Below, one piece after another: positions 1 through 64,000 of a stretch of 64,000 nucleotides of DNA. Positions within the stretch are counted from its first letter, which is position 1; every line of letters begins with the position of its first letter. Location of the stretch: sequence record PZ026127.1, one strand, 5' to 3'. The translations under genes were made by a program, and so were the position numbers. The notes beneath the pieces are model-generated. The model saw nothing but the letters and a program-made list of their open reading frames with translations. It was not told where the DNA came from and made no database searches. This DNA is from a phage.

Positions 1-1032
1 AGTACCCATATTTTTAGTTTCCGTACCAAAGTTCATACGAATACCGTTAACACCAAATTCAGCAGGTTTTGGCTGAGGTTCTGATTCAGATATCTCACCG
101 AACATAACATTTCGAACTCCGCCTTGGCCAGCCGAAGCTGTTTTTCTGGCATAAAGAGTAAAGTCTGTAGTACCTTCAGGAACCATTACTACCCGTTCAA
201 ATGTCATCCATGCACCAGCAGGAACGTTGGAAGGAACGTCCATATTAACTGTCCCAGTTAAAGCACCTGAGGCATTAAAAAATCTAACAGACATCTGAGA
301 AGTCCCTACGTCTTTTAAAGCTTGGTCGCGCATTAATTGAAACTTAAGGTAAAAGAATTCACCTGGTTTCATATTATAATCTGTTAATGGGGTGGTAGGA
401 GATTCGGTAGGAAATCGCTTAATTTCATCTCCATCATTGCTTAGATAAGTGCTTTCGTCTTCAACAATTCTGACAGGATATCCTGTACCACCGACATCAC
501 TGATATCATCAAATACCACTTCCAATGGAGTAGAAACATCTTCGACCAATACCCCATCATTATAAAGCACATGTTCCATTACTATAGCATTCCTTCCTGA
601 AACATAAAATGCCGAATAAGACGGCTCGAAGCGGTCTATTAGCCATTTAGATGGAAATGCGGTACTTCCTGCTGCACGGAACCAATCGATAAGTTTTTGT
701 GAAGCATTTAATCTACCAGAAGATACTAAACAAACTATTCTATTAGCCGGTATAGAATTTATATACGTTATAAAAGCTTCAGAAATAACATCAAAATCTT
801 TTGTAAAACTATAAGTTTTGTTAGCCACTATTTTGGGTTCAGCACTAACATCAATTTCTATAAGGTTTAATCCATTTTGAAAATTCTGGGAACCGAAGTT
901 CCCATCTTGAAATTTAACATATGCTTTTGTGGTAGACTTAGTACAACTACCCGCTATACTAAGTTTATACCTTACAGCATTGTTTTCAGATAATGTAGGA
1001 ACCTGGACATATCCTTGTCCAAATTCTGCCAT
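1..1032 (-). CDS. 35: long tail fibre hinge connector gp35 (partial; C-terminus beyond window start)
   Basis: ATG at 1030-1032 on minus strand; translation starts MAEFGQGYVQVPTLSENNAVRYKLSIAGSCTKSTTKAYVKFQDG and stays open as far as hand-translated (about 40 codons); continuation to the window edge not verified; lies downstream of gene 34 as in T4. Confidence 0.75.
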   Translation of the reverse strand, partial: MAEFGQGYVQVPTLSENNAVRYKLSIAGSCTKSTTKAYVKFQDGNFGSQNFQNGLNLIEIDVSAEPKIVANKTYSFTKDFDVISEAFITYINSIPANRIVCLVSSGRLNASQKLIDWFRAAGSTAFPSKWLIDRFEPSYSAFYVSGRNAIVMEHVLYNDGVLVEDVSTPLEVVFDDISDVGGTGYPVRIVEDESTYLSNDGDEIKRFPTESPTTPLTDYNMKPGEFFYLKFQLMRDQALKDVGTSQMSVRFFNASGALTGTVNMDVPSNVPAGAWMTFERVVMVPEGTTDFTLYARKTASAGQGGVRNVMFGEISESEPQPKPAEFGVNGIRMNFGTETKNMGT

Positions 1033-1052
1033 AAATCTTTCCATAATACCTC

Positions 1053-4000
1053 TTATTCAATCCACTCAAACTTAACGGATTTAGTGACCGGGTCAGGAAT
1101 AATACGCACGTTACCAATACGTAACCAATCAAGGATTGTAATGTTTTTCATGGTAGCATTATCTGCAGGTAAAGCACCCACGTCATTGGCTGTAGGCGGG
1201 TTAGCTGCTGTATAAACCATAGCAAAATCCGTCCACTCATTTTTATTTTTCTGCCAAGTACGTGTATAACGAATAGTACCACCATTCAGTCCTGTAGGGT
1301 AACATATCCAATCTTGATAACATGAATCCAAGGTATTGCCAAACTGGGTTAACGTACCAGGGTATTTAATTTCATTTTTATCTCTATCAAAGAAATCAAA
1401 CCATTGGCCTCTAAGCTTTTCATCATTAGAGCCTAAAACTGGGGCTCCTTCAGTACCATCCTCATTCAGATAATGTATTTCAGGCGAATCAAAAGTTCCA
1501 TCTAACGTCAACCAACCTGTAGCTTTCCAATCTCCATCCGTTACTGAAGGCGGCTTGGTCTGAATTGTATCAATAGTTATATGACGACGTAATATCATTC
1601 TATGATAACCCGGGAACTTACTATAAGTAGCCTCGTCACTGATATCAACAGACCAGAAGCCAACTGTTTCTGCAGTAGGAGCTTGCTCGATAAGACTTGG
1701 CTTAGTACCAAATGCACGAACTGGAGCATTAACACGGAGAACACCTGTCATTGTGTCGCCGGCCTGGTTAACAAAGTTCCGGTCTACAATTTCTACAGCG
1801 TTTTTCTCGGTCAGAACTTTATAAGCACCGCCACCATTAGCTACGATATTTCCTGCATCTAATGTTTTAAGAACCAAATTCTGAGAATTATCGCCTAAAG
1901 ACAATGTAGCACCAGAAGATTCACCTGTGGTGGTTGCGATGGTTCTTCCATTCAGGACAAAGTTATTTTTGGCCTGGACATCATTCCCAGCACTAAGGTT
2001 ATTCAGAGCAGCCACATTACCTGTAGCGGTGTTCATAGTCAATACGTTAGTCGTATCACCAATGGTTAATGTAGTTCCTGTAGATGGAGCTGTTATTTTC
2101 CATTTATTGGTTCCGTTAACAACGTTCACTGTGCCAAAGGTAGAATTCGTAGCTGTAACATCCGTAAATGTAGCAGTACTAGAAGACACCAGAGGAGCTG
2201 CCAGGTTCAATTGTTTGGTCAGGGTTAAAGAACCATTAACCGTTTGGTCGACGTCTCTACGAATGAACTGGAGTGAATCTAGGCCATCCAATTTCTCGGA
2301 GTTCACAGCCGTAGCATTTATAGGTAAAAAGTTCTGTAAAGTTTTATTCATCTCGTAAGATGAAACCGCATAACCCGTTTTAGGGTAGTTAGCTGCGTTC
2401 AGAACAGTATCATCGTTCTCGTAAAGGCCTGTGCCTGAGTTAAATTTAACACCGGAACCGGTAACTTTATTTCCTGAATGGGTTAAAGCACCTTCGGTTA
2501 GTTTAACAAATCCACGACGAAGTGCAGTAGCTTCCCAAGTGGTTTCGGTCTGTACTACATATTTTAAACCAGAAGGGCTTACAGCCAGAACTTTAGAAGT
2601 TCCTGCAGTTGTTTCGGTATTCGTTGCAACACGAATAATACCTTCAGAACTTTCAGTAGATTTTTTAGAATGCAATTTCAAAGGAGTGATGATAGTTTTA
2701 TCATCGGTACCAACGTTGACTTCGGTCTGGGTTGCCAGGCGAGCAGTACCACGTTGAGTCTCATTTGCTTCTCTAATATCTAGTGTATAATGGTTCCATA
2801 AGGTTCCTGATTCAACCAAACCACTGGCTGCTGAGACAGAAGTTCTAGCAGTATCATTAAATCTTGTTTTAACTTTCAACGGAGTTGAAATAACATTATC
2901 TAACGTACCAGCATCAAATTCTACCTGTGTTGCAATTCTAGCAATACCAGTCAATCCTTCCGTAGCTTTCCTATCATTTAACGTTTTAGGCGTTACTGCA
3001 CGAGTATAATCTGTTCCAGTATCAGTTTCCTGTTGCGTAGCAATTTCAATTAACCCTGTACGAGTATCAAGAGCCACACGAGCATGTAATGTTTCAGGAG
3101 AAACAGCACTGTTGGCAAATCCACTTGCAGTTTGACCTGCGTTAACTTCAGATTGGTTAGAAAGATATACCGTACCCTGTTGAACTTGGGTAGCTTTATA
3201 CTGGTCAAGAGCTTTAGGAGAAATAACCAAATTGCCTACGTTCTTATTATAAACGTTAGTACCTACGGTGTCCCTAGCAGTCGCAGGAGCGGTTCCTACA
3301 GTAGAGGTATATGTTACAATACCTGAAAGACTTTCCGAACCCTGGCGCGCTTGTAGCTTCTTAGGAGTGATGATTGTAGTATCATCTGTACCCGTGTTAG
3401 TTTCAACTTGCGTAGCAATTTCAGCAACACCACGACGAGTTTCGGTTGCAGTACGTTCGTTTAATTTCTTAGGAGAAATAATCAAATCGTCCTGGAATGC
3501 GAAGGTTGTGTCCTGGTTCACCTGAGCAGTAGTAGCAATACGAGCAATACCACGACGAGATTCAGTCGCCACACGATTAGCTAAAGTCTGCGGAGTAATT
3601 GCCAGTTCTTTTTCAGGATTATTTTCATGGTCAACGTTTGCTTGAGTCTGGGACGCAAGGGCAATAACACCTAAACGAGCACGAGTTAAATCATCTTTAG
3701 AATCCACACGTTCTATAGTAGGAACGTTCTGGGCAACAACCCAATATTTGCCACCTGTAGTGGTGTCTTCGATATAACTCAGTTCAATAACCGGAGTATA
3801 ACTTATATTGCCATTAAAGGTCAGTACGTCATTCAATACCCATTCGGTTTCTGGTGGATATTCTGAACGTTTAGGGAATTGAAGCAACTGGACGGATGAA
3901 GCAATCTTATCTCCTACGGCAGCCTTAATATTTACTGTCTGAGCTTTACGGAGATAGTTCAGAGCAATCTTAACGACATCACCCTGGGCCACACCGGTAG

Positions 4001-5024
4001 GTAATGTGATATTAATTGTCTGGGGTGTCGTGTTATTAGGACCAAAAACAATAACACTTTCGTTAGCCAAGAGTTCAACATCGTCACGAATTACACGTAA
4101 ACGAGTTTGAAGGTCGCCGTCCCAAACATACCATAATTTTTCGTTAGAGTTATAAACGAAGAATCCATCGCCTGAGGTACGGAATTCCATGCTATGCTGA
4201 TCAGGTTTACCTAATGCAGACGAAGCATCAAACGTTTCAACGATTAAGTGGAACTTACTTCCTAAACCATCGATATCAACGGTTTTAATCATATCACCTT
4301 GGTTCGCATACTTAGGAAGAGTAAACTTAATTACTGCACCTGAAGTATAACGACGGAGAACATTATCACCGGCTTGAGCTTGGAACTGAGCGGTGTTCGG
4401 TTCTACACGAATACCACGTTCTTCGTTACCAGCTTCCCAGAAATGCCAAAGACGGTTAGCAAAGATAAGCATGTTATAAGAAAAAGGCTTCGTAATTAAG
4501 GTCTCAGTAAACTGATTACCAAAACGAACAATTTTCTGGTTACCGCCACCAGGAGCAGAACTAGACTGAACCTTTATTTCGTTATAACCAACACGTCCAC
4601 CGATATCTTTAATTACAACGGTATCGCCGTCTGTAGGGTTAGGAGGCAAGGTAAATGTAGTAAAGCTAGCAGCGGAATCCACCGCAATATATTCACCAGA
4701 AGCCAGTTGGCGTGTAGGAGATGCTACGGTAATCCATTTAGGGTCCGTACGGGTAGCGGTCCAATAACCAGGTACAAAGGTTCCTGCCGGAGCATCGATA
4801 TCACGTTGAGCAACCCAGATACGTTGGTCATGGATTACGGCGAACCCTTTCTTATATCCACGCGTCTCGTCGTACGCCTGGATGGTGTTCTCATCTATAA
4901 AGAATTCAACGTTGACGCCGTCGTCTAATACATTGTAATCGGCTTTGGCAACATTGATAACTTTCTCGCCTGCAGCATCGAGTCCGGATGTAGCACGGAA
5001 GGCAGGTTTTAAAATATCGGCCAT
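1053..5024 (-). CDS. 34: long tail fibre proximal subunit gp34
   Basis: 1323-aa ORF; N-terminus MADILKPAFRATSGLDAAGEKVINV and overall organisation match T4 gp34 from memory; internal phage-fibre repeats. Confidence 0.93.
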   Translation of the reverse strand: MADILKPAFRATSGLDAAGEKVINVAKADYNVLDDGVNVEFFIDENTIQAYDETRGYKKGFAVIHDQRIWVAQRDIDAPAGTFVPGYWTATRTDPKWITVASPTRQLASGEYIAVDSAASFTTFTLPPNPTDGDTVVIKDIGGRVGYNEIKVQSSSAPGGGNQKIVRFGNQFTETLITKPFSYNMLIFANRLWHFWEAGNEERGIRVEPNTAQFQAQAGDNVLRRYTSGAVIKFTLPKYANQGDMIKTVDIDGLGSKFHLIVETFDASSALGKPDQHSMEFRTSGDGFFVYNSNEKLWYVWDGDLQTRLRVIRDDVELLANESVIVFGPNNTTPQTINITLPTGVAQGDVVKIALNYLRKAQTVNIKAAVGDKIASSVQLLQFPKRSEYPPETEWVLNDVLTFNGNISYTPVIELSYIEDTTTGGKYWVVAQNVPTIERVDSKDDLTRARLGVIALASQTQANVDHENNPEKELAITPQTLANRVATESRRGIARIATTAQVNQDTTFAFQDDLIISPKKLNERTATETRRGVAEIATQVETNTGTDDTTIITPKKLQARQGSESLSGIVTYTSTVGTAPATARDTVGTNVYNKNVGNLVISPKALDQYKATQVQQGTVYLSNQSEVNAGQTASGFANSAVSPETLHARVALDTRTGLIEIATQQETDTGTDYTRAVTPKTLNDRKATEGLTGIARIATQVEFDAGTLDNVISTPLKVKTRFNDTARTSVSAASGLVESGTLWNHYTLDIREANETQRGTARLATQTEVNVGTDDKTIITPLKLHSKKSTESSEGIIRVATNTETTAGTSKVLAVSPSGLKYVVQTETTWEATALRRGFVKLTEGALTHSGNKVTGSGVKFNSGTGLYENDDTVLNAANYPKTGYAVSSYEMNKTLQNFLPINATAVNSEKLDGLDSLQFIRRDVDQTVNGSLTLTKQLNLAAPLVSSSTATFTDVTATNSTFGTVNVVNGTNKWKITAPSTGTTLTIGDTTNVLTMNTATGNVAALNNLSAGNDVQAKNNFVLNGRTIATTTGESSGATLSLGDNSQNLVLKTLDAGNIVANGGGAYKVLTEKNAVEIVDRNFVNQAGDTMTGVLRVNAPVRAFGTKPSLIEQAPTAETVGFWSVDISDEATYSKFPGYHRMILRRHITIDTIQTKPPSVTDGDWKATGWLTLDGTFDSPEIHYLNEDGTEGAPVLGSNDEKLRGQWFDFFDRDKNEIKYPGTLTQFGNTLDSCYQDWICYPTGLNGGTIRYTRTWQKNKNEWTDFAMVYTAANPPTANDVGALPADNATMKNITILDWLRIGNVRIIPDPVTKSVKFEWIE
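2627..3542 (-). repeat. about six tandem phage tail-fibre repeat units inside gp34 (TPxxLxxRxATExxxGIxxIATxxE...GTD)
   Basis: repeated peptide motif read in the gp34 translation (ATESRRGIARIATTAQ, ATETRRGVAEIATQVE, ALDTRTGLIEIATQQE, ATEGLTGIARIATQVE, ANETQRGTARLATQTE, STESSEGIIRVATNTE); nucleotide coordinates approximate. Confidence 0.55.
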
Positions 5025-5056
5025 TTTATTTCCTTTTCGTTTTCAGGGTATAGAAC

Positions 5057-5064
5057 TATTTATA
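5057..5064 (-). promoter_or_regulatory. late promoter (TATAAATA on minus strand) for gene 34
   Basis: plus-strand TATTTATA about 33 nt upstream of the gp34 ATG. Confidence 0.6.
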
Positions 5065-5071
5065 GCAAGAT

Positions 5072-5100
5072 GTTTACTTCCTTAAAACCCATGATATAAT
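5072..5100 (+). promoter_or_regulatory. T4-type early promoter upstream of rnh
   Basis: GTTTAC (5072-5077), 17-nt spacer, TATAAT (5095-5100). Confidence 0.55.
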
Positions 5101-5131
5101 GGACCTCTCAACTACTTGAACAGAGGTTCAT

Positions 5132-6079
5132 ATGAACGATTTAGATTTTTTACTTCCTGAAGAAGACCAACAAAAAGATGGATTTTTACTCCTAGATTTC
5201 AGCCAAATCATTATGGCTGCGGCTTTCCAAGAGTTTGGTGAGAATGCTGGATTTCCTAAAGTAACTACAGCAATGCTTCGACACCTCGTGTTGAATTCAA
5301 TTAAGAAAAACATTAAAGACTTTAAAAAACAAGGTTACAGCCAACTGGTTATTTGTGTTGACAACTCTAAATCAGGTTATTGGCGTCGTCGCTATTCACC
5401 TTATTATAAGAAAAACCGTGCTAAGGCTCGTGAAGAATCATTATTTGATTGGGAAGGCTTATTTACGGCAATGCATATTATTGTTGATGAGCTTGAACAT
5501 AACATGCCTTATATTGTTATGAACATCGATACTGTCGAGGCCGATGACCATATTGCTGTTTTAACCCGAATCCTCACGGCTTTAGGCCATCCTGTTATGA
5601 TCGGTTCTTCGGATGGTGACTTTACCCAGCTCCATAAATTCCCTGGGGTAAAACAATGGTCTCCAATGCAGAAAAAATTCGTCAAAACAAAATCTGGCGA
5701 TTCATTGCTTGATTGCGTGACTAAGGTTGTTAAAGGTGACCGTAAAGATAACGTCGCGAGTATTAAAGTTCGTGGTGATTACTGGTTGACGATGGTTGAA
5801 GGCGAACGTACTCCTAGCACTCGTGCCAAGGAACTTGAAGCAATTGCTCTGAATTATTATGACCATGATATAATTAAAACACTTCTTACTGAAGAACAAT
5901 ATGAACGTTTCTGTGAAAACCAAATCTTAATTGATATGGACTTTATTCCAGATGATATTGTTGCTTTAATTACTGAAAGATATAATACGTATAACAAACC
6001 TTCGAAATCTAAAGTCTATCCTTATTTCGTTAAATCTGGTTTGTCTAAACTAACCGCTACAGTAGCTGATTTTTATTAA
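5132..6079 (+). CDS. rnh: RNase H (5'-3' exonuclease / flap endonuclease)
   Basis: 315 aa; conserved blocks HLVLNSIK, CVDNSKSGYWRR, YYKKNRAKAREES, EADDHIAVL, SSDGDFTQLHK, KDNVASIKVR match T4 RNase H. Confidence 0.95.
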   Translation: MNDLDFLLPEEDQQKDGFLLLDFSQIIMAAAFQEFGENAGFPKVTTAMLRHLVLNSIKKNIKDFKKQGYSQLVICVDNSKSGYWRRRYSPYYKKNRAKAREESLFDWEGLFTAMHIIVDELEHNMPYIVMNIDTVEADDHIAVLTRILTALGHPVMIGSSDGDFTQLHKFPGVKQWSPMQKKFVKTKSGDSLLDCVTKVVKGDRKDNVASIKVRGDYWLTMVEGERTPSTRAKELEAIALNYYDHDIIKTLLTEEQYERFCENQILIDMDFIPDDIVALITERYNTYNKPSKSKVYPYFVKSGLSKLTATVADFY

Positions 6080-6089
6080 GGTGAATATA

Positions 6090-6359
6090 ATGGCTAAAGA
6101 AAAAGTGAAAGTTGAATTCAATCAAGAAGAACATGGTAACACATTGGCACAACTGATTAAGTCGGCTTCTGATACTAAATTAAAAATGGAAGCTTACGGT
6201 GACGAAATTAAAGATATCAAAGACCGTGCTAAGACTGAACTTGGTGTAGACGGTAAAATGTTTAACCAACTGTTCTCTCTGTACCATAAAGGCACTCGTG
6301 AACGTTTCGAAGACGAAAAAACTGAAGTGGTAGAACTGTATGACACAATCTTTGAATGA
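6090..6359 (+). CDS. dsbA: dsDNA-binding protein DsbA
   Basis: 89 aa from ATG 6090 (track start 6081 is GTG); AGGTGA Shine-Dalgarno upstream; ELGVDGKMFNQLFSLYHK...VVELYDTIFE resembles T4 DsbA; sits between rnh and 33. Confidence 0.8.
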   Translation: MAKEKVKVEFNQEEHGNTLAQLIKSASDTKLKMEAYGDEIKDIKDRAKTELGVDGKMFNQLFSLYHKGTRERFEDEKTEVVELYDTIFE

Positions 6360-6642
6360 TTTTGATGGAGCGGTTAATACCGCTTCCGAACCTGTCCATG
6401 TGCTCGTAAACAAACAACAGAATGGCCTTGATATTGAGGCCTTTGTTGAAGCTGAAGGTTGTAGTTACCTCGAAGCGGCTACCGCATGGTTGGAAGAGAA
6501 CAGCATCCCTGAAGGTAACTTTGCTCGTTATTTGCCTGCAGGAATTATTGATAAAATTATGAACGAAGCCATTGATGATAACTTGCTTCGACCTTCAATG
6601 GCTCGAACGCAAAAAACTAATACTCTGGATTTCTTGTTATGA
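6340..6642 (+). CDS. 33: late transcription accessory protein gp33
   Basis: 100 aa; FVEAEGCSYLEAATAWLEENSIPE and C-terminal KTNTLDFLL match T4 gp33; overlaps dsbA stop. Confidence 0.85.
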   Translation: MTQSLNDFDGAVNTASEPVHVLVNKQQNGLDIEAFVEAEGCSYLEAATAWLEENSIPEGNFARYLPAGIIDKIMNEAIDDNLLRPSMARTQKTNTLDFLL

Positions 6643-7292
6643 TTAAGATTCGCATGCCACCAAACAATAACCGTATGGTGAATGGTAAGAGCGTATATTC
6701 ACTATACTTAATGCTCAAACATCACTTCAATGCCAAATACGACGTTATAAAATATAACTGGGTCATGCGAATCTCTGATACGGCTTATCAAAAACGTCGT
6801 GACAAATATTTCTTTGAGAAATTGAGTGATAAATACACTTTGAAAGAGCTTGCTCTTATTTTCATGAGTAACTTGGTGGCTAACCAAGACGCATGGATTG
6901 GCGACATCAGTGATGCCGACGCCTTAGTCTTTTACCGAGAATATATCGGTAGACTTAAAAGAATAAAACAAGTTTTTGAGGATGATATCAAAAACATCTA
7001 TTATTTCAGTAAGAAAGTGGAAGTTAAAGCGCTTTCTGAAATTTTTGATTATAATAAAAAAGTTAACTCGAGCTATATTTTTAAGCTCCTTCAATCGAAT
7101 GTTATTTCATTCGAAACGTTTATTTTGCTTGATTCATTTATGGATATAATTGATAAACATGATGAACAGACCAACGATTTAGTGTGGTCTAAGTATTCGA
7201 CTAAATTAAATGCTTATAAGAAAATTCTTATAATCGATAATTTAGAAGCTCGTAAATTGTTCATTGAAACTATCAAATCTTGTAAGTTTTAA
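6639..7292 (+). CDS. 59: helicase loader gp59
   Basis: 217 aa; MIKIRMP...GKSVYSLYLMLKHH...KYNWVMRISDTAYQKRRDKYFFEKL matches T4 gp59 (same length). Confidence 0.93.
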   Translation: MIKIRMPPNNNRMVNGKSVYSLYLMLKHHFNAKYDVIKYNWVMRISDTAYQKRRDKYFFEKLSDKYTLKELALIFMSNLVANQDAWIGDISDADALVFYREYIGRLKRIKQVFEDDIKNIYYFSKKVEVKALSEIFDYNKKVNSSYIFKLLQSNVISFETFILLDSFMDIIDKHDEQTNDLVWSKYSTKLNAYKKILIIDNLEARKLFIETIKSCKF

Positions 7293-7381
7293 TGCTTCAA
7301 ACCAACTGTGTTAATATACTAACTCAATCTGTTAAAAACTGTTAATAAAATATAACTGCTAAATCTGCTAAGGTAAATAAT
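7293..7381 (+). promoter_or_regulatory. MotA-dependent middle promoter plus candidate gene 32 translational operator (AT-rich leader)
   Basis: MotA-box-like TGCTTCA (7293-7299), about 12 nt, TAATAT; leader carries repeated CTGTTAA / CTGCTAA elements before the gene 32 ATG. Confidence 0.45.
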
Positions 7382-8287
7382 ATGTTTAAACGTAAAGACC
7401 CTTCCCAACTGGCTGCTCAACTGTCTGCAATGAAAGGTGGTTCTTCTTTCTCTTCCGATGATAAAGCTGAATGGAAATTGAAAGATGACAATGGCGTTGG
7501 TACTGCGGTAATTCGTTTCCTACCTTCGAAAAACGAAGAAAATCCATCTCCATTCATTAAGCTCGTTAACCACGGCTTTAAGAAAAATGGTCAATGGTAC
7601 ATTGAAAACTGTACGTCTACACACGGTGATTTCGATTCATGTCCTGTATGTAAATACATGAACCAGAATGATACCTTTAATACTAATAATGCCGAATACA
7701 AACTGATGAAACGTAAAACTTCCTTCTGGGCTAACATCCTTGTTATTAAGGATAGTGCAGTGCCTGCTAACGAAGGTAAAGTGTTTAAATTCCGTTTCGG
7801 TCAGAAAATTATGGATAAAATCAACCAGATGGTTGAAGTTGATACCGATATTGGTGAAGTGCCGGTTGACGTAACATGTCCGTTTGATGGTGCGAACTTC
7901 GTACTGAAATCTAAGAAAGTTGGCGACTTCAAGAACTATGACGATTCCAAATTCATGGGTCAGTCTGAAATTCCTAACATCAATGATGAAGCTTACCAAG
8001 CTAAATTGATGGAAGAAATGCACGACCTTTCTAAACTGCTCGATTTCAAATCATTCGAAACTAACGAAGCCAAGTTTAAGAAAGTTGTTGGTACAGCTGC
8101 TCTTGGTGGTGCTGCCGCTAAAGCTTCTGCAGCCGCTGATAAGATTGGTGATGACCTGGACGCATTCAGTGCAGACCTTGATGCATATGATTCTAAACCA
8201 TCTACACCGACTCGTTCCACTACTCCTGAGCCGTCAGTAAGTCCTTCTGATGACGATGGTCTGGACGACCTGTTAGCTGGTCTATAA
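7382..8287 (+). CDS. 32: single-stranded DNA-binding protein gp32
   Basis: 301 aa; MFKRK...[12 protein letters not shown]...[15 protein letters not shown]...[13 protein letters not shown]...[16 protein letters not shown] and acidic C-terminus [12 protein letters not shown] match T4 gp32. Confidence 0.97.
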
Positions 8288-8303
8288 GTTATTGATTTAT
8301 AAT

Positions 8304-8328
8304 GGGAAGACTTCGGTCTTCCCTTTTT
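8304..8328 (+). terminator. rho-independent terminator after gene 32 (CUUCGG hairpin)
   Basis: GGGAAGACTTCGGTCTTCCC followed by TTTTT. Confidence 0.75.
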
Positions 8329-8339
8329 GGCATTTAATG

Positions 8340-8368
8340 GTTTACAACGCCTTTAAACATGATACTAT
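8340..8368 (+). promoter_or_regulatory. T4-type early promoter cassette
   Basis: GTTTAC, 17-nt spacer, TACTAT, then AGACCTATCAACTA and a GAGGA Shine-Dalgarno. Confidence 0.6.
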
Positions 8369-8397
8369 AGACCTATCAACTACATGAGGAAATAAAA

Positions 8398-8787
8398 ATG
8401 GAAATCGGTAAAACTTATGAACTTCGTCCTGAATGCATTAAAGACTTTATTGAAATGGACGAATATGAAAATAATAAAAGCATGGTCGGCCTTATCCAAG
8501 ACAACGGCGGTTGGTTTGAAGTAAAGGATATGGTGACTATGGATGGCGACAAATTTGTGACTGAAATCGAATGCGCCAACGGCGAGATTTATAATGAAGT
8601 TGGGTTGGTGCCAAATTATTTTGAGTTGCATGAAGACGAGTTCTATTGCTTCCGTGAATATGTTGTGGAAGATAAAGAAATCGATGAGCCTATTGCTAAG
8701 GCCGGTGTGACTCAAATCCATTGCATTGTCACCGAACAGAACGTTGACCAAATCATTGAACTTTTGCAAAAAACTTTTAAGGCCTAA
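8398..8787 (+). CDS. hypothetical protein (129 aa)
   Basis: ORF with Shine-Dalgarno directly after an early promoter; no recognisable domain. Confidence 0.6.
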   Translation: MEIGKTYELRPECIKDFIEMDEYENNKSMVGLIQDNGGWFEVKDMVTMDGDKFVTEIECANGEIYNEVGLVPNYFELHEDEFYCFREYVVEDKEIDEPIAKAGVTQIHCIVTEQNVDQIIELLQKTFKA

Positions 8788-8788
8788 T

Positions 8789-9049
8789 ATGACTAAAGAT
8801 GATTTCCTGGATGCAGTAGAAAAAGCCAGTGAGAAATTTGAAGTGATGGGTGTACGAGTTCATAAAGACCGAAATTACGGGCTCGATATCCAAACTTATT
8901 CATTATGGCTTGTAGGTGAACATAGTCTTGTAACCACCTTAGTTATGGGTGTTGATGCCCAACCTTTACTGGTTAAATTTAGAAGTATGGAAAAAGCTAC
9001 CAAAGAAATGATTAAACTTGGTAAATGGCTTGATAAAATTCAAAAATAA
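8789..9049 (+). CDS. hypothetical protein (86 aa)
   Basis: ATG 8789 one nt after the upstream stop (coupled); track start 8726 is an overlapping extension. Confidence 0.5.
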   Translation: MTKDDFLDAVEKASEKFEVMGVRVHKDRNYGLDIQTYSLWLVGEHSLVTTLVMGVDAQPLLVKFRSMEKATKEMIKLGKWLDKIQK

Positions 9050-9051
9050 AT

Positions 9052-9080
9052 GTTTACAACGCCTTTAAACATGATACTAT
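9052..9080 (+). promoter_or_regulatory. T4-type early promoter cassette (near-identical copy of 8340-8368)
   Basis: GTTTACAACGCCTTTAAACATGATACTATAGACCTATCAACTAATGAG duplicated. Confidence 0.6.
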
Positions 9081-9112
9081 AGACCTATCAACTAATGAGT
9101 GAGGAAAATAAA

Positions 9113-9340
9113 ATGGCTAAGGTTAATATTGATATCGTTGATTTTGAATACACTTACGAAGTTATCCGTAATCGTTATCCTTCTTTAGTTATGACCCATA
9201 TTAAAGATACTCAATTCTGTAGTATGCAAATTGAAGTCCAAGGTCCTCTTGAAGACCTTACCCGCTTTATGGCTGACGAGTATTGTGACGGTATGCACCC
9301 GGAAGACGCTAAATTTTATATGGGCTTAATTCAAAAATAA
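9113..9340 (+). CDS. hypothetical protein (75 aa)
   Basis: ATG 9113 preceded by GAGGAAAA; track start 9095 lies inside the leader. Confidence 0.55.
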
Positions 9341-9370
9341 GTTTACACCAGGCTATGGTAGTGATACTAT
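9341..9370 (+). promoter_or_regulatory. T4-type early promoter cassette
   Basis: GTTTAC, 18-nt spacer, TACTAT; the -10 sits in the loop of stem GGCTAT/ATAGCC. Confidence 0.55.
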
Positions 9371-9395
9371 AGCCTTATCAACTAAGGAGAATAAA

Positions 9396-11084
<1,689 letters not shown>

Positions 11085-11145
11085 AAATTCAAATAATCTG
11101 TACTCTGTTTTTGGTTATTATGGTCGGGCTGAATTTGGTGCTATA

Positions 11146-11439
11146 ATGAGAGTCTGTAGAGTTGTTAACAAGTATAAAGAAGATTTTGATGTCAACATCC
11201 AACGTGGAACTATGTGGGGTAATCCATTTAAAGATGGAACCCGCGAGGAAAACATCAAGAACTTTAAAGAATACTTTATTGCTAAAATAAAATCGGGCGA
11301 AATTAAAAGAGAACATCTTGAAACCCTTAGAGGTATGCGTATAGCGTGTACCTGTAAACCTAAGGACTGTCATGGGGATGTGATAGCCTTGATTGTTAAC
11401 AAACTTTTCAAAGACACGTTCTCATTAGAAGACCTATAA
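11146..11439 (+). CDS. hypothetical protein, possibly DUF4326-like (97 aa)
   Basis: ORF between td and nrdA; GNPF motif recalled for DUF4326; no clear Shine-Dalgarno, start uncertain. Confidence 0.45.
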   Translation: MRVCRVVNKYKEDFDVNIQRGTMWGNPFKDGTREENIKNFKEYFIAKIKSGEIKREHLETLRGMRIACTCKPKDCHGDVIALIVNKLFKDTFSLEDL

Positions 11440-11475
11440 ATATCAGTCCATGCTTAACAGGTTCTATGATAGAAT
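11435..11475 (+). promoter_or_regulatory. late (TATAAATA) plus middle (MotA box) promoters upstream of nrdA
   Basis: TATAAATA 11435-11442; TGCTTAA 11451-11457, 12-nt spacer, TAGAAT 11470-11475. Confidence 0.5.
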
Positions 11476-11505
11476 AATTGTAGAACCTAACATATTGAGG
11501 AAATT

Positions 11506-13761
11506 ATGCAAGTACAAAAAAGTAGTGGTGTATCCCAAGATTTTGACGCACAAAAAATTATTAAAGTTCTGACTTGGGGCTGTGAAGGAACCCAAATCGA
11601 CCCCTATGAATTATACGAAGAAATCAAATCTCATCTTCGTGATGGTATGACTACCAAAGATATCCAAAATCTGACTGTTAAGGTAGCAGCCAACCTTATT
11701 TCAGTTGAAGAGCCTGATTACCAATATGTTGCTGCAAAGCAATTGATGTTTGCACTGCGTAAAGAAGTTTATGGCCAGTTCGAACCACGTAGCTTTATCG
11801 ACCATATTTCCTATTGTGTTAACGAAGGTAAATATGACCCTGAATTGCTGTCTCGATATTCTGCAGAAGAAATTACTTTCTTAGAATCTCATATCAAGCA
11901 TGAACGTGACTTTGAATTGACCTATGCAGGTGCGATGCAGCTGAAAGAGAAATATCTGGTTAAAGATAAGACTACGGGTAAAATCTACGAAACCCCTCAG
12001 TTCGCTATCATGTGTATTGGCATGGCCTTACACCAAGAAGAGCCAGGTAATCGTTTGGCACATATTATTCGTTTTTATGATGCTGTAAGTACCCGTCAGG
12101 TTTCATTACCAACTCCTATTATGGCTGGAGCACGTACACCTACCCGTCAATTTAGTTCTTGTGTGGTTATTGAAGCAGGCGACTCACTGAAATCTATTAA
12201 CAAAACTGCTAACTCAATAATTGAATACATTTCTAAACGTGCAGGTATTGGTATCAACGTTGGTATGATTCGTGCTGAAGGTTCTCGTATTGGCATGGGT
12301 GAAGTCAAACATACTGGCGTTATTCCATTCTGGAAACATTTCCAGACTGCTGTTAAATCATGTTCACAAGGTGGAATCCGTGGCGGCGCTGCTACTGCTT
12401 ATTATCCTATTTGGCATTTGGAAGTTGAAAATCTGCTCGTTCTGAAAAACAACAAAGGCGTAGATGAGAACCGTATTCGTCATATGGACTACGGAATCCA
12501 GATGAACGACCTTATGATGGAACGTTTCGGTAAAAATGATTACATCACGCTGTTTAGTCCTCATGAAATGGGTGGTGAGCTTTATTATTCTTATTTCGAA
12601 GACCAAGACCGTTTCCGTGAATTGTATGAAGCAGCTGAAAAAGACCCTAGTATTCGTAAGAAACGTATTAAAGCACGTGACCTCTTCGAATTGTTCATGA
12701 CCGAACGTTCAGGCACTGCACGAATTTATCCTCAGTTCGTTGATAACACTAACAACTTCACACCATTTATTCGTGAAAAAGCTCCTATTCGACAGAGCAA
12801 CTTGTGTTGTGAAATTGCTATCCCGACTACTGACGTGAATAGTCCGGACGCTGAAATTGGTTTGTGTACGTTGTCTGCATTCGTATTGGATAACTTCGAT
12901 TGGCAGGACCAAGACAAAATCAACGAGCTCGCTGAAGTCCAGGTACGTGCACTTGATAACCTATTGGACTACCAAGATTATCCTGTTCCTGAAGCTCTGA
13001 AGGCCAAGAAACGTCGTAATCTAGGTGTTGGTGTTACTAACTACGCCGCTTGGTTGGCAAGCAACTTTGCTTCTTATGAAGACGCTAATGATTTAACTCA
13101 TGAACTGTTTGAGAGATTACAATATGGACTTATCCGAGCATCAATCAAGTTGGCCGAAGAAAAAGGACCTTGCGAGTATTATTCAGACACTAAATGGTCT
13201 CGAGGCGAATTACCTATCGACTGGTACAATAAAAAGATTGACCAAATCGCAGCCCCTAACTATGTTTGTGACTGGACGTCGTTGCGGGAAGACTTGGCTA
13301 AACATGGCATCCGTAATAGCACATTATCAGCACTTATGCCGTGTGAATCAAGCAGCCAGGTTTCCAACTCTACAAACGGTATCGAACCTCCACGTGGTCC
13401 GGTAAGTATTAAAGAATCTAAAGAAGGTAACTTCCGTCAGGTAGTTCCTAATGTAGAACATAACCAAGGACTCTACGATTACGCTTGGAGCCTCGCTAAG
13501 AAAGGTAATAAACCTTATCTTACCCAAGTGGCAATAGCGTTGAAATGGGTGTGTCAATCAGCATCAGCGAATACATATTACGACCCGCAGATTTTCCCAA
13601 AAGGAAAAGTTCCGATGTCGGTAATGCTTGATGACCTGCTGTATTTCTGGTACTACGGCGGTAAGAACCTTTACTATCATAACACCCGTGATGGCTCTGG
13701 TACTGATGACTACGAAATCGAAACTCCTAAAGCCGACGATTGTGCAGCTTGTAAGCTTTAA
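11506..13761 (+). CDS. nrdA: aerobic ribonucleotide reductase large subunit
   Basis: 751 aa; class Ia RNR alpha motifs (ATP-cone N-terminus, SSCVVIEAGDSL, NLCCEIAIP, C-terminal CAACKL). Confidence 0.95.
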   Translation: MQVQKSSGVSQDFDAQKIIKVLTWGCEGTQIDPYELYEEIKSHLRDGMTTKDIQNLTVKVAANLISVEEPDYQYVAAKQLMFALRKEVYGQFEPRSFIDHISYCVNEGKYDPELLSRYSAEEITFLESHIKHERDFELTYAGAMQLKEKYLVKDKTTGKIYETPQFAIMCIGMALHQEEPGNRLAHIIRFYDAVSTRQVSLPTPIMAGARTPTRQFSSCVVIEAGDSLKSINKTANSIIEYISKRAGIGINVGMIRAEGSRIGMGEVKHTGVIPFWKHFQTAVKSCSQGGIRGGAATAYYPIWHLEVENLLVLKNNKGVDENRIRHMDYGIQMNDLMMERFGKNDYITLFSPHEMGGELYYSYFEDQDRFRELYEAAEKDPSIRKKRIKARDLFELFMTERSGTARIYPQFVDNTNNFTPFIREKAPIRQSNLCCEIAIPTTDVNSPDAEIGLCTLSAFVLDNFDWQDQDKINELAEVQVRALDNLLDYQDYPVPEALKAKKRRNLGVGVTNYAAWLASNFASYEDANDLTHELFERLQYGLIRASIKLAEEKGPCEYYSDTKWSRGELPIDWYNKKIDQIAAPNYVCDWTSLREDLAKHGIRNSTLSALMPCESSSQVSNSTNGIEPPRGPVSIKESKEGNFRQVVPNVEHNQGLYDYAWSLAKKGNKPYLTQVAIALKWVCQSASANTYYDPQIFPKGKVPMSVMLDDLLYFWYYGGKNLYYHNTRDGSGTDDYEIETPKADDCAACKL

Positions 13762-13814
13762 TAAAATCTGATTATAATTGACTCATGGATGAGTCACTAA
13801 CAAATGAGAATAAC

Positions 13815-14993
13815 ATGTCTACAGTTTTTAATACCACCCCAGTTGATGTTTTAGTCGAACCGATGTTCTTTGGTTCAGGATTGGGTATTGCCCGTTATGA
13901 TATCCAACGTCATAAAGTATTCGAAGAGCTTTGTGAAAAGCAGTTGAGTTTTTTCTGGCGTCCAGAAGAAGTCAACTTGATGATGGATGCTGCTCAATTT
14001 AATAAGCTTCCACAATTCCAACAAAATATTTTTACCAATAACCTGAAGTATCAATCACTTCTGGATAGTATCCAAGGACGTGCTCCTTCTGCTGCACTTC
14101 AAGCCTTGATTTCAGACCCTAGCCTTGATACATGGGTGGCTACATGGACCTTTAGTGAGACTATTCACTCTCGTTCATATACCCATATCATGCGTAACCT
14201 CTATACAGACCCGTCAAAGGTATTTGATGAAATTCTGTTAGATGACGCTATTATGAAACGTGCCGAATCTATTGGTCGTTATTACGACGACGTTATTGAG
14301 AAAACTCGCTATTGGCAGAATGCTAAAGCTGATATCGAATACCAAAAAGAAATTAATGCAGACGAAGACGATATTGAAGATGCTATTGAGCATGAGATGT
14401 ATTGGAAGCGTGAGCTAATGAAATCCCTTTACCTTTGCCTTCATGTAATCAACGCATTGGAAGCTATTCGTTTTTATGTATCTTTCGCATGCACCTTTAA
14501 CTTCCATAAAAACATGGAAATCATGGAAGGTAATGCTAAGATTATGAAGTTCATTGCACGTGATGAACAGCTTCACCTTAAAGGTACTCAGTACATTATT
14601 CGTCAACTCCAACTTGGTACTGACGGTGACGAATGGGTTAAAATTGCTCAAGAGTGTGAACAAGAAGCAGTTGATATTTTCATGGAAGTTAACCGTCAAG
14701 AAAAAGAATGGGCTGCTCATCTGTTCAAAGATGGTACTTGCCCTGGATTAAATACTCAGAACATGGGTGCTTTTGTCGATTACCTGACAGTTTCTCGTAT
14801 GAAGCAATGTGGCTTACCGTGTCCTATTACTGATGCTCCTGCCCGCCATCCTTATCCTTGGATTCGCGAATACCTGAACTCTGATGCTGTACAGGCTGCT
14901 CCTCAGGAAGTGGAAATCAGTTCTTACCTTGTAGCACAAATTGATAACGATGTCGATGAAAAAGTAATGGCATCGTACAAGAAATATTTTTAA
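13815..14993 (+). CDS. nrdB: aerobic ribonucleotide reductase small subunit (uninterrupted, no intron)
   Basis: di-iron/tyrosyl-radical R2 motifs (WTFSETIHSRSYTHI, EAIRFYVSFA, ARDEQLHLKGTQYII); start set at MSTVF (13815), track start 13785 possible. Confidence 0.9.
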   Translation: MSTVFNTTPVDVLVEPMFFGSGLGIARYDIQRHKVFEELCEKQLSFFWRPEEVNLMMDAAQFNKLPQFQQNIFTNNLKYQSLLDSIQGRAPSAALQALISDPSLDTWVATWTFSETIHSRSYTHIMRNLYTDPSKVFDEILLDDAIMKRAESIGRYYDDVIEKTRYWQNAKADIEYQKEINADEDDIEDAIEHEMYWKRELMKSLYLCLHVINALEAIRFYVSFACTFNFHKNMEIMEGNAKIMKFIARDEQLHLKGTQYIIRQLQLGTDGDEWVKIAQECEQEAVDIFMEVNRQEKEWAAHLFKDGTCPGLNTQNMGAFVDYLTVSRMKQCGLPCPITDAPARHPYPWIREYLNSDAVQAAPQEVEISSYLVAQIDNDVDEKVMASYKKYF

Positions 14994-14998
14994 GGAAT

Positions 14999-15020
14999 GG
15001 GGCTTCGGCCCCTTATTGCT
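14999..15020 (+). terminator. CUUCGG hairpin after nrdB (weak U-tract)
   Basis: GGGGCTTCGGCCCC then TTATTGCT; the track ATG at 14997 lies inside this hairpin. Confidence 0.5.
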
Positions 15021-15434
15021 ATGAAAGAAATCGCAGACGAATTTAGCTTTATCAAGTACGTCACCCTAGAACTCCAAGATGACGCCAGCATTGCTCCACT
15101 CACAGTACCAAATAAACAAAATGTCATATATGCTATAGCGGTTGATGATATACTAGTCTACATCGGGAAGACTAAAAATCTTCGTAAGCGCATCAACTAC
15201 TACCGAACCGCTATTAATCGTAAGGACCAAACGTCAGATTCGACCAAGTCCATTCTGATTCATGAAGCATTAATGGCAGGTAAAAAGGTAGAGTTCTATG
15301 CACGGCAGTGCTTTAATCTGTCGATGACTAACGAACTTGGAACTATGTCAGTTGAGACCATGTCTCTTGAAGAGCCAATGTTCATAAAGAAATTTAATCC
15401 ACCTTGGAATACCCAACATAGGATAAAGCAATGA
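15021..15434 (+). CDS. denA: endonuclease II (GIY-YIG)
   Basis: 137 aa from MKEIADEF; GIY-YIG core NVIYAIAVDDILVYIGKTKNLRKRINYYRT; follows nrdB as in T4. Confidence 0.88.
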   Translation: MKEIADEFSFIKYVTLELQDDASIAPLTVPNKQNVIYAIAVDDILVYIGKTKNLRKRINYYRTAINRKDQTSDSTKSILIHEALMAGKKVEFYARQCFNLSMTNELGTMSVETMSLEEPMFIKKFNPPWNTQHRIKQ

Positions 15435-16579
15435 TTGAATTATATGATAACTTGATGGCCCTGGTTAAAAACTCGACTAAATCTAAGTTCTTCTTTAAAG
15501 ACTTTCAGAGTGCGCTAGGAGTCAACTATCGCATCTTTAGTTATAACTATGCATCGTACAGTGATTGGTTGGAAGACGGCGCACTAGAGTGCCGAGGCAT
15601 TATGTTTGAAATGGACGAGAACGGTCCAGTACGTATTGCTGCTCGTCCTATGCAAAAGTTCTTTAACCTTGACGAAAACCCTCTGACCATCGGTCTAGAT
15701 TTGTCACCAGAAAATATTGACCTCGTAATGGCTAAGGAAGATGGTTCTCTGATTTCTACATTCATGGACCGACAGTATCTTTCTGTTAAATCTAAAGGCT
15801 CTATCCATTCATCAATGGTGCATGATTCTTTACGGTTCCTTCGTCTCCCTGAGAACGAGGCTTTTGCCGCACGTCTAGAAGAAATCACCAAAGCTGGGTA
15901 TACCTGCAACCTTGAATATGTTGCACCTACCAACCGTATCGTGCTGGCTTACCAAGAAACAAATCTCATCCTGTTGAACGTTCGTAATAATGAAACCGGT
16001 GAATATATTCCATATGCGGAATTGTTTAAGGACGGCGCACTGCGTAAGCATTTGGTTGAAAGCTATGAGCTCGCTGAGGGCGATTTCGTAGAAAACATCC
16101 GTAAGCAGGAAGGCATTGAAGGTTTCATCTTTGTACTGAAAGATGGTACGTTCTTTAAACTCAAAACCGCCTGGTACAGTGCACTGCATCATACCAAAGA
16201 TTCCATTAACAACAACGAACGTTTGTTTGAAGTTGTAGTGGCTGGTGGAACTGATGACCTTCGTGGTCTGTTCAGTACAGATTCCTTTGCTATCGAGAAA
16301 ATCGATGCCTTTGAACGCATCCATTTAGATTACCTAGAACAATCATTAGCCTTGTTAGAAGCAGCTTACTCTCAACTCAAAGGTCGCGACCGTAAAGACT
16401 ATGCCGTTACTGGACAGCTAATCCTTAAGGACTTCCCAGGGTTGTTCTCTATTCTTATGCAGGCGTACGTAGGCGGTATTAATTATGATACGGTCATGGA
16501 CCAGATTAACTCTGTGTTCTTGAAAAATCATAAGGCCCAAATCCCTGAAAAATATTTGAAAGAAATTGTGGTAGAGTAG
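15431..16579 (+). CDS. rnlA: RNA ligase 1
   Basis: 382 aa; YRIFSYNYASYSDWL, ECRGIMFE, KEDGSLIS (ligase lysine motif), FVAPTNRIVLAYQE match T4 Rnl1. Confidence 0.93.
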   Translation: MIELYDNLMALVKNSTKSKFFFKDFQSALGVNYRIFSYNYASYSDWLEDGALECRGIMFEMDENGPVRIAARPMQKFFNLDENPLTIGLDLSPENIDLVMAKEDGSLISTFMDRQYLSVKSKGSIHSSMVHDSLRFLRLPENEAFAARLEEITKAGYTCNLEYVAPTNRIVLAYQETNLILLNVRNNETGEYIPYAELFKDGALRKHLVESYELAEGDFVENIRKQEGIEGFIFVLKDGTFFKLKTAWYSALHHTKDSINNNERLFEVVVAGGTDDLRGLFSTDSFAIEKIDAFERIHLDYLEQSLALLEAAYSQLKGRDRKDYAVTGQLILKDFPGLFSILMQAYVGGINYDTVMDQINSVFLKNHKAQIPEKYLKEIVVE

Positions 16580-16629
16580 TTTACATCTCCTCATGACGTG
16601 TTAGTATAGACTTACCAACTAATGAGGAG
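16579..16629 (+). promoter_or_regulatory. early promoter cassette with flanking inverted repeat
   Basis: GTTTAC, 17 nt, TAGTAT; CTCCTCAT (16587-16594) pairs with ATGAGGAG (16622-16629) around the -10. Confidence 0.55.
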
Positions 16630-16637
16630 AAAACAAA

Positions 16638-17138
16638 ATGAATATGCAAATGATTACTAACGAAATGGTTGTTAAGGCTTTTGGTGACTCTACTGACGGC
16701 ATCCAAGTTTTTAAAGGTTCTCGTGCAGTAGGTTACCTGACCGATCTTCGTGTCACTTTAGCTAAAAATGCTAAAAAGAAAATCAAGCAAAAAGAATACT
16801 CTACCCGTTATGCAGAAGAAAAGCGTGAAGCCATGCCGGAAGCTGTTAACTCTATGGTTGAGTTTCTCCAAAATAACCTTTCCAAGTACGATGCCGAGGT
16901 ATTCATTAATATTAGCCAACCTAATGTTAAAATCTCAGGCATCACTTTCTATTTGATTTGTGACCCATTAAGCGACAAGTTTAATCGCCTTGGCATTTCA
17001 AGTCCTTACCATACTGCTGAAGAATTATGTTTTATGTTTGAAACGTATAAAATTCAGTGTGAAAATCCTAAAACGGTTCTTATTAATTCCCTGTCACGTG
17101 ATGACATCATCGAGATTATTACCAAATGTCTAAATTAA
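16638..17138 (+). CDS. alc: Alc (inhibitor of host transcription on cytosine DNA)
   Basis: 166 aa; similarity to T4 Alc from memory and position after rnlA. Confidence 0.75.
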   Translation: MNMQMITNEMVVKAFGDSTDGIQVFKGSRAVGYLTDLRVTLAKNAKKKIKQKEYSTRYAEEKREAMPEAVNSMVEFLQNNLSKYDAEVFINISQPNVKISGITFYLICDPLSDKFNRLGISSPYHTAEELCFMFETYKIQCENPKTVLINSLSRDDIIEIITKCLN

Positions 17139-17479
17139 GTATTTACCTTTTAGCTGGAGCCATTGCAGTAGGTGCTTATGGTTTTATTTCGTATCAATCA
17201 AGTCGTATTGATACCCTTACTGAAGAACTGAAAACAACCCAGCAAACGGCCAAACAGAATGCCGAAGCCGTAGATGACCTACGTGGCCAATACTCTGATA
17301 TTGAATTCCGTACTACTGAAATGAATGCCCGAATGGATAAAATTAAGGTAGAAAATGAAAAGCTCCGTAAAGATTCGAAGAAGGCGCACGTGGTGGCAAG
17401 TAAGCCAGGATTGGTCGAAAAACAAATCAACAAGTCCTTCGATTCCTTTACAGAAGACTTCAGGAGCATTACAGAATGA
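17126..17479 (+). CDS. pseT.3: i-spanin (Rz-like inner-membrane spanin)
   Basis: 117 aa; N-terminal transmembrane helix IYLLAGAIAVGAYGFISY then coiled-coil; overlaps the downstream lipoprotein gene. Confidence 0.7.
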   Translation: MSKLSIYLLAGAIAVGAYGFISYQSSRIDTLTEELKTTQQTAKQNAEAVDDLRGQYSDIEFRTTEMNARMDKIKVENEKLRKDSKKAHVVASKPGLVEKQINKSFDSFTEDFRSITE

Positions 17480-17766
17480 TTAAATTATCTGTGGTAGTAT
17501 TATCTATTGGCTTGTTAGTTGGATGTGCCCAGGACATCCCTGTAGTGCCTAAGCAACAACTACATCCTTCATGGCCACAACCTATTGCCAAACATAATGT
17601 TAAATGGCAGGTTAAGGTAATCGATGGTAAAGCTTGGGTTGGAATGCCATTTGAAGATTCCCAAGAACATCGTATTTGGTTGAATGACGTAAAAAGATAT
17701 GTACAAGACCAGAAATCTATGTTATGTTATTATCGTTCTGGACTAAAAGAGGAGAAGTGCAAATGA
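17476..17766 (+). CDS. pseT.2: o-spanin (Rz1-like outer-membrane lipoprotein)
   Basis: 96 aa; signal peptide with lipobox LLVGC, Pro-rich mature part. Confidence 0.7.
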   Translation: MIKLSVVVLSIGLLVGCAQDIPVVPKQQLHPSWPQPIAKHNVKWQVKVIDGKAWVGMPFEDSQEHRIWLNDVKRYVQDQKSMLCYYRSGLKEEKCK

Positions 17767-17870
17767 TTGAAGCGTGTACTGATGGATGGGATATCGTTCG
17801 ATTCGGTTTTGTCTGCTTTTGTTTTGGAATTCTGATTAGTATATGTATTGGCGGTCTTTTCGGAAAGTAG
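17763..17870 (+). CDS. possible 35-aa membrane peptide
   Basis: ATG overlaps o-spanin stop (ATGA); MIEACTDGWDIVRFGFVCFCFGILISICIGGLFGK is hydrophobic; below the ORF-track length cutoff. Confidence 0.3.
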   Translation: MIEACTDGWDIVRFGFVCFCFGILISICIGGLFGK

Positions 17871-17899
17871 TTTACAAACTCATGGGAGCAGAGTATAAT
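17870..17899 (+). promoter_or_regulatory. early promoter cassette
   Basis: GTTTAC, 18 nt, TATAAT; -10 inside stem-loop GGGAGCA/TGCTCC. Confidence 0.55.
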
Positions 17900-17933
17900 G
17901 CTCCTACGGATTATAAAAATCGAGGAAATTATT

Positions 17934-18412
17934 ATGACTTTACGTGATAACAGTTTTGTGGCTAAGCCTGAATACATTTCAGGCGTTAAATCTCCTGTAT
18001 TACAAAAGCTCTTAAAATTAGGGTCCTGTGCAAGTACACCAATTGAAAAGAAGGCAACTTTCGATTTTGCTTGGGCTATGGTAGACGGTATTGATGTAGT
18101 AAGACAGGTATCTTTTTATGCTCCAGGGTCTATTGAGCCTTCGCAGATTATTAATTTGAATGGAAGTAATTATATTACCGTCCAACAGTGGTATCGTATG
18201 ATGCGCCCGGTTTGGGAATACCCTGAATTCATTGAAGAGTACAATGAAAAAGAACGTATTCGCGAGCTAGTAAAAAGTTTTGAATATGCGGCTAAACGCC
18301 ATGGACAAATGCAATCCGCAGTAACCCTCGGTGATGTTCCTGAAAGTGTTGCTTACGAATCAGGTAAAACCCTTAAAACTTGCCGTGAAGAACTTTATAA
18401 GGAACTTGGTGT

Positions 18413-18416
<4 letters not shown>
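17934..18416 (+). CDS. hypothetical protein (160 aa)
   Basis: ATG 17934 after CGAGGAAA Shine-Dalgarno; track start 17898 lies inside the -10. Confidence 0.6.
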
Positions 18417-19616
<1,200 letters not shown>

Positions 19617-19617
<1 letters not shown>

Positions 19618-19814
19618 TGAATAATATCGAAAAGATTTTTCGTACAATCGAAGAAATTGAAAAACGTAAATGCTTTTTCTTCGGTGTATGGCCTTTAACT
19701 GATGGACGTATTGGCCTGGATGTTATGGACTATAAAGATGAAGACAAGGTCGATGGTGGTATTTTTAAATCCGCTCCTGAACTCCTTGCCTTCTTGGAAG
19801 AACATTATGTATAA
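19617..19814 (+). CDS. hypothetical protein (65 aa)
   Basis: ATG overlaps pseT stop (TAATG). Confidence 0.45.
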
Positions 19815-20022
19815 CAAACACCACGAAGTTGAAGAAGAAGCTTATAAAGAGCTTCAGAAACTGGTAGGTCAGAATATGTCTCCTACCCTCATTAACTCAC
19901 TAGCAGCCCTTCGTAATGACCTCAATGAACGTTACAAAGGCGAGTACTATGTTGAGTTCGTTCCTCTGACTGAAGTCGTTGACCGGTTTATTGTTAACGT
20001 GAAGGTCCATACAGTACACTGA
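19807..20022 (+). CDS. hypothetical protein (71 aa)
   Basis: ATG 19807; the longer 19702 track ORF is an extension. Confidence 0.45.
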   Translation: MYNKHHEVEEEAYKELQKLVGQNMSPTLINSLAALRNDLNERYKGEYYVEFVPLTEVVDRFIVNVKVHTVH

Positions 20023-20029
20023 GGTAATT

Positions 20030-20308
20030 ATGTTCCCTACTTATTCTGAAATTGTTAAAGTAGTTTTTAGTCAGATTGTATCTGATTACCTATACGAACC
20101 CGTCGACACGTCGACTGAACTAAAGGTGCATGGTCGTTTGTCTGCTATTCTGGAAATCATGTTCCCGGATGCAGTTGATGCAATCACTGTTCAACTCACG
20201 CCTGGTGCAGCAATTGCAATTGTCCCATTTAAAATTGATAACCACATTTTGGCTATTTCATGCAAAATGGACTTCCAGAAACAAACGGTAGTTGTCGAAG
20301 CAATTTAA
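20030..20308 (+). CDS. hypothetical protein (92 aa)
   Basis: ORF with GAGGT Shine-Dalgarno. Confidence 0.55.
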   Translation: MFPTYSEIVKVVFSQIVSDYLYEPVDTSTELKVHGRLSAILEIMFPDAVDAITVQLTPGAAIAIVPFKIDNHILAISCKMDFQKQTVVVEAI

Positions 20309-20310
20309 GT

Positions 20311-20349
20311 GTTTACACTATGGTAGGACTGTGGTATAGTAGTCCTACC
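20311..20349 (+). promoter_or_regulatory. early promoter embedded in stem-loop
   Basis: GTTTAC, 18 nt, TATAGT; stem GGTAGGACT/AGTCCTACC with the -10 in the loop. Confidence 0.6.
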
Positions 20350-20370
20350 GAAACAAATGAGGAAATCGAA

Positions 20371-20925
20371 ATGAGCCAGTTCTTTGAAGAGCGTAAGTTT
20401 TATAAGTTCGTTGGTGAATACACTAAAAACAAATTCACTAATAACGGTGCTTATGGCCTCAATACAGCTTTTGCTAAGTATGTGGGTATGAATCCGTTTG
20501 AAGTTGAAATTGATTACCATAACGGGAAGCCACGTGTAAGCCGAATTCGTGTATATGACGAGATGATGTTTGTCGACCCGAGCAAAATGACAGGTAATCC
20601 TAATGATGCAAATAGTGTTCTTTTTAATTCATCAGGCTTTTTTAGCCATGAATTCGAATACTTTATCGAAGTGGTAGACCCTAAAGAACTGCAGTTAGTT
20701 TTCCAGAACCCTGAAATCAAACCTATTAAAACTCCGGCCGATTGGAAAGTGCTTATTGTTAAAAATGGTAAGATTGAAGTTCATTCTCGCCATAACACAA
20801 AGGAACAAGCCGATCGTCAGGCTGAAGAGCTTTTGACTAATTCGTTCCAACAAGTGTGTTATATTGTTAAAGGCGACGTTACCCAAGCTACCACTACCAA
20901 ACAACTTAAGTTGGAGACCATCTAA
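20371..20925 (+). CDS. hypothetical protein (184 aa)
   Basis: ATG 20371 after AATGAGGAAA; track start 20260 overlaps the promoter. Confidence 0.6.
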   Translation: MSQFFEERKFYKFVGEYTKNKFTNNGAYGLNTAFAKYVGMNPFEVEIDYHNGKPRVSRIRVYDEMMFVDPSKMTGNPNDANSVLFNSSGFFSHEFEYFIEVVDPKELQLVFQNPEIKPIKTPADWKVLIVKNGKIEVHSRHNTKEQADRQAEELLTNSFQQVCYIVKGDVTQATTTKQLKLETI

Positions 20926-21161
20926 TGCTGAGCGAACAACCTATTACTGTAGAGCAGTTCCAAGTTAAAGTTAAAGAATTTGCTCAGGCCCTGATTAATA
21001 AGGTTTCTGTACATTTTCCTGATGCAACTCTGCGAGTAATCCAGGAAACACCACGTGCGGTATTGGTTATAGTTAATCTTAAAAATGGCGGCCAGGTTAC
21101 CCAATTGAAACTTGGTTCTGATGGTCTGGTCGAAGCGCAGCGGGTGTATATTGATGCTTAA
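20925..21161 (+). CDS. hypothetical protein (78 aa)
   Basis: coupled ORF. Confidence 0.5.
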   Translation: MLSEQPITVEQFQVKVKEFAQALINKVSVHFPDATLRVIQETPRAVLVIVNLKNGGQVTQLKLGSDGLVEAQRVYIDA

Positions 21162-21492
21162 TTTAAAACCGGCAGTTAATGCCACCTTACAATCTGACGA
21201 AGACGGAGACCATCGAGGTCTCTCTGAAAAGGCTACTCAGTACATCAAAGACCTTTTTAAACTGAGTGAAGATTTCCAAAGCATCCATACTTCAACATAT
21301 GATGCTGTGCTGGCTACTGTTCTTCCGGTTGAAATTGGTGATCGAATTCCGGCAGCGGTATTTTTCGATAAACAAAAACGCTTCCCAGACGGTTATGGTA
21401 TATTAACCTCACGTGTGAAATCTATCACTAAACTTCGTACCGATTTATATCGTGTCGAAACCAATAATACAGCTTATCTAGTGGTGATGTAA
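21154..21492 (+). CDS. hypothetical protein (112 aa)
   Basis: ATG 21154 overlapping the upstream stop. Confidence 0.5.
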   Translation: MLNLKPAVNATLQSDEDGDHRGLSEKATQYIKDLFKLSEDFQSIHTSTYDAVLATVLPVEIGDRIPAAVFFDKQKRFPDGYGILTSRVKSITKLRTDLYRVETNNTAYLVVM

Positions 21493-22037
21493 TGAAAGCA
21501 AGCACATACCTTCAGATTGCATATCTGATTTCTCAAGAATCAAAATGTTGTTCGTGGAAAGTGGGTGCGGTTATCGAAAAGAATGGTCGCATTATCTCTA
21601 CAGGCTATAACGGTTCGCCTTCTGGTGGTGTTAACTGTTGTGACCATGCTGTGGAACAGGACTGGACCCGTGTTGTGTATGACCCAGCGCGGATGTCGCA
21701 TAAATCTGTTCTTCTTAAAGAACACCGCATGGCTCACGCTGCATGGTCATCTAAAAATGAAATCCATGCTGAACTGAATGCTATTTTGTTTGCAGCTCGT
21801 ACCGGAAGTTCTATTGATGGCGCTACGATGTACGTGACATTATCTCCGTGCGCCGATTGTGCTAAGTCTATTGCGCAGTCTGGAATTAAAACATTGGTTT
21901 ATGCTGAGCTCTATGACCGAAATCCTGAAGGGTGGGACGATATCCTCCGTGAATCAGGCATCGAAGTTATCCAGTATAATCGTACAGGTCTCCGTTCTTT
22001 GAACTGGGAATCAATTCAAAACTATTGCGGTGAATAA
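21492..22037 (+). CDS. cd: dCMP deaminase
   Basis: 181 aa; zinc-binding cytidine/dCMP deaminase motifs HAELNAI and SPCADCA. Confidence 0.9.
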   Translation: MKASTYLQIAYLISQESKCCSWKVGAVIEKNGRIISTGYNGSPSGGVNCCDHAVEQDWTRVVYDPARMSHKSVLLKEHRMAHAAWSSKNEIHAELNAILFAARTGSSIDGATMYVTLSPCADCAKSIAQSGIKTLVYAELYDRNPEGWDDILRESGIEVIQYNRTGLRSLNWESIQNYCGE

Positions 22038-22342
22038 TGAATATTTTATTTGAAAAACCTAAACAAGTGGTTACTGTTGATTACACAGATACATTTATTG
22101 ATGCTCTTCTCCAAAAAGGTATCAAATCTATTAAAGTAGGTCCACTTTATGTTATTGAACAGCTTAAAGGCAATTCTACTGGCGAAATTTCGACTCATTC
22201 TACTAGTGATATCGAATATGTTATCGACCAATTGGTAAATGTAAACCCAGAATTGGTATTAGTCCGTGAAGTTCGTAAAGAAACTCGTGGCGGCGAAACC
22301 AAGTATATTGTCCGCATTGATTATATAAAAATCGAAGGCTAA
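22037..22342 (+). CDS. hypothetical protein (101 aa)
   Basis: coupled ORF after cd. Confidence 0.5.
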   Translation: MNILFEKPKQVVTVDYTDTFIDALLQKGIKSIKVGPLYVIEQLKGNSTGEISTHSTSDIEYVIDQLVNVNPELVLVREVRKETRGGETKYIVRIDYIKIEG

Positions 22343-22365
22343 GCATCCTAATTGAAGGAAACAAA

Positions 22366-22599
22366 ATGAAATTTCGTTTAGTTAAGTTTTCAGGTCTGAA
22401 CTCAAAAGGTGAAAACCTGATAGCTTATTCAGTAGAATATAAAAAGTACTTTTTCTCTCGTTGGAAATCGTACTATAAATCCGAGTGGGTTCGCGCTGAA
22501 ATGAAATATAAAACGGTGCCTATTCTTGATAATTGCCATAGCCTATTAAGAGCTCTAAAAGAGCGTAATGCAACCACTATCAAAACTATTCTGGAATAA
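22366..22599 (+). CDS. hypothetical protein (77 aa)
   Basis: ORF with AGGAAACA Shine-Dalgarno. Confidence 0.5.
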   Translation: MKFRLVKFSGLNSKGENLIAYSVEYKKYFFSRWKSYYKSEWVRAEMKYKTVPILDNCHSLLRALKERNATTIKTILE

Positions 22600-22601
22600 T
22601 T

Positions 22602-22901
22602 ATGATTTTAACCGAACAAGAAACTATTCGTCTCCGTGAAAAAGTCAAGACTATTTTGTCTGTTGGTTTTCACGAAGTCCTGTTTGAAAAAGCTGATGGT
22701 AGTGCCCGTCGTATGACTTGTACTCGCGACTTAGACCTGCTGCCGTATAAAGAAGTCCAGGCCCCTGGGCCAGAAGCCAATAAAGAACCTGTTAATTATA
22801 TCAGAGTATTTGATACCAAGGTTAATGATTGGCGCTCATTCCGTTTCGATAAGCTGATTTCTATTAACGGCCTTCAGACTGAAACTCTGCTTGTCCTGTA
22901 A
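22602..22901 (+). CDS. hypothetical protein (99 aa)
   Basis: coupled ORF. Confidence 0.5.
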   Translation: MILTEQETIRLREKVKTILSVGFHEVLFEKADGSARRMTCTRDLDLLPYKEVQAPGPEANKEPVNYIRVFDTKVNDWRSFRFDKLISINGLQTETLLVL

Positions 22902-22928
22902 TATGCTTTAAGAATAGCGTGTTATTAT
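22901..22928 (+). promoter_or_regulatory. MotA-dependent middle promoter upstream of gene 31
   Basis: ATATGCTTTA (MotA box), 12 nt, TATTAT. Confidence 0.5.
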
Positions 22929-22959
22929 TAATCTATCAACAAAACAATATGGATTAAAT

Positions 22960-23283
22960 ATGGAACTTCCTATTAAAGCGGTCGGAGAATATGTTATTCT
23001 CGTTTCCGAACCAAAACAAGCCGGTGATGAAGAAACTACTGCATCTGGTATCGTTATTGGCAAACTTCATCAAGGTGAAATCCCTGAACTTTGTGAAATT
23101 TATTCTGTAGGACCTGATGTCCCTGAAGATTTTTGTGAAGTAGGCGATTTGACTCCACTTCCTGTTGGTAAGATTGCTAACGTGCCTCATCCGTTGGTTG
23201 CATTGGGTATTAAACAACCTAAAGAAATTAAACAAAAATTCGTTACCTGTCACTATAAAGCTATTCCTTGCCTTTATAAGTGA
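22960..23283 (+). CDS. 31: co-chaperonin gp31 (GroES analogue for capsid folding)
   Basis: 107 aa; [12 protein letters not shown]...[13 protein letters not shown]-terminal [23 protein letters not shown] match T4 gp31. Confidence 0.92.
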
Positions 23284-23291
23284 TATAAATA
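23284..23291 (+). promoter_or_regulatory. late promoter TATAAATA upstream of rIII
   Basis: exact TATAAATA right after the gene 31 stop; about 138-nt leader to rIII. Confidence 0.5.
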
Positions 23292-23429
23292 ATAATATGG
23301 ATTGGCTGCCGGACTAGTTAGTTAACCGGAGAATCCTAAGCGGTGGACTACAACTGAGAGACTTGCCGAAAGGAAGTGAAATTCAGAAGAACGTGTCCAC
23401 CAATCTTTATCTCGAATTGAGAAACTAAA

Positions 23430-23678
23430 ATGAACAAACAATTGAATCACGCTCTTGAACTGCAACGCAACGCTTGGAACAACGGTCACGAAAACTACGG
23501 CGCATCTATTGATGTTGAGGCCGAAGCACTGGAAATCCTGCGTTATTTCAAACATCTGAATCCTGCTCAGGCTACTCTGGCTGCTGAACTGGAAGCTAAA
23601 GATGAACTGAAATTTGCTAAGCCTTTGGCTTCAGCAGCTCGTAAAGCAGTACGTCATTTTATTATTACCCTGAAGTAA
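23430..23678 (+). CDS. rIII: lysis-inhibition accessory protein rIII
   Basis: 82 aa; MNKQLNHALELQRNAWNNGHENYGASIDVEAEALEILRYFKHLNPAQ matches T4 rIII. Confidence 0.88.
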   Translation: MNKQLNHALELQRNAWNNGHENYGASIDVEAEALEILRYFKHLNPAQATLAAELEAKDELKFAKPLASAARKAVRHFIITLK

Positions 23679-23710
23679 GTTAAATCGAGGAGCCGTCGAA
23701 CTGTTTGATT

Positions 23711-23735
23711 AATGATTTGCGAATCATTATAGTTT
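23711..23735 (+). terminator. possible weak terminator hairpin after rIII
   Basis: AATGATT-TGCG-AATCATT inverted repeat followed by TATAGTTTTA. Confidence 0.3.
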
Positions 23736-23756
23736 TAAGACCCCAACAGTTTTACG

Positions 23757-23785
23757 GTGTACCTCTTGAATGTATTTTGTACTAT
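23757..23785 (+). promoter_or_regulatory. early promoter variant
   Basis: GTGTAC, 17-nt spacer, TACTAT; same architecture as 24154-24182. Confidence 0.45.
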
Positions 23786-23940
23786 CACGCGTCAGAAAAA
23801 GGTTATCTGTCTAAGTCGTGGTTGGTATGATGACGAGGTTTATGGTTATCCTGTCGTTAAATATCCGAAACCTATGTTCCCCTTGAGGGCTTGCGCAGGC
23901 AACGCCAATAAGTCCTGCATCCTAATTTAAGAGATTTAAA

Positions 23941-24102
23941 ATGGCCAAGAAAGAAGTTAAAGTAGTTGACGGTACCTCTAAACGCGCTGGTTACAAGCGT
24001 GCGTCCAACAAGCGTATCGATCAGGTAGTTGATAAGCTTCAAGCTCGTGCTCGTGCGGTATTGCGTGCAGATGCTGCTTGCTTTGGTAAGCCTCAGGCAT
24101 AA
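23941..24102 (+). CDS. small basic protein (53 aa), unknown function
   Basis: ATG 23941 to TAA 24102; MAKKEVKVVDGTSKRAGYKRASNKRIDQVVDKLQARARAVLRADAACFGKPQA; cgt/aaa/ggt codon choice; strong terminator follows; below ORF-track cutoff. Confidence 0.5.
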   Translation: MAKKEVKVVDGTSKRAGYKRASNKRIDQVVDKLQARARAVLRADAACFGKPQA

Positions 24103-24107
24103 GTTAT

Positions 24108-24131
24108 GGGACTCTTCGGAGTCCCATTTTT
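24108..24131 (+). terminator. rho-independent terminator (CUUCGG hairpin)
   Basis: GGGACTCTTCGGAGTCCC then ATTTTTGTTT. Confidence 0.75.
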
Positions 24132-24153
24132 GTTTCTAAATCTTTAAAAAATG

Positions 24154-24182
24154 GTGTACATCTCCGGTAGGCATGATACTAT
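24154..24182 (+). promoter_or_regulatory. early promoter cassette
   Basis: GTGTAC, 17 nt, TACTAT; flanked by inverted repeat GTACAT/ATGTAC. Confidence 0.55.
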
Positions 24183-24223
24183 AGACATGTACTAAATAAT
24201 ACGAAAACAAACTGGAGAATAAA

Positions 24224-24592
24224 ATGAAAATCAATCTTAACTCATATATCAAATGTAAAGACCACGACGGTTACAAAGCAATCGAAACTAAAGAAATGCA
24301 ATGGCACTTGTACAAAGAACAATTTGAATTTGTAGGTTGCATGACTCCGGAAGGTCCTTCTGATGACTTCTCTTGGAAAATTATGGTAACAAACTTTTTT
24401 ACCGGTGATACCTACGAACTGAAAACTATCATAACCGGTAAGATTCGTTGTAAGACCTATGAAGATGAAGAAACCGGTTATTCTGAAGATGTTACATGGT
24501 ATCAAAATGGTCGCACTACTGCTGATGAGTTGATTGAAAAAATGAAAGCCAAAGGTGAATTAAATTTAGATAATTGGATTAAAGTTGCATAA
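24224..24592 (+). CDS. hypothetical protein (122 aa)
   Basis: ORF after GGAGAATAAA Shine-Dalgarno. Confidence 0.6.
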   Translation: MKINLNSYIKCKDHDGYKAIETKEMQWHLYKEQFEFVGCMTPEGPSDDFSWKIMVTNFFTGDTYELKTIITGKIRCKTYEDEETGYSEDVTWYQNGRTTADELIEKMKAKGELNLDNWIKVA

Positions 24593-24596
24593 AACA

Positions 24597-24636
24597 GTTT
24601 ACTTTGGTACAGGTTGTGTTATTATAGACCTGTACC
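24597..24636 (+). promoter_or_regulatory. early promoter embedded in stem-loop
   Basis: GTTTAC, 17 nt, TATTAT; stem GGTACAGG/CCTGTACC; leader AAATAATACGAAAACAAACT duplicated from 24190-24212. Confidence 0.6.
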
Positions 24637-24674
24637 AAATAATACGAAAACAAACTAAACCAAAGGATAATAAA

Positions 24675-25040
24675 ATGAACTACATCAACTTCGAACGTAA
24701 ATATGTTTCTATCGGTGCGGTTGGTTCTAACGAATACATGTGTTTATGGGAGCATAAAAACGGTTCAGTTTGCGAAATCGACCATTGGGTTTCTCCTGAT
24801 TATGTTTATATGCGATTTGAAAATGGTATCACTCTTTCAATCACTAAAGAAGGTTCTTCTTTTAAAATAGCTTTAGATGATGATTTCCGTCAACGTGATT
24901 TAGGTACTCATCCTTGCTGGAACGGCGTTAATCGTAAGCTTCTGGTTAAAACTTGGATTCGTCACATCCTGAGCAACCGAGCTAAACCTGAACACCTGGA
25001 AGCAATCTTTGATGTAGTTCTGAACGAATTCGACATCTAA
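24675..25040 (+). CDS. hypothetical protein (121 aa)
   Basis: ATG 24675 after AAGGATAATAAA; track start 24585 overlaps the promoter. Confidence 0.6.
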   Translation: MNYINFERKYVSIGAVGSNEYMCLWEHKNGSVCEIDHWVSPDYVYMRFENGITLSITKEGSSFKIALDDDFRQRDLGTHPCWNGVNRKLLVKTWIRHILSNRAKPEHLEAIFDVVLNEFDI

Positions 25041-25050
25041 TCTTAAAAAT

Positions 25051-25070
25051 GGAGGCTTCGGCCTCCTTTG
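25051..25070 (+). terminator. CUUCGG hairpin terminator
   Basis: GGAGGCTTCGGCCTCC then TTTG. Confidence 0.55.
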
Positions 25071-25081
25071 AGGAAAATATT

Positions 25082-25369
25082 ATGTTTATGACCACTTATT
25101 TCGATACTCGTAAAAATTTCTGTGAAGTTGTTTTCTCTAAAGCAGGTAAAGACGTTCCTGCCGACAAACAACCCACTCGTGAATCTATTAAGGCCTATGC
25201 TGATGTTGTATGCCCGGTAGAATTCCGTACTGTTAATGGTCGTGATACCCTAGCAATCACTAAGCTCAACCATGATATCAATATCGACCCAAGTGTCGCC
25301 CGTGAAGTCAATACCTCTGACATCTATGGTGGTAATGTTAAATCACACGGCTTTCAGATGAGGTTCTAA
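25082..25369 (+). CDS. hypothetical protein (95 aa)
   Basis: ATG 25082 after GAGGAAAA; track start 25049 lies inside the hairpin. Confidence 0.55.
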   Translation: MFMTTYFDTRKNFCEVVFSKAGKDVPADKQPTRESIKAYADVVCPVEFRTVNGRDTLAITKLNHDINIDPSVAREVNTSDIYGGNVKSHGFQMRF

Positions 25370-25563
25370 TGCAACTATTTTTATCGCAAACAGTCCAGTT
25401 AAAAGGCGTAGGTATTCCTGGAATGATTTCAAAGGTTCTACCTGCTTTTAAATTAGGTAATGTTACTATTAAAGAAGCCTACACCGTCTTATGGGTCGAT
25501 GGAACTGAAGACGTTCGCATGGGCGGTGAACTGTCTGTAATCAAATGTTTAAAGCGAGGATAA
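25369..25563 (+). CDS. hypothetical protein (64 aa)
   Basis: coupled ORF. Confidence 0.45.
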   Translation: MQLFLSQTVQLKGVGIPGMISKVLPAFKLGNVTIKEAYTVLWVDGTEDVRMGGELSVIKCLKRG

Positions 25564-25564
25564 T

Positions 25565-25777
25565 ATGTTTAAGAAATTGATTCAGAAATTATTAGGTACG
25601 GAAATGGTCGAAGTGACTTATCGTGTGACTGATTTATCTCCTGTGCATCCGCAAGATGAACCATATACTAAAACAATTAAAATGCTGAAATCTGATGGCG
25701 GATTATCTATTGAAGACCGTCTACCTGGTTATGGTCATTGGGCTGATGTCGAAATTATAAGTGTCAAAGATGTCTGA
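25565..25777 (+). CDS. hypothetical protein (70 aa)
   Basis: coupled ORF. Confidence 0.45.
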   Translation: MFKKLIQKLLGTEMVEVTYRVTDLSPVHPQDEPYTKTIKMLKSDGGLSIEDRLPGYGHWADVEIISVKDV

Positions 25778-26228
25778 GTTAGAAATAAGAAGCAATTTTC
25801 CATGGCCATCGTGTGCATTAAGTAACTTTGCTAAATGGCCTTTCGTTATGGATGGTATCCAATTTGGTGGGCTCGAAGGATTCCTCCAAGGATGTAAGGT
25901 GAGAAATCATGAACAACAAAAACGTATATTTGGGATGTCCGGTCTGGCCGCACAACAAACTGGAAGAGCTTATGCTAGAGCTGCGGACCGTGGGACGCTG
26001 TTCTGGCTTGGAATTCCCTTTTCAAGATACTCTACATCATGGAAAGAGTTGTATACAAATGCATATTTTGAAGCAGCGCTCCAAAACAAAGGATTCCGCG
26101 ACGCATTACAAGCTACAAAGGGCAAAGTTTTAAAGCATTCGATGGCGAGCCACCTTACAGAATGTGATACAATACTAACTGAAAAAGAGTTTATCGACAT
26201 CCTAAACAAATTGAGAGATTTATTATGA
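25770..26228 (+). CDS. NADAR (YbiA-like) domain protein, candidate ADP-ribose glycohydrolase; likely 30.3 equivalent
   Basis: 152 aa from ATG 25770 (track start is GTG); SNFAKWPFVMDGIQF...LEGFLQGCK resembles the YbiA/NADAR core DFSNFAAWPIKVDGKTW...EHYFQAQK recalled from memory. Confidence 0.55.
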   Translation: MSELEIRSNFPWPSCALSNFAKWPFVMDGIQFGGLEGFLQGCKVRNHEQQKRIFGMSGLAAQQTGRAYARAADRGTLFWLGIPFSRYSTSWKELYTNAYFEAALQNKGFRDALQATKGKVLKHSMASHLTECDTILTEKEFIDILNKLRDLL

Positions 26229-26863
26229 AACCAGTTATCTTAACAGATATCGATGGAGTATGTTTAAGTTGGCAGTCCGGCTTGCCTTATTTCGCACAGA
26301 AATATAATTTGCCTTTAGAACATATTTTGAATATGATTCAGGACGAACGTTTCTTATCTCCTGGTGAGCTGTTTAATTGTGATAATGAATTAGGCGCTCG
26401 TTTAATCGAGAAGTACAATCAGTCAGATTTTATTCGTTATCTGTCTCCTTACATGGACGCATTAAAACATATCAACAAGCTCAAAAAAGACTTCGATTTT
26501 GTAGCCGTGACTGCGCTAGGCGACTCAATTGATGCACTGCTGAATAGACAATTCAATTTGAATGCTTTGTTCCCTGGCGCATTCAAGGAGATTCTGATGT
26601 GTGGTCATTCAGAATCAAAAGAAGACCTCTTCATAAGAGCTAAAAATACGTACGGTAAACGTATTAAGTTTTATGTTGATGATTTGGCTCACCACTGTGA
26701 TGCTGCATCTAATGTTCTCATGGATATCCAAGTTTATTGGTTAGCTCGTGGTGAACGTGACTTTAAACCTAATTTAGCCGTAAAGGTTAATTCATGGGAC
26801 GATATCGCAGCAATCGAATCCCTTCGTAATAATGCCGCAGTTGAATGGATTGCTCGAGGTTAA
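26225..26863 (+). CDS. HAD-superfamily hydrolase-like protein (candidate nucleotidase/phosphatase)
   Basis: 212 aa; N-terminal HAD motif I ILTDIDGV and C-terminal acidic motif KFYVDDL. Confidence 0.55.
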   Translation: MKPVILTDIDGVCLSWQSGLPYFAQKYNLPLEHILNMIQDERFLSPGELFNCDNELGARLIEKYNQSDFIRYLSPYMDALKHINKLKKDFDFVAVTALGDSIDALLNRQFNLNALFPGAFKEILMCGHSESKEDLFIRAKNTYGKRIKFYVDDLAHHCDAASNVLMDIQVYWLARGERDFKPNLAVKVNSWDDIAAIESLRNNAAVEWIARG

Positions 26864-26865
26864 TA

Positions 26866-27143
26866 TGTTTGTAGTTCATACAATTTCAGACTATGGTCCT
26901 ACCACTACAATGGATTATGGTCATGTAAACCAGTTTATTCGTCATGTGAATCATGATTACTCATTTGATGTAAATCCGGCTAAAGACCATCCTGTTTGGC
27001 GCGAATGCGTCGAACAGGGATTCATTTATGTCCACTTTATGTCCAAGTTCAAATCTGATGGGCGAATGAGATTTGTGTTCTCTTATCATAAGCGATTAGA
27101 CTTGCTTTTGGCTGATGTGGCTTATAATAGAATCCATGACTAA
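26866..27143 (+). CDS. hypothetical protein (92 aa)
   Basis: ATG 26866 immediately after the upstream stop. Confidence 0.5.
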
Positions 27144-27153
27144 TGAGGTGATT

Positions 27154-28677
27154 ATGATTTTAGATATTTTAAACGAAATTGCTGCTATTGATTCTACTAA
27201 AGCTAAAGAAGCCATTATTGCTCGTGAAAAGGACAATGAGCTTCTGAAACGTGTTTATCGTATGGCGTATACCCGTCGTCTGAACTACGGTATTAAAAAG
27301 TGGCCAGAACCTGGATTTACATCTCAATCCTTTGGTATGATTACTCTTGAAGACCTTCTTGATTTCGCTGAATTCACATTAGCCACACGTAAGATTACGG
27401 GTAATGCGGCTATTGAAGAACTGGCTCAAATCATTGCTGATGCTAAGGCCCCGGATGCCGAGGTATTACGTCGTGTAATGATGCGCGACCTTGAATGTGG
27501 TGCATCGATTTCTATTGCTAACAAGGTTTGGAAAGGTTTAATCCCTGAACAACCGCAGATGTTGGCGAGTTCTTATGATGAAGCTTTGATTAAGAAAAAT
27601 ATTAAATGGCCAGCGTTTGCTCAATTAAAAGCTGATGGCGCTCGTTGTTTTGCTGAAGTTCGTAATGATGGTGTGACGTTCCTTACTCGTGGTGGTAATG
27701 AATACCAAGGGCTTCATCTTTTAGCTGCTGAATTAATGGTGATGACCGAAGAAGCTCGTCAACGTCATCCTAATGGTGTTATGATTGATGGTGAATTAGT
27801 TTACCATACTCCTAAAGTAGAACCTAAAGCATCTAATGATTTGTTTAGTATGTTTGATGAGGAACTTCCTGAATTAAGTAAGGCTAAGGAATTCCAAACT
27901 GTCGCCGATCGTTCCACTTCAAACGGCTTGGCTAACAAGGCTCTTCAAGGAACTATTACTCCGACCGAAGCCGCAGGTATGGTATTACAGGCATGGGATT
28001 ATGTCCCATTGGATGTCGTATATTCCGAAGGTAAAATTAAAGGCGATAAGTATGATGTACGCTTTACAGCCTTAGAACTTATGGTTGCCCATAATGTCGT
28101 ATTGCATGGTACAACGCGTGTTGAAGCTATTGAAAACCAATGGGTTAACAATTTGGCTGAAGCTAAAGCGGTTTATAAGAAATATATCGGTAAACGCTTG
28201 GAAGGTATTATCCTTAAGAACATGGACTCCTACTGGGAGAACCGCCGTTCTAAGAATCTTATCAAGTTCAAAGAAGTAATCGATATTGCTTTAGAAGTAG
28301 TAGGTTACTATGAACACTCGAAGGACCCCAATAAGATTGGCGGTATAGAGTTAGTATCACGTTGTCGTCGTATTACAACTGACTGTGGTTCTGGTTTTAA
28401 AGATACCACCCATAAGAAAGATAAATCTGGTAAAAAGGTATTGATTCCATTGGAAGATCGTCCTGATTTAGACCGTGAACTTCTTATGAAACAAGCCCGT
28501 GAAGGTAAGTTGATTGGGCGTATTGCCGACTGTGAATGTAATGGGTGGGTTCATTCTAAAGGACGCACTGATACTGTAAGTATTTTCCTTCCAACTATTA
28601 AAGGTTGGCGTTTCGATAAAACGGAAGCCGATTCATTTGAAGATGTATTTGGCGATTGGTCTCAAACTGGACTATAA
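27154..28677 (+). CDS. 30: ATP-dependent DNA ligase
   Basis: 507 aa from MILDILNEIAAI (GAGGTG Shine-Dalgarno); ligase motifs FAQLKADGARCFAEV (active-site lysine), MIDGELV, and overall match to T4 DNA ligase. Confidence 0.95.
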   Translation: MILDILNEIAAIDSTKAKEAIIAREKDNELLKRVYRMAYTRRLNYGIKKWPEPGFTSQSFGMITLEDLLDFAEFTLATRKITGNAAIEELAQIIADAKAPDAEVLRRVMMRDLECGASISIANKVWKGLIPEQPQMLASSYDEALIKKNIKWPAFAQLKADGARCFAEVRNDGVTFLTRGGNEYQGLHLLAAELMVMTEEARQRHPNGVMIDGELVYHTPKVEPKASNDLFSMFDEELPELSKAKEFQTVADRSTSNGLANKALQGTITPTEAAGMVLQAWDYVPLDVVYSEGKIKGDKYDVRFTALELMVAHNVVLHGTTRVEAIENQWVNNLAEAKAVYKKYIGKRLEGIILKNMDSYWENRRSKNLIKFKEVIDIALEVVGYYEHSKDPNKIGGIELVSRCRRITTDCGSGFKDTTHKKDKSGKKVLIPLEDRPDLDRELLMKQAREGKLIGRIADCECNGWVHSKGRTDTVSIFLPTIKGWRFDKTEADSFEDVFGDWSQTGL

Positions 28678-28678
28678 T

Positions 28679-28861
28679 ATGAAAGCTTATTTAGAAACCG
28701 TGGTTATTGGATATAAAGAAGGTGGCGATGTCTCCACCGCAGTGTCCCAAATTGTCCTTGAATTTGAAAATGAAATCGCATTCGCTGATTTTAAAGATAA
28801 TTTCGACCGCTATGAAAAGGGTCCTAAATTTGAAGTATACCGTACGTTGCTACCACTTTAA
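28679..28861 (+). CDS. hypothetical protein (60 aa)
   Basis: ATG 28679 two nt after the ligase stop. Confidence 0.45.
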   Translation: MKAYLETVVIGYKEGGDVSTAVSQIVLEFENEIAFADFKDNFDRYEKGPKFEVYRTLLPL

Positions 28862-28878
28862 GGCCTTCGGGCCTTTTC
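28862..28878 (+). terminator. CUUCGG hairpin terminator
   Basis: GGCCTTCGGGCC then TTTTCT. Confidence 0.6.
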
Positions 28879-28911
28879 TGGCATAAATAAGGTTATTAAA
28901 GAGGAATTATT

Positions 28912-30807
28912 ATGTCCGAACAATTGAATGAGGTATTTGACGGCGCTATAGATTTATCAGCTGTCAATTTAAACCCTAAACTTAAAGTACCGCAGATTTG
29001 GAATATAAAGGCTGAAGGTAATGAGAACCTTGTTGCACGCATGGTTTCATATACTTCTGAAGGTGATACAATCCGCCAAGTTAAACCGGGTGACAAATAC
29101 GTTCATATTATTTTAATGAGCCTATCATCTAAAGGGGCCCCGGCAGAACTCAAAGGTGGTTTAGGTAGTAACCCCATTTCCGCTATTCGTTCTATATTTG
29201 ATACGGTTTATGAACAAGTTAAAAAGCTCCGTATGGATGCCGTTATGTTCCGTTTTCCTACTAAGAAAATGAAAGGTCAGGAAAAAGCTGTACAACGAGT
29301 TCTAGCCAAATTAATAGCTACTAGAGCAGGTGGGCAATTCAAGGTCCTTGATGCCTTGTATCAATATACAGGCAAACATTCATATGTTTTTATCTATCGT
29401 AAAAATAAAAATATAGAATCAATAAACGGTATTCCTAATATTAATCCGGAATTGTATACTAAAGTCGAATCTGAAGTCGGTGATGTGTATGTTTCAAAGA
29501 AAACAGGCGAAGATGTTACCAAATTAGAAGCTATAGCTAAGTCTATAGACGAAATAGAAAAATCACGTTCTGATAAAATGGTTATAACCAAGACTAAGGT
29601 TTCTAAACGGGCCGCTATAAATGCGTTATATTCTACCGCCGAGCCTACAGGATTGAGTAAATTTTCGGCAGAGCACAAAAAAGCTTATGCAGATTATTCT
29701 GCTACTAGTTCCGTTCATTCTTCTGAAGATTCTAAAGAAAGCCAAATAGCTTTAGCCAGTAATAAAATATTAAAAGACGCCTCTAAAGAAATGGCAGAAT
29801 ATTTGGATTATATTTTTAACGGTGTTAATCCATCATTTGAAGTAGACGAGCGCAAACTTAAACTAATTGCTGATATAAAGTTTGCTTTAGAGGCATCAGA
29901 TTCTTTAGATAAATCTAATAGTGTCATAGAGGCTTTAAAATCAGGTAAATCTCATGTAGACATTCTTAGACTAGTCGCTGCGGCCCTTTTAGATGATTCA
30001 GTTAAAGGTACTTGGGCTAGAGAATCTAAAATCAAGGAAGTAATAAAATCCTTAGTAGCAGTTTATACAAAATCTATCCAACCGTTGTTTAAGATATCTG
30101 ATAATCCTAATTTATCCAAACCTCAAGAAGAGGCAGTCAAAAAGTATACTCGTGGCGGCTACAACCATATAAACAACTTTTTGCTAGGTAAAACAGATAC
30201 CACCGATGAAATGATAAAAATGATTGGTGAGTTGGATTCTACATTTGAAAATGGTACAAAACTTCCTAAAGGAACCATAGTGTATCGTTCTCAGATAATG
30301 CCTACCGAAATGGCTTTGAATTCTATAAAACATAAGGTGATGTATCTTCCTATTTTTGCATCAACTTCATTGGCTCCTAATATTTTCGGTGAAATGGGTC
30401 ATGCTCAATCCAACTTAGACCCTGAAGCTCTTTCTAGCGATATAGATAGTAATCTTGAAGACACCATTAAAAGTGCGACCGGAAGTGCTAGAGATACCAT
30501 TAAGCTAGGGCTAATTATTAAAGGTGCTGATAAAATTAAGGTTATTGTGCCCGGTGACTTGGCTAATTGGTCTACAGAAACCGAAGTAATTCTTCCTCGT
30601 GGGGTTATGCTTAAGATTAATAAAGTATACGGTGCTTCCAAGGGACCTATGGGTTCAATTGGTAAATATGTTTTAGTGGAATGTGAAGTTGTAGCTACCG
30701 AGCAAATCACAGAGGAAAATTCATATAGCACCGGATTCTCGTTTGGAAATTATGATAGAATTATGTATGAAGATTCTATGGAAAAATTAGCAAATTTATT
30801 TAAATAG
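28912..30807 (+). CDS. Alt-like ADP-ribosyltransferase paralog 1 (631 aa)
   Basis: N-terminal module shared with the next two ORFs; C-terminal VYRSQ...FASTSL...STETEVILPRG (R / STS / ExE). Confidence 0.8.
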   Translation: MSEQLNEVFDGAIDLSAVNLNPKLKVPQIWNIKAEGNENLVARMVSYTSEGDTIRQVKPGDKYVHIILMSLSSKGAPAELKGGLGSNPISAIRSIFDTVYEQVKKLRMDAVMFRFPTKKMKGQEKAVQRVLAKLIATRAGGQFKVLDALYQYTGKHSYVFIYRKNKNIESINGIPNINPELYTKVESEVGDVYVSKKTGEDVTKLEAIAKSIDEIEKSRSDKMVITKTKVSKRAAINALYSTAEPTGLSKFSAEHKKAYADYSATSSVHSSEDSKESQIALASNKILKDASKEMAEYLDYIFNGVNPSFEVDERKLKLIADIKFALEASDSLDKSNSVIEALKSGKSHVDILRLVAAALLDDSVKGTWARESKIKEVIKSLVAVYTKSIQPLFKISDNPNLSKPQEEAVKKYTRGGYNHINNFLLGKTDTTDEMIKMIGELDSTFENGTKLPKGTIVYRSQIMPTEMALNSIKHKVMYLPIFASTSLAPNIFGEMGHAQSNLDPEALSSDIDSNLEDTIKSATGSARDTIKLGLIIKGADKIKVIVPGDLANWSTETEVILPRGVMLKINKVYGASKGPMGSIGKYVLVECEVVATEQITEENSYSTGFSFGNYDRIMYEDSMEKLANLFK

Positions 30808-30815
30808 GATAGATT

Positions 30816-32897
30816 ATGACCCAATTAAATGAAGTGTTCGAGTCCGAAGGTACACTGCCTGTTGTGAACTTGAACCCAAAACTTAAAGTACCTCAGATTT
30901 GGAAGATTGGAGACGCGGAGTCTCAGTTAGTAGCACGTATGGTATCCTATGCTTCTGAAGGCGATGCTATTAAACAGGTTAAGATGGGTGATAAATATGC
31001 CCACGTTATCCTTATGAGCCTTTCAGCTAAAGGTTCGCCTGCCGAACTTAAAGGCGGCTTAGGCCCTACTCCTGTAGATGCGATTAATACTATTTTTGAT
31101 GTAGTTTATGACCAAGTTAAAAAGCTTCGTATGGATGCCGTGATGTTCCGTTTTCCTACCAAGAAAATGAAAGGTCAAGGCCCTATCGTTCAACGTATTA
31201 TCCAACGTTTGGTAGCACAGAAAACCGGTGGACGTTTTAAAGTGGTTCCGGCTATGTACCAATTTACCGGTAAACATACTTACATCCTGGTAGTCCGTAA
31301 ACAAGCTGATATCGAAGATATCAAAGGTATGCCTGGAATTAATGCTGAATTGTATACTAAGGTAGATTCTGATGTCGGTGAAGTTTATATTTCCAAAAAA
31401 GAAGGTGTGCAGGTTACTAAAGAAACTGCTATTGCTGGCAGTATTGCTAAGGTTGAAGAACGTCGCACTGATAAAATGGTTATAACCAAGACTAAGATTT
31501 CTAGGCGCGCCATTGCAGCAAGCCAATCATTGGAATCTTATCGTAATGAAAGTGAATTGTTTAAGAAATATGAAGCTACTGCAGCGGATTTTAATAAACC
31601 GGCAACAGTTCCATTAATCCCTGAGGCTCAGGAAATGGTTACTAATAACAATTCTCCTGCGGCTAAAAATAAGGTTGCTAATATAGTGGCTGAAGGCACT
31701 GCTGAAGAATTGCATTACGATTATAAAATGTTTCCTCTTCACGGTATAGGTGAAATCCAAGAGAAAATTAAAGAGAAAATTCTTACAGCAATAAAAAACG
31801 AACCTTTGACATCTGTTAAAGCTCTAGAAAAATATGCCTCTGCTATTAATACCGTTTTCGAAGAATACAAAGGTGAATGGCTGGCTATCCATAACAGAAC
31901 TCGTAAAGGCCAACCTGATGACCTTTGGAACGAATTGACAGAGGCCAAGTGGAAAGCAGCCAAGACTAAGTTCATTAAAAAACGTGTATATAGTTTTGCT
32001 GGTGTGGGTGGCGGTATTATGGTTGATATTACTATTGCTCGTGAGGGCTCTAAATATACCCCATCACAAAAGCGCGGAATCAGAGAATATTGTGGTTCAG
32101 GATATACAGACATAAATAATCTTCTTTTAGGACGTTATAATCCTCAGAACTATGAGGTTATGAGCGAAAAAGATATCGAATCTGCAGTTAATAATTTGGA
32201 TTCTGCTTTTGAAAACGGCGACCGTATACCAGAAGGCATCACAGTTTATCGCGCACAGAGTATGACTGCTCCTATATACGAAGCACTAGTTAAAAATAAA
32301 GTGTTCTATTTCAGAAATTTTGTATCTACTTCTTTAACTCCTATCATTTTCGGACGTTTTGGTGTTACCCACGCAGGTATTGGTCTTTTAGAACCTGAAG
32401 TTCGCAATGAATTGACAGTCGATAAAAATGAAGAAGGAATAACTATTAACCCTAATGAAATAAGAGCGTATAAAGAAAACCCTGATTACGTTAAAGTTCA
32501 AATAGGATGGGTAATTGATGGAGCCCATAAAGTTAATGTCGTATATCCAGGAAATCTCGGAATAGCAACTGAAGCCGAAGTTATTCTGCCGCGTGGATTA
32601 ATGGTCAAAGTTAATAAAATAACAGATGCTTCTAATAATGATGGAACAACATCTAGTAATACAAAACTCATCCAAGCTGAAGTTATGACAACAGATGAGC
32701 TTCAAGAATCTGTGGTATATGATGGTGACGTACTAATGGAAACCGGCGAGCTGGTCGTGTATCAAGATGATTTCGATACTTCCGAAAGCCCTGTATCTTT
32801 TGATTCATTTGTTAAATCTACACGGTTTGATGTACTGCCTCTTTTGGCTTCATGCATAGACCTCTATGACATCCCAGAAAAATTCATCCAAGGGTAA
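30816..32897 (+). CDS. alt: Alt ADP-ribosyltransferase (693 aa; closest to T4 Alt)
   Basis: length near T4 Alt (682 aa); VYRAQ...FVSTSL...ATEAEVILPRG; recognised from memory as Alt family. Confidence 0.85.
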   Translation: MTQLNEVFESEGTLPVVNLNPKLKVPQIWKIGDAESQLVARMVSYASEGDAIKQVKMGDKYAHVILMSLSAKGSPAELKGGLGPTPVDAINTIFDVVYDQVKKLRMDAVMFRFPTKKMKGQGPIVQRIIQRLVAQKTGGRFKVVPAMYQFTGKHTYILVVRKQADIEDIKGMPGINAELYTKVDSDVGEVYISKKEGVQVTKETAIAGSIAKVEERRTDKMVITKTKISRRAIAASQSLESYRNESELFKKYEATAADFNKPATVPLIPEAQEMVTNNNSPAAKNKVANIVAEGTAEELHYDYKMFPLHGIGEIQEKIKEKILTAIKNEPLTSVKALEKYASAINTVFEEYKGEWLAIHNRTRKGQPDDLWNELTEAKWKAAKTKFIKKRVYSFAGVGGGIMVDITIAREGSKYTPSQKRGIREYCGSGYTDINNLLLGRYNPQNYEVMSEKDIESAVNNLDSAFENGDRIPEGITVYRAQSMTAPIYEALVKNKVFYFRNFVSTSLTPIIFGRFGVTHAGIGLLEPEVRNELTVDKNEEGITINPNEIRAYKENPDYVKVQIGWVIDGAHKVNVVYPGNLGIATEAEVILPRGLMVKVNKITDASNNDGTTSSNTKLIQAEVMTTDELQESVVYDGDVLMETGELVVYQDDFDTSESPVSFDSFVKSTRFDVLPLLASCIDLYDIPEKFIQG

Positions 32898-32900
32898 ATA

Positions 32901-35024
32901 ATGGAAAATTTAAACGAGGTTTTTGATAGTGATTCCGCTAAAAACTATCCAGTAACAAATCTTAAACCGGGTTCCGGTATTCCACAGATTTTCTCTATCC
33001 AAGCACCAGGTAACGATAACCTGGTTGCTCGCATGGTATCTTATGCGTCTGAAGGCGACGCTATTAAGATGGTTAAGGCGGGCGATAAGTACGTCCATGT
33101 TATCTTAATGAGTTTATCTGCTAAAGGCGCTCCGGCAGAACTCAAGGGTGGGTTGGGTACCGATCCACTCGGTACACTGAACACCATTTTCGATACCATA
33201 TACGAACAAATAAACAAACTTAAAATGGACGCGGTTTTATTCCGTTTCCCTACTAAGAAAATGAAAGGTAAAGGCCCTACCGTTCAGCGCGTATTAGCTC
33301 GTTTGGCTATGGCCCGTACCGGTGGTAAGTTTAAAGTTGTTGACGACATGTTCCAATTCAGCGGAAAACATACCTACGTTCTTTTAGTACGTCGTGGTGC
33401 TAATATTGAAGATATCAAGGGTATGCCTGAAATTAATGCCGATCTTTATACTAAAGTTGAGTCTAAAGTTGGCGAAGTGTATGTTTCTAAGAAAACCGGC
33501 CAGGCCGTAAGTAAGGTCGAAGCAGTAGCGGCATCTATTGCACAAGTTGAAGAGAAACGTACTGATAAGGCTGTCATTACCCGTACTAAGATTTCCCGTC
33601 GTATGGCAGCAGCCGCACAGTATTCTACTGCCGAGCCTGAAACTTTGTCCCCTAAAGAATTGCAGGTTTATAACGAGTTTGAAGCTTCTGTACCGGTTCA
33701 CACGGCTGAAGGCCCTGAGAATGAAGGTATTGAACAGATTAGTCAGAACTTTAAAAAAGGTGCTATTACTAAAATGCGCCAGGCTTCTCAGTTTAAATCT
33801 AAGAGCGAGGACCTTGCCAACTTTAGATACACTATTGCTCTCACACACGCTTTAATGACTGATAGTAAATTTAAACTAAATTATGCTAATAGAGATAAAC
33901 AAGGGTTTGAAATTTACTCTAATAATATGGCATTTTTTAATACAGAAGTCGATAGACTTTTAAGTGGCCTTTCGCAAATCAATACAACCAATAGTCTGGA
34001 TATTATTAAGAAAATTGTTAATAACCTGAGTACCCGTTTTAAGGGTTCCCCTTCAGAGAAAGCATCTAGAATTGCTTTCGCTATGGAAGCCGTTTATAAA
34101 CTGGTTAACGATTCTATTAGTGATGCATATGCTTATTCAGGCGAGCTCATTAAACCTAAGGACCTAACCAAAGACGAAAGCAATGCTATTATTGAATATT
34201 GCGCGGCTGAATATGCTCCTATGAACTTATTCCTTTTAGGTAAACCTGAATCCGAAAACAATACAACGGCTATTAAATTGATTAAGGATTTAGACTCGGC
34301 ATTTACTAAGGGTATTAAACTTCCTAAGGGTACTATTTTGTATCGTGGTCAGGATTTGCCATACAAAATTCTGCGCCATAATATCGATAACAAAACATTT
34401 TACTTTAAGAACTTTGTGTCAGCCTCACTAAAACCTAACATCTTTGGTGAATTTGGTAAAAATTATATGGCCCTCGACAACCAAGCCGTTTTTGTTGGCG
34501 GTGAAGGTTCTTTATCCTCCGCTGATGAGTTGTTTAAATTGGCTAGTGGTAGTTCGTCTGATGTAGGTGAAGTCGATGACGAAGAGGTAGAATGGGAAGA
34601 AGACGAGTTTGGTAATCCAATTGCACCTGAAGGTCCTGCAGATAGAATTGCTGAAATTGGTATGGTTATTCGAGGTGCTGAAGCAGTTAAAGTTATCGCT
34701 CCTGGTGACCTTACAGAATATGCCGAAGAAGCAGAAATTATCCTTCCGCGTGGATTATTGTTGAAGGTTGATAAAGTAGCGGCTTTTGCCATGAATGATA
34801 GAGTATCTCACAAATACCTTATGGAAGCTACCGTAACACCTCCTTCAGAGCTCAGCGAATCTGTTTACGATGGTGACCATTTGATGGAAACTGGTGAAGT
34901 TCGCCTGATGGATGGGTTCAGTCAATTCTTGGTTAATGAATCTGTTTCTGAAAGCAACGAGGCTATGGAAATCCTTGCAGCGTCTTTGGATATCTCTTCT
35001 TTATCAAATAAATTCAAAATGTAG
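32901..35024 (+). CDS. Alt-like ADP-ribosyltransferase paralog 3 (707 aa)
   Basis: shared N-terminal module; C-terminal LYRGQ...FVSASL...AEEAEIILPRG with an acidic insertion. Confidence 0.8.
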   Translation: MENLNEVFDSDSAKNYPVTNLKPGSGIPQIFSIQAPGNDNLVARMVSYASEGDAIKMVKAGDKYVHVILMSLSAKGAPAELKGGLGTDPLGTLNTIFDTIYEQINKLKMDAVLFRFPTKKMKGKGPTVQRVLARLAMARTGGKFKVVDDMFQFSGKHTYVLLVRRGANIEDIKGMPEINADLYTKVESKVGEVYVSKKTGQAVSKVEAVAASIAQVEEKRTDKAVITRTKISRRMAAAAQYSTAEPETLSPKELQVYNEFEASVPVHTAEGPENEGIEQISQNFKKGAITKMRQASQFKSKSEDLANFRYTIALTHALMTDSKFKLNYANRDKQGFEIYSNNMAFFNTEVDRLLSGLSQINTTNSLDIIKKIVNNLSTRFKGSPSEKASRIAFAMEAVYKLVNDSISDAYAYSGELIKPKDLTKDESNAIIEYCAAEYAPMNLFLLGKPESENNTTAIKLIKDLDSAFTKGIKLPKGTILYRGQDLPYKILRHNIDNKTFYFKNFVSASLKPNIFGEFGKNYMALDNQAVFVGGEGSLSSADELFKLASGSSSDVGEVDDEEVEWEEDEFGNPIAPEGPADRIAEIGMVIRGAEAVKVIAPGDLTEYAEEAEIILPRGLLLKVDKVAAFAMNDRVSHKYLMEATVTPPSELSESVYDGDHLMETGEVRLMDGFSQFLVNESVSESNEAMEILAASLDISSLSNKFKM

Positions 35025-35053
35025 TTTACAACACCACAAGGATGTGGTACTAT
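35024..35053 (+). promoter_or_regulatory. early promoter cassette
   Basis: GTTTAC, 18 nt, TACTAT, then ACATGAGGAGAACATT leader. Confidence 0.55.
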
Positions 35054-35081
35054 TACCTTACACAAACATGAGGAGAACATT

Positions 35082-35372
35082 ATGAAATCTGCATTCCGTT
35101 TTAATGGTCAAGAACTGGTAGTTGAAAACGTTATCCCTGCTTCTGAAGAGTTTGACAGTGCAGTGGGTAATGAATTACGTCGAGTTTTCGGTGAAGACAA
35201 ACAGTTTGATATCCGACCTGTTGAGAATTTTTCTTATCCAGAACAAACCGAAAACATTTTTAACGGTGTAGTGACAGGACAACTCGAATCCGAAGCTCCT
35301 ATTTCGGTTACGGTGTTTGTTAAAAAGCAACCACTAATGACCACAGCAGGTTTCATTTCGTTCCGTAAATAA
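35082..35372 (+). CDS. hypothetical protein (96 aa)
   Basis: ORF bracketed by its own early promoter and terminator. Confidence 0.6.
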   Translation: MKSAFRFNGQELVVENVIPASEEFDSAVGNELRRVFGEDKQFDIRPVENFSYPEQTENIFNGVVTGQLESEAPISVTVFVKKQPLMTTAGFISFRK

Positions 35373-35380
35373 ACCCCTAA

Positions 35381-35405
35381 AGGAGAGCATATGCTCTCCT
35401 TTTTT
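35381..35405. terminator. bidirectional rho-independent terminator between convergent genes
   Basis: AGGAGAGCATATGCTCTCCT then TTTTTT; gene 54 stop abuts it on the minus strand. Confidence 0.75.
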
Positions 35406-35406
35406 G

Positions 35407-36336
35407 TTATAACAACCTCGATATTCCACTATTAACCAATCCTGTTAATCCACTAGAAGCTCCTGAAAGTCGGCTTAATTTAGCTACTGAAGAACTCAGG
35501 GAATTGCTCTCACTTATACCCGCCACGCCTTTAAGGACTTTATCTTCCAACCATTCATAAGCAGCTTGTTTGCCAACTGCACCAGTCTGTACACTTCTAT
35601 AAGCAAATGTAACATCAAATGAAGCAATTTGGTTATCACCGTCGTAAGATAATTCCGGGGAAGATACGCTCATTGGAACGCAACCATTAAGCATTACTAC
35701 CGTATGTGGTAATCCATTACGGGAATGAAGGTTGACTTGAATGTCAGCTTCAACATCCTCCGGTAATGCTCTTAATTGTGTAATAGGGTCTTGAACACTA
35801 TTGACCCAATCATTAAAAGCACGGTAGTTAGCAGCTTCAGAATCCATACGGAAGCTTAATACTAATGGAGAATATTCTCTTCCGGTAATTTTGATGTTAG
35901 GTGAGTTGTGGTTCAAATCCATTTCATAGTTCAAAGTATTATCCGGGATTTTAACGGCGTGGACTAAAAGACCTGCCGTAGGATAGGCCATATTGAAAAA
36001 ATCCATCAGATATGTACCTACTTCAAACTCTCCTAGTAAGCTCTGCACAACCCTGGATGACATAGCTCCAATCAAATATTTACTTATGCCTGACTTACGA
36101 ATCAACTTCTGAGTGCCCGCTGTCACTAATGTCGTAACACCTTGGGTCAACTCTCCTTGTGTAATACCAAACAAATCGCTATTCAATGGGATATTGTTAA
36201 ATAAAGCTCCACCGAACTGGTCGAGGAGCGCTTGAGATTTAGAAGAAGGAACCGTTGCAAATACCACACTAAACAGGTTATTCCTTTGTAGGTCAATATT
36301 AATTGCCTGATTCTGAAATTCTTGTAAAGTATACAT
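35407..36336 (-). CDS. 54: baseplate tail-tube initiator gp54
   Basis: 309 aa; MYTLQEFQNQAINIDLQRNNLFSVVFAT resembles T4 gp54; synteny. Confidence 0.88.
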   Translation of the reverse strand: MYTLQEFQNQAINIDLQRNNLFSVVFATVPSSKSQALLDQFGGALFNNIPLNSDLFGITQGELTQGVTTLVTAGTQKLIRKSGISKYLIGAMSSRVVQSLLGEFEVGTYLMDFFNMAYPTAGLLVHAVKIPDNTLNYEMDLNHNSPNIKITGREYSPLVLSFRMDSEAANYRAFNDWVNSVQDPITQLRALPEDVEADIQVNLHSRNGLPHTVVMLNGCVPMSVSSPELSYDGDNQIASFDVTFAYRSVQTGAVGKQAAYEWLEDKVLKGVAGISESNSLSSSVAKLSRLSGASSGLTGLVNSGISRLL

Positions 36337-37424
36337 TAGAATCCTTCCGTATAAAGTGAGCCACGGTTCAGAGTAATAATTTCACGGAAAGTAACTTCTA
36401 AACTAAACGTAGATGGTAAGTTAGGAGCAATAGCCAATCCGTTAAAATGGCCGTCCGGAGTTTTATCAAAACGGATACTCTGGATTTGGCATGGACCAAA
36501 AATATCTTCACGACCATCATATGAACTGCTATCGCCAAAGTTTCGGATATACCAAATGGTCGGGTTACTTACCACAATAACATTAGAAAGGAAGCTTGTA
36601 ATACTTTCCCCTAATAGCTTACCGTCAAACTTGTCAATAGCTTCTTTTTTAAACGTAGAACGATACCAGGTATCAATCTTCTCTTTTAATTCACCAGCGA
36701 AGGCTGAGTTGCCGGTTTCACCATAAGAATAGTAATTAAAGATTTCGTATATTTTAATAATCTGGATAAGGTCTTGGGCGTTTCGTGGAGTCATTTCCCA
36801 GGTAAATACCTTAGTACGGTTATCCGGCCCTGCATACATACTACGGGCGGTAGTGTATATCTGCTCGCCTGAATCAGCCATTACGCCGTTAGTTACAGAT
36901 TCCAATGCACCAAATACTGCAGTACTTGCAATGTTACTTAAAATACCTGTAGCAGTACCACCACCTTTAGTAATTAATGATTCACCGACATCATTAAATT
37001 TATGCGACACCGAATCCACGTCAGATTTAGAACGTGGGAGTAAAATATTTGCCAAAGCTTGGTTGTCAAATTTAACGCCCTTAGTATTTCCAGCAAATAA
37101 GTTTTTAACAGCACTATATGTTCCACTATTGCCTGTTAATTTGCTGGCTGCACTTGAGAACTTTTTAGTCATTTGACTCGAACGGTCGTTACGCAAATCC
37201 GGAGATACACGAGAACTAAAATTATATGCGGTAAAAAGCAATCCATTTTTATAGAGGTCGTTTAATACCATATCGGTTGAGGTATCATTACCTGAAGCCC
37301 GCTCAGCTGGATACTGAGCGGTTACCGTGGTTTTTATTGGTGGTGTTTTAGATTGACCTGCGGAGGTCTTTGAACCTCCTTTAAACAAGGAGGCTACATC
37401 AAAGTCAAGTTCTTTTACTTTCAT
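36336..37424 (-). CDS. 48: baseplate tail-tube cap gp48
   Basis: 362 aa; synteny and similarity to T4 gp48. Confidence 0.85.
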   Translation of the reverse strand: MKVKELDFDVASLFKGGSKTSAGQSKTPPIKTTVTAQYPAERASGNDTSTDMVLNDLYKNGLLFTAYNFSSRVSPDLRNDRSSQMTKKFSSAASKLTGNSGTYSAVKNLFAGNTKGVKFDNQALANILLPRSKSDVDSVSHKFNDVGESLITKGGGTATGILSNIASTAVFGALESVTNGVMADSGEQIYTTARSMYAGPDNRTKVFTWEMTPRNAQDLIQIIKIYEIFNYYSYGETGNSAFAGELKEKIDTWYRSTFKKEAIDKFDGKLLGESITSFLSNVIVVSNPTIWYIRNFGDSSSYDGREDIFGPCQIQSIRFDKTPDGHFNGLAIAPNLPSTFSLEVTFREIITLNRGSLYTEGF

Positions 37425-37432
37425 TATTAATC

Positions 37433-39169
37433 CTAATTAACTTTAGTAGCTTGACGCATACCAGGAGCAGGAGTAGAGGACTGTGGGGGCATATTATAGC
37501 TTGTCTTACTCGTTTTCTTGATATTCGTTTGCTGATTTATTTGAGTTGGAGCTTGCTGACTATATTTAGCATTTTCCTTTGCTCTCATTTGCTCATCAAC
37601 CTTTTTAACCTGGGTATTTTCAGGAGATTCCGCTACAGAAGCAGGTTTAGGCTTTTCAGCTTCATTAAATTTCTCTAAAGATTTATTCATCTTATCAAGT
37701 AATTGCTGGATATTAAGGTCTTTCGGTGCCCCACCTTTAGCCATAATAGGGTCGGCCAATTGTTTCTCGATATCAGCTTTAAATGCTTTAGCATTTTCGA
37801 TATCTTTAGAATCTGGCTTCATTATATTATCAGCGGTTTGTGTCAAACGAATAATATCAGCCTGAGCTTTATCACGTTTCTTGAAATACTCTAAACGTTC
37901 TTCTTCAGGGAGGTCACGGAAGCTTGTGTCAATTCCACCTGCGCGTAATTGGTCGGCTTGTTCTTTAGTAAGATTACCGTATTTCTCTGCCTGGTTTATA
38001 AGCTCAGGTTTATCCTTATACTTCTTATTCATTTTCTCGGCTGTTTCTAAAGCCTCGGCTGAACGTCTATCATGGTACTTGGCCACTTTAGTTTGGTCTT
38101 CATCGTCCAAAGTGGCTCCGGTATTTTGCTGATATGACATTAAAGCAGAAGCCTCTACGTTTTCAGCTAAATCACCCATACCAGGTATTTTACTTAAAAT
38201 AGCAGAAATCAACTTAGAAATACCAAGCATTAAAAGTTGTGCCATATTTTTGGTAAGATTAACCATACCACGAATAATAGCTTCAGCCAGACCTAACCAG
38301 TTTCCTTCACTAAACATGGCTTCAGCATTCTTGGCCCATGTCATTAGCCCTTCAAGTAATGGTCCCCACTCTTTAAACTTATCGTTAAATTCTTTCCACC
38401 CTGACTCAAATTGGTCCATGAAATATTGGAAGTATACGCGAATGGCATCTATACCAAATATTAAAAGGACTAAACCTGCTGCGAGTTTAGCAGCTTCAGC
38501 GGCAGCGGTAATGGTATACTTAAAAAGCATGCCTGAAATTCTATCAGCGACGCCTATAGAAGCTTTAAATCCCTTTTCAGTTATTTTAGTAAGGGCTTCG
38601 ATTTTCTCGGAAAGAGAAGTCTTATCACCTTCTTTACCTTCATCTGAATTTTTAGGAGGCTCAGGCATAAATTCGGCGTCAGGTTTATTATCTTCAGGTG
38701 GAAGAATATCTTCAACAACAGCAGGAACTTTAGGAGTTTCGGCCTTAGGTTCTTCTGGAATAGAGTCTTCAATAACCTTTAATGAGCTCCCTTCCGGTGG
38801 AATAGAAATACCAGAAAATTTAGCCTCCAACATATTAGAAAGCTTATTAATCTTTTCGTTTAATGCATCCGAAAGAGCTTTAGACTGTTGGGTTTGTTCT
38901 GATATGGCTTCGGCCGTTAATTCTGTTCCAGCGACAACATCTTGGACGCTTTTGTCTACTCGGTCTACAGAATTAATAATCTGGTTAGACTTTGTCTCAA
39001 CAACTTCAGAGAGCAATTCAGACGCCGCCTGGGAATCGGATAAAACATCTGATATATTTCCTAATTCGTCGTTCTGAGTTTGGGCTAGCGCCTCAGCACG
39101 ACGCTGAGGAGCCATTTCTTCAATCAGTTTATTGCGACGAAAACTATTCTGATTAGATTCGTTCTTCAT
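37433..39169 (-). CDS. 29: baseplate hub / tail-length determinator gp29
   Basis: 578 aa; coiled-coil-rich; synteny with T4 gp29. Confidence 0.85.
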   Translation of the reverse strand: MKNESNQNSFRRNKLIEEMAPQRRAEALAQTQNDELGNISDVLSDSQAASELLSEVVETKSNQIINSVDRVDKSVQDVVAGTELTAEAISEQTQQSKALSDALNEKINKLSNMLEAKFSGISIPPEGSSLKVIEDSIPEEPKAETPKVPAVVEDILPPEDNKPDAEFMPEPPKNSDEGKEGDKTSLSEKIEALTKITEKGFKASIGVADRISGMLFKYTITAAAEAAKLAAGLVLLIFGIDAIRVYFQYFMDQFESGWKEFNDKFKEWGPLLEGLMTWAKNAEAMFSEGNWLGLAEAIIRGMVNLTKNMAQLLMLGISKLISAILSKIPGMGDLAENVEASALMSYQQNTGATLDDEDQTKVAKYHDRRSAEALETAEKMNKKYKDKPELINQAEKYGNLTKEQADQLRAGGIDTSFRDLPEEERLEYFKKRDKAQADIIRLTQTADNIMKPDSKDIENAKAFKADIEKQLADPIMAKGGAPKDLNIQQLLDKMNKSLEKFNEAEKPKPASVAESPENTQVKKVDEQMRAKENAKYSQQAPTQINQQTNIKKTSKTSYNMPPQSSTPAPGMRQATKVN

Positions 39170-39680
39170 TTAAGATATCCATGATTTTAAGCAATCCTTT
39201 GATAGGACCATTAGGACCAGGGATAGCTACAGTAGAAGTTATATCGTCGGCCCATGTAGCAACAAAGGCAGGCATATCCAGAAAATCTGGTACATCATCA
39301 CCAAGATAAAGAGATTGTAGTACACTATCAACAGGACCAAATGTTTGAAATGGTTCGTGTGATTTAAATTTAAATGTCTTACCTTGGAACTGGAATTCAA
39401 GTCGTTGGCAAATATAAAGGTCATTTAAATTATATGTGAATCCATCTTTAGTTACTTTTTCTTTTAATCGTCCGTTGAATTCTAAAAGGTGTAAAGCAGC
39501 AAAATCTGTTTCTGCTGCAGACAGTCCTTTACAAATGGATTCCATTGTCATATAGAGGGCCTTGTAAGGGTCCTTTTCATCTTTAACCAATTTCTGGTGT
39601 TTAAGACCCAATTTAGGAATGGAAATCTCTTTGTCACCCAGCGTTATTTTCTTGATCGGGAGTATCAGTTTTAAGTTCAT
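39153..39680 (-). CDS. 28: baseplate distal hub subunit gp28
   Basis: start set at [11 protein letters not shown] (ATG at 39678-39680) matching the T4 gp28 N-terminus; track start 39722 is an extension into gene 27. Confidence 0.8.
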
Positions 39681-40803
39681 TTTTAACCTTCGGCGGTTCT
39701 TCAATCTTAATAGGCTTACCATTAGTAAACATATAAAGGTTTGTAATTGATGTATTGTTACTCACTTCATGAATAACTTCGTCTACATAAAAATCGTACT
39801 GGAATTGGTTTTTAGGGTCATAGAAATTAATCTTATCGCCTGGAGTTAGTTCAAAGTTACCATATACCTTACAATGAGCGTATCCATCGTATTGGGCCAT
39901 AGTAACTAATCTATCGGCTTCTTCAAAACCGTTTCGGTAGGTATAATCAGAATATCCACCGGAGCGAGAAACCAATATACTGTTTTGCCCGTCACCAAAA
40001 GTAATTCGTGTGGCGTTTTTGTCTAAGAAAGAGTGGGCGTATACAGTAGCGTTTTCATATGGTTTTCTGGAATGTTGGTTGGCTTTAGTTAACCATTCAA
40101 AATCAAATGCGATAGGTGTATCCATATCTTGAACGTATTGACCTATTAATCGCGGCTCACCCACTACAAAATTAATAGGCTCTTGGTTAACCATAAATTC
40201 GTAGTCCATGATAGAAATACCATCTATATCTTCCCAGACAAATACAAATTTATCAGATTCAACGGCCATACCTACTTCTCGTACAAATTCCATATAACGG
40301 TCCATTGAATCACACCAAGGAACATTAGGAACGTAAACGTTTATCCCGTTCAAAGGAGGAGCAAGAAGCGGACGGTCTTGATAAATAACACCAATCATTT
40401 CAGTTAATGTTTCTTGAACACTCGGGAAGAACATACGACTAAATTTAAGATTCTCTAAAAAGTGGATTGGGGCGAGTTGTATTGTTATGATATTGTCGCC
40501 CTTCGAATCCACTCCTACAGCAAAGTGTTTACTTCCATAAATTCTTGATTGGGTACGTTCAGAGTTAGCATTCTTAACAGAAATTTGAATAATCTGCTCA
40601 CCATCCATTTTAGTATGAAGGTTCTTTGCATCATAAAACTGAAGCAACCCTTCATTACTACCGTAAAGCCCATCTCGCATTGTTAGAGTAGTAAATGTCG
40701 CGCCTAGTTCAACAAAACGATGCTCTAACCAGGCGTCATAATCTTCGTAAAGGCGTATACTAATATTAGGAAAGCCTTCACGTTGCATAGTTTTTGAACT
40801 CAT
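39634..40803 (-). CDS. 27: baseplate hub subunit gp27
   Basis: 389 aa; [29 protein letters not shown] and C-terminal [12 protein letters not shown] match T4 gp27. Confidence 0.92.
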
Positions 40804-41552
40804 TTCTTAAGGTCCTTTTCAACCAAAGACAAAGCAATACCGCGTTCGATTGGAATCATCTGCATAATGCTTTCTAATGAATAATTGTTCTTTACCAGTA
40901 AATGGTTTATTTGGTAAAATAAAAATATCTCATCCGGGTTGACTATAAGCTTAAACACCTCTAAAATATCGGTATACGTAATTGTTCTACGATTACAGCA
41001 TCCATATTTTAGTTCAAAATTAATAGGGCTAGTTTGTTTGACTATATCCTCTAAAGTGGATAAGTCTATAGCATCTATTACGGCTAATTGGTCTTCTTCA
41101 GAAAGGTCAGTCCAATTATATTTCCCGTTTTCATCTTCCACGGTTTGGAGGGTGTTCAGAATCAATTCGGATTTGTCTTGATATTCTATTTCCGGAAATT
41201 TGAATGTTAGCTTCAAGCCGGCCACTTCAATTGTGGGATTATCTAACTTGGTCTGTTTCAAATTGAATAAAACTTGTCTATCCTTTTCACACTTACTACA
41301 AGTGTATCGGATAGGAATTTTGGTCTTGCCGAGTGATGACGTATAAAGTTCAATGAACATATATGGGCGCCATGACATAGGATATTCACCGAAGTATTCT
41401 TCCAGTAACTCATCTAAAATTTGTTTTTGCTCTTCAGGCGATTTATTATTCATGTCATTTCGAATCAAAATAAAATCACGATAATCAGCTACTGTAAAAG
41501 GTTTAAATCGGTGGACTCCATCAGGCATTTCACAACGTACTATATTAGCCAT
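40800..41552 (-). CDS. 51: baseplate hub assembly catalyst gp51
   Basis: 250 aa from MANIVRCE (GAGGA Shine-Dalgarno); synteny with T4 gp51. Confidence 0.8.
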
Positions 41553-41572
41553 AGGGTGTCCTCTTATTGATG

Positions 41573-41584
41573 TATTTATAAATA
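41573..41584. promoter_or_regulatory. overlapping divergent late promoters for genes 51 (minus) and 26 (plus)
   Basis: TATTTATAAATA holds TATAAATA on both strands sharing 4 bp. Confidence 0.6.
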
Positions 41585-41602
41585 AGCTTAAAGGAGAAGA
41601 CA

Positions 41603-42226
41603 ATGAATTATACTTTTGACGTAAAAATTAAAAACAAAACCATAAAATACAGAGCATTTACCCTCAGAGAGTATAAGGACTTGCTCCAAGCTAAATTAGA
41701 AGGCAGAATAGAGTCCTTTATCAATGAACTCATTTCGAATTGCACAGATGCTCGTGATTTAAACAAGCAAGAATCTGAGCTCCTGGTGATAAACCTGTGG
41801 GCCCATTCATTAGCTGAAGTGAATATAGAACGTGAGTGGGTTTGTAGTTGCGGTCGCTCACAGGTTGTTCCTATGACACTAACTCGCGCAACATTAGGTA
41901 AAGAGCCAGATGTTATTAAAGACTTTGGCAACTTTAAAATTGTTTTCAGATATCCTAAACTCTTTGAAGATAAAAATAGGGCTATGATGGTCGCAGGGTG
42001 TATCGATTATATTTTAACTTCTGCAGGCGAAAAGCTTTTTCTTTCCGATTTAAGCGATGCGGAACTTGATGACCTTTATTCTGCGATAACAGAAAAAGAC
42101 ATAAAAGAAGTTTATGATGCACTAGTCGCCCCTAAGCCTATTTTGGCTATACCTATTTCTTGTGAATGTGGTGAACATACCGTCCACGTTATTGAGGGAC
42201 TTAAAGAGTTCTTTAAGGTGATGTAA
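41603..42226 (+). CDS. 26: baseplate hub subunit gp26
   Basis: 207 aa; synteny and similarity to T4 gp26. Confidence 0.82.
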   Translation: MNYTFDVKIKNKTIKYRAFTLREYKDLLQAKLEGRIESFINELISNCTDARDLNKQESELLVINLWAHSLAEVNIEREWVCSCGRSQVVPMTLTRATLGKEPDVIKDFGNFKIVFRYPKLFEDKNRAMMVAGCIDYILTSAGEKLFLSDLSDAELDDLYSAITEKDIKEVYDALVAPKPILAIPISCECGEHTVHVIEGLKEFFKVM

Positions 42227-42615
42227 TGAATATCAATAAAATGTATTCAGATTTAGACCCTGAAATGAGGACGTCTTGGAATAGAGACGTCGCTAAAGCT
42301 ACAGGTGCTCGTGCAGTTAAAAATAGTTTGTTAGGCATTATTACTACTCGCAAAGGTTCACGCCCTTTTATGCCTGAATTTGGTTGTGACATCAGTAACC
42401 AATTGTTTGAGAATATCACCCCATTAATCACGGATACCATTAAGCGTAATATAGTTTCCGCAGTGCGGAACTTCGAGCCTCGAATCTCTGCCTTGGCTGT
42501 AGGTGTAACACCCGTGTATGATGATAACTCGATTATAGTAACGGTTCAGTTTAGTATAGTTGATGACCCGGATACATTAGAGCAAATTAGAATCCAGCTC
42601 TCACAGAGTGGTTAA
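42226..42615 (+). CDS. 25: baseplate wedge subunit gp25
   Basis: 129 aa; LLGIITTRKGSRPFMPEFGCD and VRNFEPRI match T4 gp25. Confidence 0.92.
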   Translation: MNINKMYSDLDPEMRTSWNRDVAKATGARAVKNSLLGIITTRKGSRPFMPEFGCDISNQLFENITPLITDTIKRNIVSAVRNFEPRISALAVGVTPVYDDNSIIVTVQFSIVDDPDTLEQIRIQLSQSG

Positions 42616-42673
42616 TTGCTGTTCAAATGAATAGTGTATAATGGTCCTATGGTTATTACACAGGAAACATGCG

Positions 42674-43108
42674 ATGAGTAAAGAGATTGAATATAAGTTG
42701 GAGTCGTTTCAAGATGCATTAGACGAGGATTTAAAGATTGATGGAACTCGTTTACAATATGAAGTACAGAACAACGTTTTGCTGCACAGCAAATGGCTAA
42801 GGCTGTATACGAATTGTAAGAAAGAAATAATGAGATTAGAAATCCAGAAAAAGACCTCACTTAAGAAGCGATTAGATTTCTACACGGGACGTGGAGAGCC
42901 TGGTGATGAGGTTTGTATGGACCAATATGAGAAGTCTGAATTAAAGACCGTTATGGCTGCGGATTCTAGTGTAATTAAAATCGACACATCAATTCAGTAT
43001 TGGGCTTTATTACAAGACTTTTGTAGTTCAGCACTTGATGCTATTAAGGCGCGTGGTTTTAACCTTAAGACCATGCATGAGATGAGACAATTTGAGGCGG
43101 GCAAATGA
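42674..43108 (+). CDS. uvsY: recombination mediator UvsY
   Basis: start at MSKEIEY; LQYEVQNNVLLHSKWL, YEKSELKTVMAADSSVIKIDTS, RGFNLK...MRQFEAGK match T4 UvsY. Confidence 0.9.
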   Translation: MSKEIEYKLESFQDALDEDLKIDGTRLQYEVQNNVLLHSKWLRLYTNCKKEIMRLEIQKKTSLKKRLDFYTGRGEPGDEVCMDQYEKSELKTVMAADSSVIKIDTSIQYWALLQDFCSSALDAIKARGFNLKTMHEMRQFEAGK

Positions 43109-43209
43109 GTTATCGTAAACCAGTCATCAATAAATGCCCTAAACCATCTAAAGAGCGGATGGACGAACTCCAAAAATTCATTAATGCTGCTTTAGCAAGT
43201 AATAAATAG
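43105..43209 (+). CDS. small ORF (34 aa), uvsY.-1-like by position
   Basis: ATG overlaps the uvsY stop (ATGA); below track cutoff. Confidence 0.35.
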   Translation: MSYRKPVINKCPKPSKERMDELQKFINAALASNK

Positions 43210-43237
43210 GTATGTAAGTTAAACTAAGGAGACAATC

Positions 43238-43405
43238 ATGTCAGATAAGATTTGCGTTGTCTGTAAAACTCCAATCGATGCTGCATTGGTTGTTGAAACA
43301 GAAAAAGGTCCGGTTCATCCGGGCTCATGCTATAATTACGTTCAAAGCCTGCCGGTTACGGAAAACACTGAAGAACAGCTGAACGAAACCCAATTACTAC
43401 TTTAG
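43238..43405 (+). CDS. small Cys-containing ORF (55 aa), uvsY.-2-like by position
   Basis: ATG 43238 after AGGAGACAATC; CVVC...CYNY pattern. Confidence 0.4.
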   Translation: MSDKICVVCKTPIDAALVVETEKGPVHPGSCYNYVQSLPVTENTEEQLNETQLLL

Positions 43406-43434
43406 TCTAGTGTGTATAGCCATTTATGGTTATT

Positions 43435-43462
43435 GGCCCTTCCGAAAGGTTGGGCCTTTTTT
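43435..43462 (+). terminator. rho-independent terminator
   Basis: GGCCCTTCCGAAAGGTTGGGCC then TTTTTTGTTT. Confidence 0.7.
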
Positions 43463-43464
43463 GT

Positions 43465-43692
43465 TTAGAAATCTTCCTCTTCCTCGTCGTCCATCGACTC
43501 CAATTCAGCTCTCTTACCAGCCAATGCATCACGCACGCTAATATCATCCGAATCACGAAGTTCGGCTTCCTTACTACGAGTTTTGTAATACTTTTCCAAT
43601 TCCTTCAGACCATCCATAGTCTGACAAGAACCAATTTTAGCCATGAAGCTTTCAATAGATGCTTCTTGAATAACTTCTTTAAAGGTTTTCAT
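43465..43692 (-). CDS. uvsW.1: UvsW.1 (UvsW C-terminal accessory protein)
   Basis: 75 aa, acidic C-terminus; directly downstream of uvsW as in T4. Confidence 0.75.
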   Translation of the reverse strand: MKTFKEVIQEASIESFMAKIGSCQTMDGLKELEKYYKTRSKEAELRDSDDISVRDALAGKRAELESMDDEEEEDF

Positions 43693-45185
43693 AAATCCAC
43701 CTGTTTCATTACGTAATTAAATTTCTCATCAGCATAACGTTGAATACGTTCTAAAGCGTGTTTGAGGGCGTAGTTCAAATGAACATATTTCTTTTTAGCC
43801 GTAGCTGATTTAGGCTTAACACCCATGTCGTCGATGATATCCCACACCTGTGCTGTTGGTTTAGAGGCATGTTTACGGAGTACACGACCAATTGTCTGGA
43901 GTACAATGATTTTAGATTTTACTGGATGGGCAAATACAACGTGGTGAAGGTTCTTAACGGAAATACCAGTAGAGAACACACCATAACTTGCCACAACAAT
44001 AATACCCTTACCATTTTCCGCCATTACTTTCAGAGCATTACGCGTTTCGGTATTAACTTCACCTGATACGTAATAAACTTCTTTATGTTGCTCTTTAACC
44101 ATTTCAAAAAGAGTTTTACCGTGTTCGATGTTTTTAAACATCAGGAATACGTTCTCTTCTTTCTTAGCGAGTTTAACAGCTAAATTAGCAACCCATTTAT
44201 TACGACGAGTAGCCTTAGTAATGACCTTGATTTCTGATTGGTAATCTTTACCTTTCATTTTAACCGTGAATTCGTCTGGGTATCGAAGGAAAATACTGTT
44301 GATTTTAAGGTCAGTAACCTGTCCTTCTTCCATTAACTGGGAGGTGGATACTGGCTTAAACACATCACCAAACAAGCCCATATATTGCATTAAATTAGCT
44401 TTACCATCTTTTAAAGAACCCGACAAACCGAATTTAAACATACAGTTGGTTAGGCCTTCGATGATAGTAGAAATAGATTTACCTGTAGCCAAATGGCATT
44501 CGTCGTTCATAAACATACCGAACTGAGCAAACCATTCTTTAGGTTGCTTGATAGCGGTTTGATAAGTTGAAACATAAATCATTGCATCGGAATCACGAGC
44601 AGTACCTGAACGAATACCAAGCATTGCGGCTTTAGGGAACAGACGATAATCGATGAAGTCGTTAATCATCTGGTCGACAAGTGCAGTAGTAGGAACTAAG
44701 ATGAGGATTTTACCTTCATAGTTCTCAACGTAATATCGACTCAGGAGTGCCTGGATTAATGATTTACCTGCAGATGTAGGTAAATTCAGAATTGCGCGAC
44801 GTTTTGTCAGGCCGTTGTATACGGCTTCATTCTGATACCAATGAGGCTCAATCTTGGTAGACCCTGAATAAATTTCTTGAGAAGCCACCCATGAATCAAA
44901 ATCTTCACGAGAAATATCTTCCTGTTCAAGAATACGTGGGTCAATCCACAGAGAGTATTCAAATTGTTCAGCGAACTTTTTAATTTGAGGGACCAATCCA
45001 TAAGGAAGTTTACGGTTGTAATCCAGAAGGCGAATACGTCCGTCCCATTGGCCATAACGAAATTTAGGGTTGAATTTATATCCATCAGCTTCAAAGCTAA
45101 AATAGTCTCTGAGTTCGTAGAATGTAGATTCATCGCATTCAATACGGACATGACTAAAATTATCAAAATGTACTTGAATTTGCAT
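43689..45185 (-). CDS. uvsW: DNA/RNA helicase UvsW (SF2)
   Basis: 498 aa; helicase motifs LNLPTSAGKS (Walker A), MNDECH (DEAH-like), VASYGVFSTGISV, QTIGRVLR match T4 UvsW. Confidence 0.93.
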   Translation of the reverse strand: MQIQVHFDNFSHVRIECDESTFYELRDYFSFEADGYKFNPKFRYGQWDGRIRLLDYNRKLPYGLVPQIKKFAEQFEYSLWIDPRILEQEDISREDFDSWVASQEIYSGSTKIEPHWYQNEAVYNGLTKRRAILNLPTSAGKSLIQALLSRYYVENYEGKILILVPTTALVDQMINDFIDYRLFPKAAMLGIRSGTARDSDAMIYVSTYQTAIKQPKEWFAQFGMFMNDECHLATGKSISTIIEGLTNCMFKFGLSGSLKDGKANLMQYMGLFGDVFKPVSTSQLMEEGQVTDLKINSIFLRYPDEFTVKMKGKDYQSEIKVITKATRRNKWVANLAVKLAKKEENVFLMFKNIEHGKTLFEMVKEQHKEVYYVSGEVNTETRNALKVMAENGKGIIVVASYGVFSTGISVKNLHHVVFAHPVKSKIIVLQTIGRVLRKHASKPTAQVWDIIDDMGVKPKSATAKKKYVHLNYALKHALERIQRYADEKFNYVMKQVDL

Positions 45186-45199
45186 AAGTAATTCTCAGT

Positions 45200-45221
45200 T
45201 ATAAATATAGTTATATTTATA
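45200..45221. promoter_or_regulatory. back-to-back late promoters (plus for inh/hoc, minus for uvsW)
   Basis: TATAAATA 45200-45207 on plus; TATTTATA 45214-45221 is TATAAATA on minus. Confidence 0.5.
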
Positions 45222-45240
45222 CACCAACAAGAGACTAATT

Positions 45241-45912
45241 ATGGATACTCAATATATTGAAGAGCTTCGTGCACTCGAAGATAAAAAAGAAGCTAAAGCT
45301 AAGTTAATCGAATACGGCGAACAGTTCGGTTTAAAACTTAAGAAAACCCGTTCGTTTGATAATTTGATTATCGATATCTCTGAAGGCCTTAAAGCCTTGG
45401 CTGACGAACCACTTCCAGAAACCGAAGGGTTGTCCATTTCTGATTTGATTGATGCTGCCGACGAACTTACAGGTGCTAACGAATTTGTTGATGGTGCTGA
45501 ACCAGCTAAAGAAGAAGCCACCCTGTTGTTCGATGCCCCTGAGGCTGCAGTAGAAGTCGTTGAGGTAGCCGAACTTCCTAAGGTAGAGATTATCGAAGAG
45601 GATGTTCCATTTGACGAAGAGAAATTCAAAGGGGCTATAGCCAAGGTTGTTGAATCTGAAAAACCCGTATTCTCTTTACCTGAAAACTTCAGTCCTAATC
45701 TTTTGCTTATCGGTAAGAACCCAGGTTATTGCACCGTTCCTTGGTGGATTTACCAATGGATTTCTGAGACCCCGGATTGGAAAGAACGTCCAACTGCTTT
45801 CCAACATCCTTCTGCCCACCAAACATTATTTAGTCTGATTTATTACATTAATCGTAATGGTTCAGTATTAGTACGTGAAACTCGTAACTCATCTTTTGTC
45901 ACTTTAAAATAA
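45241..45912 (+). CDS. inh: Inh-like protein (inhibitor of prohead protease), by synteny
   Basis: 223 aa ORF in the inh position between uvsW and hoc; T4 Inh sequence not recalled in detail. Confidence 0.45.
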   Translation: MDTQYIEELRALEDKKEAKAKLIEYGEQFGLKLKKTRSFDNLIIDISEGLKALADEPLPETEGLSISDLIDAADELTGANEFVDGAEPAKEEATLLFDAPEAAVEVVEVAELPKVEIIEEDVPFDEEKFKGAIAKVVESEKPVFSLPENFSPNLLLIGKNPGYCTVPWWIYQWISETPDWKERPTAFQHPSAHQTLFSLIYYINRNGSVLVRETRNSSFVTLK

Positions 45913-45921
45913 GGGTTTATT

Positions 45922-47055
45922 ATGGCTTATACCGTAGATATGGCTCCTTTGGCGGCTACGGCCGTTATTGGAGCAACAACCAATTTCACTGCGACCGGTT
46001 CCGGTGCTGCAGCTGAAGGTACCGAATCATTTGTCTGGACCGTTGATGGCGTTCCTCAATCTTCTGTGACTGCTGCAATGGATTATGTTGCTGTTGGCCC
46101 AGCAGGCAGCAAGACTATTAAAGTTGTTGCAACAACTACACCAGCGGACGGCGAACCAGAAACAGCTGAAGCCGAAACAACTTTAACTATCCAGAATAAA
46201 ACAATGCCTGCTATTACATTGACTTTAGACCCTGCCTCTGTTTCTAAAGAAGTCGGCCAATCTCAAGTTGTTACTGCTAACGTGACGGGTGCGCCTGCTG
46301 GTGCAACAATTGCTTATGTTTGGAAACGTAACACTAGCGTAATCCCAGGTCAAACTGGTAAAACTATTACTGTTACCGAATCAGCAGAAGCAAATTATAC
46401 ATTGAACTGCGAAGTTACTGTTTCTGCACCCGATTATAATAATGGCACCGCAACTAAAGGAGCGGCGGTAACTTTTGTTAAGAAAACTATGTCGGGTGTT
46501 TCTGTTAATTTAACGCCAGCCTCTATTAATGTACCTGAAGGAACTCCGGCTTCTTTTAAAGCGGACGTAGTCGGCGCTCCTGCTGGTGCTACTTTTGCCT
46601 ATTCTTGGAAGAAAGACGGTTCTCCTGTAGTTGGCACCACGGATACTCTAGCAATCGATACAAGCACTGAAGGTTCACAGGTTATTGAAGTTTCTGTTGT
46701 GGTTTCGGCGACTGATTATAACCCGGTGACTGTTACAAAAACTGGTAATGTAACAATCACGGCTAAAGTCGCTCCTGAACCAGAGGGCGAATTACCTTAC
46801 GTTCATCCGCTACCAGTTCGCAATTCGGCTTATATCTGGTGTGGTTGGTGGGTTATGGATGAAATCCAGAAAATGACTCTTGAAGGCAAAGACTGGAAAA
46901 CAGATGACCCGGATAGCCCGTATTATTTGCACCGATACACGCTTCAAAAAATGATTACCGACTATCCAGAGGTTGATGTACAAGAATCTCGTAATGGTCG
47001 AATTATTCATCGCACCGCTTTAGAAGCTGGTATTATATACGATTACGTTTACTAA
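45922..47055 (+). CDS. hoc: Hoc (highly immunogenic outer capsid protein, Ig-like repeats)
   Basis: 377 aa; repeated Ig-like segments (VTANVTGAPAGATIAYVWK / FKADVVGAPAGATFAYSWKKDG) and conserved C-terminal capsid-binding region. Confidence 0.85.
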   Translation: MAYTVDMAPLAATAVIGATTNFTATGSGAAAEGTESFVWTVDGVPQSSVTAAMDYVAVGPAGSKTIKVVATTTPADGEPETAEAETTLTIQNKTMPAITLTLDPASVSKEVGQSQVVTANVTGAPAGATIAYVWKRNTSVIPGQTGKTITVTESAEANYTLNCEVTVSAPDYNNGTATKGAAVTFVKKTMSGVSVNLTPASINVPEGTPASFKADVVGAPAGATFAYSWKKDGSPVVGTTDTLAIDTSTEGSQVIEVSVVVSATDYNPVTVTKTGNVTITAKVAPEPEGELPYVHPLPVRNSAYIWCGWWVMDEIQKMTLEGKDWKTDDPDSPYYLHRYTLQKMITDYPEVDVQESRNGRIIHRTALEAGIIYDYVY

Positions 47056-47059
47056 TTAT

Positions 47060-47078
47060 GGGCCTTGCGGCCCATTTT
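47060..47078 (+). terminator. rho-independent terminator after hoc
   Basis: GGGCCTTGCGGCCC then ATTTTG. Confidence 0.6.
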
Positions 47079-47158
47079 GCATTAAAGTACAAAATTACTG
47101 TTTACAAGTTAAAAATCCTATGTTAAGATGGGTTTACCAACTCAACGAGAGAATTGTT

Positions 47159-47368
47159 ATGGATAAGGTTAAAGTACATTTTTTACACGAATCTGGGTTG
47201 AATTTTATAGAAATTGCTAAAAAAATGGGCGGGACCGCTAAGGATATGGCCAAAGCATGGGTTGATGTAGAACAAGCCAAGGTCAAATTTAAAGCGAAAG
47301 AAAAGGTTGTTTATCGTAAAAGATTGAACAACAAGGTTCGGCGCAAAGCGCGTTCTGGTTCAAAGTAA
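47159..47368 (+). CDS. hypothetical small basic protein, possible HTH (69 aa)
   Basis: ATG 47159 after GAGAGAATTG; LNFIEIAKKMGGTAKDMAKAW looks helix-turn-helix-like. Confidence 0.45.
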   Translation: MDKVKVHFLHESGLNFIEIAKKMGGTAKDMAKAWVDVEQAKVKFKAKEKVVYRKRLNNKVRRKARSGSK

Positions 47369-47396
47369 TATGCTTTAAATTTAGGTGTGATATAAT
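47369..47396 (+). promoter_or_regulatory. MotA-dependent middle promoter upstream of rnlB
   Basis: ATATGCTTTA (MotA box), 13 nt, TATAAT. Confidence 0.55.
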
Positions 47397-47482
47397 GGGT
47401 CTAGGTCCTTCCGTTAAACCATTTGGCTTGGTGACAGAAGACTACTAGCTCTTCTATTTAATTATATTTATTATGGTGATTT

Positions 47483-48490
47483 ATGTTCAAGAAATATAGC
47501 AGTCTCGAAAACCACTACAACAATAAGTTTATCGAAAAACTCCGTACTAATGGTTTGACTGGTGGTGAATGGGTAGCACGTGAAAAGATTCACGGGACCA
47601 ACTTTAGTTTAATCATAGAACGTGACGCAGTCACATGCGCCAAGCGCACTGGCCCTATCCTCCCTGCTGAAGATTTCTATGGTTATGAAATTGTACTTAA
47701 GAACTATGCTGATTCTATTAAATCTGTTCAACATCTAATTGAATCGATTAATTACCAGTCATATCAGATTTACGGTGAATTCGCTGGGCCAGGTATCCAG
47801 AAGAATGTGGACTATGGTGATAAAGACTTTTATGTGTTCGATATCCGAGTTACTAAGGAAGATGGTACTGAATCTGTTCTAACCGATACATTGATGGAAG
47901 CCTTTTGTATTATTCATAAGTTTAAGGTAGCTCCATGTCTGGCTACTGGTAGCTTTGAAGACCTTATTAAATTACCTAATGACTTTGATTCGGTTATTCC
48001 TGATTATAATTTTGCGGTGGATAACGCTGGCCTAACTATTGCAAACTCGACAGACTTTATTCCTAAGGTAGAAGGTAAAGTATTCACGGCTGAAGGCTTT
48101 GTACTTAAACCCGATATTCCTATCTGGCTTCCTAATGGAAATCGTGTAGCGATTAAATGCAAGAACTCTAAATTCAGCGAGAAGAAAAAGTCTGATAAGC
48201 CTATTAAGGTGGCTGTAGTTTTATCCCAAGATGATATGGATTTGCTGTGGCAATTCACTGATTATGTGACAGTTAACCGTATCAATAACGTTATCAGTAA
48301 GATTGGTGAAGTATCTAAAAAGGATTTTGGAAAGGTAATGGGCTTGACAGTCCAAGATATCTTAGAAGAAGCTGCCCGTGAAGAATTAGAATTAACTGAT
48401 GCAGAAAATCCTGTTGAAGTTAAAAAGCAGCTCGTTGAGTGTGTAAAAGATACCCTACGAGCCGTATGGATTGAACTAGTATCCAAATAA
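47483..48490 (+). CDS. rnlB: RNA ligase 2
   Basis: 335 aa; [26 protein letters not shown] (ligase lysine motif KxHGxN), [21 protein letters not shown] match T4 Rnl2. Confidence 0.95.
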
Positions 48491-48498
48491 ATGATAAA

Positions 48499-48519
48499 GG
48501 GACCTTACGGTCCCTTTTT
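48499..48519. terminator. bidirectional terminator between rnlB and the gene 24 paralog
   Basis: GGGACCTTACGGTCCC then TTTTT; the minus-strand stop overlaps the U-tract. Confidence 0.65.
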
Positions 48520-49801
48520 AGTTTTTATCCAATGGGGGAAGTTTTACACCAAGATAAGAACTCAATTGACTTTGATTAGCCATTTTATCCATATCCGCCC
48601 CATCGATAATACGAGCTTCTTTGTCGTCTTTAGCGACAGTATAAGGATTCGCAGTCAATGCATATCGAGCCAATAAAGATATGGTAGGTTGCAATGAATC
48701 CGGGTCTACAATAACCTTGAATTCACCTACTGAAGTATCACCTTCATCATCAACCTCTTCGAGCCCTTCCGTATAAGGCGCATAATACAAAGATGCGACC
48801 GTCTGCCCTTCACCCATCCAGGCATTTACACCGACAATAACATAATCACACGGACTATTCATATCAGCATAAAGTGGTAGACCATTTTTAAGTATACCAT
48901 AAGCTAATTCGTCTTGGTCTTCTTTTTTCTCAACCCAACCGGATGCAGCGAGAATAGCAGCACAACGAGAAGAAGCTACTGCATAAGTACCTGCAAACGA
49001 AGTCTGGCGTTGAACAGCAGAATTCATTTCACACATATAGTAATACAAGGTACGCGCTCGGTCTTGGGCGTTATCATATTGTGGGTCTGTTAAGTTCAAG
49101 ACACCTTTCTCAGAAACTCCTTCGACTTTAAAACGAGAACTTACCGTAATTAAGGACTGTAATACGTCTTTATTAATTTCTTCAGCCATTTGAATAGCCA
49201 AAATATTGTCTATAAAGTCTGGTGCATTAAACCCGTTGGATTCTAAATCCTGGGCCAGTTCCACAGTCAAAGAAGTTTTAAGTTTACGCGATTTAACTTC
49301 AGTCTGCCACTTATCAATGCGGAACCCTGCTTCAGCAATCTCAGGATGGCCTTTTTCAAATTTATTGGTAAAGGCTGCATCAGACATCATACGAATATGG
49401 CCTGCTGCAATAGCTTCTGAAATAACTTCACTCAAATCGGTTTCAGTTGTTCCTGCAAACGGAGAAGCTTCTAATACCTTGAAAACCACACTTTCGAATT
49501 GGAACATATCACCAACAGCATATGCTTCATCTTTATCGGTGAACTCTGGAATGTTTTTACGTTCAAACATACCAATTTCGCCCGCAAAAGTGGCTCCACC
49601 GAGATAAGTCATTTTATCGTCTGGGTTTAAAACACGGACACCATATAATGCTGCAACAGGTTGAGTAGTTTTTTGTTCAGCAACAAGGGCTTTAAAAATT
49701 CTTTTATTAGTTGCCTGGGTATATGAAAGAAGATTAGGACGGGCGACCTGGTTGGCCGCCGTCAAAGTTGATTCTTGTATTAATGCATTAATCTTTTTCA
49801 T
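48518..49801 (-). CDS. head vertex protein gp24 paralog (divergent second copy)
   Basis: 427 aa; shares the gp24 core (SRKLKT.LTVELAQD.ESNGF.AP.F...EINKDVLQSLITVS, VIVDPDSLQP, YTVAKDDKEAR) but diverges elsewhere. Confidence 0.85.
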   Translation of the reverse strand: MKKINALIQESTLTAANQVARPNLLSYTQATNKRIFKALVAEQKTTQPVAALYGVRVLNPDDKMTYLGGATFAGEIGMFERKNIPEFTDKDEAYAVGDMFQFESVVFKVLEASPFAGTTETDLSEVISEAIAAGHIRMMSDAAFTNKFEKGHPEIAEAGFRIDKWQTEVKSRKLKTSLTVELAQDLESNGFNAPDFIDNILAIQMAEEINKDVLQSLITVSSRFKVEGVSEKGVLNLTDPQYDNAQDRARTLYYYMCEMNSAVQRQTSFAGTYAVASSRCAAILAASGWVEKKEDQDELAYGILKNGLPLYADMNSPCDYVIVGVNAWMGEGQTVASLYYAPYTEGLEEVDDEGDTSVGEFKVIVDPDSLQPTISLLARYALTANPYTVAKDDKEARIIDGADMDKMANQSQLSSYLGVKLPPLDKN

Positions 49802-51082
49802 TTATGCCTCGTAAATAATTGGAGGAAGTTTAACACCAAGCAGATAAGACATGTTACTCTGGCCTGCCATTAAATCCATATTAGTTGCGTCTATAACACG
49901 AGCTTCTTTATCATCTTTAGCAACGGTATACGGGTTTGCTGAAAGTGCATAACGAACCATCAGAGAAATAGCCGGTTGCAAACTATCAGGGTCTACAATA
50001 ACTTTATAGGCGCCAACATGTTCTTGGTCGTCTAAATCCAGACCTTCGGTATACGGAGCATAGAAAATAGAACCAACTACTTCATTACCACCGTAATCTT
50101 CTTTAACGCCTACGATAACATAATCTAAAGGACTATTAACATCACAGAATACAGGCAATCCGTTAATCAAATAACCATAAGCAGTTTCTGGGAGCCAAGC
50201 TTCATCTTCAGGTTTGTGTTTCAACCAACCTGAACCAGCGAGCATCGCAGCAACACGACTAGATGCGACAACAAACGTACCTGAATAAGAAGTGGTTTTC
50301 TGAATTTCAGAATTCATCTCACAAACCATTTCGTATAATTTACGTGCAGATTCTGGAGCACTGTCATAAGACAAATCGACAATACCGTTATCAGACACAC
50401 CAGTAACTTTATAGCGTTTAGATACAGTTATTAGAGACTGCAGAACGTCTTTATTAATTTCATCAGCCATTACAGTGGCTAAAAGGTCTTCTAAGAACGC
50501 AGGGGCGTCGAAGCCATTAGATTCCATGTCTTGGGCTAGTTCTACAGTCAAAGCGGTTTTAAGCTTACGGGACTTAACAGGGGCGTTCCATTTATTAACC
50601 TGGAATACTGCATTGCTAATTTCAACATCACCTGCTTCGAATTTTTCTGTGTGAGCCGCATCAGGAACCAGACGACATGTTAATGACACTAAACCTTCTT
50701 GAAGAGCATCAGCCAATTCTGTGGCGCTAGTGGACGCGAGTGGGCTTGCTTTAAGAGCCTTATAAACCACATTCTGGTACTTGAAATATTCACCCTGAGC
50801 AATCGCCTGGGCCTTATCTGTGAGTTCTGGGATAGTTTCACGGTCTTTAGAACCAACTTCACCACCATAAGAGGCACCTGTCTGGAAACTAAATTCATTA
50901 TCAGGGGTAAGATATTTGACACCATACAGTGCAGCAATAGGCTGGCTAGTACGTTGTTCGGCGATAATATCACGGTAAATCAATTTGGTTGTAGCACGGG
51001 TCAAAGCAACAAGATTAGGGCGACCCAATGAGTTGCTGGAAGTAGTTGTTGACTCGCGCAGTAATTCGTTAATCTTTGCCAT
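49802..51082 (-). CDS. 24: head vertex protein gp24
   Basis: 426 aa; MAKINELLRESTTT...GRPNLVALTRATTKLIY matches the T4 gp24 N-terminus. Confidence 0.93.
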   Translation of the reverse strand: MAKINELLRESTTTSSNSLGRPNLVALTRATTKLIYRDIIAEQRTSQPIAALYGVKYLTPDNEFSFQTGASYGGEVGSKDRETIPELTDKAQAIAQGEYFKYQNVVYKALKASPLASTSATELADALQEGLVSLTCRLVPDAAHTEKFEAGDVEISNAVFQVNKWNAPVKSRKLKTALTVELAQDMESNGFDAPAFLEDLLATVMADEINKDVLQSLITVSKRYKVTGVSDNGIVDLSYDSAPESARKLYEMVCEMNSEIQKTTSYSGTFVVASSRVAAMLAGSGWLKHKPEDEAWLPETAYGYLINGLPVFCDVNSPLDYVIVGVKEDYGGNEVVGSIFYAPYTEGLDLDDQEHVGAYKVIVDPDSLQPAISLMVRYALSANPYTVAKDDKEARVIDATNMDLMAGQSNMSYLLGVKLPPIIYEA

Positions 51083-51110
51083 TGCGCTTTCCTTATTGAG
51101 GGTATATGTT

Positions 51111-51118
51111 TATTTATA
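51111..51118 (-). promoter_or_regulatory. late promoter (TATAAATA on minus) for gene 24
   Basis: plus-strand TATTTATA about 30 nt upstream of the gp24 ATG. Confidence 0.55.
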
Positions 51119-51124
51119 AAAGTT

Positions 51125-51154
51125 GTTTACAGCAAGATTCTCACATGTTACTAT
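51125..51154 (+). promoter_or_regulatory. early promoter cassette
   Basis: GTTTAC, 18 nt, TACTAT, then AGACCTATCAAAACATGAGGAG leader. Confidence 0.55.
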
Positions 51155-51183
51155 AGACCTATCAAAACATGAGGAGATTAAAA

Positions 51184-51450
51184 ATGAACAAGTTAAACTT
51201 TATTCGTACTACTCTTTCCGCTCTTGATAAAGACATCAAAGCTCTGGTAGAAAAATTCGGTAACAATCCTAATGGTAATGCAGTGAATGCCTTAGTTAAG
51301 AAATACGAAGCCATGGCTTATGCTACCGACTTCTGGTGGAACGGTGAATACTCTACCCATACCAAAGACAAATCTGGTAACTGGCTGAAAATCCAAGAAA
51401 ATCGTATTGACTTCCGTGATATCATCAACCGTCGTGTCAAAGCAGCGTAA
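51184..51450 (+). CDS. hypothetical protein (88 aa)
   Basis: ATG 51184 after GAGGAG; track start 51169 lies in the Shine-Dalgarno. Confidence 0.55.
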   Translation: MNKLNFIRTTLSALDKDIKALVEKFGNNPNGNAVNALVKKYEAMAYATDFWWNGEYSTHTKDKSGNWLKIQENRIDFRDIINRRVKAA

Positions 51451-51453
51451 AAT

Positions 51454-52125
51454 ATGAATTATTTAATTTACAAAATAACCAATCTCATTAATAACAAGAT
51501 TTATGTTGGAGCTCATGCCACTACAGATGTTAACGATTCTTATATGGGCTCCGGGGTTAACATAGTAAAATCCATAAAGAAATACGGTTTAGAGAATTTT
51601 AAAAAGGAAATCCTTTTCAATTTCGAAACATCTGAAGAGATGTATGCTAAGGAAGCCGAACTAGTTGACGAGGCTTTTGTCATGAGAACGGATACTTATA
51701 ACGCAGCCTTAGGCGGCAAGGGTAATCCTGTTATAGTAGCTTTACAGGAACCTGGGTATCGTGAGATGTTATCCGAAAAGACAAAAGCCGGCATGACTGA
51801 AGAAGTACGAGCAAGACTTTCAAAAATGAAAATGGGTATGAAATATTCTCAAGAAACCCAAGACAAAAAATCAAAAGCTATGAAAGACCTCTATAAAACT
51901 AAAAGCCATCCCAGAACCGGTAAGAAACACAGCGAAGAATCCAAGGCTAAAATTAGAGCGGGTTCTAATAAAGGTCAAAAGATTGTTTTTGTTGATATTA
52001 TGATTAAAGGTCTTAAATTCTCCCATTATGATGATGCAGCAAAACATTTTAACGTGAGCGCCAAAACCATCCGTAATTGGATTAAAGAAACTAGACCACA
52101 ATTTGCAGATTGCTATAAGGTGTAG
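51454..52125 (+). CDS. GIY-YIG homing endonuclease (SegD-like by position between genes 24 and 23)
   Basis: 223 aa; N-terminal GIY-YIG motif YLIYKITNLINNKIYVGAH, Lys/Ser-rich linker, C-terminal DNA-binding-like region SAKTIRNWIKE. Confidence 0.8.
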   Translation: MNYLIYKITNLINNKIYVGAHATTDVNDSYMGSGVNIVKSIKKYGLENFKKEILFNFETSEEMYAKEAELVDEAFVMRTDTYNAALGGKGNPVIVALQEPGYREMLSEKTKAGMTEEVRARLSKMKMGMKYSQETQDKKSKAMKDLYKTKSHPRTGKKHSEESKAKIRAGSNKGQKIVFVDIMIKGLKFSHYDDAAKHFNVSAKTIRNWIKETRPQFADCYKV

Positions 52126-52135
52126 AAACAAGAAT

Positions 52136-52153
52136 GGGAGACCGAAGTCTCCC
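52136..52153 (-). terminator. CUUCGG hairpin terminator downstream of gene 23 (minus-strand sense)
   Basis: plus strand GGGAGACCGAAGTCTCCC; minus strand reads GGGAGACTTCGGTCTCCC then a T-rich run. Confidence 0.6.
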
Positions 52154-52184
52154 AAATAATTTTAAGAATTAATAACTTATGTTA

Positions 52185-53744
52185 TTAAATTCCTTTCACG
52201 TACACACGTCTAAAGTAACCATTCAGACCAAGGCTGTTAACGATGTCAGGCATACCATTCTGGATACGTTTGGTAGGAGCCTGAGCAGCAGGGTCAGCGA
52301 ACGGGTTGATACCGATACCGTAACGAGTTTTGAAGCCCATTACCGGTTGGAAGTTCTTCGGATCGGAACCACGCAGCGGGGTCAGTGCAACGTACGGAGC
52401 ATAGTAGATACCTGCGTCCATTTCGTTAGCGCCTTTATAACCAATGGTGAAGTAATCGGAACGTGCATACTGGTCGATGTAAACGCGATATTTACCACCA
52501 AGAACACCGGCAAATACTGCTTTGGTTGTGTCAACGTTGAAACCTTGACCCAGACCTTGAGCTGCATAACTTACAGAAGTATCAACTGCAGCCAGTACGT
52601 TAACTACGTTACGGGAAGCGATGATGAAGTTACCAGCACCACGACCGGTCTGACGAGCGATTTCGGCTGCTTCTTTATCAATCTGGAACAGAAGGGCTTT
52701 AAAGCTCTCACCGGCCCAACGAGCACCACGGATATCAATCGGGTCCTGGAAGTCAAACACACCAGCTTTAGCGCCAACGGTGTTGGTCATACCAGATTTA
52801 CCAACCTGTGCAGAGTAGTTAATCCAATCGATAACTTCACGGTTGATTTCGAGCATAATTTCGGTAGCAAGGATACCGGACAGTTCAGCATCTGCATCCA
52901 TACCGTGTACTGCACGAAGGTCCTGTGCCAGTTCGATAGAGTAGCTTGCTTTCAGCTGACGGGATTTAGCTTCGATAACTTGTTTGTCGATGCGGAAGCC
53001 CATTTCGTTCCACGGGTTATCGGTAGAACCGTTAAAGCCTTCCTGAAGTTCAGCGATAGAAGTAGCCATACCTTCAGCCAATTCAGCCAACTTACCAGCT
53101 TCAATCAAAGCGGTAACAGCAGCATCCAGTTTAGCGGCATCGGTAGCAGCAGCATCAACGGTTACGGCTTCAACAGCCTGGAAGTGTGCAGCACCGGTAG
53201 CTTCGAAGAAGTGGGAGTAAATTTTACCAACGGTAAGAACTTTGCTTGCAGCCAGTGCTTCGAAAGCTTCGGCTGCACCCTGACCAGAGAACATAGCGTC
53301 TGGAGAATACATCGGATGGAAAGCTTCTTTAGCGCCAGCAGCGATAGGGTCTTTACCATAAACTGCACGAAGGGCAAATACCTGGCCGGTAGGGTTATTC
53401 AGAGGCTGAACACCACAAATATCAAAAGCAATCAGATGAGGAATAGCACGACGAACCATACCCATTACTGCCGGCCCAATCTGAGTTACAGCACCAGAAG
53501 TCTGGCCAGCTGCGATATTGGTAGCATCATAACCGTGGTCACCACCGATTTCAGCTTCGGTCAGGAAAGAACCAAATGCTTCAGAGATTTTTTCGTCACG
53601 ATATTCCGGAGCAGTCAGGATGTCTTGTTCCTGGTTTTCGAAAATTTTAGCGATGATAGCTTGTTTAGAAGCACCAACGATTTCAGGAAGAGCTTCGTTT
53701 TCCAGCAGAGCGGACCATTTTTGAACTAATGCATTCTTTTTCAT
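52185..53744 (-). CDS. 23: major capsid protein gp23
   Basis: 519 aa; QAIIAKIFENQE, FGSFLTEAEIGGDHGY, GMVRRAIP.LIAFDICGVQP, and C-terminal FRRVYVKGI match T4 gp23. Confidence 0.97.
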   Translation of the reverse strand: MKKNALVQKWSALLENEALPEIVGASKQAIIAKIFENQEQDILTAPEYRDEKISEAFGSFLTEAEIGGDHGYDATNIAAGQTSGAVTQIGPAVMGMVRRAIPHLIAFDICGVQPLNNPTGQVFALRAVYGKDPIAAGAKEAFHPMYSPDAMFSGQGAAEAFEALAASKVLTVGKIYSHFFEATGAAHFQAVEAVTVDAAATDAAKLDAAVTALIEAGKLAELAEGMATSIAELQEGFNGSTDNPWNEMGFRIDKQVIEAKSRQLKASYSIELAQDLRAVHGMDADAELSGILATEIMLEINREVIDWINYSAQVGKSGMTNTVGAKAGVFDFQDPIDIRGARWAGESFKALLFQIDKEAAEIARQTGRGAGNFIIASRNVVNVLAAVDTSVSYAAQGLGQGFNVDTTKAVFAGVLGGKYRVYIDQYARSDYFTIGYKGANEMDAGIYYAPYVALTPLRGSDPKNFQPVMGFKTRYGIGINPFADPAAQAPTKRIQNGMPDIVNSLGLNGYFRRVYVKGI

Positions 53745-53765
53745 GTGTTGTATAACCTTATTAAA

Positions 53766-54581
53766 TTAAGAAATTCGTGATGCTGCGATTGCAGACAGGT
53801 CCGCGAAGGACAGGGTAGGCTTAGCGCCTTTTTCTTCAACTGCTTCTGAAATGTAATTCAGTGCCGCAGCATCGTCTACATTTTTATTTATAGCGGCTTC
53901 GGTGATTGGGTTTTCAACGTCAGACTGACCTTTAACCATTTCAACAATAGCGCCAATTTTTTTACCGAATGCATCGGAATAATCCATGCCTTCTACCAGA
54001 GAACTAACTTTTTCTTTTTGAGATTCAGTCAGGTCTTTAGTTGCTTCCGTAACAGCAACTTCACGCTGTACGTAATTAATATACGCGTCGCGCTTACCAA
54101 CTTCTTCGAACAGACGAGCGGTTTCATCTTTCTGCTCTTGGAGTTCTTCTTCCATTTCAGCAACAACATCTACTGCTTCTTCTGGAACAACCACATTGTG
54201 TTCAACAAACAGTTCTTTCATACCCATCAACATGGATTCGAACAGTTCGGCTTTAATACCTTTATCAACAGCCAGCTGGTTTTCAGCCATCCATTCTTTA
54301 GCAACGTGGTCAAGGAAACGACCTGCAGCTTCTTGGATTTTCTTATCGGCTTTTTCTTCAGCTTCTTCTTTATTTTTCTCGACTTCTTCTTCCGCTTTTT
54401 CAGCGATTTTAGCGATGTGAGATTCAGCCAGTTTCACGGCGTGTTGCTTGACGGTAGCTTCGAATACAGTGCCGAAAGTTTCTTTTGCTTCCGGAGAAAT
54501 ATTAACTGATTCGAAAATACTGTCAAGAGCAACGGAAGCATCAATATTCTGTGCTTCGGCGATCAGTTGTTCTTTAAGCAT
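53766..54581 (-). CDS. 22: prohead core scaffold protein gp22
   Basis: 271 aa; acidic coiled-coil scaffold; synteny and similarity to T4 gp22. Confidence 0.88.
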   Translation of the reverse strand: MLKEQLIAEAQNIDASVALDSIFESVNISPEAKETFGTVFEATVKQHAVKLAESHIAKIAEKAEEEVEKNKEEAEEKADKKIQEAAGRFLDHVAKEWMAENQLAVDKGIKAELFESMLMGMKELFVEHNVVVPEEAVDVVAEMEEELQEQKDETARLFEEVGKRDAYINYVQREVAVTEATKDLTESQKEKVSSLVEGMDYSDAFGKKIGAIVEMVKGQSDVENPITEAAINKNVDDAAALNYISEAVEEKGAKPTLSFADLSAIAASRIS

Positions 54582-54608
54582 TTTGTAGTCCTGTTGTTTA
54601 GATAATAA

Positions 54609-54616
54609 TATTTATA
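54609..54616 (-). promoter_or_regulatory. late promoter for gene 22
   Basis: plus-strand TATTTATA about 30 nt upstream of the gp22 ATG, overlapping the gene 21 stop. Confidence 0.55.
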
Positions 54617-55247
54617 ACGCTTTTTTCATGGCCTCTGCGAGAGCCATAAAGGCGTCATCGGCACTGGTATCGGTTTCTACCGTTTGTGATTCTGTAATTT
54701 GCTTAGGAGTTACATAAGCATCAGGAGCAGATGGTCCCCATACTGCATCAACACCGACGGTTAATTTATAACCTTCGTTTACACGCTTATATCCTTTGTT
54801 GGTTTCAGTTAAAGAACCAAGACCGCGAGAACTAACACCAGGAACCCAGCCAGCTCGGATATTTGCAGCTAGTTTATCACCAGGGCCATGGTCACCTTCG
54901 ATGATACGTGCACGTCCATAAACATCATTACCTTTCCACCACATATCTTCAATAATGATAGCAGCTTGCATAGGGTCAACGTTAGCACGAGGTGGGTGGT
55001 TTAATTCTCCTAAAGCTTGTTTAGTAGCAACCTGTTCTGCCATATAATCGGCAACGGCTTTTTCCAAAATAGGTTTTGGGTAAAGGCGTTTATTACGGTT
55101 AACTACCTCTGCTTGCATGAAAATGCCTTCTATATAAAGGCCGGGAGCAAGCCCAGAATTTTTTCCATCATGAGATTCCAACATAGGAACCCCATCGATA
55201 ATTTCACCTGGTTGTCCCCAATGTTCGATGAGCAATTCAGGTTTCAT
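54612..55247 (-). CDS. 21: prohead core protease gp21
   Basis: 211 aa; resembles T4 gp21 from memory; synteny. Confidence 0.9.
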   Translation of the reverse strand: MKPELLIEHWGQPGEIIDGVPMLESHDGKNSGLAPGLYIEGIFMQAEVVNRNKRLYPKPILEKAVADYMAEQVATKQALGELNHPPRANVDPMQAAIIIEDMWWKGNDVYGRARIIEGDHGPGDKLAANIRAGWVPGVSSRGLGSLTETNKGYKRVNEGYKLTVGVDAVWGPSAPDAYVTPKQITESQTVETDTSADDAFMALAEAMKKAL

Positions 55248-55675
55248 TAGTTAAGTCCAAAAGCTTTACGTTTAGAACGGGCTTTCTTACGCTTACGTTC
55301 GGCACGTACTTGAGTAGACGGATTAGCACGTTTGGTTTTAGATGCTTTACGAGCAATCTGACGGCGTTTTGCTTTAGATAAACCTGTCGTTTGGAACGCA
55401 TTACGTTGACGGGTTTTAATATCTTTAGTACGAGTAAGCTCACCTTTAGAGGAAACGTGTTTAACGATAAATTCGTTAAGAGCCATTGATTCATTTAAAG
55501 AACCAAGAGCGATAGCACATTCGATATCGCCTTCAGCAATCATGTTCTCTACAAGATTATTTATATCGCTTTTCTCGAGCGCTTCAGAAAGAGCAGCAAA
55601 ACGTCCCTGTGCTTCTGGAATTTTGGCCTCTACGCTTTCTAGAGTTAATTCGTAATCATCAGGGATAAGGAACAT
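55247..55675 (-). CDS. 68: prohead core protein gp68
   Basis: 142 aa with basic C-terminus; synteny. Confidence 0.75.
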
Positions 55676-55944
55676 TATTCATCGTCCTCGTCGTCTTTGC
55701 CATCATCACCTTCATCCGCGTCGTCAGATTCTTTTTTGTCTTTCTTATCTGCTTTATCGGATTTTTTGTCATCTTCGTCTTCGTCATCTTCGTCAGCTTC
55801 TTCGCCTTCAATCATAACGGAGCGAGCAATTTCTGCTTTACGGGCTTCAATCAAAGCGGCTACTCGAGATTCGATAAGCGGGGCTGCTGCTTTACGAACT
55901 GCTACGAGGTCGTTTGATTTAATAGCTTCGATTAAATCTTCCAT
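55675..55944 (-). CDS. 67: prohead core protein gp67
   Basis: 89 aa with extremely acidic C-terminal tail; synteny. Confidence 0.75.
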
Positions 55945-57518
55945 TAGAAATCCTCTTCTTCTTCATCTGGGTTTTGGAAACGAGCCTCTTTAGACTCTTC
56001 TTCAATTTGCTTAGCTTCTTGATTAATTTCTTCATCAGTCATCTGGAGGAAATCTTTCATAGCCGTTTGATGTGAAATGTACTTACCAATAAATGGTTCA
56101 GCCATCGTTAGCATATTGATTCTGCGTTCCATGATTTCAGCATCTTTCATTTCACTGAAATAGCTATCACGGTTAAATGTAACTTTAATATTATTTATTT
56201 CCTTTTCCCACTCATCTTCTGTAATAATCTTTTTAAGAATGAGGTTTGTTTTTAACGGGTCTAGGAAAATTTCTTCAAATTTGTTTTGTAACTGACGAAT
56301 CCATTTAGCAAATTTCAACTCATCACGAGTGATTGCTGTGCCGGCATCAAACATAACGCCTGAATTAGATTCACTAGGGATACGTGATTCTGGAATACGC
56401 AGTGCACGGTAAAGTGCTGTGCGGAAATAAAGAACGTCATCCATATCACTCATACCAGTAGCACCTGGCATTGTATCAACTTCTGTTACCGCTTTACCAT
56501 CACGACGTTGCAACCAATAGTCTTCAGTCATGGACATATTGTGTTGTTGGTTTTTAATTTTACCTGTCGAAGCATCATACACCACACGGTTTTTCATCGT
56601 GTTCATGATATGTTGCATTTGTGCTGCAGCCTTACGTGAAGGCATATTGCCTGTATCGATATAAAACACACGACGGTCAGGAGCACGTGTAATACGGTAG
56701 ATGACCATTGCGTCTTCCATCAATTTAAGCTGGTTTGCAGGCTTAATAGCACGTTGCAAATAGCCAATGATGTTTTTACCACAACAATCTAATAATCCTG
56801 AATGGGCATAAACCACAGCAGCACGAGGAATTTTAACTTTAGTCCCTGCTGAATAAATGCGTCCATCTGCGCAATAGCTTTCATGACCTGTGTCGTAAAC
56901 GAAAAACTCACGATATCCGTCTACAATTTTAACGCCGTCTTCCATACGTGTAACGATTTCACGAATATATTGGACTTGGCGTGGGTCTAAGCGACGAAGC
57001 TCTTGTACGCCCTCTTTCATTTTTTTAGGGTTTATAATTTTATGAAAGAAAATTCTTGAGTCTACATACCAGCGTTGGAAATGGTCAGTACCTTTACGTT
57101 GGAAATTTAAAAGGTTTAAAACTTCACTGAATTCGGCCAAGATTTTATCTTTAATTGCTTGACTAAATTCTGTCCCGTCTAAATTCAATGCAACTACTTC
57201 TTTATCATCCTCATAGACAATAGCGTCAGACACAATTTCCTGTACGGCGTTGTCGACTTCATAGTTGTTCATTAAATTACGGTAGGTATCAATAAGTTCC
57301 CTGGTATTTTTAACTTCAGGCTCATTACTACCAAACATCTGTTGCATAAGAGCATTATAAGGAATATTTTGCTCTTGTGTCTCAATTTCGCGAGCGCCAT
57401 CATCAAGCTTAGGTGCGGTGACAGACTCTAAATTGTTATTAATTTGTTGTTTATATTCTTTTTCGTCTTCATTAGCCCATGGCTTAAGAAAACTTAATAT
57501 TGTATTAAAGTTTGCCAT
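55944..57518 (-). CDS. 20: portal vertex protein gp20
   Basis: 524 aa (same length as T4 gp20); synteny and similarity. Confidence 0.93.
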
Positions 57519-57540
57519 TAGAGTCTCCGATGAATGGGAT

Positions 57541-57558
57541 AAGGAGCCGAAGCTCCTT
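57541..57558 (-). other. CUUCGG stem-loop in the gene 20 leader
   Basis: plus strand AAGGAGCCGAAGCTCCTT; minus strand reads GGAGCTTCGGCTCC. Confidence 0.5.
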
Positions 57559-57566
57559 GATAATTC

Positions 57567-57574
57567 TATTTATA
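57567..57574 (-). promoter_or_regulatory. late promoter for gene 20
   Basis: plus-strand TATTTATA just after the gene 19 stop. Confidence 0.55.
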
Positions 57575-57575
57575 C

Positions 57576-58067
57576 TCATTCCCACCAATCGATAGCGAAC
57601 GTACTTTCAAACGTTTCAACTTCGTTGTTCGAATCCCAATCCATCTGGACTTCACCAACGTTAGTAGGCCATAAGCCGTAAATTGTAACTTCTTTGGTCA
57701 CAGTCTTGCCGTCACGATGGAACTGGCGAACTACTGCTTGTTTCTTATATTCTGCAGGTGCAGCACCGGTAATTTCATTGGTCATACCATGACAGAGATT
57801 CTGCCAATCAACAATTGCTTGACGAGTGTCATGTGCATCATCGTTATAAATGGTAATGGTCCAATCATCAAACGTACGGTCACCAGCTACGTTAATTTTA
57901 CGGTTCATGTAGCCAACCGGTACTTTTTCTACAATGCCTGCAGGCATAGGTGCTGCTTTACATTTAAAGCTAAAGTTTTTACCAAGAAATGGAATTTCCA
58001 CTTCGAAAAGGTTAGGACGTGCAAAGTCACCTGACTCAAATGCACGAGTGATATCTGTCAACTCCAT
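57576..58067 (-). CDS. 19: tail tube protein gp19
   Basis: 163 aa from MELTDITRAFESGDFARPNLF (GAGG Shine-Dalgarno); matches the T4 gp19 N-terminus; track start 58079 is a 4-codon extension. Confidence 0.92.
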   Translation of the reverse strand: MELTDITRAFESGDFARPNLFEVEIPFLGKNFSFKCKAAPMPAGIVEKVPVGYMNRKINVAGDRTFDDWTITIYNDDAHDTRQAIVDWQNLCHGMTNEITGAAPAEYKKQAVVRQFHRDGKTVTKEVTIYGLWPTNVGEVQMDWDSNNEVETFESTFAIDWWE

Positions 58068-58119
58068 GGGATGCCTCATAAGTCAGTTCCTGGACACACC
58101 AGGAACGTTCTGATTAATT

Positions 58120-58127
58120 TATTTATA
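58120..58127 (-). promoter_or_regulatory. late promoter for gene 19
   Basis: plus-strand TATTTATA about 50 nt upstream of the gp19 ATG. Confidence 0.5.
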
Positions 58128-58252
58128 ACAGTTGATAAATCATATTCCTAAAGAATAATCAATCCCAGGCGCAATTCTACGTGATGTACGCTGTAACCAA
58201 ACTCATGGTATAATGGTTTTAGGTTCTTTATATTACAGCCTGGGATAATAGA

Positions 58253-60235
58253 TTATACTAAAGGTCCAATCAATTCATCAAAATCAGCACCAGTGCTCGT
58301 TGCAACGAAGTTCAACGTGATGTAGTTAATAGAACGGGCCGGTTTAACGTAGATATTAGCAATAAACTCATTACGGTCGATAACCGCAGGGGTGTTCACT
58401 GTAGTATCACAAACCACGCGTCCTTCATAAATCCCACCAAGTGCCTTAATACCATCTAAGTACTGAGAAACTTCCATACGGAAGCTTGAACGAGTGAAGT
58501 TGTCGTTCAATTCAAACAGTTTATATTTAGAGGCATCACCGATATTTTTCTTAAGCATGTTGAACAGACGGCGAACGTTAATGTGGTCCATCGGAGATGG
58601 AACTTTAGTTGCAGTCTTATCACCAAACAATACGAAACCATCACCACCAGCAAAACCGACAACCGGGTTAATAGCTTCTTGGTACATGCGGTCACGTTGA
58701 GCTTGACGTGGTTCAATTGCCAATTTCAGAACGTTAAGAATCTGGCCACGGTTATAACCTGCAGGAGACATCCAAGGCTGAGAAACATCATCAGTACGTG
58801 CACACAAACCAGCCATATCAGCGGCCAGAGGCACCCAACGGTTTACGTCATTATATTTGTCATACTGATATTTATAGTTACCGTCAATAGCAGCATAAGT
58901 GGTGCTAATGTTCATGTTGTTGGCATCGAAAGTACCTGCACCGGTACGCCAGTCGATAAGGTTATCTACTGCACGAGTCAATGGAACGTTAACCAACAGT
59001 CCTTTAGGAGGAGAAATAAATGCCAAGCAATCCTGACGTTCATCAGCAATACTAACAACGTGTTTCTGAACTGTAGAAGCGACTTCATCACCTTCACCAG
59101 CAACAGCACCGGCAATCAAAAGGTTAATATGGAGTGCTTCACGGTCGGCAAACAAATCCCAACCCTGCATCAAATCACCTGCAGTAACCTGGTCGTTAGC
59201 AGATACACCACCCATCAGATTAATGATACCGCTGAAGCCTTTAGGCCAGTTCAAAGAGGTAGCAAAAATATAGTTGGAAGTGCCTTTAGCGAAATAGTCA
59301 TCGAGATAAATGTTATTACCGTAAACGTCTTTTTCACCTTCTTTGGTAGAAAGTACGACGGATTCTACGATAGCACCGTCACGACGAACAATAATTGCAT
59401 ATTGGTCATCTGTTTGCGGGCCGTAGTTAAATACTGCCTTGGCAATAGAAGCACGGGAACCACCATTTGGATAAATATCCAACATTTTAGTAGAACCGGC
59501 ATCATAAGCTGCTTTAGAAACAATTTCAACTTCTAAGGTGCTGCCAATTTCACCAGGATAAAGAGCGACCACGCCAGGCATACCAAACTGTTTAAGAGAT
59601 GCTTGGAATTCTAGGGAAGTAATAGCTTCTTCACTGTTCTCTGCTTCGGTCAAAAGAATACCGGAATCGGTTACAATTTTACCGACAGTAATAGTACCGG
59701 AAACACCGGAAGAGGCAGAAGTAACTTCAGCAGTCCACGCAGCGCCTAGGTTCGGATATTGGTTAACAGAACGAGCATAAGAAATAATCTTACCGGTAGG
59801 AATAAACACCGACATAATTTTACCGTCGGTATCAACCGAAGTTACACGACCTTCAGATTCAACAACAGTCTGGTTATATTTGATATTAATTTTATCACCT
59901 ACCGCATAGTTAGAACCTGCAGTAGTAATAGTGGTTTGGACGTTACCTGCTACCGGAGACGCGTTTTTAGCGAATTCACGGTTAACAACACGAACAGTAC
60001 GAAGGTCGTTACCATACTGGAGGAAGTTCATACCCGACATGAAGTAATCAGCAACTTCGTTATTAGGACCTCCAAATAAGTCGACCAGTTCAACTTCATT
60101 AGTAATCTGAGTTACCTGGAAAGCAGGGCCCCACTGGAATTTACCAACCAGCGCTGCACGACCCGTTGCGTTACGAACGACAGTACTCTGTACGGACGTT
60201 TCTTTGAGCTCAATGCCCGGTGATAATAAAGCCAT
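58253..60235 (-). CDS. 18: tail sheath protein gp18
   Basis: 660 aa; MALLSPGIELKETSVQSTVV and C-terminal INYITLNFVATSTGADFDEL match T4 gp18. Confidence 0.97.
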   Translation of the reverse strand: MALLSPGIELKETSVQSTVVRNATGRAALVGKFQWGPAFQVTQITNEVELVDLFGGPNNEVADYFMSGMNFLQYGNDLRTVRVVNREFAKNASPVAGNVQTTITTAGSNYAVGDKINIKYNQTVVESEGRVTSVDTDGKIMSVFIPTGKIISYARSVNQYPNLGAAWTAEVTSASSGVSGTITVGKIVTDSGILLTEAENSEEAITSLEFQASLKQFGMPGVVALYPGEIGSTLEVEIVSKAAYDAGSTKMLDIYPNGGSRASIAKAVFNYGPQTDDQYAIIVRRDGAIVESVVLSTKEGEKDVYGNNIYLDDYFAKGTSNYIFATSLNWPKGFSGIINLMGGVSANDQVTAGDLMQGWDLFADREALHINLLIAGAVAGEGDEVASTVQKHVVSIADERQDCLAFISPPKGLLVNVPLTRAVDNLIDWRTGAGTFDANNMNISTTYAAIDGNYKYQYDKYNDVNRWVPLAADMAGLCARTDDVSQPWMSPAGYNRGQILNVLKLAIEPRQAQRDRMYQEAINPVVGFAGGDGFVLFGDKTATKVPSPMDHINVRRLFNMLKKNIGDASKYKLFELNDNFTRSSFRMEVSQYLDGIKALGGIYEGRVVCDTTVNTPAVIDRNEFIANIYVKPARSINYITLNFVATSTGADFDELIGPLV

Positions 60236-60264
60236 TTTGAATCCTCTTGGTTATGCTTTATTGT

Positions 60265-62574
<2,310 letters not shown>

Positions 62575-62578
<4 letters not shown>

Positions 62579-63441
62579 GGGTTTCTCCTTGGTGCTGGAG
62601 GCGCTGGCTCGACAGGCACTGGAATATCTTGTGAATATGTTTGAATGGACTTACCGTCCCATTCTTTTTCTTCTACCCCTCTAGGAACTACTTCGCTATC
62701 AACCGATTCGAAATTACCTTCAGGAGCGAGTTCCTTTGAGTTAGCAAAGAAATCAAGATAAATGGTTTTAATTTCGCCTTCCATTTCTTTAACCGGAGGA
62801 TATAACCACCCATTAACCTCAAACATCATAGACCATTCTAAACGACGACGAGAAGTGGTATCACCTTCTAATTGTTCATCCATTGCTATAGATTGGAACA
62901 CAATACGGATATCACGGTCAAATTTAATTTCATTTGTATAGAGTTCAGTGATAGTTGTATTGAAGTGAGGTTGGAAATAAGGCATAATCTGTTCTACAAT
63001 TTGGAACATATCATCTTGGGTTCTAGTGTAAATGCCCAGTTCGAAAATCATTTTTACTGGAGTAGGAGAATATTGGCTAACTCGTTTTCTCGGGTCACCA
63101 TTCTCAAATTGGATTTGTGTTCTGTTCTGAAGAGCTGTTTTGTATTGTGAGTTATAAAGCATATCAACCATTTGAAGGTTCATACGTGGAAGAACCGTTT
63201 CCACTTTAGCCTTTTGTTCAGCTCGTTCTTTAGGAGACATATTAGGATTTGGAATATTCTGTACTGCCGTCCATTTACCCAAATTTGCCATAAATCTTTC
63301 TTTAGAAGCATACGTAATAGGAACTTTAATAAATTTAAGCCCTGTATCTTCTCTTTGACGTGCTACTTGAACATGGGAAAATAAATCACCCATCAAAACA
63401 ATATAGCGACGTAGCGAACTATTATACCAATGTCCAAACAT
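62575..63441 (-). CDS. 15: tail sheath stabiliser / tail completion protein gp15
   Basis: 288 aa from MFGHWYNSS (ATG, GGAGG Shine-Dalgarno); track start 63444 is a TTG one codon upstream. Confidence 0.9.
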
Positions 63442-63454
63442 CAAACCTCCTAAA

Positions 63455-63473
63455 ATGGCGCACCGTGCGCCAT
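63455..63473 (-). other. perfect palindromic stem-loop between genes 14 and 15
   Basis: ATGGCGCA-CCG-TGCGCCAT. Confidence 0.5.
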
Positions 63474-63480
63474 GTATTAT

Positions 63481-64000
63481 TTAATCATCTAAAAAAGCAT
63501 CATCAAATGCTGTAGGAGGAGCATCCTCTCCTCGTCCATTAATTACAACATAAGGATGTACGAATTCCGCCGCTTCAGCATTAATCTCATTGACCTCTTC
63601 ATATTGAATGTCGGAGATATCAGCCAATCCGTCGATATTCTTAACAGGCATTAAATCAAGCTCACTAAACTCAGGGATATTAATACCTTCATTTCTCTGT
63701 AATTCAGGGCGAAGTTCTTCACCATTGTAAATGAACTTGGTAGCGGTGATGCGCCGCTGGACGTTAGCTCCTACTTGATAGAATGGGTCGTAAGGTTGTA
63801 CCCAGTTAATTTCGAATAGGCTGTTGTCCATTGGGAAATAAATCAAATCACCTGAAACAGGTTCAGTGCCATTGCATTGATGTTTAAAAAGGTTAGGGTT
63901 AATTGTGATTGTTACTTCATCATTAACCATCATACCGAACTTACTGAAATAAGTATTGTCACCGGAATAACCTTCAAAGGAATCCAAATAACCTGCAAAT
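63481..64000 (-). CDS. 14: neck protein gp14 (partial; N-terminus beyond window end)
   Basis: C-terminal 168+ aa ([13 protein letters not shown]...[21 protein letters not shown]...[13 protein letters not shown]) match T4 gp14; frame open to the window edge. Confidence 0.85.

Follow-up and report, generated by a model that had tools for sequence, protein, structure and literature searches.

Sequence analysis identifies the small gene between alt and gene 54 of a T4-type phage as alt.-3

We analyzed a 64,000-nucleotide stretch of phage DNA (the window; sequence record PZ026127.1), in which an earlier note had singled out a small cassette between the Alt cluster and the late baseplate genes. The results of sequence comparisons showed that this cassette is alt.-3, a T4-type early gene that is already catalogued and widely conserved. 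Its family, its genomic position, and its early expression are, like the gene itself, on record, and the locus matters little as a discovery. The best explanation, in which we have high confidence, is that the window carries the Dhakavirus orthologue of T4 alt.-3 in its ancestral slot, as a unit with its own promoter and terminator that is not tied to the extra Alt paralogues. The region was 100% identical to that of phages WG01 and IME281 (Dhakavirus). The features of the locus are listed in Table 1.

Table 1. Features in and around the alt.-3 unit (window coordinates)
Feature	Position	Strand	Details
Further Alt-like paralogue	28912..30807		Upstream of the third paralogue
Further Alt-like paralogue	30816..32897		Upstream of the third paralogue
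Third Alt-like ADP-ribosyltransferase paralogue	32901..35024	+	707 aa; left boundary
Predicted T4-type sigma-70 early promoter	35024..35053	+	-35 GTTTACA, 17-nt spacer, extended -10 TG-n-TACTAT
Shine-Dalgarno sequence GAGGAG	35070..35075	+	6 nt before the ATG at 35082
alt.-3 coding sequence	35082..35372	+	96 aa, 10.8 kDa, pI 4.8; Pfam DUF5498, phrog_1739, T4 orthologue
Palindromic hairpin with T-run, predicted intrinsic terminator of alt.-3	35379..35408	.	Stem 35379-35402, loop ATAT
Late gene 54, baseplate tail-tube initiator	35407..36336	-	Right boundary; 65% identity to T4 gp54

Identity and conservation of the alt.-3 product

The product of the open reading frame (ORF) scored 116.7 bits with the profile of Pfam PF17602 (DUF5498), whose curated cut-off is 27 (E value of 6.7e-34). 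The match ran end to end, with residues 1 to 96 aligned on profile positions 1 to 96, and the protein also matched PHROG 1739 (phrog_1739) with an E value of 2.6e-42. Homologues were found in 847 phage records. T4 Alt.-3 (T4p197, UniProt P39493) and the window protein are both 96 aa long, have an acidic pI, and carry F-I-S-F-R-K at the C terminus; they differ at about 40 residues. The residues invariant in 26 family sequences (E11, F24, F50, G66, E71, F91, F94, and R95) were all present in the window protein, which also retained the C-terminal family signature F-x-x-F-R(-K). DUF5498 members of 106 to 107 aa in databases corresponded to upstream start-codon calls, and members of 103 to 113 aa to internal insertions or upstream start calls. 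A literature search for DUF5498 or the Gp54-alt intergenic protein found no papers.

The dN/dS values of alt.-3 were 0.044 and 0.031, indicating strong purifying selection. Because of these values, the full-length DUF5498 match, and the match to phrog_1739, the ORF is, as judged from its sequence, a real gene. The identity between the window phage and T4 was 58% for alt.-3, compared with 65% for gp54, 60% for gp48, 61% for ligase, and 48% for Alt. The conservation of alt.-3 matches that of essential genes.

All Alt.-3 homologues had a pI between 4.5 and 4.9. An AlphaFold2 model of the protein reached a pLDDT of 95.4 and predicted a compact fold made of two strands, a helix, a strand, a helix, and a long hairpin. 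Structure prediction, which the earlier note had proposed, thus gave a confident fold, but one with no relative in the PDB: the best Foldseek hit had an E value of 0.09 with TM scores of at most 0.35, and a profile search of PDB sequences with Alt.-3 gave no match. The structure matches in BFVD were all to uncharacterized T4-like phage proteins. Searched exhaustively with HMMER against 1.84 billion representatives, Alt.-3 matched 18 clusters; the two long matches (P0043 and P0046), considered as fusions or bacterial relatives, were repeat or WD40-type proteins and were rejected as chance matches. No enzyme motif was recognized in Alt.-3, PADLOC gave no match for it, and profile and structure searches gave no likeness to a known ART antidote, a macrodomain, ARH, or another hydrolase. 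The statement that the protein has no recognizable motif therefore holds for its function, but not for its family, which has a name.

The transcription unit at the early/late boundary

The -35 element GTTTACA spans positions 35024 to 35030, and the extended -10 element ends at 35053. The first base of the promoter doubles as the last nucleotide of the TAG codon that terminates the upstream alt paralogue, and the transcription start of alt.-3 is predicted to be near position 35060. A generic sigma-70 scan found 7 sites in 4.5 kb against 10.6 expected, a result not above chance on its own. The T4 pattern GTTTAC-N13-15-GTGNTANNNT, however, occurred 5 times in the window against 0.04 expected, and all five copies were on the plus (early) strand. 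The alt.-3 promoter agreed with the T4-type early class (-35 GTTTAC, a spacer of 17 ± 1 nt, and TGn-TAnnnT). T4 early promoters reportedly combine a -35 GTTTAC with an extended -10 element and an A-rich upstream region. Similarly, in the alt.-3 promoter of the window, GTTTACA is separated by 17 nt from TG-n-TACTAT, and the sequence upstream is rich in A/T; its predicted -10 hexamer is TACTAT rather than TATAAT. In an alignment of nine genera, the bases of GTTTACA and GTG.TA...T were invariant, as was TGAGGA of the Shine-Dalgarno sequence. The early promoter, the Shine-Dalgarno sequence, and the 96-aa ORF described in the earlier note were thus all present at the coordinates given there, and, as it had also described, plus-strand genes converge here on minus-strand late genes, alt.-3 facing gene 54.

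The hairpin downstream of the ORF has a 10-bp stem with 5 G-C pairs, followed on the plus strand by TTTTTTGTT. On that strand, its folding energy was -16.3 kcal/mol (z = -5.6), and its G+C-rich stem with a U-run immediately after it fits an intrinsic terminator. On the minus strand, the hairpin lies 4 nt past the stop codon of gene 54 and was comparably stable (z = -4.7), but its tail, UUUAGGGGUUUAUUU, contains only UUU and then AGGGG, and the terminator scan called the plus strand alone. The proposal of a bidirectional terminator was therefore supported only in part, namely on the plus strand and, for the minus strand, as far as hairpin stability is concerned. In the record of phage fPS-90, terminators are annotated on both strands. 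A hairpin was found at the equivalent place in nine genera, with differing stem sequences, and three of the five consensus pairs showed compensatory changes. Since the stem lengths differ, the consensus hairpin fold from the MAFFT alignment was out of register, and we relied on individual folds instead. The Rfam family STnc390 scored 18.6 bits on the hairpin, below its cut-off of 50, and was rejected.

In T4, both the RNA and the protein of alt.-3 are classed as early; alt RNA is middle and Alt protein late, and gene 54 has early RNA and a late protein (PMC9697503 supplementary tables). The description of a compact unit at the early/late boundary, equipped with an early promoter, a ribosome-binding site, and a terminator of its own, was supported; its T4 orthologue is expressed early, next to an alt gene that is not. 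The conserved promoter suggests that alt.-3 of the window is expressed early as well, the RNA and protein measurements being those of T4. No terminator was found between alt and alt.-3 in the window, so that longer upstream transcripts can also carry alt.-3.

The alt.-3 slot and the number of alt genes

In the window, alt.-3 is the final unit of an early-strand block (ligase-alt.1-alt(s)-alt.-3) that faces the late baseplate genes 54-48-29. The three Alt paralogues are about 40% identical to each other in pairwise comparisons, and the copy at 30816 is the closest to T4 Alt (48%). At least 12 genera show the order of alt, alt.-3, and a convergent gene 54. alt.-3 occupies the equivalent slot in T4 and ten other phages; the slot is kept in T4 and in Mosig-, Marfa-, Kanagawa-, Winkler-, Gelderland-, Karam-, Kagamiyama-, Gapriver-, and Slopek-like phages, and a remote member of the family was found in the equivalent slot in Klebsiella phage PMBT63. 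This conservation runs counter to the view of the earlier note that the cassette was wedged or inserted here. T4 and the window phage share the slot between alt and gene 54, the core of the early promoter, the Shine-Dalgarno sequence, and the terminator hairpin. They differ in the upstream neighbor, which is the full-length third Alt paralogue in the window and the short alt.-1/alt.-2 remnants in T4.

The earlier note had also considered a tie between the cassette and the extra Alt paralogues. T4 and eight further genera with the same gene order have one alt copy, or two in the case of SP18 and JS98; the window phage has three, against one in most relatives with alt.-3. Two ART genes occur without alt.-3 in Aeromonas phage Aes012 and in Krischvirus MIZ2, and alt occurs without it in Acinetobacter phage Tonic. 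alt was detectable in 1219 phage records. Since most carriers of alt.-3 have a single alt gene, and since the Aeromonas and Krischvirus phages have two ARTs without alt.-3, a link to the extra paralogues is unsupported; the presence of the cassette where extra alt copies are absent is the first half of what the earlier note had named as evidence against one. The comparison of gene orders indicates that the alt.-3 unit is ancestral and that the number of upstream alt copies is what varies. Their constant adjacency may point to a more general link between Alt.-3 and Alt.

Possible roles of Alt.-3

The sequence evidence strongly supports that host sigma-70 RNA polymerase can start at the predicted T4-type promoter overlapping the upstream alt stop codon, and that the resulting message of about 350 nt has a near-ideal ribosome-binding site and a single 96-codon ORF. 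This message is predicted to end at the intrinsic terminator, which would also cap the 3' end of gene 54 on the opposite strand. The encoded protein is small and acidic, is under strong purifying selection, has a compact fold predicted with confidence, and shows no enzyme motif. In the mechanism that we propose, it would be produced within minutes of the onset of infection and act by binding a conserved partner rather than by catalysis. A host-directed binding protein is our best guess, made with low confidence. It is fairly probable that Alt.-3 is a non-enzymatic, host-directed takeover or counter-defense factor. That its native partner belongs to the axis of ClpP-dependent proteolysis or antitoxin turnover is a tentative and somewhat doubtful proposal; this is the only pathway in which an Alt.-3 variant was shown to act. 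That the native function of Alt.-3 is to modulate host Clp-dependent proteolysis or toxin-antitoxin turnover, with a fold absent from solved structures, is unlikely.

The Clp axis comes from studies of CmdTAC, a defense system that employs an ART toxin (PMC11618068). All T4 escapers of CmdTAC had Alt.-3 lengthened to 110 or 117 aa; the extended protein stabilized the antitoxin CmdA against ClpP-dependent decay, and this, rather than a block of the ART CmdT, was how it acted; and no escape evolved in 17 rounds from an alt.-3 deletion mutant (PMC11618068 and its preprint). Wild-type T4 Alt.-3 neither activates nor inhibits CmdTAC, and the T4 alt.-3 deletion is viable, with no reported phenotype (PMC11618068). 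We reproduced both escape alleles from the T4 sequence and found that their tails are in different frames and unrelated in sequence. The same types of mutation gave products of 117 aa and of 109 to 110 aa in T4 and the window phage alike, the 117-aa and 109-aa extensions being one mutation away in the window alt.-3. No naturally C-terminally extended Alt.-3 was found among 26 database homologues and 9 phage loci, and later CmdTAC papers held nothing further on Alt.-3. The action of T4 PinA against Lon was raised in the preprint discussion (preprint of PMC11618068). By analogy, the extended Alt.-3 alone may be PinA-like, as a small early phage protein sparing a substrate from a host protease; unlike PinA, wild-type Alt.-3 is without such activity according to the T4 data. 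That escape mutations recur in alt.-3 could be due to the genetic accessibility of the locus and not to a native affinity for the Clp/CmdA pathway, since the gene is nonessential, highly expressed, last in its unit, and followed by open frames past its stop codon. On the unlikely reading of Alt.-3 as a native modulator of Clp-dependent proteolysis or toxin-antitoxin turnover, it would be a conserved counter-defense scaffold one point mutation from neutralizing CmdTAC and equally poised in the window phage. The protein is a worthwhile target, being one of the few small T4-type early proteins that combine such conservation with a confident orphan fold and a published genetic handle on an abortive-infection system, and knowledge of its native partner could show how T-even phages cope with host proteases or toxin-antitoxin defenses.

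Alt.-3 may instead be a takeover factor for another conserved machine, such as RNA polymerase, the ribosome, the nucleoid, or the membrane, and lack a native connection to Clp; the alleles that escape CmdTAC would then be pure neomorphs. We consider this possible, although doubtful. Like many T4 takeover proteins, Alt.-3 is early, small, acidic, and strongly conserved, and the escape conferred by two unrelated tails, together with the lack of an effect of the wild-type protein on CmdTAC, fits a tail-driven gain of function. However, sequence and structure searches gave no similarity to any known takeover protein, the deletion has no reported defect, and every independent escaper hit alt.-3, with none arising in its absence. 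A regulator, chaperone, or immunity factor for an Alt ADP-ribosyltransferase, restraining it or steering its targets, is quite improbable. Toxin-like ARTs often have adjacent antidotes, alt.-3 directly followed an alt gene wherever it was found, and the sole defense linked to Alt.-3 variants likewise uses an ART toxin. ART-gene adjacency is what Alt.-3 shares with ART antidotes, that is, macrodomain or ARH hydrolases and stoichiometric immunity proteins. It differs from them in that it has no hydrolase fold or motif and no immunity-protein likeness, and in that it does not track ART genes: a single alt.-3 always stands beside one, two, or three alt genes, Aes012, MIZ2, and Tonic have alt or ART genes without it, and alt records outnumber those of alt.-3 (1219 versus 847). 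Furthermore, Alt of T4 is a late, packaged protein, whereas Alt.-3 is made early, which means that they are not coexpressed, and the extended Alt.-3 acted on the stability of CmdA, not on the ART CmdT.

A role mainly at the RNA level, in which the promoter and the hairpin manage convergent early and late transcription and the ORF is secondary, seems highly improbable. The unit could limit early antisense read-through into gene 54 or stabilize the 3' end of gene 54 mRNA; the boundary hairpin is conserved in all genera with compensatory changes in its stem, and the early gene 54 RNA of T4, with its late protein, could reflect an antisense signal. A hairpin without an ORF would suffice for such a role, however, and the Alt.-3 protein was detected in T4. 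The dN/dS of 0.03 to 0.04 and the conserved length of 96 aa indicate selection on the Alt.-3 protein itself.

Identity of the gene and layout of the unit

Over this region, the window was 100% identical to two Escherichia phages of the genus Dhakavirus, WG01 and IME281. The 96-amino-acid (aa) protein matched Pfam DUF5498 end to end (E value of 6.7e-34; 116.7 bits, cutoff of 27) and also phrog_1739; its identity to T4 Alt.-3 was 58%, and in related records the product is named "Alt.-3 conserved hypothetical protein". Judged from these matches and the annotation, the ORF is a known, named gene, alt.-3/DUF5498, with function unassigned in the records, and none of the present findings is of a new kind. 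By tblastn, alt.-3 was found in 847 phage records versus 1219 with a detectable alt, a gap that may partly reflect the sensitivity limit of tblastn.

When the sequence was read directly, every element that the earlier note had ascribed to this cassette was found at 35024-35408. Apart from alt.-3, no ORF of >57 aa overlapped the unit on either strand of the ORF map. In an Rfam scan of the unit, no family reached threshold, and the sub-threshold STnc390 match (18.6 bits versus 50) was the terminator hairpin itself.

Features of the alt.-3 unit and its flanks in the window
Feature	Position	Strand	Remarks
Alt-like ADP-ribosyltransferases (three)	28912..30807, 30816..32897, 32901..35024	+	3' of DNA ligase and alt.1
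Early promoter	35024-35053	+	GTTTACA, 17 bases, TG-G-TACTAT ending at 35053; first base is the last base of the TAG stop of the upstream 707-aa ORF (32901..35024)
Shine-Dalgarno GAGGAG	35070-35075	+	
alt.-3 ORF	ATG 35082, TAA 35370-35372	+	96 codons
Terminator hairpin	35379-35402		perfect 10-bp palindromic stem, loop ATAT, then TTTTTTGTT
Convergent 309-aa ORF (gene 54)	stop codon at 35407	-	
gp54, gp48, gp29		-	right flank of alt.-3

Gene order and alt copy number

The order ligase, alt.1, alt and alt.-3, converging on 54, 48 and 29, held in 11 phages. One alt copy was present in T4 (Tequatrovirus, which also has the remnants alt.-1 and alt.-2), SQ17 (Mosigvirus), MY02 (Marfavirus), Q7622 (Kanagawavirus), X20 (Winklervirus), ABTNLPp2 (Gelderlandvirus), PG7 (Karamvirus) and EcS1 (Kagamiyamavirus), two in SP18 (Gaprivervirus) and JS98 (Dhakavirus), and three in WG01 (Dhakavirus), the window phage; alt.-3 was present exactly once in each. 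The unit had been described as an insertion wedged between the Alt cluster and the late genes, a view contradicted by the same order, with alt.-3, in T4 and nine other genera including single-alt phages. The variable feature of the locus is the alt copy number upstream of a fixed alt.-3 unit.

In Klebsiella phage PMBT63, the alt.-3 position next to gene 54 holds a remote family member (92 aa; hhalign probability of 94.5%, E value of 8e-8) with the same promoter, Shine-Dalgarno and hairpin layout, and a structure search added Yersinia TG1 and Morganella MP1 as phages with remote members. More distant T4-like phages use this slot differently. Aeromonas Aes012 (locus L011, 2538..5429) has two alt-like genes, one short and one long, with nothing between them and gene 54; Krischvirus MIZ2 (L012, 6077..7383) has alt, an extra 274-aa ADP-ribosyltransferase (ART) and an unrelated 161-aa ORF. 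Acinetobacter phage Tonic (L010, 3477..5558) lacks alt.-3, and its alt is inverted, running in the same direction as gene 54 and the late genes.

The three Alt paralogues in the window are full-length, tandem and only ~40% identical pairwise, and therefore old duplicates; the middle one is the closest to T4 Alt (48%). T4 alt.-1 and alt.-2 match Alt residues 1-117 only and, from their sequences, appear to be the remains of a second alt copy that was lost, with the alt.-3 promoter junction retained. The third window Alt ends in ...NKFKM-TAG and T4 alt.-2 in ...KKFKM-TAG, both overlapping the alt.-3 -35 box (window, 35010-35030; T4 locus L001, 4955-4975). The alt end of single-alt genera, ...FVQG-TAG, resembles that of the window's middle Alt (...KFIQG). 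In phage 04086, up to 5 places matched alt.

Promoter, terminator and expression

A generic sigma-70 scan was uninformative (7 sites versus 10.6 expected in 4.5 kb). The pattern GTTTAC-N13-15-GTGNTANNNT, however, matched at 5 sites in the 64-kb window, all on the plus strand, versus 0.04 expected from shuffles. The other four exact matches (9341, 16579, 20311 and 24597, plus strand) probably mark additional early promoters of this phage. When the 100 bases 5' of the start codon were aligned across nine genera, GTTTACA, GTG.TA...T, TGAGGA and ATG were invariant, with the spacer and leader free to vary.

On the plus strand, the hairpin had a stability of -16.3 kcal/mol (z = -5.6), equaled in 0 of 200 shuffles. 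Its position was common to 9/9 genera, with differing stems (GGGGACC, GGGAGCC, GGGAGAC or GGGAGAGC) and double compensatory changes in 3 of the 5 consensus pairs. The terminator had been called bidirectional; the hairpin was indeed as stable on the minus strand (z = -4.7), but the U tail there was weak. Bidirectional termination is plausible from the sequence, and would be weaker in the minus direction because only three U precede AGGGG. The record of the related phage fPS-90 has terminators annotated on both strands at the alt.-3/54 boundary. In PG7 (L004, ~6292-6317), an AATAA/AAAAT pentamer run (AATAAAATAAAATAAAATAAAATAAA) between the alt.-3 stop and the hairpin gives a long U-rich terminator tail on the minus strand, which the window does not have. 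No terminator was found between alt and alt.-3, so longer transcripts can also carry alt.-3.

Expression classes for T4 genes come from a published transcriptome and proteome time course (PMC9697503, supplementary tables). For T4 alt.-3, both RNA and protein are early, i.e., the protein is made. RNA is middle and protein late for alt; for alt.-1 and alt.-2, RNA is middle and protein was not detected. These classes agree with an early unit that has its own promoter and is kinetically apart from alt. Together with the conserved promoter, Shine-Dalgarno and hairpin, the T4 data support the reading of the cassette as autonomous and early, and give strong support to a monocistronic early unit making a small, stable, acidic protein. 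T4 gene 54 (L001, 5320..6285, minus strand) was classed as "early" for RNA and late for protein (PMC9697503, supplementary file 4). This RNA class bears on terminator efficiency; it may come from early alt.-3 transcripts that run through the hairpin, antisense to gene 54, or from a signal that is not strand-specific.

The Alt.-3 protein and escape from CmdTAC

Alt.-3 of the window is a 10.8-kDa protein with a pI of 4.8 (14 acidic and 10 basic residues), and all homologues examined were acidic (pI 4.5-4.9). An AlphaFold2 model from a 26-sequence alignment was very confident (pLDDT 95.4, pTM 0.83), with a predicted topology of E2-7, E10-15, H22-36, E40-46, H53-64, E71-80 and E83-95. Residues E11, F24, F50, G66, E71, F91, F94 and R95 were invariant, and the C terminus was nearly always ...F-x-x-F-R-K. 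HMMER, run exhaustively against 1.84 billion representative proteins, gave 18 clusters, short and phage-type except for two repeat-protein matches rejected as spurious; no domain fusion was found among them. The dN/dS ratio was 0.044 against JS98 (dS 0.67) and 0.031 against SP18. Identity to T4 was 58% for Alt.-3, near gp54 (65%), gp48 (60%) and ligase (61%) and above Alt (48%) and gp29 (35%). Such conservation is not that of a fast arms-race gene, and suggests a conserved partner.

Vassallo et al. (Nature 2024, PMC11618068, and preprint) selected T4 mutants escaping CmdTAC, a toxin-antitoxin-chaperone defence system with an mRNA-ADP-ribosylating toxin. In all escapers, the 96-aa Alt.-3 is lengthened, to 110 aa by a 1-nt deletion or to 117 aa by a stop-codon mutation. 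CmdTA toxicity is rescued, and the antitoxin CmdA stabilised against ClpP-dependent decay, by extended Alt.-3 but not by the wild type; nor does wild-type Alt.-3 trigger CmdTAC. T4 deleted for alt.-3 was viable, remained subject to restriction and could not evolve escape in 17 rounds (PMC11618068). These alleles were reproduced from the T4 sequence, where the 110-aa product follows from any 1-nt deletion at nt 252-288 and the 117-aa product from a stop-to-sense change. Since the two tails (...NKNMGTFRSPLLYCS and ...KYGDLSVPIVILLLIFYSAN) lie in different frames and are unrelated, escape appears to need the folded Alt.-3 domain plus some tail, not a specific tail sequence.

We consider it reasonably probable that Alt.-3 is a non-enzymatic factor for host takeover or counter-defence and acts, early in infection, by binding a conserved partner; that this partner lies on the Clp-proteolysis/antitoxin-turnover axis is a tentative and less likely proposal. 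The confinement of escape mutations to alt.-3 could instead reflect genetic accessibility, the gene being non-essential, highly expressed and last in its unit, with open frames past its stop. The earlier note had raised, as speculation, a functional link between the cassette and an Alt paralogue. A link to the extra Alt paralogues is not borne out, with a single alt.-3 beside 1, 2 or 3 alt, and two ARTs but no alt.-3 in Aes012 and MIZ2, and the T4 classes argue against co-expression with Alt; an Alt-specific regulator or immunity role is improbable. A purely RNA-level role is more improbable still. As a target for functional study, alt.-3 is promising.

None of the 26 database homologues and 9 phage loci showed a natural C-terminal extension. 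In the window, the plus strand has two open frames of 13-20 codons beyond the stop (35373-35435); they cross the hairpin and lie antisense to the end of gene 54. In parallel with the T4 escape alleles, a 1-nt deletion at nt 257-288 would give 109 aa and a stop-to-sense change 117 aa, with tails ...NKPLKESICSPFLL and ...TPKGEHMLSFFVITTSIFHY, so by sequence the latent extension route is preserved in this phage.

Follow-up and report, generated by a model that had tools for sequence, protein, structure and literature searches.

Vertex proteins of T4 and its relatives

The textbook model of T4 head assembly has one vertex protein, gp24, whereas many close relatives of T4 keep a second, strongly conserved one. 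The gene pair behind this is not new, its annotation going back to the JS98 genome; the abstract of the 2004 paper on that genome reportedly mentions the duplication of gene 24 in JS98. The two genes are named 24a and 24b in JS98 and 24(1) and 24(2) in VR7, and are also annotated in F48. Their products appear as 'capsid vertex protein I/II' in VR5 and VR20 and as 'head vertex protein I/II' in CGG4-1. Two-copy phages include ones used or proposed for therapy (the JS98 group, S16). As a sequence feature the pair is ordinary, and the underlying biology is under-explored. A search of the available literature returned no mass spectrometry, virion proteomics, cryo-EM or structure of any two-copy phage, and the PDB contains no b-type structure. 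The Morganella MP1 and Jiaodavirus proteomes are from phages in which only one vertex protein has been reported or found. Beyond the known annotation, we describe here the expression architecture, selection, distribution and age of the pair.

In the paralogy of gp23 and gp24, likewise, one duplicate of a capsid protein has become specialised for part of the capsomer positions. These two proteins share ~21% identity and are further distinguished by the 65-residue propeptide of gp23 and by hexamer versus pentamer geometry (PMC10580926, PMC9546572). The products of 24a and 24b are 56% identical with the same architecture, and so any positional specialisation between them would be far subtler than that between gp23 and gp24. 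All 55 gp24* subunits of T4 have equivalent structures (PMC9546572), and T4 itself therefore has no need of two kinds of vertex. In evolutionary terms gp24 is dispensable, as gp24-bypass mutations of gp23 in T4 (PMC3012670) and the lack of g24 in cyanomyoviruses (PMC2984593) show.

The gene 24 locus

The DNA analysed is a stretch of 64,000 nt (record PZ026127.1, hereafter the window) from a Dhakavirus, a JS98-like T4-type coliphage. Genes of the head region run in the order g20-67-68-21-22-23-(orf, segD)-24a-24b and are followed by rnlB, which is convergent. A first-pass annotation made from the sequence had described two abutting minus-strand ORFs of 426 and 427 aa, and both were recovered exactly in the list of ORFs. 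The first, 24a (49802..51082, minus strand, 426 aa), is the a-type capsid vertex gene, of T4 gp24 orthologue type; downstream of it lies the b-type paralogue, 24b (48518..49801, minus strand, 427 aa). The two proteins align over their full length with 240/428 identities (56%) and 76% positives (BLASTP, E=1e-179), and the genes are 62% identical in DNA. Full-length homology of each copy bears out the earlier reading of both as intact gp24 paralogues. The upstream copy is indeed the more T4-like, with 69% identity to T4 gp24 for 24a and 57% for 24b.

JS98 carries the same pair, in the same order and with the same junction (95.9% DNA identity over 2565 bp), and IME281 has the same pair at 98.6% DNA identity over 2565 bp. 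Relative to the pairs of the JS98 group the differences are allelic only; in addition, the window encodes a homing endonuclease of the SegD type in the interval from g23 to 24a, and its Hoc is longer. The T4 protein (PDB 1YUE, 5VF3, 7VS5) is 427 aa long, against 426 and 427 aa here, and its gene likewise sits between g23 and rnlB, downstream of a late promoter. However, T4 has one gene 24 where the window phage has two.

Family membership and processing

Over their entire length both copies match Pfam PF07068, the Gp23 family (331 bits for 24a, 329 bits for 24b), and both belong to phrog_138. NCBIfam has no model for either protein, and the PHROGs contain no separate b-type family. Against the T4 gp24 crystal sequence (1YUE), 24b aligns across residues 1-424 with E=1e-149, whereas its similarity to gp23 chains spans 156-390 only (E ~1e-11). 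For both 24a and 24b, homology to gp24 is full-length and clearly above that to gp23, which places them in the gp24 family. Their lengths (426 and 427 aa, against about 427) and predicted short propeptides of 10 residues are those of the family, as is their genome position, after g23 and before the convergent rnlB with a late promoter present. With 57-69% full-length identity to a solved structure, the gp24 fold of both proteins is beyond doubt.

The N-termini read MAKINELLRE↓S (24a) and MKKINALIQE↓S (24b), so that the gp21 cleavage motif after Glu10 is common to T4 gp24 and both copies. This motif, (L/I)(L/I)xE↓S, is kept in 35/35 aligned sequences, which comprise a-type, b-type and single-copy proteins. 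The first residue of mature T4 gp24* is residue 11 (PMC9546572), and the motif makes it probable that the gp21 prohead protease cleaves both 24a and 24b after Glu10. Full-length homology to T4 gp24, together with strong purifying selection on every domain, leads to the prediction that both assemble as pentamers; most likely they form pentameric capsomers at the 11 non-portal five-fold vertices of the mature head.

Transcription and translation signals

An exact match to the T4-type late promoter consensus, TATAAATA, lies at 51111..51118 (minus strand), 28 nt 5′ of the 24a start. The ribosome-binding site of 24a, AAGGA, follows downstream of it (51094-51090, minus strand). Over the whole window, exact pattern searching found 16 matches to this consensus, compared with 6.3 expected. 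No late-promoter motif with one mismatch or fewer was found ahead of 24b, the sole such match upstream of either gene being the one before 24a. At the junction of the two genes (49799..49810, minus strand) the sequence runs ...TAC GAG GCA TAA and then ATG AAA..., with a spacing of 0 nt. On this strand a GAGG (49810-49807) falls within the final codons of 24a and is followed by the TAA stop (49804-49802) and the ATG of 24b (49801-49799), which is the layout that had been reported on first reading. Spacing at the a/b junction is likewise between -4 and +1 nt in 10 further two-copy genomes or contigs, and L018-L024 fall within this range too.

Directly 3′ of the 24b stop is a G+C-rich hairpin with a 9 bp stem (48496..48517). 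It is common to 24b and the convergent rnlB, and is a probable bidirectional terminator that would end the 24a-24b operon. One T4 late promoter, a stop-start TAAATG junction and one terminator are consistent with a bicistronic late operon, and the co-expression suggested previously agrees with this arrangement. Read in this way, late transcription of both genes would start from the lone promoter before 24a, and 24b may be translated by coupling at the TAA-ATG junction.

Distribution of the pair and exchange of cassettes

The b-type gene is present in 114 phage records, a number close to the ~119 phage records that have two gp24 places. The window's 24b is assigned to this type by its placement in the b-clade, its diagnostic residues and its seat immediately 3′ of an a-type gene at 0 nt spacing. 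Orthologous a/b pairs were found in Marfavirus, Gelderlandvirus, Kanagawavirus CIP9, Erwinia phage FBB1 and seven distinct uncultured contigs. In 7/7 of the distinct uncultured contigs inspected (L018-L024, 8 loci) the b-type gene is directly 3′ of the a-type. An a-type gene is immediately upstream in all b-type contexts examined, and neither 50,697 phage records nor a 5.8-billion-protein collection yielded a single-copy b-type lineage at identities as low as 65%. As b is never found without a, and a is often found without b, the b protein is most readily understood as an auxiliary subunit of the vertex, working together with a.

Single-gene cassettes also occur on Dhakavirus and Gaprivervirus backbones (UGJNEcP4 and RZ, respectively). 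The gp23 of UGJNEcP4 shares 98.8% protein identity with that of the window, and it follows that the b protein is dispensable for this gp23 lattice. Between UGJNEcP4 and the window the flanks are 94-98% identical in DNA, but gene 24 is only 68% identical. The gp24 of UGJNEcP4 shares 92% protein identity with the only gp24 of Gaprivervirus RZ, so its gene is a cassette replacement. Within the genus Kanagawavirus, CIP9 and PEi20 have different vertex cassettes. Single- and double-gene cassettes on near-identical backbones, such as UGJNEcP4 versus IME281 and JS98, provide a natural comparison. A 24a/24b chimera arising by unequal crossing-over was also considered for the single gene 24 of UGJNEcP4 and was rejected, the gene being uniformly ~68% identical to 24a and ~54% to 24b.

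Selection and divergence of the b-type gene

Both copies are under strong purifying selection, with dN/dS values among Dhakaviruses of 0.04-0.08 for 24a and 0.05-0.075 for 24b. Identity between a and b is constant at ~56% across seven genomes, which gives no sign of decay or of gene conversion. It had been asked whether 24b carries disabling changes, or whether resequencing might collapse the pair into one gene. The 24b ORF is intact in all genomes examined (dN/dS about 0.06), and 81 phage records, each sequenced independently, contain the same two genes, counting those with at least 80% coverage of the two-gene query. That 24b is a decaying pseudogene, or that the junction was created from one gene by faulty sequencing or assembly, is a vanishingly improbable explanation, for which nothing speaks except the unusual zero-nucleotide spacing. 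It is refuted by the intact ORF, the low dN/dS and 114 independent records. Moreover, with a DNA identity of only 62%, the two genes cannot stem from a repeat that was mis-assembled.

The b-type is the more diverged partner and bears most of the fixed changes. There are 15 fixed a/b differences, and the outgroups side with a at 13 of these. Autapomorphies number 14-25 in b compared with 0-9 in a, and the stem branch has a length of 0.183 in b and 0.059 in a. The b-specific fixed changes cluster in residues 25-57. Diagnostic b-type residues (T4 numbering) are L25, S26, N32, R34, F36, R56, V57, F72, F108, Q244, F267 and Q335, all of which are found in the window's 24b. Positions 25 and 26 map into segment 22-29 of T4 gp24, which pairs with the I-domain linker of the neighbouring subunit inside the pentamer (PMC9546572). 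There are also b-specific indels in loops of 24b. Three residues are inserted close to T4 residue 239 and four are deleted close to T4 residue 296; a further, acidic insertion of three residues lies in the counterpart of the T4 loop 348-359, a loop that shows flexibility in gp24* bound at the vertex (PMC9546572). The first-pass annotation had located the divergence of 24b in its N-terminal third and C-terminal tail; this is right in part, but 24b differs along the whole chain. The most variable stretch in every pair, 24a versus T4 included, is the insertion-domain region (residues ~61-150).

Gene trees and age of the pair

Neighbour-joining trees were built from corrected distances with bootstrap. 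The a-type and b-type sequences each form a clade with 100% bootstrap. The gp24 of T4, Karamvirus and Moonvirus groups with 24a to the exclusion of 24b (99.8-100% bootstrap), and the upstream copy of one two-copy contig (L023) branches as the sister of (Karamvirus,(Moonvirus,T4)) with 100% support. In both clades the FBB1 group takes the basal position, and a and b share the branching order (Marfa,(Gelderland,Dhaka)). Since the single gp24 of T4 lies inside the a-clade, beside a two-copy lineage, the pair appears to be older than the split between T4 and Dhakavirus. The single gene 24 of the T4 type probably reflects loss of b or replacement of the cassette; as vertex cassettes move between genera, such a 'loss in T4' concerns the gene genealogy and not the genome tree. 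A tree of gp23 has deep nodes with 20-70% support, gp23 being too conserved to serve as a proxy for the species tree.

These trees and the distribution indicate an old and widely shared pair, not a recent duplication. A recent tandem duplication of gene 24 confined to the JS98 group, with the downstream copy diverging fast, is implicit in the first-pass reading and would fit two adjacent genes of near-equal length in the same orientation, and also the long b stem branch with most fixed changes in b. However, 24a shares 69% identity with T4 gp24 and only 57% with 24b, and both are ~64% identical to Jiaodavirus gp24, which conflicts with the distances expected had b split off after the divergence of T4 and JS98. 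The support for an a-clade with T4 and without b (99.8-100%) refutes such an event, and the orthologous pairs in Marfavirus, Gelderlandvirus, CIP9, FBB1 and the seven uncultured contigs speak against it as well; we consider it highly improbable. The 'second round' of vertex-gene duplication proposed on first pass, if taken as novel or lineage-specific, finds no support for similar reasons. The pair was already annotated, 24a joins T4 gp24 with 24b excluded (100% bootstrap), and a survey of relatives finds the a/b pair recurring in distant uncultured lineages.

The branching of the a-clade, the b-clade and the clade of Jiaoda/Teguna/Acinetobacter gp24 has 17-27% bootstrap per option, and informative sites are divided 1:1:1. 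At such low support for this trichotomy, duplication in situ and capture of a foreign gp24 are inseparable. Under the latter, b would be the gp24 of an unsampled T4-like lineage that recombined behind the resident gene 24, after which the cassette spread horizontally. Besides the trichotomy, this is favoured by a crown that is shallower in b than in a (path ~0.17 versus ~0.28) and by the frequent exchange of cassettes at the locus (UGJNEcP4; CIP9 versus PEi20). We nevertheless hold it to be rather unlikely, given that the phage records and protein collection searched hold no b-only lineage to 65% identity and that a-type genes are upstream in every b context examined. Furthermore, the 14-25 autapomorphies of b are at otherwise conserved sites and compare with 0-3 in the Jiaoda/Teguna/Acinetobacter clade, an excess typical of a duplicate freed from constraint and not of an ordinary orthologue.

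A probable two-gene vertex cassette

Taken as a whole, the locus is best explained, with a probability of roughly 0.6, as a conserved two-gene vertex cassette consisting of a canonical gp24, 24a, and an old, diverged and fully functional paralogue, 24b. The pair would have originated before the T4-type and JS98-type vertex genes split, and not in the present phage lineage. It may then have been inherited, or exchanged, as a unit, with the b gene repeatedly lost or swapped out, the lineage of T4 gene 24 included. The b protein would not be an independent replacement for a; it could take a subset of vertices or join mixed pentamers, and in this way adjust how stable the capsid is or what its surface is like. 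More tentatively, the ancestors of the T-even type may have had two vertex proteins, with b at defined vertices or in mixed pentamers, and T4 would be a secondary simplification to one penton. If this were true, the ~114 sequenced two-copy phages would have b at a defined subset of the 11 vertices, perhaps the apical one or those of a single cap ring, or in mixed pentamers with a, and their corners would be non-equivalent. The presence of both proteins in the shell would give chemically distinct corners, with a bearing on capsid stability and antigenicity, and would be relevant to bacterial defences that sense the vertex protein, such as type IV Thoeris in T6.

Triggering of type IV Thoeris by T6 depends on the capsid vertex protein, and the substitution A380V escapes this defence (PMC13243611). 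Sensing of this kind suggests immune selection on vertex genes, which could drive both diversification and the swapping of cassettes. Together with the evolutionary dispensability of b, it lends some weight to a reading in which 24b is expressed, yet serves only as an assembly factor or as a variant for interaction with host defences and not as a stoichiometric vertex subunit. We regard this as doubtful at best. A380 is conserved in a and b, and so b is no obvious escape variant; the sensed a-type protein would also not be hidden by an extra copy. Moreover, purifying selection acts on the whole chain of 24b, which has kept the protease site and all capsomer domains.

Two vertex genes in a probable late operon

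The six-frame ORF list contains two adjacent gp24-like ORFs on the minus strand, 24a (49802..51082, 426 aa) and 24b (48518..49801, 427 aa), exactly where the first-pass annotation had placed a tandem duplication of the capsid vertex gene. Their paralogy is borne out by an alignment spanning the full length of both proteins (56% identity, 76% similarity, E=1e-179), end-to-end matches to Pfam PF07068 and membership of the same PHROG. The upstream copy had been described as T4-like, and 24a is indeed 69% identical to T4 gp24. The 24b product matched the T4 gp24 crystal-structure sequence 1YUE (residues 1-424, E=1e-149) and, over a sub-region only, gp23 chains (~1e-11). The junction reads TAC GAG GCA TAA ATG; the stop codon of 24a abuts the start codon of 24b and a GAGG lies 5 nt 5′ of that start, inside the end of 24a, as first proposed.

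A perfect match to the T4 late-promoter consensus, TATAAATA, was found at 51118-51111, 28 nt 5′ of the 24a ATG; an AAGGA ribosome-binding site comes after it, ahead of 24a. Between this promoter and the start of 24b there is no late-promoter-like motif at up to one mismatch. A G+C-rich hairpin of 9 bp (48496-48517) lies immediately 3′ of the 24b stop and is common to the convergent rnlB. In ten further genomes and contigs with two copies, the stop-start spacing falls between -4 and +1 nt. Taken together, these signals support a bicistronic late operon, in which translation of the two genes would be coupled, and agree with the co-expression suggested at first pass.

Distribution and prior annotation of the pair

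The gene pair is real, already known and annotated, and ordinary as a sequence feature. A megablast search with the 2565 bp covering both genes matched 89 phage records, and in 81 of these a single place took in 80% or more of the query. The top matches were to Dhakavirus (IME281, 98.6%; LHE83, 97.9%; IME08, 96.4%; JS98, 95.9%). The pair is labelled '24a' and '24b', gp24 head vertex protein, in JS98 (EF469154), 24(1) and 24(2) in VR7, capsid vertex protein I and II in VR5 and head vertex protein I and II in CGG4-1, and the annotation of Marfavirus F48 has two capsid vertex proteins. The abstract of the 2004 JS98 paper reportedly mentions the gene 24 duplication.

A tblastn search of 50,697 phage records with 24b located gp24 at 1538 places in 1419 records, so that approximately 119 records hold two places. 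Matches of b-type strength (E <= 1e-180) occurred in 114 records. They belong to Dhakavirus, Gaprivervirus (VR7, VR20, VR25, VR26), Gelderlandvirus (S16, Melville, STML-198) and Marfavirus, to Kanagawavirus CIP9 and its relatives among Enterobacter and Kosakonia phages, and to a single phage each of Yersinia and Proteus. Further b-type proteins, down to 65% identity, were recovered from a search of 5.8 billion proteins, Erwinia phage FBB1 among them. On each of the seven different uncultured contigs inspected (L018-L024, with eight loci) the gene order is 23 - a - b, with b adjoining a downstream. Genomes with only the a-type gene are the majority, and no genome with a b-type as its sole vertex gene was found among the phage records, the protein search or the inspected contigs.

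FBB1 (P0018/P0071) and the Logan contigs L018-L022 make up a deep branch of T4-like phages, most of them uncultured, in which the N-terminus of the upstream gp24 is 3-4 residues longer (MSKxYKINKLLRES). In three of its four lineages (L018/L019, L020 and L022, the exception being L021) two extra ORFs of ~340 and ~165 aa, without a Pfam hit, lie between b and rnlB.

Age and origin of the a/b split

The first-pass annotation had implied a new or lineage-specific duplication. This does not stand, given the existing annotations and the age of the split. Whilst 24a is 69% identical to T4 gp24, it is only 57% identical to 24b, and Jiaodavirus gp24 is ~64% identical to both, distances that cannot be reconciled with a split of b from a later than the T4/JS98 divergence. 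Neighbour-joining trees (200-500 bootstraps) placed all downstream copies in one clade (100%), and all upstream copies in another (99.8-100%), where they are joined by the single genes of T4, Karamvirus, Moonvirus, PEi20, Pectobacterium PM2, Serratia 4S, EcS1 and RZ/UGJNEcP4. In both clades the FBB1 group takes the basal position and the branching (Marfa,(Gelderland,Dhaka)) recurs. Contig L023, which has two copies, carries an upstream copy that is sister to (Karamvirus,(Moonvirus,T4)) with 100% support. This topology indicates that the pair predates the a-clade crown. For single-gene states such as that of T4, the best explanation is then that b was lost, or that recombination brought about grafting and replacement.

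The relative order of the a-clade, the b-clade and the Jiaoda/Teguna/Acinetobacter clade received 17-27% bootstrap per option, with informative sites split roughly 1:1:1, which is compatible both with duplication in situ and with the possible capture of a foreign gp24 as b. Two observations favour an origin by duplication, after which b changed in a burst. The b-type carries 14-25 autapomorphies at otherwise conserved sites, compared with 0-9 in a and 0-3 in the Jiaoda group, and among the 15 sites with a fixed a/b difference, outgroups side with a at 13.

Exchange of vertex cassettes

Escherichia phage UGJNEcP4 (L007, OV877765.1) has Dhakavirus flanks relative to the window (g23, 97.4% DNA and 98.8% protein identity; rnlB, 94.0%; 24.3, 98.6%), but its sole gene 24 (2001-3281) has 68% DNA identity to 24a and 92% protein identity to the gp24 of Gaprivervirus RZ, whose own single gene lies at 1501-2781 of L015 (NC_070780.1). 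Both are natural cassette replacements. Within Gaprivervirus, the type phage VR7 has the pair and RZ lacks it. Kanagawavirus Enterobacter phage CIP9 (L026, NC_048849.1, 464-3026) has a pair near that of Dhakavirus (a, 86%; b, 82% identity), whilst the single gene of Kanagawavirus Edwardsiella phage PEi20 (P0114) is only 71% identical to the CIP9 a copy. It follows that T4-like phages exchange vertex cassettes in co-infection, and that one-gene and two-gene cassettes alike can close a gp23 lattice that is almost identical.

Constraint on 24b and its possible role

Nei-Gojobori dN/dS, from unsaturated comparisons of seven two-copy genomes (the window, JS98, JS10, Bp7, VR5, a Gelderlandvirus-labelled phage and Marfavirus F48), was 0.04-0.08 for 24a and 0.05-0.075 for 24b. 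In each genome a and b are 55-57% identical, a constancy that shows no sign of decay or of gene conversion. The gp21 protease of T4 cleaves 10 residues off gp24 (PMC9546572), and residue 11 is the first of the deposited mature chains; the corresponding (L/I)(L/I)xE|S motif is kept in all aligned a-type, b-type and single-copy sequences. The low dN/dS, constant a/b identity and retained protease motif rule out 24b as a relic, and argue for a constrained structural protein that is presumably processed.

Between Dhakavirus genomes (the window against loci L012, L013 and VR5, L002), dS was consistently higher for 24b (1.0-1.25) than for 24a (0.5-0.88) when each pair of genomes was compared at both genes, which suggests recombination breakpoints inside the cassette and different histories for 24a and 24b alleles within the genus.

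Seven of the 15 fixed a/b differences fall within residues 25-57 (V25L, A26S, T32N, L34R, Y36F, K56R, Y57V); others include Y72F, Y108F, Y267F, P244Q and E335Q. In most b-type proteins, the loop equivalent to T4 348-359 contains an acidic insertion of 3 residues. Crown b-types, including 24b of the window, have 3 residues inserted near 239 and 4 deleted near 296. In the T4 prolate head, gp24* residues 22-29 refold upon expansion, after which 26-29 engage the I-domain linker of the next subunit of that pentamer in a parallel beta interaction; residues 11-20 extend onto the neighbouring gp23 hexamer, and residues 348-359 are flexible in the vertex-bound protein (PMC9546572). Mapped onto T4, the b-specific changes therefore fall at an intra-pentamer contact, the pentamer-hexamer arm and a flexible loop. 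By analogy, a preference of a and b for like-with-like pentamers would fit these positions, as would different surface properties. All 55 gp24* subunits of T4 are equivalent (PMC9546572), so no geometric need for two vertex types is known.

Mutations in T4 gp23 can bypass gp24 (PMC3012670), phages without gp24 are less robust (PMC10580926), and cyanomyoviruses lack g24 (PMC2984593). In T6, triggering of type IV Thoeris requires the vertex protein, and A380V escapes it (PMC13243611); A380 is conserved in both a and b. Capsid stability and immune sensing are thus plausible pressures on the locus, but neither alone explains the keeping of two copies. The most likely account, held with a confidence of roughly 0.6, is an ancient vertex cassette whose two genes would have been inherited together, with a as the essential canonical penton protein, b as a conserved auxiliary penton paralogue, and the single gene 24 of T4 as a secondary state.

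Neighbouring genes

A GIY-YIG/NUMOD3 homing endonuclease gene (51454-52125, plus strand) lies antisense in the gap separating g23 from 24a, in the same slot as T4 segD, and its product is 58.7% identical to T4 SegD over the full length. It is missing from IME281, the closest relative, and from JS98, JS10, Bp7 and VR5. IME08 and IME341 do carry it (88% DNA identity), as do several other T4-like coliphages and Shigella phages (~86%). From this patchy presence it looks like a mobile insertion, polymorphic among Dhakaviruses. Also antisense between g23 and g24 is a 93-aa ORF of unknown function (51169-51450, plus strand; phrog_6003, E=5e-49), which is conserved, occurring in JS98 (orf173), VR5, VR7, UGJNEcP4 and RZ; the T4 gap, in contrast, contains segD only.

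Hoc (45922-47055, plus strand, 377 aa) aligns with T4 Hoc over its full length (57.8% identity), whereas the 282-aa Hoc of JS98 and IME281 aligns with residues 97-377 only. The window protein is thus ~95 aa longer and probably has one extra N-terminal Ig-like domain. Where JS98 and T4 carry Hoc, VR7 (L025, 5534-6278) and VR5 (L002, 1-986) have, downstream of 24.3, a gene annotated as a collagen triple-helix repeat protein.
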